Of a stretch of DNA of 64,000 bases, positions 1-64,000 are shown in pieces. The DNA comes from Tubiluchus corallicola (Eukaryota > Animalia > Priapulida). The stretch covers positions 310,001 to 374,000 of the forward strand of contig JAQGDQ010002374.1 of assembly GCA_030141605.1 (NCBI GenBank). Direction: 5' to 3'. The notes beneath the pieces are model-generated. The model made no database searches. It was not told the origin of the DNA and was given only the letters and a program-made list of their open reading frames with translations. Numbering within the stretch: the stretch's first letter is position 1; every line of letters starts with the position of its first letter. The translations under genes were made by a program, and so were the position numbers.

Positions 1-220
1 AAAAAGCATTTACCAGAAAGATTTCTTAACAGGAAAATCACGGTTACTTTTTAACTGCTAAAAGTTTGCTGTCTTAGTGGAATAAAGCTTTCGATTTCTC
101 TTTCTCTGTCTGGTTCTCCCTTGTAGTTCTTTCCCATTTCCCATCTTATCCCTCTCATCTTCTCCCTCTTTTCATCTCCCTCTTTTCTTCACTTTCTCCC
201 CCGTTCTATCGCCCTTATTC

Positions 221-225
<5 letters not shown>

Positions 226-266
<41 letters not shown>

Positions 267-270
267 GTCT
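226..270. repeat. (CT)n microsatellite within a pyrimidine-rich tract
   Basis: Direct reading; pyrimidine-rich from about 95 to 550. Confidence 0.9.
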
Positions 271-1226
271 TTCCCTTTGTCTTTGTCTCTTTCCCTCCCT
301 TTCTTCTCTCTTTCCATCTCACTTCTCAGCCCGCCCTCTCAATTGAATTTGAAGTGATTATGTGTAGCAAATGATACAATGCAAATTATGCTGAGAAAGC
401 AGTTTCTTATTCGTATTCGTATTCTCTCACCCGTTTTGTTCTTTCCCTACCCGGCATCCCTCCCTTTCCCTTTCTCTCTGTCATCCCCTCACTTTTTCAC
501 TCTTTGTATCTCCTCCCTCTCTCTCTTTCGGGTTTTCTCTTTCTGTTCTTCTTTAGTTATCTACAGGGCTTTGATTAATGACTAACAAAAATCAGATTCA
601 TTTCAAATAACGTATTGTTTAGGGTCAATCTTGTTTTTTTGTATTTCGTTTTGGGTTTGTTTTGAAAATTCATTGCTACAATTTAAGATTACTACTTTTT
701 AGGATGAAACTTTTCTCTCGGCGTAATTTGCATTGTATCACATGCTGCACATAATCACTTTAATTCACTTGGTTTTCATAAGATTTAAGATAATACTTGA
801 TAAATAATAATTATTAAAAATCAAAATACAAAGCTTTGCGAACGATACAGATTTGTTAATATCTTGAGGTCGACATATGCCCAATGAATTATGCTACTTC
901 GCTAGCAAGTTCAATAGCAAGATAAGCCTCTGAGATAAAATACTGAACAGGCAGAGATATCACAGTCACATTCAGATGCATGAACATCTCTAAACATCAA
1001 GAAATGATTCGGAATCACTGTAAAAGTACTATCCAAGAGTGATATTAATTTGCAGTTTCCCTACAAATCAGTTGCCCTGCTTTGTGCTGCTTAAAGTTGA
1101 TAATCAATTACTCGCCGTGAGTACTCACTATTGCGTTTATGCAAACTTCAACATGATTCACTACCTTATCGTTCTAACGTTGTAAATCTATGATTCATTA
1201 CATTTTCCGTGCATTTTATTTACCAG

Positions 1227-1273
1227 TTCTGGGAAATGGCAGTTTTTTTCTCGGAAGTAAATACTTCTGGCAA
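1227..1273. promoter_or_regulatory. Cluster of STAT/GAS-type sites
   Basis: TTCTGGGAA 1227-1235 and TTCTCGGAA 1248-1256 match TTCN3GAA; TTCTGGCAA 1265-1273 has one mismatch. Confidence 0.5.
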
Positions 1274-2540
1274 AGTGTACACCGTTTAGTGCTTTGATAA
1301 AAGCAGCTGACACTGGTAGTGAATATAAACAATTATTACAACACTGTTTGCAAAAGATCAAGTATTTGAATAAATTTAATCTAAAAAACTTTTTATACAA
1401 TTTAAAATCGTCAACTTAAAGGCGTCTTGTAGGAGCATAACTGAATAATTCATTAAAATATAAACCTGTACTTCCATTCTGCACTTGCATTAATATATCT
1501 GTACATAATTATAATAATTACTAAACTAAAGTGCTAAATTAACAATGCTTGTTCAGTAGCCGATGGAGATTTTGGAAACGATAGCGTAGGCACTTCTGTT
1601 AGTGGAAGGAATGCTTTCCCCATTTAAGTGACTTAAATTAGCCACAGGTTATCCCCGTACAATAAGACGGGGATGAGTAAAGCCCGGGCAAGGTTGTTGA
1701 TGTTGGGTTTTCCCTTTACACCAACCTAAGTATTCATAAGGCACAGGCATAGCGAAGCACAGGTATTATTGACACACATCAAGCGCCAGAAAGCACATAT
1801 CTTCAGTAACAAGAATACTGCACGTGCAGCTGCAAGGTAAGAATATTATACACTTATTAGTAGTAACGCGATAAGCTTATAAACTTAAATTCCTACACGA
1901 ACGTTAAAATTCAATTGATAGTTCGTACACGTTTACAGTATAAGTATTACATACGTATGTAATTTAAAATAGTTTATTGTGCTTTAAAATCTACATCTAA
2001 TAAACTTTTTCGCTTTCCGTGGCAAATGGCATTTACAATAATCTGAAAACTTTGAATTTAAAGTAAAATATTACTATACGTACGCACACTTACGAAGAGA
2101 GCACTAAAAGCAGCACAAATTTTCAAGTGGCGAATCGTATCAGTTTTGTGAACTCCAAAAAGTTCCTTTCCACTAGAAAACAGTTCAGTCACTTTCTCTA
2201 GTGGATCAGTACCAAAAAATGCACCGGCAAAGTAAAAAATACTTTATGGTTTGATGTAAATGTTGTAAAAACTTAGCATAAACAACTACGTTGATGTAAA
2301 TAAATGGTGACTATTTAGCTTCAACGCCAAAAACACAATGTGCCGAAGCATCTTCGTTATTATAGTCAGGTTTAATGTGACTTACATTGAACTTCATAAT
2401 ACAGAAAAGTTTGCTTCGCAAACCAGGCAGCGGGGATTAAACTCTCACTGTAAACCTTTTATTTGTTTTGTGTACATCTCCAGATTATGAGACCTTTTCA
2501 TGTGACTGATTGAAATTTACATTTATTCTTCCCAGATTAC

Positions 2541-2542
<2 letters not shown>

Positions 2543-2618
<76 letters not shown>
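2543..2618. repeat. (AT)n microsatellite
   Basis: Direct reading. Confidence 0.95.
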
Positions 2619-2620
<2 letters not shown>

Positions 2621-3024
2621 TCGTTATGGTATATAAAATGATGAAATTTCTGAAGACCACATTTTCTGCTTTTTACTGTAAATCATTGGGTGTTTAATAG
2701 GTTTGAATTTTTGAAATAGTCTGCGTTACTATATGCAGGTCTATAATTTCTGATATTAAATTTTTTTATAAAGTTGACTATTATAGATGACAACAATCCA
2801 GCTTTTATTTCTATCGTGAATATAGCTAGTTCAAACAATTTAATGATTTAGCGCTACCCGCGAGAGAACGTCATATCGCCTATTCCTAGATCTAGATAGT
2901 CAACTCAAAACTGATAAATCCCTTCTGTGTAAATGTGCATGTGCAATGCTGGAAGATTGTCATCAGTTGACATAACACCTGATAATACTCATTATGCCCC
3001 CACCTACATAAATGATAAAGCCGA

Positions 3025-3070
3025 CCAATGCCTATATAAGCCAGTCTTTGCGCTGAGGTTGCATCATTAT
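3025..3070 (+). promoter_or_regulatory. Core promoter of the 3-exon gene (TATA box plus initiator-like TCATT)
   Basis: TATATAAG at 3033-3040 with TCATT about 30 nt downstream (about 3064); CCAAT at 3025-3029. Confidence 0.6.
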
Positions 3071-3209
3071 TTCGTCATTCTGATTTCTTTGTGACTATAA
3101 TGTTGTCGATAATATCAGTGCAAGTATCAACGTCTATAGTTATTTTTTGACCAGGTTTAATAATTTTTAATTTGACAAAGGTTCCGTTTGAATATGAGAA
3201 ACAAGAAAC

Positions 3210-5161
3210 ATGTCGGGGGATAAAACTGCAGAAGAACAAGTTGCTCGTGGCAGTGTTGTAACAGTTGAAATGGAAGAGCCAACTACAACGAAAGACACGA
3301 AAATGATGCGCTTTATTGTGAGGCTGAAGAAAATATCGAGAAATGGATTTAAAACCTTTAAAAATTTGTTTAAATTCGACTTTAACATCTCTACCGTCTT
3401 GGTGGTATTGTTGACAGTTTTCATGCTAAAAAATGACGAGAAGGTGCCGGACTGTAATCATTGGCATAACCACGTGACTCATCATTTCAAAATGCCTGCG
3501 ACAGTCAAGAAACTAACCCAGTGTGAAACTGTGATCATGCGGGCTCAAGCTGTTCGGTTCAAAGCTGAAGAAGTCTCGAACGAAATTCTGCCAAAGGTAC
3601 ACATATTTTGTATATATTTTACTTTATACTTTATCGACCATATATAGTCACATATTAGATCATACATAAATCATTCTATAGTCTTAGACAGTAAGGCAGA
3701 TTGTTAGACAGATATATGAAGTACAATTATTACTGAAATCTAGAATACCATTATGTCAGCAATGAAGGTGTGACCTTTTTCCACGTTAAATAGCGACGCA
3801 GGACAATAAATGGCAACTCACACAAGTTAAAAATACAAACATCAAAAACAGTCGCAGAAGTAAGCGAGCATACATAATGTTGCATACACATAAGCTCAAC
3901 GTCTATAACTCAAAAAACTATAACGCACGAAAACAAAAGTAACAAATTGTATCAATATTATATATACAGAATACGCCTACCATCCATAGTCCATATTTAT
4001 TTTAACTGCTAAACTTTCACTGTGATGTCTAAAGGTTAGAAATTGAGTAGGCCTATCTACAAGTTAAATTTGGGCATTAGAACTTGTGGTTTTCTTACGT
4101 TTGAAACACTTGTGCACGTTCATCGTTTTGTGACTAGAAAGTCTGAAAAGCGGCGTGATCAATGACAATATCTGTCACAGCAATCACGCGAGAACAATAA
4201 CAGGTCAAAATTAAGTTTCAGATTGCAACTACACTGATGTGTAGAGAGCTATCTCTCGCAAGAGGAGCGACAAAATTAACTCTGGGTTGTCTGTGTATAA
4301 TTAAAAATCATTTTTTCAGTTGGGATTTGAATCTCATCCAGGATATGATTTGTACCCAGGACTGATCGCCGACGAAGGATTTCCATCTCCGCCAGACATT
4401 GATTCAAACTGGAGCGTATGTTGATTGATTAATGTACAAAATTAATATTTTCGATAGACTGCATTGGCTAGAAATGTAGGCTTGTTTGTTCTTATTGGCG
4501 CGAAAAATATTCGTATCGACGGCGGTTATCTCAATACTGTATTTAAAAATGCCTACATATGTGCTTACCTTTAGCCAACTACGGCTTTTTGTTAGTTGTT
4601 TTGTAGTATACATATACTCATATTCATCAAACAAAATAGGGCAAGTTCAAAAAAGCTTAAACTAAGAAAACATAGAAAATATAAAAATAGAAGTTATTTC
4701 TTTTAATTTTTTTAAGTTTTAAAATTATTTCAAAATTAATTATTTTAGCAATGTAATCACAGGCCATAATCTGCGCGTATCACTAAGTTTTACAAGAATA
4801 CCTAAACTAAATGAATTTTTATTTATAGGCTTTCGAAGTGGTGGATCTCGTTTATAAAAACACCACAAACATCTTGGAATTTGTGACTGAAGCGGCTGAG
4901 TCTTATGAGGGGTTTGATTATTCTCTAGTCTACGTCGTAGATGAGATTAGGAATTTGATCGCCTTGGTATTTTTCACCTCGGAAGCCATTACGGGGCAAG
5001 TAGTGCAGAAGTTTGACGCTGATGTTACTCCCAAGAGTCCGGTCAACCCATCAGAATTTGATTTTCGAACGTATCAAATGATGAGAAATCTCATGAGCTA
5101 TATGACTTTTGTTCAAAATGTTTATGATAAAATAAACAAAAATGAAATAGTTTCGGCCTGA
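3210..5161 (+). CDS. Uncharacterised 3-exon gene, 271 aa; candidate long-chain four-helix-bundle cytokine with an N-terminal hydrophobic signal/anchor
   Basis: Exons 3210-3596 (AAG|gtacac), 4320-4415 (ttttttcag|...AGC|gtatgt) and 4829-5161 (ttatttatag|GCT...TGA) join in one open frame with both introns phase 0. TATA box upstream and AATAAA downstream. The gene model is well supported; the cytokine identity is inference from helical pattern only. Confidence 0.75.
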
Positions 5162-5235
5162 TTGTTGTTTTTTGATAGCACGTGTAAGTACCTTAATCAA
5201 AGTATTGGCTACCTAATTATCCCAGTGATTTTGTT

Positions 5236-5280
5236 AATAAATGTTATTCTCGTTTTTTGGTTTGTTTTGTTTCTTTTTTG
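5236..5280 (+). terminator. Polyadenylation signal of the 3-exon gene
   Basis: AATAAA at 5236-5241 followed by a GT/T-rich downstream element at about 5253-5280. Confidence 0.5.
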
Positions 5281-6195
5281 CTTATATCCATATGTAGCAT
5301 ATATATTATAAGGACTATAATAATATATTTATATGACTGAGCACGTCTAATGCATTGTCTTATCGTATTTTGATATGTCCCTATAGTTTTTAACAATGTA
5401 CACGTAATTATATTAAATTATATTAATACTTCCTTATTTATTTGTAATTCATTTGTATGATTCAGAAATACAGCGTTTAATGAATTACTCATATTTATTT
5501 AAATTCGCAGATGCACGTCTTTTAAGCCTATTTCGTGACTAGGGCCTATATATAACACGAAAACTCATGGTGTCTAACCTCAAAGACAAAGTATAAAATG
5601 AAATTAAAAACTTAAAAGTTAATGGATTATTTAAGCTTAGTATGTACGAGTGTCTCAGGACAAGTAGTTTTGCTGCTAAATTTTGCTGACAGCTATCATG
5701 TTCAGTAATGATTTTGTAATTTATGTATATAAAACTCATAGATATGTAATGTTGGGCAATAAACTGTTTACCTATGTCACGCTATAGTTTTCAGTCTCTG
5801 TTGTTTTGCACGTGTTTTTATCATGCAAGCCAAGTCCCACACTCAGAAGCAATGCTATCACATCGGCATCACAGATAAAGTAGCAGACAATTTTTAGATG
5901 GCTACCAGTTAAATTTGTTTACTAAATAGACCCAGCACTGCTTAAGTTTACAACCAAGCACGCACTGTGGCAACTCATGCAGTTGTTTTCCTCGTTTTAC
6001 TACGATGCTACTTTATCAGTTCATTTAAAAAATTCATATGGATATCGCTTGCTGGAATAGTTAGCTTTACAAATGACAGATAAACTGAATATATGACATA
6101 GTTAACAGCTTCGAATAAAGTATATCCCCGAAAATCTGATGGGTAAAGAATTTATAGAGCAATAGGTAAAGAAGGTTAGGTCATAGAGACAGCTA

Positions 6196-6449
<254 letters not shown>

Positions 6450-6884
6450 GTTGTAACTTGGTGTATTATGTTTTTAGTACTTTACGGGGAAAACGCAGAA
6501 GCTACCAATTATTTCAAAAATGAGAAAATTACAGTTGTTATGCGTTTATAAGAGATTGTCGCGAATTTATCTTTTTTTTTCTACAAAAATCAGTAATAAT
6601 GAAGACCCTTTGAAAACATTCCAATTTCTCTTAGAATGGTACGATGGAAACAATTGATTTGCTGAAGAGAAGAGATTGTCATCCTTCGGAGATTATCAGC
6701 CTCTTTTACCGTTACTGAATCAAAGATTCTTACTAAATTTTCACGGCTGAGTAAACTCTGGCTTCTTCTAACGTGCGTGAAATTTCTTTGCAAAAGTGGT
6801 TGGTAGATGGCAGCACATTCCTTCTCTACAGCGTTAACTTTCGCGGAAAACGCGAATTTCATAACAAGCAATACTCATAGAAAG

Positions 6885-14368
<7,484 letters not shown>

Positions 14369-16263
14369 GAGCGTTTTTACAATGACGTCAGTATTTTCGA
14401 CCAAATCCTCAAGATATTTACGACCCATGTTTGTTTTTAATGCGGAGCGGGGATGCGATTGTTATGCTTTTTTGTGATATGTGCTGTGGTAGTAGGTAAC
14501 ATGTGATTGAGTTTTTTCTTATAACGTGGAATTGTTTGCTGTTTAAGTTTATCGTGGAATAAAACAGTTTTACTTCTTTCTGTGAACTGTTGCTGATCAC
14601 CAATGACAGCAGTTTGCTATGGATAGCAGCAACTGGTTGTAAATTTCCTGTTAATAGCATCTGTTAATAGAAACTAGCTTAATGATACAGTAAAGTACGT
14701 ATAACTCGAATTCTTCCGTATCTCAAACAGATCTCCTGGAACGGATTTTCTCTTTTGTTTTTCCCTTAAACAAGCATTGCGTAATTTGAACCAAATTCCC
14801 GGTACAATTCTTAAGAATTTGATTGAAATTACCTCGCCTGTCTTGAACAGCCTCCCAAGCGAGAAATTCTACGTGAAAATGTAGACTTACTGCCACATTA
14901 TGATTTTAACTGTTAGTTTCAGCAAAAATACTGCAAAGATTTCTTGTATTACCTTACTTAACGAACGTGATTTAATGTAGGTCACAACATTATTATTGCC
15001 GAATTTTATCAACCATGTTAATCAGGCTACAGTAGAGTGGACCAGTCATTGTATTTTTGGTTATTCATAAAATTATTGTTTGTTACTTGATCAAAGGCTC
15101 AGTTTATCATTTTCACTGGTTGTTGTGTTACTAGTGTATTGTCCGATATTCTTTATTGACTTAATCTTGTTTCCTGATGAACATCGTCTAAACGTTCACA
15201 TAACTTGAACAAATTTTCCGGTGCGGAGGTGTTCAAGTTATACATAGGTTATTGTATGTCCATACATTCATTTGTCTTTGGCAGTTATTGCATTAATATA
15301 ATAATTAAAGATCCGTTACTATTCGTTTTTAGTTTGTGAATTGTTTAATACTAACACATATCTTATCAAAAAGTCATAGTAGGTTTACTGATCAAATGAC
15401 CTTGGCAGGTTAAAAGAGGGTGTTTTTGAAATTTTTAAAATACAGTATTATTGGCTAGCAGTGCTCTAATTTGTTTGAAAGATGTGTTAGTAGGAAGGAA
15501 GATTTGCAATTTAAATAATTAGAGTTCATGCCTAACAAGCTACCGCAACATCAGAAGCTTACGATACCAGTTTGCATCAGTAGCACAGAAATTAATGTAA
15601 TTTGTTTGTATTAAATCAGTAACTTGCTATTTTTTACAATGGTAAGTTTATTAAAAATGCTCGTTTTAATTTTTAACAGATCTTTGGCATCATGTTTTAT
15701 CATAATACAAAGTAACAGAAACTCATTATTTACAAATTGAATAGTTTTCGGATAGAATGTTTGTAGGCACACGACACTGATTTTCCCACATTTTCTTACA
15801 TTGATGATATTTGCGTCGTCAAAATTCTAGTGCAACTGCAAGTGTCCAATTATTTCACTATCATAAATGTTTGGCAAAACACGAAAATTTAGCATTGCAT
15901 TGCATTGTTGTTTGTAAATTTGGTTGATATCAGCGTGTACAAATGTTGAAAAAATCCAGTCTGAATTGAATTGTTTTGATGTGCATAGTGTGAAACAGTA
16001 ATTCAAAGATATAATCTGCAAATAAAGTTTTTAAACAAAAAAATTACTTTGACAGCTTTTTTGGTTATTCACCAAAAATTACAATATATGGCAATGCTGA
16101 CTATTTTTTCTTACCCAGTATACCCATTGATGTATTACAGTAATCTACATAGCAATGCTGATATTATACTTGAGGTGAAACATTTTACAAATTTGGACAT
16201 GCCTAATATACTATTTTCACGCTTCATAAAATTATATCAACCTTCCGCCTTGTTTCCTCTTAA

Positions 16264-16820
16264 CACTTTCACTACGTAGTTGCTTTTAACTGGGCCGCAT
16301 TGGCTTTTGTACTTCTTGTGGTGTGTTACTAAAACAGAATCTTGTAAATAAATAAATAGCCATTTGTTATTAAACATTAATTCTGAATACTAGTTTTATT
16401 TATACGCATGGGTACACATATATGCCCTCATGCATGCACTCACGCGCACACCCACACAAATAAGCACATATTTAAATTTAGAAGCCAATTTACACAAAAG
16501 TTCATATTAGTAATCCATAATACGCAATTATTTTATCAGTATGCAGAACAAGTGACTGTCATGAAATTTTGCATGAAAACGTTCTACACAGTATTTGGAA
16601 TGCACCTGGCTTCAGATGCTGATTGGCTAGTTAGCCTTACTTGTTGCGACGCAACCACAATCTCTCGGCTGTTAAACTTTTCTACAATGTTTTTGCATAG
16701 CCGTAGCTGCGAAATCATGGGTAACTGCGCTTAGTGCTGACCTAGGGCGGCACTCTGCCGCCTTCCGTCCTTTACAAGGAAAACATAGGCGGCACTGTGC
16801 CGTCTTCAGTAGTGAAAGAG
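16264..16820. mobile_element. Possible piggyBac-like MITE remnant
   Basis: TTAA followed by CACTTTCACTAC on the left, GTAGTGAAAGAG on the right (11/12 inverted match); internal GGCGGCACT(C/G)TGCCG repeats near the right end; right TTAA absent. Confidence 0.35.
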
Positions 16821-18694
16821 ACCCTATTTTTGAATATTTTCTGCAGTTTTGTGTGTAGAAGGGAATGAATCCGTACTAACTATATACTCATATCATTTGA
16901 CAGTATGCTCAACAGAAACTTAATAACAAAAATAAATGACAATGAAAGTGGCGATGACAATGATAATGATGAATGCAATTACTGTATTGTATTCTTAATT
17001 GATGTACACTCCATCTTTTTACTGTTGTCTGTCAAAGCATTATTGATAATAACAACGATTAAAAAGATGACGGTGACTACGATCAAGATGATAACTGCAG
17101 TGTTTATGCTGATCACAGCTGTTCAACGTGCAATTTTCATTTCCCATGCTTTGCAGAGCCTAATTATTATTTCTCAACATTGTAGATCCAGAAAAGTGAA
17201 TCAACAAAGGCTAATTAAACACAAAAACACAGCAGGTAAAATCTATAAAAGTGCACACATTTTATTTTATAGACAACAGGCATTTTAATGCATAATAAAC
17301 AAGTTGGCGATAAACAATTTGTGTCTGTGTGCTCTGACAGTTATTTTAATACAAGACAGTGGTAATCACTAATCAACAGATTTTAAAGATACAGTAACAA
17401 GTGTTTAACACTAAATGAAGATATCATTTACAATTTTAGTATTTAGAAATCATAATATTCTATGTTTTGATGAAGCCGCCTATCAAACAGTTGACAATGA
17501 TATGGTTTTTATAAAGCACTAATATCACTAAATAACTGGAACGAATTTCTGAGTAAAATTTGCTTAATCTGAAAATGAAAATCAGCACAATCCATTTCCA
17601 ATGCTAAATTTCTCCTCTTCAATGCTACAATTCCATAACGCCCTTAACAAAGTTTTTGTCAGTTATTGTTAAATTACAGACGTTTCTTCAAAATTTTAAT
17701 CAAATTTTTTTAGCCACGATTTGGTTTTACAGAATAAAATGCAATATTTTGGTGACAAGTTCTGATAAAGAAGACAGATTACTCCCCAATCTTACTTTTG
17801 GACTTGAGCATTTGATAAACATATCATTATTAAAGTTAATGACACAGTAACGAACTGCATTAATAACATCTTAGTTTGTCCGTGGGGGTCTTAGCATCAC
17901 TGAAAAGAACAAGACATTGAACTAAATCACGGCTAAAATATAATGCTAATGAACAATAAACTAAATAAAAATCACAACACAAAACTATGCAATTACCCGA
18001 TTTGTATACAGTTTTGGCATAATTTTTTACAGGAATACTTTACCGGTGCGGCCTTCCTTTATTTACCAATAAATTACGTACAAACAGATTCACCAAAATA
18101 ACAATATAGTAAACATGTAACCGTCTCAATCACTTTTAGCTAGATAACGTAATGTCACGATTGTCTACGATCTAGCGGTACTGTAAATCAAGTTAGCTAA
18201 ATAAGGTATTTACATAAAATTTGCCCTAACTTAGATGGTGCTAAGTCCACTATGATATAAATGCTATCTTGATAAACTAGCTATCTATAAAATTACAGTT
18301 TAATGAAATGGAAAATATATTAGATTGGTAACAACAAACCTACCTACTCTGTAATCATGTTCTTTGTACATTTTAGTTATAATTTACAGCATATTCACGT
18401 TTCATTTTAGACGTTTATACAAAATTTTAGACCCTCTTTAATTTAAATACTTCAGACACAAAAGGGTCAGGCAATGTTTCGAATCTTACAAAATAAAATA
18501 TTCAGACCATAATAAAATGCCAATTTCAAAAAAAAATGCCCAAGAAAAACAAATGCACAATATTATAATCAACATAATTATTAGTTCTCGTTATATTATC
18601 TCACAATAATAATAATAACAACAACAACAAATAACAACATTATTATTATTAATTACTATTCACAATTTCTGTACAAAACGTACTAAAGCCAAAG

Positions 18695-21600
18695 CTACAA
18701 GTGGTCCACTACAAACTGTGATAACTGATCCTGCATCGCAAGCGACGAATTGTCATATGCAGGTGGTACTCCTAGTTGCTCACTAGGGTTTTGTTGTGAT
18801 TGAGGAAGAGGCACCGTTTCACCACCTATTTGTTGCTCCGCACCCATCAAACCCGGATGAGGAGAATGTGTCGGTAAATGAGGTGACTGAGAGAGTTGTT
18901 GCCGTGGAGATGGTGTCATCATTGGTCGCTGGCGAGGTGATGCCACAGGGGGCGTGTGATTAGGAGGTGGCGAGCAAACTTGGTGCATCAGCTGCTGTGA
19001 TGAAGGGCTTGGATGTGGCGGCTGTCCATGCGCTAATAAATGGGGATTTACCGCTCGCTGATGCATCTGTCGCCCTCCTTGTGGATACGGAGGTGCTGGA
19101 GGCTGGTGAAATTGATGGGAAGCTGGCACTCTTTGACGGGGCATATTCATCATCATATGCTGCTGTTGCTGCTGTTTTAACCACTGCTGATGTGCAAGTT
19201 GTTGCTGATTTTGTGCATCCAAAGTAGAACTACCTCGGAGATTTAACATTTGCCCCGGTTTACCTCCCATTTGATTTCCGTTCATGCTCGCACGTGTTCC
19301 AAGCGTCTGATGAGCATTCAACGACATCATATGTGGGTTGTTGTTACTCATTAATTGTGATGGTTTATCGCTTGCACACATCATTGGTTTACATATCAAA
19401 CTGTGCTGACTCGATGCAATGCTCATATGATTGCCACTTAGCATGGTTGGCATGCTGCCCATCTGACCTGTGTTACAGCCAACAGTCATTGGATTTCCAC
19501 CCATACTCATCTGATTCATGGCTACAGGTTTACCACCTGATGGGTTTCCACCCATAGACATCGAATTCATGCTTACTGTTGGTGGCTGCCCGCACATCTG
19601 TGCCGAATGCCCGTCCGACAACTGACGCTGAAATTTTTGATAAAACTGCTGTTGTGTTTGCTGCGCAAGCTCTTGTTCTTTCTGTGCTGTTTTGCTCTTC
19701 TTGATGCACTGAGCCATTAGCTCAGGATTTGACTTTAAAATGCTCAGCACTTCTTCCTGCTGATTTGAAGACGGTGACTTTAGCGTTGTCAACAGTTGCT
19801 GTAATGCTTGTTGTGAACCTTGCATCTGATGCTGCTGCATATTCACTACATCTTGATTATTAATCATGACAGGAGGCTGTCCCATTCGTTGTGGATGCTG
19901 CAAGTAATTATATGGTTCAGACACATCTTTTATTATGATGATAAAATGTTATTTTCTTAAATGCATTAATTTAAAAAATATATAGTAACTATAATGTTTT
20001 CACCTGGGATGGAACACACAACTGCATGCCAGGAAGTTGGCCACGCAAAGGACTAGACTGTTGCATGCCAGTCTGTTGATTAATAAAGCCCGGTTGTAGT
20101 GGACGCATCATTTCTTGTGACACTGGTACTGAAGCCGCAGGTCCATCAGCCATGCTACCGCCTTTCCCATAACTGCCCATAGGAGAAATGTATTGTCTCG
20201 CTGCTTGTTGTCGAATCTAATGTTATAATAAACGTTATTATAATATTTATAATATATTATAAATAAATTGATTTATTAGTCTTTTGCAGTATTATCTATC
20301 TTTATATAAGTTTCCATTGAACTTGTACCTACAGTTTATTGCTTAGTTGATGACAATGAATTAGGTGAGTTTTCTCAGTGCTTCATAAAGGATTTCATTT
20401 GGAAATTTTAATCTTCAAAATTGTGTTATAAAATCACCAATTCTGGTAATAAAAACCAAATGTGCACAATACAAATAAAAAACACTAGATAATTATTTAC
20501 ATTAGTCTCATGAAATAGTTGATAAAATGTACCTGCTCGGCAGCATGAAGGGCACCAACTGGTGGTGTTCCAGGTTTGCCATTCATTTCTGGTTTCATTG
20601 CGGCACTGTTTTGGTAGTGCGGTGGTAGCGCATTAACAGGAGTGCGAGACGACTGTGGCGTTGAAGGCTGCGGGGTGGAAGAAGCACTGTCGTTCGAATT
20701 ATTACTGATCTGTCTTGTCATAATAGCCATCCGTCGACGCATCAGTTGCTCCTGAAGACAAAAATGTAAAAAAAATCACTCAAAGTATTAATAAAACCAA
20801 CAATGTGGTAGCATTGTTACAAGTGAGTTAGTCATACACAAAGTTCAAATCTAATAAATGTAGCACAAAGCTGTGTTATATGCCAACAGTGATGGAATAA
20901 GGCGAATTTGTAAAGCATAGTACAATAGAAAAACATTTGAGTATAAGCAATGCATACCAAATATCAAGGCATAAATTTTAAATCACACACTTTCTCAAAT
21001 GTACACTAAAGTCGGAAGTTTTCAACATCAGTTACCAAAGACGATTATCACAATTCTTGCTCTATTCTCATTTATTATATTTATTCATTCTAAACATATT
21101 GTGGAGTAGAATATAAGTTTTTGAGACACATTACTGCTATACTACAAAACTGTTCACTGCTGTGTAAATATATCACAAATATGAATAACGCTTTGCCTTT
21201 ACTGTCAATTGTACATTTCATTATTTTCGTCATTAAAAATACTTTCTACCGCTATTTAATTTTAAGTACATTACCTGCTGCATTCTTTGCTGTTGCTGCT
21301 GTAGTCTTAATTTTATCTTGATATTAGGGCAGAAGAGCACAGGACATCTTTCTACTCTACATAATTTAGCATGATAATAACACAAGGCAATCAACTGTTT
21401 ACATATATTACAAGCACCGGTAGCCTTCTTTTTACACGAATTAGTATGCGTCACAACTCGTCTCATCTTCTTGCAGCTAGTATTGCGACAGTTGGCGTCC
21501 CGACATTGACAAGCGTGCACCAGTGACTCAATACAACGCATGATTGATTGATAGCGTGAGTCTTGACCATTGGCTTTGTCACCACTTGCATTCTGACCAT

Positions 21601-24600
21601 CATCTAAATCCAGCCCAAGTCTTTCCATTTTGTGCTCATGTCCTGAAGTTCGGTAACACTGTACACACAAGTCAAAGTCCTGTAATAAACACACAATAAC
21701 GCCTAAATTAAAAACGTATGTATAGATAAACATCCCCAATGTATGACACTCTAAATCACCCATGAATATTAAAAGTACGGATAACTGTCAGGTTTTAGTT
21801 GACTCAGTGAGTCAGACCACATTTGGTTCATTTGCAAACAGCCGAAAAAATAATAAACACAAGAAAACAAACAATGTGCAGTGCAAACATTATTACCTCG
21901 CATACAACACAGTGGTAACGCGTTTCACATGACACTCGGCAGCTGTTACATGTGTAAACAAAACGATCCTGCCCCTGAGTATGCAACTCGTACAACATTG
22001 CTATTGTTGAATATTTGGCACGGCGAAGAGACGAAAATTCTAGATGTTTCTCACGAGCAACGGTGAGAAAGGCATCACGACCATCCATCAGATCACACGA
22101 AATTAAAGGATCAGGGTCAACTATGGGGCTAGGATCCCAGTCTAATGGTTGCAACCGAATAACGAAGAACACCTATAAAGCGAGAAGAAATTTTGAATAA
22201 TATAAAAAATTCTTGTGGCTGAATAATGTTTGGCACAAAAATTAGGTAGTTATACATATTTAGTTTCAAAATCTAACTTCAAAAACAAATGCACACACAA
22301 AATTGATAAAGCTTCCAAAATTTTTTAAAACCAAATGTGAGATTTCCCATTTTCATGCATTTACATGTAGTGTTTTACCTCCTTATGTTTGAGCATTACA
22401 CTGGAAACCTTCTGGGACAGGTCACATCCAACTGTGCTTAGACTCTTCTTACTAGATTTCCTTTGACTGGATTTAGATTTACTTGACTTCTTCTTTGAGC
22501 CCTTGCCTTTCTTCTTGCCATTGGGATTCAGAGGCTAAAATTCAGAATACATATTGAACACATGTTATATGTATCAGACAAGTTATATGCAAAATTTTCA
22601 ATATGCAGAATTCGAACACAACTATATAGACACCAATATTTAAACTGACTGCCTTACCTCCATCATATCGATGCCATCATTTGATTCCCCATTGTTTTCC
22701 ATCACCTGAGCAGCAGTGGCAGCAGCTTCCAGCGCTTCTGCCTCCTCGCGTCGCCGTTTCTCTTCCTCCTCCTGATCTAGCTCCTTAATGCTCTCTTCGA
22801 GCACATTGGGCCAGAAGTCACCCTCGAAGTAGGGCAAATCGGTGGCGGTGGTCATGTTGTTTTGTTGACAATCACTGTAGATATCCTATAAGTTATAAAT
22901 GTATTTAGTGTGTCACTGGTATCATCAGTTTAAAAAATACATTTATAATGGTATTAACTGCAAGCGAAGTAACGGACGTTAATGTAATGATGGCTTTCAG
23001 TAACAACATAAGCGGCATTTAGATATACACATTCAAGTATTACTATCATCATTAAGGTAATTACCATAAAATCAATTATGACTTGCTCTTCTTTGCATTT
23101 GTCTAACATCTTCTTATACCATTCTTGTAGACGTTTTGGTTTGGGAATCTTCTGCTCAGGTGGATGGCAATGAAAGATGTAATCATCGCCTTCGCTTGGT
23201 GGACATGCCCAAATGTGTGCCCATAGGTATCTGCCAAAGTTTGATACAAATTCAGATTTTCATTCTCCAACCAATTAATCTATGTACGGATTTACCGAGA
23301 AAAATAAACAATATAACAAACATACCCGAGCTTCCGAACGAATTCAATGTAGCCAATTAAAATTTCATGGTACACGGCTGTTCTATATTCCCTTGGTCGG
23401 AAGAAATGCACACTGTCTAAATATGATATATAGACACGCCTATGAAAAATAAAAACTTAGTTAGGAGATGCAACTTCAATATATTGTCAGTACAAAATAA
23501 AAGTTGCAGTATACAGTGCACACAATATATTACACAATATGTTTCTTCACATCGCTTAACAAAAATGTTCAAGTTTTTTTTACCGTGTGTTAGGCTGTGG
23601 AGCATCTGGCCCATACTCTTGTACGTGCATTCCGAAGAAACACACCTCGGTTCCATCAATCTCTTCAAAAGCAAAAAGAGCTTTTGCCCGATACGGAAAT
23701 GAATCAGAAAAAAGGTTTTCATCAGTGTATCTGTAGCAAAATAATAAGGGAATGTTAATAATACGAATTACTGCTTGCCAAAGCAATATTTTGCAACAGA
23801 AAATGACACATTGCAATTTTCAAACAATATAAAATTTTTTATCGTTCTCATGTCAAAAATTGTTTAATACCAAGAAATACAAATTTGTTTTACACAGTGC
23901 TTTTTAAAGTTTTCCATTCATAAAGTGATCATATATTCAAGACACTAATGGAGCAATAATAATAATGTATTCATTCCTGGTAATCAACCTGTTAGTGCAC
24001 TGAATGCATTTATTAAAATATGAAGAATTAAACACAATCATTGTAAAACTACTTATAGTATTCTTCAACAAAGTAAAAAGTCAAACAAGCAAACAGGCTT
24101 CTCAAAAAGGAAATGCTGCATAACCTACTTTGCTTTCATCCCTGGTTTAACTTCAACAACCTTGTCAGAACTGCAAACGACCCGAATGGTCACTTCGCTA
24201 CCGACGCAGCCTTTGGCTTTCAGGAATTTGTTCACCCGATTCTCAATAAATGTACCCAATTGAGTACTCTGCAGACCTATGCAAAAACAGAAGAGATAAA
24301 TTGCTAACTGCTGAAACGGAAAGCAACTACAGGATAAGAGAAATTTGAATATTTGTGATGCAACCGCATTTATCTATCAATAACTTCATAAAACAGACAT
24401 AGGTATAAATGGGATCAATAAAAAGCATCTTGCTCTAAATAATGAAGTAAAACCAAGCAACAAGAAGTTATGAAAAGTTTCTTATACACAAAGTTCCTAC
24501 AAAAAGAATGTTTAATTAACTGGTGAACTTGAAAGCAGTCGTAGAAAATTAGCATTTAATTCACCATTTTATTAGATAGAAGTAATATTTCAAAAATAAT

Positions 24601-27600
24601 TTCTATCGTGATATCATTATAAGTTATAGTTATTGTCATAACTATGTCATTATGACATTAGTCGGTTCACCACAGAACTTACGTCTTGAATTAAACTTGT
24701 TCTCTTTCCGGGATCGTCCTGCTGCTTTCAAGCACAAGGAGCAGACAAATCTGGAAAATTCATTTAATTAGTAATTGTTTGATCAAAATGATCACAACTG
24801 TAAAACATGAATATCAAAGTATTTTTCAACCCACAAAAATATCTTCAACAAAGTGAAATTATAAATTTTAGTTGACTAAGACTACAAATACTTTTAGTTA
24901 CTATACACTACTGCTAACTGAAAACAAAAATTGTGTACTCTTCTTGGAATTTAAGAATTCACTACTTTTAGTTATGAGATTTACCAGTGGAAACCTAGCC
25001 AGTACGAGAACAAAACAAAATAGATGAGTTACACACAGAAGTAACTTACCCCCCAGACCAGATCTGTGGAAAATGCAGGGAGCAGATTTGATGCAGCTTA
25101 CGGCCACATTCCAAACAGTCAACGAACGCTTCCAATTCTAACTGATCATTCTTTTTCTCTTGAAATTCTGACTTAGTTATACATCTGTAAAGAGAAATGT
25201 GTTTAATATACATATTTTGTCAAAAGAAGGTCAGCTATTCGACAAAGTGCTTAATTATTTTATTTTAGTACGATTTCTGATTGTGTAATACAATTACGAA
25301 AGAGAAACTTTGCCTATTTCATTCAATCTGACAAACCTTTTTTGTTGAAATGGAAATAATATATTCCAGGCTCCCAAGGCGAAATATTTTGAGAAACTCA
25401 GTTTAATATTTGTTTCCTACTTTCGATTCATTTCAACAGTTAGTTATCTTGTGAAAATAAAGAAATTTCAATTAGTAGACTTTCGCGATGAGTTAGCACA
25501 ACATAGTATGTGGTGTTCGGACTGTCTGACCTGACTGCAAAACTTTATGATGAGTCGACGATGGTATATGATAGAAACTAGCTTAACTATGGCTGACTGA
25601 TTGTCAAAAACTAAAATTAGAACCTGTGAAACACTGTTTTGTCAGGTTATTAATTGCTAACTATTGTTAACTATCACCGGTGGCAAAGTTCTGGGATTGC
25701 TCCTAAAGAACAATCCTTTTAAAGCCTGTACAAAGAAAGGCATTTTTTTACATGCTATTACTGGATAACCTAGAAATTACCAATGATACAACAAATATGT
25801 TGAACCATTAATGGAACTGTATGTACATTTTGTAAGAACTTTGTATGCTGACAGCATAAATTTTTACAATTAAAGGAAATGTAATAGCAATAACTCACGT
25901 TTGTGGTTGTGAAGGGTCATCGGTCAGTGTCACCGTTTCTCCAGGAAGCTCCAAAAAGCACCGCTGGCAGTACACATATCTGTCATAGAGAAGTCCCAAT
26001 TTTCTTTGACTTTATTGTTACACGAGGGCAGCACAGTCATGACATGAGCCCGGCCAGGGACAAATTAATGGGAGCAAGCACAAAGCGTGCAAGCACATGA
26101 AACAAAGACAGACAAAACATATGCAAAGTTAGAAAGCTCCAGTAACTACAAAAGCAAGAAAAATTTAAAAACAATATAAAACACAAACTGGAAAAACAGA
26201 AAAGTAATACCCCATAAAGTATAATTGTGTATGTATTAAGAAAAACAAATGTTTTAGTATGCTCACACAAACAAATAAAAACAACTAGAACTAGAGCTAC
26301 AAAACATTACATTTCCCTAGAGCAAATCACACGACTATGTATTTCGCTACTTTATAAAGAAATTGCATAATAGCATTTTGACACGTAAAGGTTGTGTTTC
26401 AGGGGAAATTTCCTTGCCTTTATTGTTTGTTGTTTGAAACAATATATACAATATATAAAACCTCAGCTACAGCAAGAATTGTTTATACAGTGCTAATGCA
26501 AACACTCATAAATGAAAAAGGTGAAAATCTCATCTACAAAAATGCACCAAGCAGACATAGTGTTCTGATGTATACTATATTTACGACACATGCAGTACTT
26601 TTACAACTCACGGGCCAGCTTAGTAAAAAATTATGCTAAAAACAAGAACCAATACAAAAAGGCAACTTATCAGGCACCTCATTCAACACAATTTGAATTA
26701 CACCTCTCATTCACATACAATCGTCAATACGGTAGGAAATGGACCCTCAATTCAAATTGCCCAGTTTAACAAAAAAATTTCTGAGAAACATGCAGTTTGT
26801 GAACTCACTGTTTACTATTTAATTTCACACAGATTTTTTTTGTCGGACAGCAAAAAGGAAAAACATTGGCAACTGTATTCTTGTTTGCATTTGCACAGAA
26901 CTTGTAATATATATTATAAATTATTAGAAAGTAAGATTGTGAGTTGAAAAATTCACTTTAAATTTTATTAGGTAGATATAAACTTTACTGACATGTTTTT
27001 AAATGACACATAATATTTACAAAACTAGTATTTCCATAAGTTCAAGTTAATTCATTTTTTAATCACTGCAATATTATTGCTGCTTCCCTTAGGAAATAAA
27101 GATTGATAAGAAAACCTACCTACTCATCGTTTAGCTCGACACAACACTGATTTAGCAATATCTTTTCCAATATTATTTGCATTGACAGAAATTTTCGGGA
27201 GGGAAAAATTTTAAAAATTGGTTGAACAGCAAAATGAAAAATTTCACTAGAGTTATTCATGAAATTCAATCAATCAATATTCAACATATGCAGATTAACA
27301 ATCCAAATTCAGCAATACATGCACACCTTTTATTCCAATTCAAGTACAAAGCGAACATGCAGAGAGCGTAGTTAAGCAACTACTCAACAATGACCTCATG
27401 CACCAGAAAGAAGAGGAATTTTCACATGACAGCCGGGCAAATGACTGACTGGCTGACTGACTGACAAGTTGAATACACAAACTAAATATACTAGCTAGGC
27501 ATAAATGTTCAATGAAAGAACTTTGAAGTTAATATAAAAGTGCTGAATTACTACCAAGTTGGTACCTAGTGTGATGTTAGCAAAATACAAGCTTTTAAAT

Positions 27601-30600
27601 AATTTTGTAAAGTATACCTGTTTAAATAACTGTAGTAAATAGCATCACGTGGTATAGTGCACAAATTCTTCCCATAGCAAAACAAAGATTGGGGTTGGAA
27701 GACCCATTTCCGGCCACAGCAAAATCCAAGACTCTGCATGACCGGATCTATTTCTTGTTCAAATACTTCTGCTAACTGCAAAGCACAGTAAAAAATAATT
27801 AGGTTGCAATTCTTTATTTCAAGAGAAATGAATTAGCAATCAGCCAGAGGTAAATGCGTAAATCACACACTACATTTATCATGATTATTATCAGTTCCAA
27901 ATAATGTCAATATTCTAGAGAAACTCAATACTCAAATACCTGCAAAATGTGCTTGAATCTTAATGGACATTTAGCAAGATTATTAGTAATAATTTTAATT
28001 AACAACAGTTATAGAGAAAGTCAATATCACGTAATTCAGACTTACCTTTGAGGAGAATTTGTAAACTCTGGTGTTTTTCTTATTATACACCCAAGCATTG
28101 TCAAACATCAACCAGACATCGTCTACATATTCCCATGGGTTCTTGTATTGACCAGTGTCCAGTTTTTGTTTTATACACGAGAGATCCATTGGGTTTTTGA
28201 TTATGTCGTAATAATCCTACAAAAAATAGTTAACTATATTTGCGGCACATTTCTGGAACAGATTACCGTCATCTACGCGGCAGCAAAACAATGGACTGTT
28301 TTAAGCAAAGACTAAAGACATACCTGTTTAGAATTTCATAAACACTGTAGTAACTATTTGTACTAGATTTGTCTCATCCTCGTTTTTATATTAGACATTT
28401 TAATACACACTTGCAACCAGAAGTAATCTAGGTAATTTCACTTAATTTTCATTTCACCTGATTGCTATTATATAAAATATTTTTCAATCTAATTAAAAAA
28501 TTTTTTGAGTGTGCTGCTAATCTATTACTGTTTTAGAATGTTTGGTTTTCTGTTTTTGACCTGTATTGATAGCATTTTACTAGTACAGTGGACTCTCGTT
28601 ATAAGAATCACCTCGGGAGAAGGCAAAGTGATTCTTATAACGAGCATGACCCAGAAATGCTTTAAAATTTTTTTATGCACATAAAATTATTTATTTCCCG
28701 AAATTACGCTAGAAACGACATGAAACAGCATAATGTTTTTCTGGCCTAAAAAGGACCTAAAACTTCCTAGACTAATGTTTTTATTTAATGGTTGGGTAAA
28801 TATTTCATGATGCCAGAATTGCCTTAAAATTTTTTTAATGCACATAATTTTTTTTCCGAAATTGTGCTGGAGATGACAGAAAACTCTACATCTACAAACT
28901 ACTACTACTGCTTGAAAAATATCGATAGCTTGCTTTGCTTCATTTCTCCTCTGGTGAGGCGGTCAATTTCGGCTCCCAGCCGTTTCAATTGAAGGTTGTC
29001 CTCGAAGCCTCGTGCCACCAATCCGAGTTTGGTTTTCCGTTTGGATGCCATTTTTCAACTGACTGACACGCAAACAAACAAATTTGAAATCTCTGTGGTG
29101 TCCGCCACGCCCACTGCGCAGAACCATGTAAACAGGTCATGAGAGACAATGGAGTTGGTGCCAAAATTGATTCTACTATCGAAAGAAGGGTGATTCTTAT
29201 ACGAGCGGATTTTCACTAGGAAAATGCCAATTCAATTCGGGAAACGCGATTTTGATTCTTATATCGAGCTGATTCTTATACGTGTGATTCTTGTAACGAG
29301 AATCCACTGTAGTTCAAGTCTGTATTTAATTTTCAAAATTTACGACTAATCGTATTTCATATTAATGTGATGAGACGCAGTGTATTGCTCGTAAAAAATA
29401 AATTATCATTATTATTACTGTTTTAAACAGAGCACAAATAGCTATTTGGAATAAAAAATAAGAAGTGTAATAAATTGCTGAGTAAAACTGCTTACTGGAA
29501 TATTGAGCAACACGGGATCGACAGCAGTCCGAAATGGAATCGACTCCGGTTGTCGACAGAGCTTTTCTAGCGTTGGCATCAAGGCTTGACGGAGTTCGTC
29601 TGGTTTGAATACTAAACAGAATAAAATTAATCTTAGCTATGGCTACATGCGTATATTTGAAAGTAACAATGTCAATCATGAGTGGAGGAACACAAGATAT
29701 AATTAGTAGGTTAAGCACAGCATTGCAACACACAAGACTTGACAAGATCTAGAAAGCAAGGAGCATTAGGGCAGACTAAAATAAATTCAAAGTACTGAGG
29801 TCAGTGTTAATGTATGGAAATGAGGCATTCAAGATGGCAAAGACAGAGAAAAAGAAATTTGGGGCATTCCAGTTTGTGCCTGAGAAGGATACTAAGTACT
29901 AGATGACAGGAGCTGGTGACAAATCTGGAGGTGGCAAACAGCATGCGGATTAATGCAGTGCGCGATGAACTTAGGAAGAAGAGATGGAATTGAATTGGAA
30001 GGAAGAAGGGCAAGAGGTAGACCAAGAACAACATGTAAAAAGGCAAAATGGAAGCAGAAAGGAGTTACGCAGGGTGAAAGAGCTAGAGTGCAGTCAAAGC
30101 AGTGGCAATAAACAGAAGGGTTTGGAAGACGAGTGTCACGGGCTTATGCCCTTCATGGTGTAGAGAGAATTAAGTATGCTAAGTGTATGACTGAATTCTG
30201 AAAACTTTAAACCTGCAATGTGTGTAAGACAACTTACAATGCTCTATTTTGTGTTTAACTACTGGTGATTTGAATACCAAAAAGAGAATAAAATTAATCT
30301 TAACTATAACAGGGTTCCCACAGAATTTTAAAATAAATTTCCCTGACTCTTTCATGACTTTTGTCTGACCAAATATTGCTTTTCTATGATAAAGAGAAGC
30401 AGGAATTGCATTACCAGTCAAACATTCAAACATTTTTGGATATGGACATTCATACATATACTGATATATAATGTGTCTGCCAATCATTATTTTTGGAACA
30501 GAAATCGAAACTGGGAGCCTACCATAGCAACATTTTATTTGAACACTAATCGCTGAAAAATATGTTTGGAAAAATACTTGTTCACGGTGATTATTTTTGC

Positions 30601-33600
30601 AGCCCTTTCCAATTTCCCTGACTTTTTGCGCCATTTTCATCACTTTCCCTGACTTTTTACCAAATTATCTTTTCCCTGACTTTCCAGGATAGATTGTATT
30701 TTCAAGGATTTTCCCTGACCGTGGGAACCCTGTTATTATAAGCAAATTATGTTAAAATACTACTACTAGAGTTTTCTATTTTGTACTTAATTGGTGACAT
30801 AAACATTGTTATAAATTTAATAGTAAATTGTCGGCTGATAAATAATTGCCTTTTTTATTATGCTTTGGCTTGGATACTGATGGTGAGACAGGTTCCTCTT
30901 TTACTTGAACTGCATCACTGCAACTGTTAGTGGAAACGTCACTGTCACCCGTCTCGGTTTTAACCAGCGATTCCTGTCCTGATTTAACACTGTTGCCGAC
31001 CTCTTCTGGCTGTTGCTCGCCAATTTGCTCCTGAAAGTTATCACTTATAACCTCTTGTTTAACCTCTACTTTCACTTCCGGCTTGATTTCATTTTGACTC
31101 AGGCAAGACTGTGTATTTCCGCCCATTAGTGAACTTTGCGTACTGCCACCCTGCAAATCACAAAATCATTATTAATTATGTTGACATTGAGTATTTATAT
31201 ATTAAAAATAATACTGTTCTTTTATTAAATTATTCTTCTGATACACGTAAGAAAAGTTTGAAACTACTAATGTTGAACCAATAATGAAATATGTCAAAAA
31301 TTTTGACTAATAAAATTTTAGCTATAAAAAGTAGTAGCTGGAACTATAAATAAACCCTCACTTTTTGTGCCTGTTGAGGGAGGGGAGAAAAAAGAGACTG
31401 CTGCCCAGAAAGTGCACGCTGTGACTGCTGCTGATTTTCAGTTGACATAGGCATGGTCGATACTGCTGACTGAGACGTCGGATATTGACGCTGAAACTGT
31501 TGTTGCATTTGCAGCCGCTGCAAGTGAAGGGTAGCTTCAATCTTATCATACTGGAAAACAGAAACGCAAAGTGCTACAGACAAGTGTATACAGGGAAAAT
31601 AAAAAAGTAAGCCAACACAAATCTAGGACTACTGTCTCAATGTTAAAAAAATGAGCAACTGTGTAAGCACCATACCTCCATATTGTTTGATAATTCAGAT
31701 GGTTGAGAATTCCCCAAACCAGTAGCTGTTCCATTTAACATTGAATCTGATGAAGGAACCATATTAGATACCTACAGAATAAAATGTGTTTTTTGCTATA
31801 CACATTCCCTTAAGTAGGACTGTTTGGAAAATAAAAGCACCATTGTTTAATTAATGTTTTCCCTTTACAGATGTCAGTTTAAGTGTTGCTGAAAAGTGAT
31901 AACACAATAAAATTTAACAGAGCCAGCAAATTGATATATTATGCATTTTCTTTGGTTAAGGTGATGCTACATTACCGAATTCTCTAATAATGCAAACATA
32001 CCAAAAAGAATTAAATTTAATCTACCTGATTTGATGCAGGCCCCATCGAAGATGCAACATTAAAATTTCCTCCATTAGTTGTTTGCTCTATCATGTGCCG
32101 CAAAGGTGGTGACATAAGAGACTGGGTGCTTGCTGACTGTGCAGGCATGTTATATGGAGTTGGCTGATGCGACACCCCGGGCTGATGCGGTCGCACATTT
32201 GGCAAGGTGGGTGCAGGTGGATTACACAAAATCTCACTGTCCACACTTGGAATACAGGATGATGGATATGAACCATCTAAAACAAAAAGAATTAGTTTAT
32301 AATGTCGTACTAGGCGTTATGCGGGACTACGTGTATGCAATTAAAATTATACAAAAGTACCAGATACAACTTTGCCAGATTTGAATTTTTTGGTTGTTTT
32401 AAATCAAATCCAGGAATCCTCTGTCCAATCTGTACATTATGTATACATTTGCTGAAAAATTAAGACTTTTCAATTTTTGTTTACATTTTTGCTTTGTATG
32501 AAGCTTAGCTGCAAACATTCTGAAACCCAAGAGGTACTGTGTGAATTTTACTAAACAGATGCTTGCTTTATTGTATGACTAAGTTATGAATGCTCACTAA
32601 CGTTGAAGTTTGGGTAATAGTGACCTAGCTCATAAACAAGGTAATAATCTTGACAGTCACAGTCATAATCAACAAAAATGCTATAAAATGAAACATTTAA
32701 TTTTGTAGAGGTATTCGAAGTTTCAGTTTTGAAAGCATATACTGTATTTCCGATATCAACGTGATAATAGTCGTGAGGCAGTACAGCAGATTCACACATA
32801 CACTCACTCACTTACTAGTTATGTCTGGTATTGCTTAATTTTGGTCGATCAGCACATGCCGTGAGAAATCAGCTATTATACTTCCGTTCAGCACAGAATA
32901 GCTTTTGCTAAGCATTAATTTGCCTTTTTGGTAATACAAACAAGTAAATTTTTTTTAATGTTCAAATGTATTAAATTTTAACTGAAAAAATATTTCAGAC
33001 AGCATGTGTATTAGGATTTTTGGCACTCTCGGCGAAAAATTTCTGTTCAAGAATTCTTTTACTAGCTTTAGGAACTTGCGTATTTCCCACATACACATGA
33101 TCAGGGGAAACCTTTAACATACATAGCACTACGTAAGCTTGTATTACGGAAGCTGCAGATACTGCATCTTGCCGTTAAACCGTGGTGCGGAGTTAAGAAC
33201 GAAAAAATTGAATGTTTAATCACAACCACAGGCAGTTTGATTTGATTTTCAGGAATCGCATGTTGATTTGATTGTGGTGTGATAATTGTTTATGCTTTAA
33301 TTTTTGTGCTATTAGAAAAGAAAACTCCTATGAAGAATAAAAACCCAAAAATGTCACTGCTCTTGTCGAACGTTTTCTAAACATAAATTCAGATTATATG
33401 TTTTTGCCAATCCCGACACATTGACGCAATGCACAGATCAAATTTTAGTGTATATGCATGTTCAACAAATGTGGTGATAATGATTGTGTAGTTAACCAGC
33501 ACGCATGCTCTCACTTCATTAAAGTCAAACTAAACCCTCACTATTATATACGCTTTTACAACTTAATATCCTACTCTCAATATGAATATTCAATTTATTT

Positions 33601-36600
33601 TATTATAAACTTACTGTAAAACTCGTCACTCTTAATTTTTTATCACTTGATTGTCAGCCATATTAAATTAACAACTTAATGAGTACAGTCACACAGTCAC
33701 CAAATATCGGTAACCAAAGACGCTTTTTGTATCTCGTACATCATTTTTGCTCACTTGCGCCAAAGACACGAAACATGGCGATGTATGCATTCAAAATTCG
33801 CCAGAAAAAGGTAAGTTATTTAATTTATGTTTTTTTAATAATAATAACTACGACTTCTTTGCTTTACCATAATAATGTGTTAAAAAAATTTCAATGTCTG
33901 TAGGGATTATATAGGCCTTTAATGTTCCTATTTTTACTTAATAGGAACTGCACTGATATTCTACTACATGTGCACTAATAATGCATGCTATATTATATCC
34001 AAAAGCGAAGGAAAAAGTTAACAGCTTACTTTGAGGCCTATACATAGATAAATCAAAATTCTATAAAGCCTTGCAGACACAATTTTAGTAATGCAGAAAC
34101 GGAAATTTCAAAAATTTATGTAACTTAAAATCTGTTCTCATTGTATTTGGCTTGTGTAACCGATCTTTTGTTATGTAGTTTTTATGGCATAGCATTTTTA
34201 TGGAGATACAATAATATAAATATAATACTTTATAAAAAAAGTCAAGTCAAGTTTGCTCGTACTTTTTACAAAATTAAATGCTCTGTACAGGAAAGGAGTT
34301 GTCATTTAGATGATGTTACCAAAGGATGTTGCCTTAAAAATAACCTGTTAACAAAAATTACCAGGTTTTATTGACAATATGGCTGACTTTGGTTAATTGA
34401 AATAAATGTGGATTATTACCATCGACCCATTGCAAAAAGGGAATTCGACCCACGATTTGGCCATATTTAGCTATAATTTCAAGCTTTGTTTCCATCGACA
34501 TCATCCTTTTCTTCTTATCACTGCCACTGGCACTTGATTTTTTCGGACCCATGGTTATAGAATGCGTTCACGTGAGATAAGAGCGCAACAAAGCGTTCAC
34601 GTGATGCTACGAAATGCATTCTGGGAGTACCGCTGTCGGGCAGCACTTTCGATTTTCGTTTTCGTATCTTGAACGTTTAACTGGGACGGAAATTTCTTCG
34701 AAACCCGATTCGTATTCTGAATTTTTTGTATAATAAGGTTTTCATAAGTCGAGGTTCCTATGTATTACAAAAATAGCTTAAAATGCTTTAGAATAGTTTT
34801 CAAATAAGCAACCAGCTTTACCAATGATAATTTGTTGGAGCAGTAGCTGTGACCTGATGAATAAAAGAACTCGACAGCAATACTACAAACTTAGTTACTA
34901 ATGGTAAGGTTCACGTAAACGCAAAGTCCGCTCAAGCTAAAATTCTTTAAGTAACCGAGGTTCATGAGTATTAACAGCGGATAAAATCAATTCGAAACTA
35001 TTTACCAAACCAGCCAAAACCCACCAGCTTTGACCAGAACATAAACTTGCACTTACTTGACATAACGACTAGTTGTGAGGGGTTCAAATGATCAGAAGGG
35101 TGAGGCTGCCCACCTCGTTGCCTGTTTTGTCGCTTTTCTTCTAATTCTTTCTGGATTTTATAAATCTTTTCAGCCAGTAGTTGATAATAGGCTTCCTATA
35201 AGCAGCAATTCAAAATGTATTAGTGTTACATCATGGCACAAAATTAATAAGAATTCACCAGATTTCGAGATTTGTACGACACCATTAGGGTAATAAAGCT
35301 AGCAATCAATCGGGTAACCTGAGCAATTCGTTAATATAATACCACCCATTATGAACACAAAACAAACGTACTCTTACTTTTGCCTAGTAAGTTACAGTAA
35401 AAAAAAACCTATGCTAATAAAATCAACTCACTCGACTTGTTGCAGTTTCAAACATATCTGATTCCACTTTCTGCGCATACTTGACTAGGTTAATCATCCT
35501 ACGATCCTGAAGTGCAGCTGGGTCAGGGGTAGGGAAGATTGCTTGCACCCTGAAAATATTGTCATGCTGTAGTCATGACTATTAAAATCATAGATGATGA
35601 CAGACAGGAAAAGAAATTTGTTAATACTAAAATAAGTAAACAGAGTCAGTTTTAACAATTTCCCAAAAAATAAAAAATAGTACAATTCTTTTATTCTTTT
35701 ACTCGCAGCACGCAGCACAGTAACTTAAAGCTATAAAGAAACATATGGCAAGTTTGCACGCATGTGAATTGGTACAGCTAATAATTAAGTATACAAATTG
35801 CAAATGACGGCCATTTCACATCAGTTGTGAAGCAGTGTGTTATTTACCAAGGAAGCTGACAAATTAGCCGATTTTTACCATAATTTTTACGTGCACACGC
35901 AAACCGATAACAAAAAAATAATAATAAAGAATAAAGCATTTAAAAACTTAAATAAGTAAAAACTAGAATACATAACTTACAATTTTTGGACTAAATGGTT
36001 ACGCAGATCTGGGGCAACATTACTATGCCACGGCTTAGGATTTTGAGATGCAGGCTGAACAATCGGTAGTGATAAACTCTGTTGCTCCTGCAGAGTAGCT
36101 TGTAATGACTGTGGTAATCCGGCATGGACACTTGTGGGAAGCCCTCCTATCATCTGATTTTGATTTGCCATTGGTGAATTAGCCACGCCTGGAGGCAGAG
36201 CAGGATTCGTGGGTCCATTCGCATAGGCAATGCCCGGTAATGGCGGTGAGGTGAACCGAAGTGATGGACCCGTTGTACCATTGCCTGTCAGATGAGATGC
36301 GATGGCAGCTGAAATTGCATAAATAACAATTAATTAGACTCAGCAGTTTACGACTCAATACGCATAAACTGAAGGCACAAAACAAACAAAACCAGTAGTA
36401 CAGTAAACAAACAAAGCACAATCAATTTCCAAATTAATAAAAACGAGTTTGTAACATTAAATACAAGCTCATTCTAATCAAAATTTTCGCAAACGTAATC
36501 AAGATTTAAGTTATTACAAGAGACAATATGAAGCAAATATAATACATACATGGTCTTAGCTGATGTTGTCCCAAAAACTGTGGAGCCCTTTTTGGTCGCA

Positions 36601-39600
36601 TCATTTGGTTTGGAGCTTGATTGTTTTGTGATGATACGCTAATGCTGCTCACAACCATATTTGGTAGTTTATCAGACTGGGAAAGTAAGGCCATTGGTTG
36701 ACTGCTGAGTGCATTAACAAAATTTGGCTGTCCAGTTATGTTTGACATACCTAGAAAATCAAATTAATGGGAGAATTATCACAACGGCAGTAAGTTCTCA
36801 CCACAAAGACACAAACAAGACATGCACAAAAGTAAAAACACTCCTCCCACTTTCTCTTGAAAAAACTTACAATATTTGTTTAACTAAATGTTCAGTTTGT
36901 TAATTTTGTTATAAGTACGTAGCGCTTAATTTCATACCTAGAGGAGCTGTTTGAACGGGCTGTGAAGACAACTGCTCCGCACTCTGAATCGATACTCCAA
37001 TAGTACCGGATTGCGGAGCAGCAGCAGTGCTTCCTATTTGGCTTTGTTGTGTAATAGCCACCACCGTGGACACTGGACGCTTGTCAGATGCATTCTTTAA
37101 TGGCAAACACACTGGACAGTCTGCCCGAGTACAGTTCTTCCAATGTGTGATAATCTGTCGTGACGATGCACAATGAGGAACTGTATATAAATAAAAACCG
37201 CAATCAATGACCTAGCATTTACAAGGGATGAATTTTTCAAAACTCATCACTTTATAATCTCAAATTGTACTTCAATTGGCTAAAGAACTTAATTGTTATA
37301 CCATAATAATTAATGTAATATTAAGAACTGTCAAACACAGTCTTGCCAATACTCATAAGCCCTCTACAAATGTACATCGCAACCATTCACTGGAAGCATT
37401 ATAAGTTGGAAAGTACAAAATTACTTACGAAAAGGTGCTTGTAAGTGTTAATAAACAAATGAAGAAAGAATAGCGGCAGATTAAAGGTCTACTACTTTAT
37501 CTAAGATGAAACAACGATGAATGCACAAAGAAACATGGTGATAACATTTATTATGGTGATAATGAAATGCACCAAAATGGACTAATAATTTAAAAACAGA
37601 AATGAGTTTTGCATAGTCATAAGATAGCATTCAAATATGGGAAGTCACAAAGCTTCACCAGAATCCGAATTAGAGCTCTGATTTCCTTAAGTTCTATGTT
37701 ACTTTAGAACAACCGCAATTTGGCAGAATTTTTTTGTATAGCTTTGGCTGCAGAAACAATTCTGCGGCTCTTAAAAACAAAAGCAATTATACACTCTCAA
37801 ACACGAGTAAAAAGATATCTGAGTAATTCTAACCGAAGCAAGCTAAATATATAATTAAAACTGAGTATCTAAGGAACTGGCAATGTTACATGATATTTCA
37901 TGAAAGAAACACGATACTGCTATAAGGTAAAATTCTCCCCATCTCTTGAAGCAACAAATAGGTGAAACAGCTTTAAACAAAACTGTAATCTGGTAATAGA
38001 TTTTTCTAACACATATAAAGCACTATAGACAACATATTAACATTATGCAACTCACCTAAGCACCTTCGACCATCCTGGCAAGTGGTCATATGATTCAATA
38101 CATCCTTCATGGTTCTACAGTGAGGCAACTGACACGGTCGTATCTCGCCATTGGTAGCTGAACGACGTTCACGTTGCGCACACTTATGTGCATGCAAGAG
38201 CAACACTAGCTGTTGCTGGATGAGCTTTCTTTTTTCCGGGTCTGTAGCTGGAGTAGAACCAGATTGACTGGGCTGTCAAAATTCAATAAAGATTTTACCA
38301 AAACAGCCACAAATTAATTGAGAAGGCGACAGCATCTAACTTTTTAAAGCTTCTAACTAGTTCAAAATATATGACAGGCAAAATTTAAGCAATTGAGCAT
38401 TTCTTCGTCTGTAAATGACTACATGCGGGATGAAATTAAATAACATCATTTATGTGAATCAGCTGAATAATAATTATGTACATTATGATTGTAAGTTTCT
38501 GAGACTATGATGCGTTTCTTCGAAGGTGGCATATATTTTCTAAATCACCAAGAAGTTTATTTTCGAACAACAAAGCCATAAGAAGAAGTATCAATAACTT
38601 TAATCCACGAATTTTGAAATACTTTATAGAATTTGCTGATTTTCTTCCCAGAACGAAGTTTACAGCGAGTTCATATGTGACCCAGCCAGTTTCTGCTTTC
38701 CATTTCGGCTGTTAGGAGATGCAAAAAGTTATCTGTTACTGAAACCAAATTAAAACACAATTCTTCATGGTTAATTTCAAATTTTCTAAATTACCTCATT
38801 TTGATTACGCGCCATCATTGCACCAAGTGCACCACCAGCTGAGCTTGTATCGCCTGTGCCACCTGCCAAACTTTGTGCAGGCAAAGGCATTCGTGGGGGT
38901 GCACCACCTACTGCTGGACAACTACTGACCATAGGGAATTCCGTGCTGCAAGAGTTGAATTGAGCATCACCTGTAGCTGGCATCATTTGCTGTCGAGGTA
39001 CAGGCGAGTTGGTTGAAGATGTTGCAGCAAACTGAAAAACAGAAAACTAAACGTGCAAAAAACAATTACAAACACGTTACCTTAATCAAATCTTGATGTA
39101 CCAGTGTACACATAGATCCCAAGCATATAGATGTTAACAAAGCTTTTGACATACATACTTGAGATTTATGCAAACATGCTATACATTTGGAGTATATAAG
39201 CTAATAGGTAATCAGATTGAAAAACAAACAAAAAATTTACTGAAAAATGCACAAATGAACACCAATGCCAAACTTGTGATTTTTAATATTGTTTCAAATG
39301 ACATTTTGAGTCAAAACTTACAAAGACAGAAGCATAAATTAGTTGACAATAATTAGACTATTCAGCCATGTAAAAAACAGTTTTTCTGTGGAATATAAAA
39401 TGGATTTGCTTACATTTAACAATAATAATTTAAACAAAAAATTTTAACGAAGACTGCTGAAAATACCCAGATAAAAACTATTAAATGCATTCAAAAAAAG
39501 AATAAAGTAAGCAGAAGCAGCAACTTCAATACCGACAATAAATGCACCAATATATTAGGGTAACCTTCTTATGGTAATATATATTATGCACAAAAATATA

Positions 39601-42600
39601 ATGTATGGAATATATTACAGCCAGGTGTCTCACCTGAGACATTGCTTGCGAATCTGGTAAGCAATTGCTTCCCTTCATCATTGTAGTTGTTGCTTGCAAT
39701 GCATTACACACTTGTGGATGACCATATGCTTTATTATTGTAAGCCTGTTGCTGGCTTCCTCCTGCAGATGGCATCACGTTTGTTTGCAACAATGTACTTT
39801 TATTGGCTGCAGAGGAGCCAGCACTGTTTGATGGCAACATTAGGCCCAGTTCAGACGATGAAACTAGTGTTCTGTTTGCAGACGTCTGAGATACGTTCAA
39901 CAGTTGATTAGACAATTGCACTTCGGCAACACTCGAAGACTTATTACTATTTACATTGTTCTGAACAGAAAAACCAGGTGATGTCGGAGAGCTCGAGTAC
40001 GTACTGTTGGAGAAAACGCCAGACGAAGGGCTGCTCGTAAATCCAGACACAGTCACGTTAACCTGCGGACTACTAGAAGGTGTTGCTGATTTACTGTTTA
40101 CAATATTTGGCGGTGGAGATGCCAAGTGATTGTAAATTGGGCTTCGCTGAAATCCAGGACTGGAAGTTGCGCCACGAGTGGCACATTGTGGACTACTGGA
40201 CTTCGGTCCTGCTTTGTTTGGTAAGAGCCGGGCTAAAGAAGGGTTGTCTATTATAGTGCCGTTTACTAGACTCTGCGACGATGGTGCACTGAGAGTTGTG
40301 GAGTTGCTAGATGGAGGCGGATGTTCTCCCATGACAGATTCCCAAAAACTGTCAAAGGCATCTGAAAAAATAAGCAACACAAATGATGTTTGAATTCTAA
40401 AGCTACAATGTAAAGTTAGAGACATGTACAATATTATTTTTTGTGCAATATGGACAAATGGATTATACTTTATACAAGTAATGTAGCATTCAGCGAAACG
40501 GCCTACTCAATACGTTGGTATTTGTGACGAGTCTGGATCTTAGCTCAATGTCAGGGGGTAATGGTTTCTCAGAGGATTAGTCTTGGTAATGACCCAGGTT
40601 ATGGTACATTGTTCTGAACGGTAAAACCAGGTGATGGTTGGAGAGCTGGTTTTGCGGCAGTCAACCTGTCAAATCCTATAATGTTGAAAAAACTTCTTTA
40701 GATGAAATTGTGTTTTAAAATCATCATTAAGTATATCCGATTGAGAAGCAAATTCAAACACAAATAAGAGCGATTCTGCAATAATGAATTAGCCGTGCAT
40801 AACTAATGTGCCCAGTAAGGGCCATTGAATTTAGTTTTACAACAATGCACGTGTTTAAAATCAATGAACTTTTTGTTTACTGTGTAATATGTGACAAAAT
40901 GTATTTCATTTTCGCAGTGAAACTGCAACTTATTGATAAACACAGTATGTCAAATGTCTGCAAAAAGCGCTCATTATGGAAATGCTATTTTTTAATTCCA
41001 CTCTTCCATTTCTTTCGAAAACTGAACTTTTCGAAAACAGATTTTCCTGATATTTAGCAAAATTTTGCTATTTCACGATAAATCAAACTGCAGATATTTG
41101 CATAAATATCGACCAATTTTGATCTGGTTAAACTTTCATAGTTACAGTACTGGGCTGGCGCGCACTTGTGAGATAGGGTACCAAGCATAGCCGCCCACAA
41201 TCCAATGTCTCTACATTTCTGCAATATGAGATAACTCAGCTAGGTGGCTAACAGTTAAGCTTATTAACTTTCACACAACCTCAAGTTGCACAGCTCCATT
41301 GTTGAACACTTAAACATGTCTAGCCACAGCTGCTCAGGCAGCATTTAACTAAAGGAGTTGTTTGGGACTTCGTTAATCATTAACAATTTCTTGCTAGACT
41401 GTTTTAATTTTGCAATTTAAGCATCAGTGATAAGCTTTTCTCATATTTTTCGGGCAAAGGAAAACATTTCATACATTGTAAGGTTGTCAAATTGCTGTAC
41501 AAAATTAATGTTGTATAGAATAATTCTTTACACATTGAAAAAAATGAAACAGACAGATTTTTTAACTGTCTGGCCTAATTTCCAATAGAAAAATTGCTTG
41601 TACCAAGTACTGTAATGTACATCACCAGTATTCAAATAAGATTAATAAATTAAGGTGGGCCTCAAAACAAAACTGTTTATGTCTTACCTCATGAATTCAA
41701 AAGGGATTTAGAGAGGGAGGAAACAAATTTTCTTTCCTTTAGTTTGTGTTTCAGTTTTTTCGTATGGTATGAATGAGATATATGGGACAGATGATTATCT
41801 TTTTCGTGTCCTTGGTAAGAACATATGTTCTAATAATTATAATCGACAACACTACTAGGTCGTTAATATGATAATTTGACAGAAAATTCAATCATTTTTA
41901 GCTACCAATTGATATGATAATAAGCACTTTACAGAATGGTAACCACGGCCTAAAGTTAGCCATAAAAAACATGGTTGCGTCCTCGCCGAAATATTAAATT
42001 AAAAAAATGCACGCATACGATTGTCAGGTACCTATGAACATACAAAAAGATTATAAAATTCACGGCTGGTTGTGCACTAAAAATATTCCGAGTGAGTGTA
42101 TTTAGTTGTCTAAATCATAAAGTTAAACTTGGTTTTGTTCATATTTTTATATTTTATATATGGTTGATTATGCCTGGGATGAAAGGAGATCTTAAAGCTT
42201 CACAGTCATCAGCAATGAAGATGTGCAGCATTGCCATGTAAAAATGTTCGAAAAAGTTAAATAAATGACAATTTCTCTTTATATGAAGTATTTTACCTAA
42301 GATTTTTCGGTGGTTTTTGACATCTAAAGAAAAGAAAAGGTAAGCTGGATAAATACTACTAGTACCTCGGAAAAATGCAACCGAAAATTAGTGAAAGTGT
42401 CTGGAAAACTTAATAATTTTTGACAAAAACGAAACTGAACCGAAAAGGTAACTATCAGCAAACTGAAACGAAATTTCCATTTTGGTAACATTCCCACTGC
42501 TGACACATTACTTTTTGCTCAGACTGTGACCGATTAATAATATCTGTGCAATATAATATAAAGAAAAAAATATTTTACATAATATACAAAATCAATATAT

Positions 42601-43069
42601 TCCATTAAACATGTATAACATAACTTTATTATATTTGTAATTTACATTTAAATTTTCTAGTTGTTAGCTAGATTTTGTTTGGAAGCCTGCACAGTTATTG
42701 GTTTCAATTCGATTCACGAAAAAATAAGAATAGAAATCAGTTTTCTATGTTACACATGCGTGATTCTAAAAATTTACTCAGTTAGGCTTAAATCGTCAAG
42801 TTTAAAATTGCGTGAAATTGTAGCATGGTTTTTACAGTGAATTTTACAGACCTGTTTAAATGTAGCTCATTCCAGGGGAAACTCTACTCTAGTACAATAT
42901 ACATTATAAATTGAATTACTACACTCTAGTCAAATCAGAGTGGAAAAAAATAGAAAATATTTTTTAAATTACCATGATTAGATAAAGAAAGTGTTGGAGA
43001 TGACAGTTTCTGTCTTTTGGCAGGCAAATCTTCTTGGCCAAGTTCGTGAACCTGATGTCGTTCAGCCAT
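18695..43069 (-). CDS. CREBBP: CREB-binding protein / p300 histone acetyltransferase, about 2382 aa, 30 coding exons
   Basis: Exons in transcript order: 43069-42973, 40361-39634, 39031-38795, 38272-38056, 37180-36938, 36750-36550, 36308-35981, 35549-35432, 35195-35057, 32276-32026, 31771-31676, 31550-31362, 31150-30850, 29611-29496, 28216-28046, 27775-27618, 25979-25899, 25184-25050, 24750-24683, 24276-24129, 23730-23584, 23439-23326, 23230-23065, 22885-22658, 22534-22379, 22172-21897, 21679-21275, 20751-20533, 20216-20004, 19897-18695 (7149 nt, phases consistent). Domains in order: MAE...[10 protein letters not shown]-terminus, TAZ1 ([21 protein letters not shown]), KIX ([19 protein letters not shown]), bromodomain, RING/PHD, HAT ([28 protein letters not shown]), ZZ, TAZ2, NCBD ([24 protein letters not shown]). 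Low-complexity exons are less certain. Confidence 0.96.
28586..29309 (-). mobile_element. Non-autonomous pogo/Tigger-type DNA transposon in a CBP intron
   Basis: TIRs CAGTGGACTCTCGTTATAAGAATCAC / GTGATTCTTGTAACGAGAATCCACTG, TA on both flanks, repeated subterminal GATTCTTATA motifs and a residual 48-aa ORF at 29051-28905. Confidence 0.9.
29815..30176 (+). mobile_element. Degenerate 3' end of an RTE-like non-LTR retrotransposon
   Basis: Purine-rich decayed coding sequence reading CLRRIL...LRKKRWN...GRPRTT, typical of the RTE-clade C-terminus; stops and frameshifts present. Confidence 0.6.
30310..30732. mobile_element. MITE with 12-bp TIRs and internal TCCCTGAC repeats
   Basis: CAGGGTTCCCAC / GTGGGAACCCTG perfect inverted ends; flanks TAACTATAA / TTATTATAA (7/9 match, possible decayed 9-bp TSD); several TTCCCTGAC copies. 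Confidence 0.8.
34400..34764 (-). mobile_element. 5' fragment of a Tigger/pogo transposon
   Basis: ORF start [30 protein letters not shown] resembles the Tigger transposase N-terminal HTH; decayed TIR TACATAGGAACCTCGACTTATGAA on the minus strand at 34764-34741. Confidence 0.75.
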
Positions 43070-43099
43070 GGTAATGTTGACAACGAACTGCTTGAAAGT

Positions 43100-43650
43100 T
43101 TTTCACCAAAGCAGTACGAAACGGTGACTACACAACTCAAAATAATTGCACCAAATTATCAGCTACTCGCAAAGTAACAAATAAATAAAAGAAACGTAAA
43201 AATTCATAATAAAATCTCGTTGGCTGTTCAGGGCATCACAGTTTTAACAGGTAAACAAGCGTCCAAAACGACTACTCAATGCGCATATTAACACTGTACA
43301 AAAGTCATTAGTAATATGAACATGTGAACGCCCAGCGAAAATGTTTTTTGCACATATTTACTGCTGGTACTCTCGTGCATATTTTCGAAAAGAATAATTT
43401 ATACATAACACAAATTAAGGCAGCTAAAGCGAATATAAAATCTACGAACTCCGGTGCCCAAAATCTACGTGAAAATGGCGGCCGCTGTGAAAACTTACGA
43501 CAAACAACGAAGTTTGCCGACCCGGAAACACCCGAGCGAAAAGTAATTAGCATAATACCACGTGATCGCCTACTGCATGCGCCAGCACAGTGCGCACTTT
43601 GGTCATAGTTTTCTGCTGCTGTACGGCGACCGCCGTTGTCTGTTCTGTTC
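43100..43650 (-). promoter_or_regulatory. Probable CBP 5' UTR/promoter region
   Basis: CpG-enriched patch directly upstream of the CBP ATG, with a YY1-type motif AAAATGGCGGC at about 43472-43482. Confidence 0.45.
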
Positions 43651-43937
43651 ATGTTTCAAGTTTTCAAAAATAGAGAACTATTACATATCTTTTATCGAAA
43701 TCTCTTGTTCTAAATTTACTGCTCCAAAGTACATTGGAACTAAAAATTTTTATGTCCTACAAAAGCACTATTTGATATGGTGCATCTATAGAAAATCATT
43801 TTTCCAGTTTACTCAGAACCAATTAATACACTGCTGTTATACTGTCGTGATTAGGGGTTAAGCGAGTACACTCAGAAACCCGTAACTCCAGAAACACTAT
43901 GGGCTTTAATCTTTCTAAGCAGTCTTCGATGAGCAAA

Positions 43938-44235
43938 GCCATGGCAAAATCAAAATAAACGACATCAACAGGACTTCCTTGATCAAGCATAGAAGTGATA
44001 TCACCGAAAAAACTTATTGGATTGGTCAAGCAAGAATGGCCTTTAGTGAATCCATGTTAGGAGTCAAATAATATTCTTTTCAAAATGAACAATGATATAA
44101 CTCCGCAAAATAGATCTCATGACTTTACATACTAATGAAGTTAAAGAAATAGGCCAATAATTACCAGGATCACTACACAGGCCTTTCTTAAAAATAAGTG
44201 TTACGTTGGCTAACTTCCAACTATGAGGTAGTGAA
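43938..44235 (-). mobile_element. CR1-like LINE reverse-transcriptase fragment (degenerate)
   Basis: Minus strand reads WKLANVTLIFKKG...DPGNYWPISLTSLVCKVM, then HGFTKGHSCLTNPISFFGDITSMLDQGSPVDVVYFDF, matching the N-terminal motifs of CR1 RT. Confidence 0.88.
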
Positions 44236-46402
44236 TTTTATTTCATCATTAATCAATCAGTATTAGTGTTGGGCTGAACCGATCGGTGAACGAACAGTGA
44301 TTATGGGTTGTGATTATTGAACAATTTCTGATCAGCTTATTAGGAATAGGTCTCCAAGCAAAGCAAGGCACAGGGCCCTATGTTCGATAAACATCGATTA
44401 TATTTATTGTATTGGTACTTCCAACAAAATCAGTGTTTAAACATTGAAAAACATGGTGCACAGCAAGGATTAAACAACACAAAAATTTGAACATATAAAT
44501 GGTAAGTACACAATTGGTAGTGATGGCACAGTATGAAATTACTATGAATTATTTATTATTAATCAAGTGTTCAGCACAAACATTTGTGAAAAATTTGCTT
44601 GCAGAGAATTGCTTTATAACTGGCTTTAAGTCGATGGTCTTCAGGATGGCATTTTCAATATACATTGAAAACCAGTTCAAGCATTGTGCTACGTAATATT
44701 TTCTGTTATTTATTTTCATTTGATTTGTTTTCACAGGCATCGGATTTGGTCACCCTTAGGGCTCGAGCAGCACTACAACAAACCTCTAGACAACCTTCAC
44801 TGATAAGTGATGATCATTTGGTTAAAGTCTATATAAGAACACTTGCAGCTGCTCCATATCCCAAAAGTGGATGACACAGTCAAAGGCACACAGCGTTCAG
44901 CTACTGGGTAGCTAGCTCACCCAGTCCTTAGACGATAACAGTGACGAACATTTGGTTAAGACCCAAGATTGCTCCAGTTGCTCCATATCTGACCAGGTGC
45001 TTTCCGTTTCAGCAGTCTCATGTTTGGATGTATAGATTCCAGCATTATACATCCTGTACAGAAGGTGACCAGAATCCACTCCTGTCTCACTCTACTGGGC
45101 CGCGCGGGCAGGAGCTTTCTCCCCAAGTATGAGCCTTTAATATCGCTGATCGGATTAGTTTGGCTCTGATGTTCAGAAGAATGAGTGTCTTCAGAAGAGC
45201 ATCATTCTCTCTTCCCGGCCATTCCTCTGTAGCCCACACAGGTACTATGTGACGAGGCAGTAGCAGAACTGCAGTGCCATTTGTAATCATCGAGGATATT
45301 CGTACTTTTGAGCTTTATCCGTAAGCCTAGCCCTGTGAAATCAAAATCATGCACTCATACTGGGCTAAATTTGTGACCATGGGCCGATTAATTTTGCTGT
45401 TCACAAATATTAGTCAGGTAGCAACACCTAGGCAGAAATCAGATGTGCCAAGATTGCAAATAACGAGGATGAAAATGTAAAGTAAAAACCTTTTTATATA
45501 ATATGGTAGATAGCCGAGAGCTTTTATTCAATAAAATTGTATTGTACCCTGAACGTATAAAATTCAACAGGGCAAACCCAGAAACATTTTAGCACTTATG
45601 AACTAATTTTTACGATGAAGTCCAGAAAATAAAAACTTTGTTTGATATTGCCGCCAGGTCCATAAAAATAAAAAACAGACAATACATAGTATATATGTAT
45701 AATTTTACTGTATTAACATTGGGATTGTATTTTCAATAAAACTATTGATCAATTCAGGCCTCAAGTGAAAAAATTAACTGAAGTGTCAGGAAAATATATT
45801 GACGACCAAATTGTTTAATTCACCAACAATGAATGTTAAATGACATATTATATTTTTTGTTTGTTTAGAAAATTTGAACGCTTTTTACTTGAAATGCTTT
45901 AAAATCTCGATTCAGGAGTAGGGGTCAGAATGGCCCCAATCCCGAACGCTCATACCGGCAGCAGAAAATTAACAGAAACAATGTTAGCAATTAATGGACT
46001 GTCACCCCATTCTACTGTTGGTTTGAGTAGACGGCAAATTTAACAAGCAAAGAATGTATGTATTTGTGTAATAGCGGTTATTAGCCATTTAATGCTACGG
46101 ACCCTTTTAGGGTTGTCATCTACTGTGCCCAACTTATCTTGCTAAATGCTGATTTTAAAACAAACATAAAAAAGTACAAACATTTTTAACATGTATTACA
46201 ATAACTGTTATATTTGAAAAACTATTTCAAACAGTATGCATACAAATTATGGTCTTTTATTACATATGGACAGAAATCTTACTGAGATTTTACCAGGCAA
46301 TAAGATAAAAATATAATATTCTACAAGTTTCAGCAAACTCATTCATTAAGCTAAGCTAAATATCAGTTAATTTCATTAAAAATTCCTACAGTTGTAAATG
46401 CA

Positions 46403-49400
46403 TTAATCATCGAGTTGGCACAACGCTGCAACACCTCTGTTAATCCAGTGTTTCTCAGGTTTGTCACTAGGTAACTCGATAGTCAGGACGTAGTTTGTTG
46501 AATGGCCAGTAGTGGACAGTACACCTCGACGGGCACTGGTCTTGTAAACAGGACAGGCATATGTCCTTTTTCTCAGCATATCAACATACTTTTTCGGTCG
46601 CAGCCATATGACAGGCATACAATCATAAATAATTTTTGGAAGTGACTCTTCAATTTGTTTAGCAGTTTGCGACCACCGGGCACCTTCTAAAAACAGACCC
46701 TGGAAAAATTAGATTAGTACTTAAATAATAGCTTGTACAGAGGCAAGCATGATTCAGATCAAGCGAAGTGGCTTGTGACGTGCAAAATAATGTCTGGCTG
46801 TGCACTATCAAACTTAAGGAAGGCATTTTTTTTCTATTTAGTAAGGCAGAAGTTCTGGAGTTTCAAAAACAAGATACACTTCATAAATTACAGATAATTG
46901 GCCAAGCTTTCTGGTAAACACATGATACAAAAATAAGTATTTTCAGCAATGAAACAGAAAAGTTGGGGAACTTATCCAACCAGCCAAGTTCATAAACTTG
47001 TAAGTACTTTGTGCTCAAACAATAAACATGTAATGGTAACTTGAAATATGTGCTTAACATCTATAACCCAGCCACGATGTATTCCAACATTGCTACCTTA
47101 ATATAAACACCATCTTCAGGTCTTTCGTGCATATTAGCATCCTCCGATGTCACTTCAAACTCAAACCCAACCTGGTCTATTGGAATTGCGTATTTCCTAG
47201 AGTAATTCTGAAGAGCCCCTGCAATTAAATAAAACAATTGCAAAATTCATTAATTTAGAACAACATACTAATGAGTTTCTTACTCACCCTTGTATTGCAT
47301 AGAAGTATGTAACTTCATTGACTTTTACAGTTACCTGTAATCTATGAAAATTCTTTTTACCTGTAAGGAAAGATTGTGTAAAATAGAAACCAGATAACCA
47401 AAAAACAATTGGTGGTCCTTTGTCAATCCAGTCCTGCAGAAATTTCAACCTAAAAAATAAAAGAAAGATTGCTTTATATTCACGCATTTACATTTACAGT
47501 TTACATTTCTTGAAATGTTAGTTCAACAAGTAAACATTCTTTAATATTATAAATAAGTGACGATCTATTTTTCAGACACATTAAATGCAGATGATACACT
47601 GGATGTGTATGGTGAAGATAGGAAACAGGATTAGTGTGCTGACTTGTGGAAGAGGGCAGATCAAGTGGCCATTGCTGATGTTCTACATAGTACAAGGCTA
47701 CGTTAGTTGTGTCATCTCCAAAGAGCAGAGGATCAATTTGCTGAAGTTGATAGATAGATAAGCTCACACTCAACTTCAAGTTGAAGGCATGAGACTTGTT
47801 GGCCAGCCTAGAAAAACCTGGCAGGAAGTTCACATCAAGGCGTGGCACTTGTCACCTGAGCTGACCAGCAGGCGGGTTATTTGGAGGTGGGCCATTGGCA
47901 GACCCCTGTCCAACCCCATCTAATGGGAATGATGGACTTAAATGTTGATGATGATAATGATGATGAGACAAAATTATAATGTATGGCTGTGCTGCTTGCC
48001 CATTTTTGTTCTTCTCAAAAGGAACGTGCAAATCACGTTGTGTAACTTTTCTGAGGTCGGGGATGAATAGCTGATTGCACTACCTTAATCTTGTTAGTGT
48101 TAATGCATAGTCTGCTATCACATTTATTAGTTGTATACTTTACAGCCCTGTGCAGTTAATTTCCAAGCACCTGTCCTGATCTTGCAAGTCACAGTGCTAA
48201 CTACAGTCTTATCAATTCAAATAACGACTAGCGAATTTGAGCTGCGTATCAGCATTGAAGCTCTGATGTTAGATGATATCATGCAATTTCACACACTGAT
48301 GCCTATATGGATGAAGTCAAACATTCACACAGGTGAATCATTACATACCTGGCTACAAGGTCTAAAATATAACTTCCAAGAGGTTTAAGAGATGGATAGG
48401 ATTTTGCAGCCCACACCGCTGGCACCTTTCCAATTAGCATGGCATCAAATAATTTCTCTAAATCTGTAGACATTAAGACCAGTCCTATAAAAAAGAATTA
48501 AAATATTTAAAATAGCAAGACCATACTGCAAATTAACAACTTAAGGTCAGGTGAAGAAACATTAATGATTACATTTGCACAAAGCAGCTTAAAACTACAC
48601 AAAGTTTAAAATTCTGAAAATCTGCTAATAACAGGGTCAAGATACTACATGTTATTGTGTAATACTAAATGAGTTCTGCTGAAACGGTCTGAATTTATCA
48701 AGATTTTGGGCATTGCTGTAGCATTGCCACAGAGTTTTTGTTGACCATTTTGTTGGGCCAAATCTTGAATAAAGTTGTATTTTTCTACAAGTTAAGGCAA
48801 TCTACTCGTTAAGCTGAATTCTACCCTAGTACTCGTCAATATAGTAAGGAACATCTAGAGTTACCCACTGAAATACAAAAAACTGTAAACTTCTTAACAG
48901 GAACACACAATAGTTAAAGCCGTCATGCGAGACAGAACAAATTCCATACTATGAATAAGAATCTTGTAGTAGTAGCAGCAACAGCAGCAGCAGCAGTAGC
49001 AGTAGTAGTAGTAGTAGATGTAGAAGTAGTAATTTACTGACTGTAACAATGAATTATAAGCAGAACAATAAGAACTTTACAGTCCAATATGTAGCTATCC
49101 AAGCAAACTCTACCTACATGAATAGCAAACAGCTAGCCTTGTGTGTACATTAGAGGCACTGACATACTTAACAGGAGAGTGTAATTATGGTGGACTTGTG
49201 ACAGATGATAACAACTTTGCATTACTCTTTGCTACAAGCTTTAGATTGATAGTAAATAAATTTGATAAGCAACTAAAATCTAATTCAGGATAACCCTGAT
49301 AAACATTCTCAATATTAATGTATCTGAACTGATATTCAGCTTGCACATTACATATTAGTAGAAAAATATTAGAAGAGGAAAGCATACTAGTTTTTTACTT

Positions 49401-52400
49401 ATAATCTTTAGTTAACAAATTATAATATATAGAAATGAACACATATCGCATTTCAAACCAAAGAGACAATAACATTACCTTTGATTGCCTTCTGAATGTT
49501 TACAAGGGTTAAGCGGATGACCGACGTCAATCTGTTGAATCGAATCAGTTCCTGTCGTAGAACGGTGTTCATTGAATCATTGTACAAGACTGGATACTTT
49601 TTAACTATCTCTTCCAGGTCAAAGTCCGGTGGCAGTTTATCAAGAATATCAATTGCTAAATCTGTGATGATATCACTGGAAGATTTCCCACCTCCTTCAC
49701 CTTGTCGCGGCAGTGTGAGTAGAATTGAATCAAACAGCTGAAGTTAAATAGAACACAATGATCAAGATTACGTATCGAGAGCTGCTAATGTTATAAAATT
49801 CTTGAAAACGCTATAAATTTCGAATGCTGGAAATAATGCAAATTTTGTGATTGTATGACATCATTAACAATAAATGCTAGTTCTGTTAATGCGACTATTT
49901 TTATTGATGTATTTTGTAAATAAAAAACGCAGACTTTCTCTTCAAAGTTCCTTCTCGGAAGAGGGATAATGCTATTAGTAGCTGCTACACTGCATTTGTG
50001 ATTGTTTTTCAGACTCACTGACAGTCCCAATTCACACTATTTGGTCAGTTTTAAACATTTAATAATGTTGTAACAATTAATGATGAGTTGGTACTGCATG
50101 ACATGTAAAAATATAGAGTTGACTAGCTAAAAATGTTTCTTGCATTCTCAGCGTAACAGGCGCTGAGATGATAAAAGCACCCACAGAACCAGCATTACAT
50201 GCCAGCATATTTATTGCTTCCTTTATGCAGTGGGTTTGTAATGGAGAGTGTAATGTTTTTTTTTCTCATCTCCTAAGTAATTGTTGCTCTTTCTTATACT
50301 TACTTTTTCTCTTAAATTTTCTATATTACACTTTTTTGATACTTATTTTATCTCTCCATACAGTCAAAATCACCCTGTCAATAAGGCCCCTATTTGAAAA
50401 TATATATAATAATCATAATTACTTGTATTAATTGTATTGTTTTTGTTTAGATTTAGGTGTCATCTAACTTAATTATTTTTTGTTTTCACTTATACTGTTT
50501 TCATTTATACTTTGTTTTCATTTATACTGTTTATTATTATTATTTTTTGCCTATTTGATTTTGTTATCAGCAGTCTCACCATTTACTTTTAATATACTAA
50601 TTTAATTATAAGACAGGGCAGGAGACTAGATGACCCTATGGTCCTTCCTTGCCCTGCTCCACTACTATAATTAAGTAATATTTAAAAAAGCTTGTCATGT
50701 CAAACAAATGCAGAAAATAAATGTTCTATGTCTATGTCTATGTCTAATGGATCGAATCATTTTGCAATTCAAACTTTTAATTCATAACACATGCAGCTAC
50801 CTTAAATAAATGTAGATAAATAAATACATCTTATATCTAAAATATTTTAAAATGTATGGGGATTAGCAAAAATTTAGTGCCGTAACCATATCCAAAAGTG
50901 GAATCATTATCTTAGTTCCGAATGTTAAATTCCACAATAACATACGTAAACTGTGAAAAAGTTAAAAATTTTTTCACTGTATGGATAATAGTAACTGTAT
51001 AAATCCTTACCTTGAGTGATCACGGGTGTGTTGGAGCCATTTGTAAAAAAAAAGGATCGATTTTTCAAAAGAGTCGTTTTAATGTCTCTTCAAATAATAG
51101 CCAGCCAGTCATTATAGAGTCATTTTTGAAATCCCATAAATCATTTAAGAGACATAATTACCTGCTGAGTTTCCTGGTTATCCTTTGTTATGTCAGCATT
51201 TTCATGCAAGCCAAACACTTCCGGGTGTGGAACCATGGGCAAATTACGAATATAGTCCACAAATGTAGAATACTCACCTTCCTGTGGCACTTTGTAAATA
51301 CCACTCGGAGAAAACCTATGAAAAACAGTGTATTATAGTAAGTACATTTTTAATTTTATGCTTGCATGTGCATTATAGAATAAAATCTGTGCATAGTGTT
51401 ATAGTAATATATACATACTATTCCTGCTACTGCTGTTGCTATTACTGCTGCTACCACTACTACTACCACTACCACTACCACTTCCACTACCTCTACCGCT
51501 ACTATTTCTTTATAAACTGTAATGGCCAATTATTAAATTTGTCCAGTTTTGTCTGTTACATTTTATTGCAACTGGATTAGTTTTGTGATTCATTTGTTTT
51601 TACTACAAAGCAAGATAAAGAATGGCAAATGTGGGAATGACGATTGAACGGTGGAAAGACGGTTGACGAATTACAGTTCGTAAATTATAAAAAAGTTGGA
51701 TAACTAAATCCTAATAGCTTATCATGCCCAATTGTAGGCTGGTTTTGGTGCAGGACTCAGTGGCCTTGGGTTTTCTCAAATGTTTGCCTTTCTTTCAAAG
51801 TTTTAACAATGTGTATAGGTAGTTTATAGGTAGTTGAAATTACACGGGTAAAAGTGTTGAAGTCTAAGTTATTTCCAGGTAAAACGTTAGCCTTCCCCAG
51901 TTTTGACAACCGTGGTAAAATACCATGGGAATTCACATGGTTACCCAATAAATCACACGATTAAATAGTATAAAATTTAACAGACAGGTGCTTTTTACTT
52001 GTATTTTTCATTCCAAGATATTTCGTGAGTGTAAAATATTGACAAAAGAGAAAGTAGGAGTCGTCTGTCTTTATCGTCTGTCACACGACCACCATAATTG
52101 CATTCTCCTGTTAAGTATGTGAGTGCCTCCAATGGGAAATAATCATACTCGTCTAAAAACATCTGGAAAAATGGAAAGACATTTGTTATGATAAGTCATT
52201 TATGTATACTTTATAAATGATAAGTACTTGCTTTAGGTAAATACTGAGTAAGAGTAAAAGTACTTTATTAATATTCTTTCAGAGAAAAATATATTGATCG
52301 TCTTATATAGCCGTGAATGTAACGGCATCTAGTGAAAATATATAGACCGCAAACTATATTTTTTGTTTTGTACGTCTGACTGTTTTATCATTTACGTACA

Positions 52401-55400
52401 ATATTTTTAAGTCTATTTATTTTTATGCAATTTCCATGAACTAGTTCTCAAAATGAAATACTACTGTTGATGTCAGGCAATTTAATTTAATCTTCTATAA
52501 TTATTTATTTTCTTTTTGTATTTTTACAAATATACATTTCCTGAAAGTGTATGAAACGAAGCCAGTCTTAATCACGTGACCTAAGCCTTATTAGTATACA
52601 CCACCTATCAATCACACTTGTTTTTACACATAGTTAGATTTTCTGTTGCCGCTATGCTGATCATGCCGTTTGGTGATACTTTCATTGCTTTGTCTATTTT
52701 GTTACAATTTAACAGTCACTAGTTGTATTTTCAAGCCAAAGTTGTCACTAGCAAATGTAAGTCACTATCTACTTTACTAATTAGTTAATAGTTTAAACTT
52801 GTTAGAATTGCTTCAAATCTCTAGAATCATAAAGTAATAATTTGTATTTCAGTCTTCTTAAATCTAATTTTTCATTTTGTCTAAATAGTAATAACCTTTA
52901 GTTTAGCACGTTTTTAAGCACTTTTTGTAATCTGTTATTTTAACAAATTGCAGGTCTATCGCACAGTTCAAGGCCAATTTTTACCATTTCTTTGCCCGGA
53001 CTGGGCGCATCCACATCTACTATTTCACCGCACTTGAATAATTCATAGTTAAGAGTGCGTTTAGATTTTTCGATAGTCTAGACATGAGTGAATGTCATCT
53101 TTGCGTGACACTGACGAAATTCACCTTGCATAATTTTTCAGTGAACTGCTTTCCTGATGAGTTTTTCTGGATAAAATTTATTTAACCAGAGGTCTGAATT
53201 TTTTGCAAGTGACTGCATTGTTTTCCATGGGTAAGTTTCATAATCTAAACACACGACACTTGCCCAGAGATAAGTGACATGCAGGAATGATATCTGGTCA
53301 CAGCAGAGATGCCTGATAGTCTAAACAGGGCTTTAGTGAAAATATGTCACTAGAGTTCTTAATTTGCTTACCTTTAATTGTTTAATGCTAATTCGTAAGT
53401 CTGACTCATTAAATTCATATGGTATATTCCAGCCAAGTGGACCAAACTTTCTTCTTTCCTGGACTAATGCATGGAAGAAGCAAAGTCCAAAAAGCAGTTT
53501 TTTAAACAACTGTTAAAAGAAATCTATCCATATAATAGCTATTGGTAAAATGTAAACAGCTAAAAGACTAAACAGTAGCTAGATTTAGTTAATAGCCAGA
53601 CTTACAAAGTGCAAGGAAAGAAATGTACCTCAATGAGCATTTGAACCAAAAGTACCAGCATATAAAGTTTGTTGCTTTACCAAGCCAAATGCTACAATGA
53701 TGTGTAATAAATAATGCATTTATTTCTAAAGTGCTCTTTCAATAAAAAAAGGTGCTGCACAATTAAAAATATTTAGATAAAAAACTAAAAAATAATACAA
53801 TTAGACCCATCTATAAATCAAAAAAAATTTCCAAAACATTCACCACTTACACATTACAATACTGCTTAAAAAGATGAGTTTTTGGTTTCCTTTTAAAAAA
53901 AATTCAATCTGAGCATTCTCTAATTTTAGCTGGTAGCTTATTCCAGCACTTTGGTGCAATGCTTACAAATCTTAAATCAGCAACGACTTTCTTTTTGTTG
54001 TCCTTAAGACTTTTTTGTTAAGGTGCAACAAGTTTTAATTCATTCATTTGCTTTCCTAGCTCGTATGCTCCTGTTATAAACACGAAATGGCAGACACTTA
54101 GCTCAGTAAGCTGGGGCCAGTCCATGTAATGCTTTTTACATTACAACTAATATTTTAAAAGTACACCAGCCATAGACGTATAAGTTAAAAATATTACTTA
54201 TAAATTTTTAAGTGTACATGTTCAATAGTTCTCATTTCTTGTTGTAAATGCATAAGAGTAAGACTCTTTCAAAAATTAATTTTGTTACTATAGCTTGATC
54301 GTTTGGAAGTATCTTAGTCTTGTAAGCAGGGACACATTATCCTATAAGCCAGTACAGGCTGCAGCCTATAGGGCCCCAAGCTTGAGGGCTCTAGTAAAAA
54401 ATTTTCAAATATTTTTTTTAAAAAAAAATGAGTAACATATTTTAATATTTTGCATTGCTGAATAATTCCTTTAATTTAAAATAAAACTTCAACTTTAAAA
54501 AAAGGAGGTTCGGGAGTCTAAAAACACAATTTTTAAAACAAGTAGCCTCTTATTTGAGATTAAGGGCCCTGGCCCCATCTGAGGAGACACCATAATTTCA
54601 TTAGCCTAGGGGCCCCAAAAGGTCATAATCTGGCCCTGCTTGTAAGTCTGAAGGGCTATTGTTCATGAAAGTGAGAAATGCATTGCTGTCCAAAACAACT
54701 AGGCAATATTTGTTTTTTATACGCCAACAGAAATTGCAAATTATAATGAATTATTACTAATGAAATTAAGCACACATACATGTAGATTCTTAACACTACA
54801 CACCATTTAGTGATTCCTAAAAACAATAAACATAATGTCTGATATCTGTTATTGGCTGTTCATACGGCACTATTGATGAATTGCAGAATTTGTTAGAAAA
54901 CTGGCATATAGTAAATATGCATATAGTCAATCTCCTTATATCGCCTGCTTTCGATCTCAAAAAGATGACGTTATGGCGAGTTTGGCATTACAACAAAGTG
55001 CATTAATACATACATGTGTATGCAAATATAGACATTTTGTTTTGCTAAAAATTTGGGCATTAAGCGAGGTTTGAATTATAAAAGGAAGGCTTATAACAAG
55101 GTTTGACTATAGTTGTATCTGCAGTCATTGTATTTAAAAAAAATTAAAGTTTTACAAATGTGCACATCCACCTCTGGTTGCTCACAAGTGTTGAAGAACC
55201 TCATATCAGATACAGGATCATTTAGGTAAGATCTCAACAAATTTGCTCGCAAACTTTTTGGGGGTTCATTCGTCATCTTGACACCATTTTGCAAGGTAGA
55301 AACGGGAAACTGATCAGATGGATAAGTCGTCAGCCACAAACGGAAGTCGCTGTGAGTTATTTCTGGTCTGATAGTCTACAAAACAACAAAATAGCAGTAG

Positions 55401-58400
55401 TAGTGCCGTCTCGTTGATTCGTTCCTGCTATAACAAGTTCTATTAAGAGCAACAATAAAATAACAGTACTAATGCAGTCTAATTGACTGCCGTTCTTGCT
55501 ATAACAAATTTTATTCTGAATAAAAAGAACCACAGCAAAAATGGTTGAAGCTGCTGTATCATGGGCATCTTACCGACCAGTTCAACGGGAAGGTTAGGCA
55601 ACTTGTTCCTGGTATACATGTAGCTTTTACTGTTGTTTACGCAAAATCAGATTTTCTGAGTTGAAGTCATAGAATCAACGTGATACGAACTGCAACAGTT
55701 GTCTATAACCTTTTGTGTCAGGCATGTTCTGTAGGGCGTACTGACCAGCATTTGAAGACAAAGATTACAGAACACTATTTTTATTGATAGACATCTCCTA
55801 GTTTAAACTCTAGGGATGAGTTTACCCACCATTTAAAGTAAAAGCAAAAATAAACATTTTATTCTCTGGAGTTTGAACTTAAATTCTGGTATTTTAAGTA
55901 GCTACGACTGGCATCAGCTGCAAGCTTCTGTGGTTATGGTAAAAGTATCTATTTTCACATATTTTCTTTAATCTTTAAAATGGCCAACCTATGTATTAGT
56001 AGTTGGAAAGTGTACATCAGAAAGTAAATCTTACCAGGGTAGGTCTCCATATTTCTGTGCATGGACCTTTTAGCATGATTTGGGTGATGATTAGAATGAC
56101 TTATTTTTGCTATAACAACATAATTCTTGAATGAAAAAAAATTTGCATGTGATAATTCGCTTAAGACAATTTATTCTGTGCCAATAATCAGGCACGGACT
56201 TTGACTGTAAGATCCTAATGTAAGCCTAACAGTTTTGCATTAATTTAGGAAATTACCCCGATGGTACTGCTAACAATAGTTGTAGCTATACACGGGATAG
56301 CTGTAATATCCTTATGTTAAAATATTTGACATTATGTCACCAAATTTTACACTATTCACTGCAATTACTAAAGAAAAAATCTAAGTACAACGTCCAGCCA
56401 CAGCAAAAAATGGCACAAGGACAAGATTTAAAAATTTATTAGTTTTTTAACTTAAACCTGTGATAATTAAGTGTTTAATAAAAACATAGGTAGCACAAAA
56501 CATAATTATAATATACAATTAGCAGATTTTTTTATTGGCATTTCGGAGTACCAGATACCATATTTACAATGCATTTACCACACAATAACTGAACAATTAC
56601 TTTGCATTCTATATACCTCTACCTCAAACTGGAAGGATATAACAAATATAATCTAATTATTAAGTAACTTGGTATTTGTATTCCAACCTTGCTTGGAATA
56701 TGAGATTGTTTTGAATAAGTTACTCAAAGAGTTCAATAAATGCACTAGTAATTGTATACTACATAGTTAAATAGGCACAGTAAAACAACAATAACATTTA
56801 TGTTTATATTCTTTTTCAATGAATGTGTGTGTGTGCATGAGTGTGTGAGCATATATAATATTAACTAACTAATTTGGCAGTTTAAATTATTTGTTGTACA
56901 TGTCTGATCCCTGAGTTAAAGAATCTTACACAATGATTAGAAATTTCATTACAAAAATACCGTGTGGCAAATGCAATCAATGTAAACCATAATTCAATAT
57001 GTGCTAATGAAAAAGAGTAAATAATAAAAAAAATATAAACCTCTTCACAAATTCTTTCTAGTTTGGGTAACCAGCTGGTAGCCAAGTGACAATTTTGCAA
57101 TATAACCCATGAGCCATCGGTTATTGCTCGGTTAATCATGTCGGTTGCAATAGGACCCTATAAATTGACATAATCATCAGTATAGATATAGAACCAAAAG
57201 TATTTCTAGTAAACCAAGTTAATTAATTGTGTAGGATTAATAATTATTGAAATGTAGCAATCACAACACCGAAAAACCTGCTATGGTTGTCAGTTTACAT
57301 ATTACAATTCGAGGTATTAGCTCCTTTTCAATGTTTTATTAATAATAACATATAAAATCATTAACTATGATTTATTAGTTGATTACATATTATTAGTGTA
57401 ATTCTGTTGTTAGATGACAAATTTTTTATTTTGTGATCTAATTGAGAAAATGCCGAATTAAAGTCACAAATTCGGTTTATAGATATCCGGGTCACTTATA
57501 GTTTAGAAATCACTGTGAGTCGGTGCTTGCAATATTTTGGCTCTAATAAAATTACAAGATCGAGGGAAAGACTGAGCTATCGATACCTCACCAAGATCTG
57601 ATAAATGCACAGAACTGATTTATAGAAATTTGTCTAAATAATCAGAGAACCAGCACATATAACAACATTATAATCGGCAGTATAATCTAAGATTCTAGCA
57701 CAAAATTTATTGCGAACTAAGTGCCTATACTAAATGCTCATTTGCTTGCTTAGCAGCAGCTGGTTGGTGGGACTTTGTCTCTTGCTAGAAGCTATGTTAA
57801 TGTAATGCTCTAAAAAAGTCACTTCACAGATTTTTATCCATTATATTAACAACAAATAAGGATGTAGAAAAGACTGAAAGTCAAGAAACTTCGTATTTAC
57901 ACACTGAATTCTTTAACAAATGTAATATTTCCACAAGCAATTAATGGCATCCATGCTAATATGCATATGATACAAAACAGTGACAGGAATGTACAAAAAG
58001 TCCTAGACAATGGACAACATTACAGTCTAGAGAACTCAGCAATCTACAAGTTACAGCATGTGAAAAATATTGTGTTTTGGGTGTATTGTGTGTCTATATG
58101 CCATATGCAACTTCACAGTCTGCAATCTGCATAGGGCTATATTTGTACAAATAGGTACTAGGCGTTTTCGAAACAGGATATTTCGACACATAAGACATTT
58201 GGACATGAGGACATTTGGACACATGGGACATTTGGACACAGGTAATTTTGTTGTTAGTTGATTTTTTCCTACTGAGTAATCGTTTGATTGTGTCGGCAGA
58301 TTGCAGCGCGAATTGTTACACGCTGATATTTAACATTTATAAAAAATCCAAATATGAGCAGATTGACCCAAAAATTAGTACGATTTGCTGTACCAGTACG

Positions 58401-60942
58401 TCAAGTATCAACTTCTTAAATTACTCAGGGCTTAGAAAAGCTGGCGAAAGACATACAGATAGACTGAATGTGCCATTATAATTCTCACCATTCTTTCTCC
58501 TTTTTTTGTATTTTTCTCTTGTAAGTGGCTATTACAATTTTAGTTTTATCAAAAACTTGTATGTATTGTCTCACCAATCTATTGTACTTCTTCACGTTAA
58601 ATGTCGTGACTGACTTCACGTGAAAGGCTTTTATGTAGGTTGCATATAAAACTGTTAGCTGATCACTTAGTGCTGTTCCATAATTGTTAATGATCATGTA
58701 TGTATGTATTTATTCTATTCATTATCATACTGATAAAATGCACTTTAAACCAAGTAGCTGTGTTTATGGACTGTCAAAGAATGATTTCATTTGCCGCATG
58801 TTGATTTTGTTTACATTTGAGTTCGTTCCGTTTACATCTCTTTAAATAATTTTAAAGTACAGGTAATGCCCTACAACCTAGTAATAATAAATAATGATAA
58901 CCAACTTACCTGACCCTGGCCAAGTGATATTCTTTGTATACGATTCTCATAGAAACCTAAGTCAGTGGCAAACTTAAGTAAACCAATCATAGGATCGGCT
59001 CCTGGTGATAAAATGAAAATTAGTGGACTGCAGCAGTGTGAGTCGTTATATGAACCCATGAGGTCAAAGGTCGGCGGCTCTATATAAGAAGCACCAAGAT
59101 GGTCTGTAATGAACGCCTGAAAATGTATATTGCATTTATTTACACATAGTTTTAATTGCATAATTTAAGTCTGAGCTCACTGCTCATCAGCTTACTACAG
59201 CAAACCTTCAATATAACAAACCCTGTTATAAAGAACTTCGTATACAACAGACTATTTCTACTTATTACCCGTAAATTGGTTTATCTGCTGATCTATAATC
59301 TAGACTGCTGGGCTGGGGTGGGTTAGCTGCTGATTACAGTAAACTGCTGCTACTTATAGAATATAGACTGCACGGCTGTATGTGGTAGGTTAGCTACTGA
59401 TTTCCATGAACTGATTTATCAGCTGATATTGTCTAGAGTCTAGACTGCTGGGTTGTGGTGAGTTAGCTACTGATTACAGAAAGTTGGTTTAATAGCTGAT
59501 ACTGTCTAGGTTCTAGAGTACTGGGCTGTGGTAGGTTAACTACTAATTACAGAAAACTGATTAATCTGCTGATGCTATCTAGAGTCTAGATTGCTGGGTT
59601 GCAGTAAGCTACTGATTACAGTAAAAGTATCCAAGGAAAAGTGCTTTAATAATTAGATAGAATGAGTTTCTAAATTGTTTGCTTCACTTTTTTTCTATTA
59701 ACTTATAATTTTGCCAAATTTGAATCACTCAGTCAAACTTAGAAGTCAGACCAATATATCCACACCTTTAAAACAATTAATTAGCACTTGTTCTAACTCT
59801 GTACTACAGTTGACATGCGTGTTATCAGACTGAGAATCATAGAGTTAATTAAGCACGTTTCCTCATATTGGTAGCAAAACAGCATTAAGCATTAAATTCG
59901 CTTCACATTCAATTTCTTTAAATGCGACACCAATAGAAGCCGACAAATTTGGCAAGACCAAAAACTACTTATACGCTAGTTTAATCTACAAAAGAAATTG
60001 TTTAGTACTTAGAAAAACCAGTAAACATTTAGACTTTAGTGTGACATAAATAAACATTCCTTTTTACTGACGTTTTTTTCAATAAGATGTGCTATAAAGT
60101 CACCTGGTTGTAACTGACTGTTAATTATGGCAGACTATCTTCAATTGCAGCACCCTAAGTTAATGGTGAAAAACAAATACACTAGATACATAAAGTAGTT
60201 TCATTGCTTACAAGATAACCTACCTATATTAGCAATTTATTATATTTTAATCTCATCTAAAGTAATTTCATTTAATCATTTCATTTAATATACCAAAGGT
60301 AAAATTAAATTACGTTTTAAAGTCAAAATTGGGGTTCTTACCTGAACTGCTGGAACAATTTTATCTGGCCTTAAGCAGCGAAGGACAACCATGCGATCTA
60401 AATCTGTCAAGTTGTTCCATTCACCGGGATAGGTTTCTTTGCTGGGTGATGTGGAATCATATACCCGTTTCCACTCTTTCAGATTCTCCACAACATCTGA
60501 TATTTGACGTATCAATATATTTTATAGAAATATACATATACAATACAAGATACTGCGATTTAAATGAAAGATTTTTTTTTAAATTGCAAAATCATACATG
60601 GTTTAGTGCACCAAGTTATGGTGTGGCCATAAGGCTACACGTCTTAGTTTTAACAGTAGATGAAATTTTAACTGCTACAACTGCAAGTACAGTTATAAGT
60701 TGTTCAGGTATAATTTCTAAAGCAGAACATTTTTAAACACTAAAAACAGCATGTTTCGAGCACAATTTTAAAAAGATAAGTTACGTTTCATAAACCCATT
60801 CAGTGACTTCAATTTTGAAGCGCGGACGATTTCCGACCAAGATTTGTCTGTAAGCCAATCAGAAGCTGGATTTGGATACGGATTCTCCAGTGCTACTCCA
60901 CCAGTTAGAAGAAATCTCCACGTGTCATCATTTATCTCACCT
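46403..60942 (-). CDS. DNAH3: Axonemal inner-arm dynein heavy chain (DNAH3-like), 3' 13 exons; gene continues beyond the window
   Basis: Exons: about 60942-60785, 60496-60342, 59116-58910, 57157-57041, 55375-55172, 53509-53372, 52162-51999, 51315-51162, 49737-49479, 48484-48349, 47449-47361, 47218-47097, 46699-46403; phases consistent. AAA6 and C-terminal motifs: [67 protein letters not shown]. The C-terminus [29 protein letters not shown]...[15 protein letters not shown] is, from recall, closer to DNAH3 than to DNAH7 or DNAH12. Confidence 0.9.
47584..47966 (+). mobile_element. Degenerate RTE-like LINE 3' end with (GAT)n tail
   Basis: Decayed reading [16 protein letters not shown] resembles the G.R..GRP.KTW motif; ends in GATGATGATAATGATGATGA. 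Confidence 0.65.
50614..50745 (+). mobile_element. CR1-like 3' UTR remnant
   Basis: GACTAGATGACCCTATGGTCCTTCCTTGCCCT resembles the CR1 3' stem-loop; a short (CTATGT)3 tail lies at about 50726-50743. Confidence 0.45.
51418..51503. repeat. (CTA/CCA/CTG)n trinucleotide repeat
   Basis: Direct reading; a similar (TAG/CAG)n tract lies at 48966-49030. Confidence 0.85.
53054..53331. mobile_element. Possible PIF/Harbinger-like MITE
   Basis: Imperfect inverted ends AGTGCGTTTAGATT / AGTCTAAACAGGGCT with TAA/TTA-like flanks. Confidence 0.3.
54327..54638. mobile_element. hAT-family MITE
   Basis: Perfect 8-bp TSD CTTGTAAG (54319-54326 and 54639-54646); TIRs CAGGGACACATTAT / ATAATCTGGCCCTG; internal GGGCCC motifs. 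Confidence 0.92.
58160..58240. repeat. Short tandem GGACATTTGGACA repeats, probably a DNA-transposon subterminal array
   Basis: About 5 degenerate copies of a roughly 15-nt unit. Confidence 0.55.
59280..59622. repeat. Degenerate minisatellite, unit about 65-72 bp, about 5 copies
   Basis: Recurring CTAGACTGCTGGG..GTGG..GGTTAGCTACTGATTACAG..AACTG units beginning near 59300, 59365, 59440, 59513 and 59587. Confidence 0.8.
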
Positions 60943-62268
60943 CTCGAAAATCAAAGGAGTGAAAAAACGTTAAAAAATTGCTGTTCTTTAGAATCAGTCC
61001 AAGGATTTTTTGAAAATTCTGATCCAGCTTTTCTTAATCAGAATTTTTATGTCTTATGCTACAATGATAAAACACTTAGGTATTTGGAATTGGAGTAAGC
61101 AAGTTTAATGTATTCATTAGTGTCTTATAAATCAAAGGATTTAATCTCCTGATTAAAAAATCTTTATTATGGCATTTTATGCTTTAGTTAGATTTTGGGT
61201 TAATAACCTAATGACCTAACTCATCTTCAGACTGCAATAAATGAAATAAGTGAAGAACAATTAATTTTTTTTTGTAAATAAGGCAATATTTGTATAAATA
61301 CTCCAGGTTAAATTATAGGAGATCTCCGAGCAACATGAGCCCCAGAGGTGCAGAGTGCATGACCCACCAGTGTGTGGACATGCTCTGCCACTCACCAATC
61401 ATGTCCCAACCATGGGTTAAATAGTGAACCCTCAACGGCTGATCAGGTGAAATTGGACTTGCTCGTTGAATTCAATTGTGAAGGCGAAGGAAGGATATGC
61501 ATGGCGGGCAGGCGGACAAAGGCGGGCTCTAAAGGATCTGAGTATTGGCAGCTCACTTCAGAAATCCTAGCATCCCGATCGTCTTGGCTATCTCTTGCCA
61601 TCGGATGAATGCTTGGATTCCGAAGCATGTGCGACTGAGGTTCTTGCACATCAGGATCACTTAAATCAAATCTTTGCACAGGTTATTCCTACTATCTTTG
61701 GGATCATCGTCTTCGTTAATGAAGGGCAACCATAACATATAAATATCAAATAACACTGATGTGTTAATATTAACTGTAATACTAACTAGAGCCACAAAAG
61801 TCTAGTTAGCTCTACTATGTGTATGTAGATATGTGATATGTGTGAGGCACAAGTATGGCATCACACATACATTGTTAGACAGCTTAAAACACTAGTCTCC
61901 TTTACTCATATAATAATAAATAATAATAATACACTTATTTATAATGTGCTCTTTCAATAAAATTTTTTGTCAAAGGCGCTGGTTCAATTAGAAATATTTA
62001 GCTAAAACACTAAAAAATTATAATGTAATTAGACCTATAAATCATAAAAATATGCAAAACATTCACCACTAGCTTATACGTTAAAATACTGCTTAATATA
62101 AATGCGAATAAATAAATATAATAAATATAAATAAATATACAAATATGAACATCTGCTATGATTGTAGTAAAAGGTACAAGTAAAAGCATAGCATCAGTGT
62201 ACACTCAGAATGAAACCAAACAGCAACAATCTAAAAACAGCATATGGGTAGATTAGCTGAAACGTAAC

Positions 62269-63182
62269 CAGTGGTGTCGTGCTATAGGGGCCCGCCCCCC
62301 CCCCCAATTTTTTAGAAAATGTCAAAATGGCAAACGGTAAGCAAATTTATTTCCAACTTTTTGACACACAATAGCGGGCCAGCGCTCCATAAATGCGAAC
62401 AGTATGAGCATTTCGGTACAGTAGCCCAAAAATATTTTTTATCATTAAAGTTTGTCGCCGAGTTAAATTATTCTGACTGTTAATACGTGCCTGACCAGAT
62501 GTGTTTACCTGAAAGTCAGGATGTAGTTAATTTGTTTGCATGTAATCTATTCAGGAGGCAGGCAGGAACAGTTAACAAAGCAGCTCGTTGAGTAGCATTA
62601 GCGTCTTTGCAGTTAGACTGTTAGTTAAAACGGCTCAGTTAGCACTCGAGCTTCGTTCAGCAGTGTGTTATAATAGTGAGCAAGTGGAAATAATAGAGCA
62701 AAAAGAATGCAAACATTGAAGTCATGTTGAGTTAGCCTAATACCAGAGAGTCAGTTTGTCGAGCTAGCCTAGTACCAGAGAGTCGGTTTGCGAGATACAA
62801 ATTGATGAGCCACCTCCTGATTGGACATTACCGACTCTTTGCTACTCCTTAGCGACTCTTTCCCACAAGTTTGCTGCATAAAAGGGCGTGATTTTGAGCA
62901 CATTTCATCATTTTTCTCCTACTAGATCTTTTCGCCAAATCTTTGGATTCCTGACAGCTAATAAATACTTAATTAAATTTTAATTAAATTTTTAATTTTA
63001 ATTAAGTTTCCGTTGCTATAGCTTTAAGTTAAATGCCAGTTGGGAATTAATAAATCGTTTTTCTTGCACGCAAAATACTGTGTGGGAATTCAAAATTATA
63101 CGTTTTTTAAACATTTAAGTTCCGCCATTATATACAGTCGCCCCCCCCCCCCCCCAATTTTTTTTGGTGCACAACGCCCCTG
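62269..63182. mobile_element. hAT-family non-autonomous element
   Basis: TIRs CAGTGGTGTCGTGC / GCACAACGCCCCTG; 8-bp TSD AACGTAAC / AACATAAC (7/8 match); the same CGCCCCCCCCCCCCAATTTTTT block occurs near both ends. Confidence 0.85.
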
Positions 63183-64000
63183 AACATAACTAAAGTATTT
63201 TCCAGGTGAAAGAATGCTACTTTTCAACAGTAGCTGTTGTATTGCTTTTTTAACGATAAACCACTTTTTCTTTTGTTTCTAAATCCATGCCAAAATGCAC
63301 TAGCTGACATGTCATACAAATCACATTAAAAGAATTTATTACCTATTCATTACCTATTTGGCTTCTTTTAACTACTTAATTAGTGCACAATAGGCTCTGC
63401 CTATATAAACTGGTTGTACGTTTGTAAATTTACCACTGATGATGACAGCAGCAGCCTGTCAAAATGTTTTGCATAATTTTAACTTTTTAATGTAAAAGTT
63501 TTAATAAAGTAGTGTTTTGTTTTTAACTATAAAAGAATTGATATTCTACTTACTCTCCTTTCATTATGCCAATGCAAAGAAGAAACGAAAACAATAATTT
63601 GTCTTTTTCAAACAGAGATCGGCAAACATTGCGGTAGATACTGTTAGTGAAGTGCATGTTCAGGTTCCTTAGTCGTTCTTCCAAGTGTTCCGATTTGTTG
63701 CTGTCAATTATTGACTGGAATGTAAGTAAGTAAGCAATTTATTGTCATAAAATTTCAAAAAATTTATTACCAGGATGATATTCATCATGTAATGATAACT
63801 TGCGCTCTCTTTGCAACCCTGTGTTATAGGTTGCTGTTCAGTTCCTATTACTTTTGAAGCAGATTTAACAACCTGATCAAGAGCATAAAATGTACTGGCA
63901 AAACAGATTTATGATGATTAATTTCACATCCAGCTGGTTTCCTTATAAAAATGTAAAGCTAGTGGTCTTGCCGTGGTTAGCCTTTTGTCTATGTAACATT

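Follow-up and report, generated by a model that had tools for sequence, protein, structure and literature searches.

A candidate long-chain helical cytokine gene in the priapulid Tubiluchus corallicola

Class I long-chain cytokines are built from four antiparallel helices arranged up-up-down-down (available text of PMC7378365). In solved complexes of the gp130 family, a tryptophan that closes the AB loop (CNTF W64, CLCF1 W94, p28 W97) serves site 1, while an FxxK motif opening helix D serves site 3 in the ligands that bind LIFR (10.1101/2022.06.30.496838 and, for the motif, also PMC9601804, in the portions available of each). The motif varies within families, with arginine in place of lysine in 14.6% of OSM sequences (accessible part of PMC9601804).

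Among invertebrates, the closest described system is that of Unpaired 1-3 of Drosophila, the ligands of Domeless, which are described as IL-6-like (PMC8226699, PMC7378365, partial texts) and of which Upd2 exits cells by an unconventional route (PMC12148326, partial text). The literature consulted, which also includes PMC9195186, PMC1963337, 10.64898/2026.10.26.761873, PMC3772116 and PMC4929537, names Unpaired 1-3 as the invertebrate helical ligands and reports that no IL-6 family member has been found elsewhere in invertebrates. A Foldseek screen for the interferon fold, confined to class II, records none outside chordates (available text of 10.64898/2026.05.30.728932). A literature search lying mostly outside subscription journals and supplements returned no description of a priapulid JAK/STAT ligand and no structure-based survey of invertebrate class I cytokines.

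The locus considered here lies in a 64-kb stretch of Tubiluchus corallicola DNA, referred to as the window. It probably encodes a new long-chain class I cytokine of invertebrates; its candidacy is good, though unproven. Like the Unpaired proteins it would be an invertebrate JAK/STAT ligand; no search returned a sequence match to Unpaired.

A three-exon gene and its one relative

A preliminary description of this DNA had proposed a spliced reading frame of 271 residues whose middle exon was missing from the list of open reading frames. Re-reading of the window bears out both points. The 271-codon frame, from ATG at 3210 through TGA, is real and is divided among three exons; exon 2 is absent from the list because, at 32 codons, it is too short for the 80-residue minimum. 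The elements of the gene are as follows.

3210..3596, + strand: coding exon 1, 129 codons, residues 1-129; donor AAG/GTACAC; composed of an acidic head (1-31), a basic amphipathic region, a hydrophobic stretch, a His-rich linker and predicted helix A
3597..4319, + strand: intron 1, 723 nt, GT-AG, phase 0, predicted from splice signals
4320..4415, + strand: coding exon 2, 32 codons, residues 130-161; acceptor preceded by a T run, donor AGC/GTATGT
4416..4828, + strand: intron 2, 413 nt, GT-AG, phase 0
4829..5161, + strand: coding exon 3, 110 codons plus TGA (5159-5161), residues 162-271; predicted helices B, C and D

The GC content of exons 1, 2 and 3 is 0.41, 0.47 and 0.39, and that of introns 1 and 2 is 0.34 and 0.27. 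The junction between exons 1 and 2 is a prediction from frame and splice signals. Twelve GT sites occur in frame in exon 1, and the most AT-rich downstream DNA (0.83) follows residue 129. On the other side of the intron, 23 open phase-0 segments bounded by YAG and GT are candidates for the middle exon, 4 of which passed a simple filter on donor and pyrimidine content; the segment at 4320-4415 is the most GC-rich of the four, and it is to this segment that the relative described below aligns. Among sequencing-run contigs compared with the window over 2900-4690, X1 spans 2900-4190, running unspliced across the first donor with no joints and with three single-base differences (at 3007, 3101 and 3469), and run X2 has no contig matching that interval. 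The variant at 3469, A to G, would turn Asn87 of the linker into Ser.

As had been claimed, both introns (2 of 2 GT-AG) are in phase 0, one following helix A and the other preceding helix B. Class I cytokine genes have phase-0 introns between helices, a point on which the literature search yielded no paper. Because phase 0 is the commonest intron phase, the agreement adds little weight.

A HMMER search with exon 3 against 1.84 billion representative proteins gave a single match at E<=0.001. This protein, P0001, is a lone unnamed Logan record from a 1,047-base contig and the sole member of its cluster; its 133 residues include 107 that align to exon 3 at 79% identity. Its start matches the last 22 residues of exon 2 at 14 positions (64%; pairwise E 2e-10), so that P0001 begins inside exon 2 and carries on into exon 3 without a break, save for one additional residue where the two exons meet. 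This continuity supports the spliced reading over the exon 2-3 junction: in the related animal the transcript is spliced here, or intron 2 has been lost. Identity is highest in predicted helix B (23/25) and helix C (21/24), followed by the CD loop (17/23) and helix D (15/25); the changes are mostly conservative, with one Arg-to-Pro replacement in helix D.

Beyond P0001 the sequence searches are uniformly negative. Word-based searches found none of 93 candidates at E<=0.1 for exon 3 among proteins of 194-2000 residues, P0001 alone among 92 candidates for a two-sequence profile among proteins of 60-233 residues, and none of 15 candidates related to exon 1 among proteins of 70-226 residues. Pfam searches with single exons, parts and P0001 gave unrelated sub-threshold matches, with none to IL6, IL11, CNTF, LIF_OSM, GCSF or Hormone_1. 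Sequence searches of the PDB returned 0 matches at E<=10, and tblastn within the 64-kb window found no paralogue.

Predicted fold, receptor contacts and competing families

The helices first claimed for exon 3 are predicted at the positions given for them, exon residues 2-25 (B), 32-55 (C) and 79-103 (D), with lengths of 24, 24 and 25 residues, a BC turn of 6 residues and a CD loop of 23. All 8 prolines of exons 2 and 3 fall in the two long loops, in keeping with the description of a Pro/Gly-rich AB loop (exon 2) and a Pro-containing CD loop. The long-AB/short-BC/long-CD layout of class I long-chain cytokines, whose helices run to about 25 residues, is thus present in the prediction, with the AB loop depending on the predicted exon 1-2 junction. 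The remaining helix would be supplied by exon 1.

3498..3590, + strand: predicted helix A, residues 97-127, with no internal Pro or Gly

The earlier characterization of this segment as an amphipathic helix holds in part: its helix propensity (0.38) is the best of the segments tested, but its hydrophobic moment is not significant (p 0.36-0.85 in 6/6 windows; p 0.60 in a separate test), so that amphipathy is not shown. When the helix-A piece was co-folded with P0001 as two chains, the score was 0.02 and the mark 0.34.

The structure models cover helices B-D only, at pLDDT 49-52. They match the B-D portion of cytokines, but tie in Z with ferritin-like three-helix folds. The best rmsd, 2.5 A over 93 residues, is to the group of IL-12p35, IL-23p19 and IL-27p28 (PDB 1f45, 8xrp, 5mzv, 7u7n), of which p28 has a similar AB-loop Trp; these proteins differ in being chains of heterodimers, and p28 uses Trp at site 3 where the candidate has Phe. 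The model of exon 3 alone had no cytokine among the best 50 structure matches listed, and Foldseek with the P0001 model found no match at E<=0.001 in the PDB and viral structures.

In the ESM Atlas, the cluster nearest to exon 3 is cardiotrophin-2-like (0.91; 207/256 features; recognition 2415), and the best 10 family-bearing matches all belong to the clan of CNTF, PRF, Hormone_1, IL11, IL6, GCSF and LIF_OSM, each of these families labelling under a third of cluster members. In a shuffle control, 0.9 was reached by 4-10 of 100 shuffled proteins and one-clan lists appeared in one third. P0001 reaches the same clusters at 0.76-0.82, a lead that is dependent on the exon-3 result.

Two sequence features may correspond to the contacts of gp130-family ligands. 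Trp160, the sole Trp of exons 2 and 3, lies two residues before exon 3 and is kept in P0001. The second is a Phe-x-x-basic motif.

5057..5068, + strand: FxxR (Phe238, Arg241) opening predicted helix D; a candidate for the site-3 receptor contact

This is the only FxxK/R in exons 2 and 3 and it too is kept in P0001; a motif of this type falls inside the same 9-residue window in 5.2% of shuffles. When seven published contact residues were placed at their spacing from the Phe, the best score fell on Phe238, a score reached anywhere in 1.1% of exon 3 shuffles and 7.5% of P0001 shuffles. The buried positions of CNTF helix D presumably fit better one residue out of the Phe238 register, so the distal contact matches may be due to chance. 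By analogy with the contacts of CNTF, CLCF1 and p28, Trp160 would serve site 1 and the FxxR site 3.

The candidate appears, from sequence and models, most like CNTF, CLCF1 and cardiotrophin (PDB 1cnt, 8d7h; PF01110, PF06875), membership of the IL-6 family not being established. These proteins have a topology like that predicted for B-C-D, share the Trp ending the AB loop and the Phe-x-x-basic motif opening helix D, include the nearest Atlas cluster, and likewise lack a disulfide in the helical part. They differ in that identity in structural alignments is 6-10%, in that the candidate has Arg for Lys in the motif and 78 residues from Trp to Phe (88 in CNTF, 84 in CLCF1), and in that it carries 95 extra residues at its N-terminus, which include a basic region and, late on, a hydrophobic stretch. 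The class I cytokine reading of the preliminary description is partly supported, by the predicted helix and loop layout and by Trp160 and the FxxR; sequence searches point to no named family. The probability is put at roughly 0.6 that the last 170 residues are a long-chain class I cytokine from the CNTF/IL-6 side, made as a membrane-anchored precursor and acting through a Domeless/gp130-type receptor on JAK/STAT.

An unlikely alternative is a lineage-restricted helical bundle that is no cytokine, whether a type II membrane protein or a protein targeted to an organelle by its basic amphipathic segment; the resemblance would then go no further than a hairpin of two helices, a crossover and one more helix. 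The ferritin-like folds that tie in Z are those of the superfamily of Dps, ferritin, rubrerythrin and COQ7. Ferritin-like diiron proteins have ExxH iron ligands and two pairs of helices, of which the fourth helix comes last in the chain. Their matches to the models use the first three helices and need a fourth after them, whereas the candidate chain ends 8 residues past helix D and has its additional helix ahead of the three, a long loop lying between. The iron ligands are also lacking, as ExxH is found in none of the exons and His in neither exon 3 nor P0001. Against a non-cytokine bundle, too, the best Atlas matches are to class I cytokine families only, and the Trp and FxxR stand in the expected positions.

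A further possibility, rather less probable, is a class I cytokine acting in the manner of growth hormone or prolactin, or as the ligand of an orphan receptor such as CRLF3, and not on a gp130/Domeless-type receptor. Growth hormone and prolactin (PF00103; PDB 1f6f, 3n06) appear in the same clan in the Atlas and fold lists. The growth hormone family has a conserved disulfide joining the CD loop to helix D, but exon 2, exon 3 and P0001 contain no Cys; moreover, an FxxR opening helix D would be a site-3 mark of gp130-family ligands, and the candidate appears to lack a standard signal peptide.

Amino terminus, flanking DNA and genomic setting

The basic region and following hydrophobic stretch of the preliminary description are present, at residues 33-56 and 60-73.

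3306..3377, + strand: residues 33-56, a basic segment with amphipathic character (hydrophobic moment 0.64, p 0.004)
3387..3428, + strand: hydrophobic stretch, residues 60-73; likely a signal anchor of type II, otherwise the core of a signal peptide of unusual length

Residues 32-59 contain 8 K/R and 1 D/E, and Kyte-Doolittle values reach 2.79 over the 14 residues 60-73 and 2.05 over the 17 residues 57-73. The stretch is flanked by basic residues on its N side and by net acidic sequence on its C side, which under the positive-inside rule favors a type II anchor that stays uncleaved and leaves the cytokine domain on the outside, and no small-residue cleavage motif was noticed by eye after it. 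The N-terminus is thus likely closer to a type II anchor than to a signal peptide, in a topology drawn by hand from charge and hydropathy. Upd2 of Drosophila has a predicted signal anchor, a feature not found in the available text of PMC3772116 or PMC12148326. Sequons for N-glycosylation at 159 and 172, of which P0001 retains the second, are consistent with transit through the secretory pathway. The linker (3429-3497, + strand) is His-rich, with 5 His within residues 74-129, and its Cys82 is a possible partner for Cys105 of helix A, or a possible link between two chains.

Several start codons are candidates, given an upstream ORF overlapping the first ATG and later in-frame ATGs at 3270, 3303 and 3306. 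Because of this overlap, a long signal peptide starting at Met21 or Met32/33 is possible. The 5' flank also holds consensus matches to promoter elements and splice-like signals.

1227..1256, unstranded: pair of STAT-type TTCnnnGAA sites, at 1227 and 1248, 21 nt apart, 1.8 kb upstream
3033..3068, + strand: candidate core promoter, in which a TATA-like box (3033) and an initiator-like site (3066) have the usual spacing
3194..3223, + strand: upstream ORF of 9 codons, out of frame, overlapping the first ATG

Some 74 bases of (TA)n microsatellite (2545-2618) lie 400 bases upstream of the TATA-like box. A donor-like site at 1834-1841 (cut 1836/1837), one of only 3 + strand MAG/GTRAG sites in the window, follows the STAT pair by 590 bases, and an acceptor-like site at 3143-3155 (cut 3154/3155) is just 5' of the first ATG; together they may define a first exon that is non-coding and is transcribed from a second promoter, all three frames upstream of the 1836 donor meeting stops within 100 codons. 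It is very improbable that the 5' gene model is wrong, with another first exon or a later ATG and hence a misdrawn anchor or helix A: exon 1 has no relatives in the range searched, P0001 begins within exon 2, and the upstream ORF, the three later ATGs and the strong donor and acceptor-like site leave room for a different 5' end, but exon 1 stays open for 129 codons, has the GC content of coding DNA up to a sharp fall at a phase-0 donor, supplies the one helix missing from exons 2 and 3, and has the TATA/initiator pair immediately 5' of it, and the stops before the 1836 donor also weigh against a coding extension there.

The window contains 20 TTCnnnGAA sites, of which those at 1227 and 1248 are the only close pair. 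Shuffling the 2.5 kb of upstream DNA 1000 times never gave a pair as close, spacing and region both having been chosen post hoc; the probability of a close pair anywhere in the window is 0.12. There are no NF-kB consensus sites in 1-6300. The predicted 3' UTR adds two kinds of element.

5434..5503, + strand: two AU-rich nonamers
5236, 5412, 5603 and 5758, + strand: poly(A)-type hexamers

The nonamer count is borderline, being equalled in 2 of 127 tiled 500-nt windows and 51 of 1000 UTR shuffles, and ATTTA pentamers in the UTR do not exceed those of shuffles (288/1000).

Downstream of the candidate lie two genes of recognizable families.

13491-13832, + strand: exon of PRPS (ribose-phosphate pyrophosphokinase), E 1.8e-22 to human PRPS2
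about 18695-40500, - strand: CBP/p300 gene, with Creb_binding, TAZ and ZZ exons confirmed

Low-complexity, exon-like ORFs of the CBP/p300 region reach 40506. The CBP ZZ-TAZ2 exon has many differences from human p300 and CBP, a divergence that presumably exceeds that of a vertebrate orthologue. CpG observed/expected is 1.0 in the candidate gene and 0.65 in CBP, and a mosaic CpG pattern is that of invertebrates with gene-body methylation; in these respects the DNA is invertebrate-like. At 42001-44000 the ratio is 1.01, against 0.36-0.88 around it, marking a candidate unmethylated CBP promoter region. Vertebrate CREBBP and EP300 share chromosomes with CTF1/IL27 and LIF/OSM, and the CBP neighborhood is on that analogy a possible macro-synteny lead to those genes.

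A possible tethered ligand and its bearing on the IL-6 family

If the locus encodes a cytokine of the CNTF/IL-6 side, helix A (97-127) would complete an up-up-down-down bundle with helices B-D. The basic region would lie in the cytoplasm, residues 57-73 would span the membrane and the cytokine domain would face outward, the ligand acting while still tethered or once cleaved within the linker (74-96). Engagement of a Domeless/gp130-type receptor would then switch on JAK/STAT. From the TATA box, upstream STAT pair, AU-rich UTR and absence of CpG loss, expression may be inducible and short-lived, perhaps with STAT feedback on the gene's own promoter. The most specific version, a priapulid CNTF/LIF-type cytokine that is type II as in TNF, signals by contact or after shedding and is induced by its own STAT pathway, is offered tentatively and is on the doubtful side.

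JAK, STAT and receptors of the Domeless/gp130 type occur widely among invertebrates, but descriptions of the helical ligands come almost solely from Drosophila. A gene with vertebrate-like receptor contacts would make it possible to test directly whether the IL-6 family dates to the protostome-deuterostome ancestor, and the candidate can serve as a seed sequence for ligand hunts in other ecdysozoans. If the tethered reading is true, a ligand with a site-1 Trp and a site-3 FxxK/R would be placed at the base of the moulting animals, connecting Unpaired with the vertebrate IL-6 family and representing a tethered form of class I cytokine.
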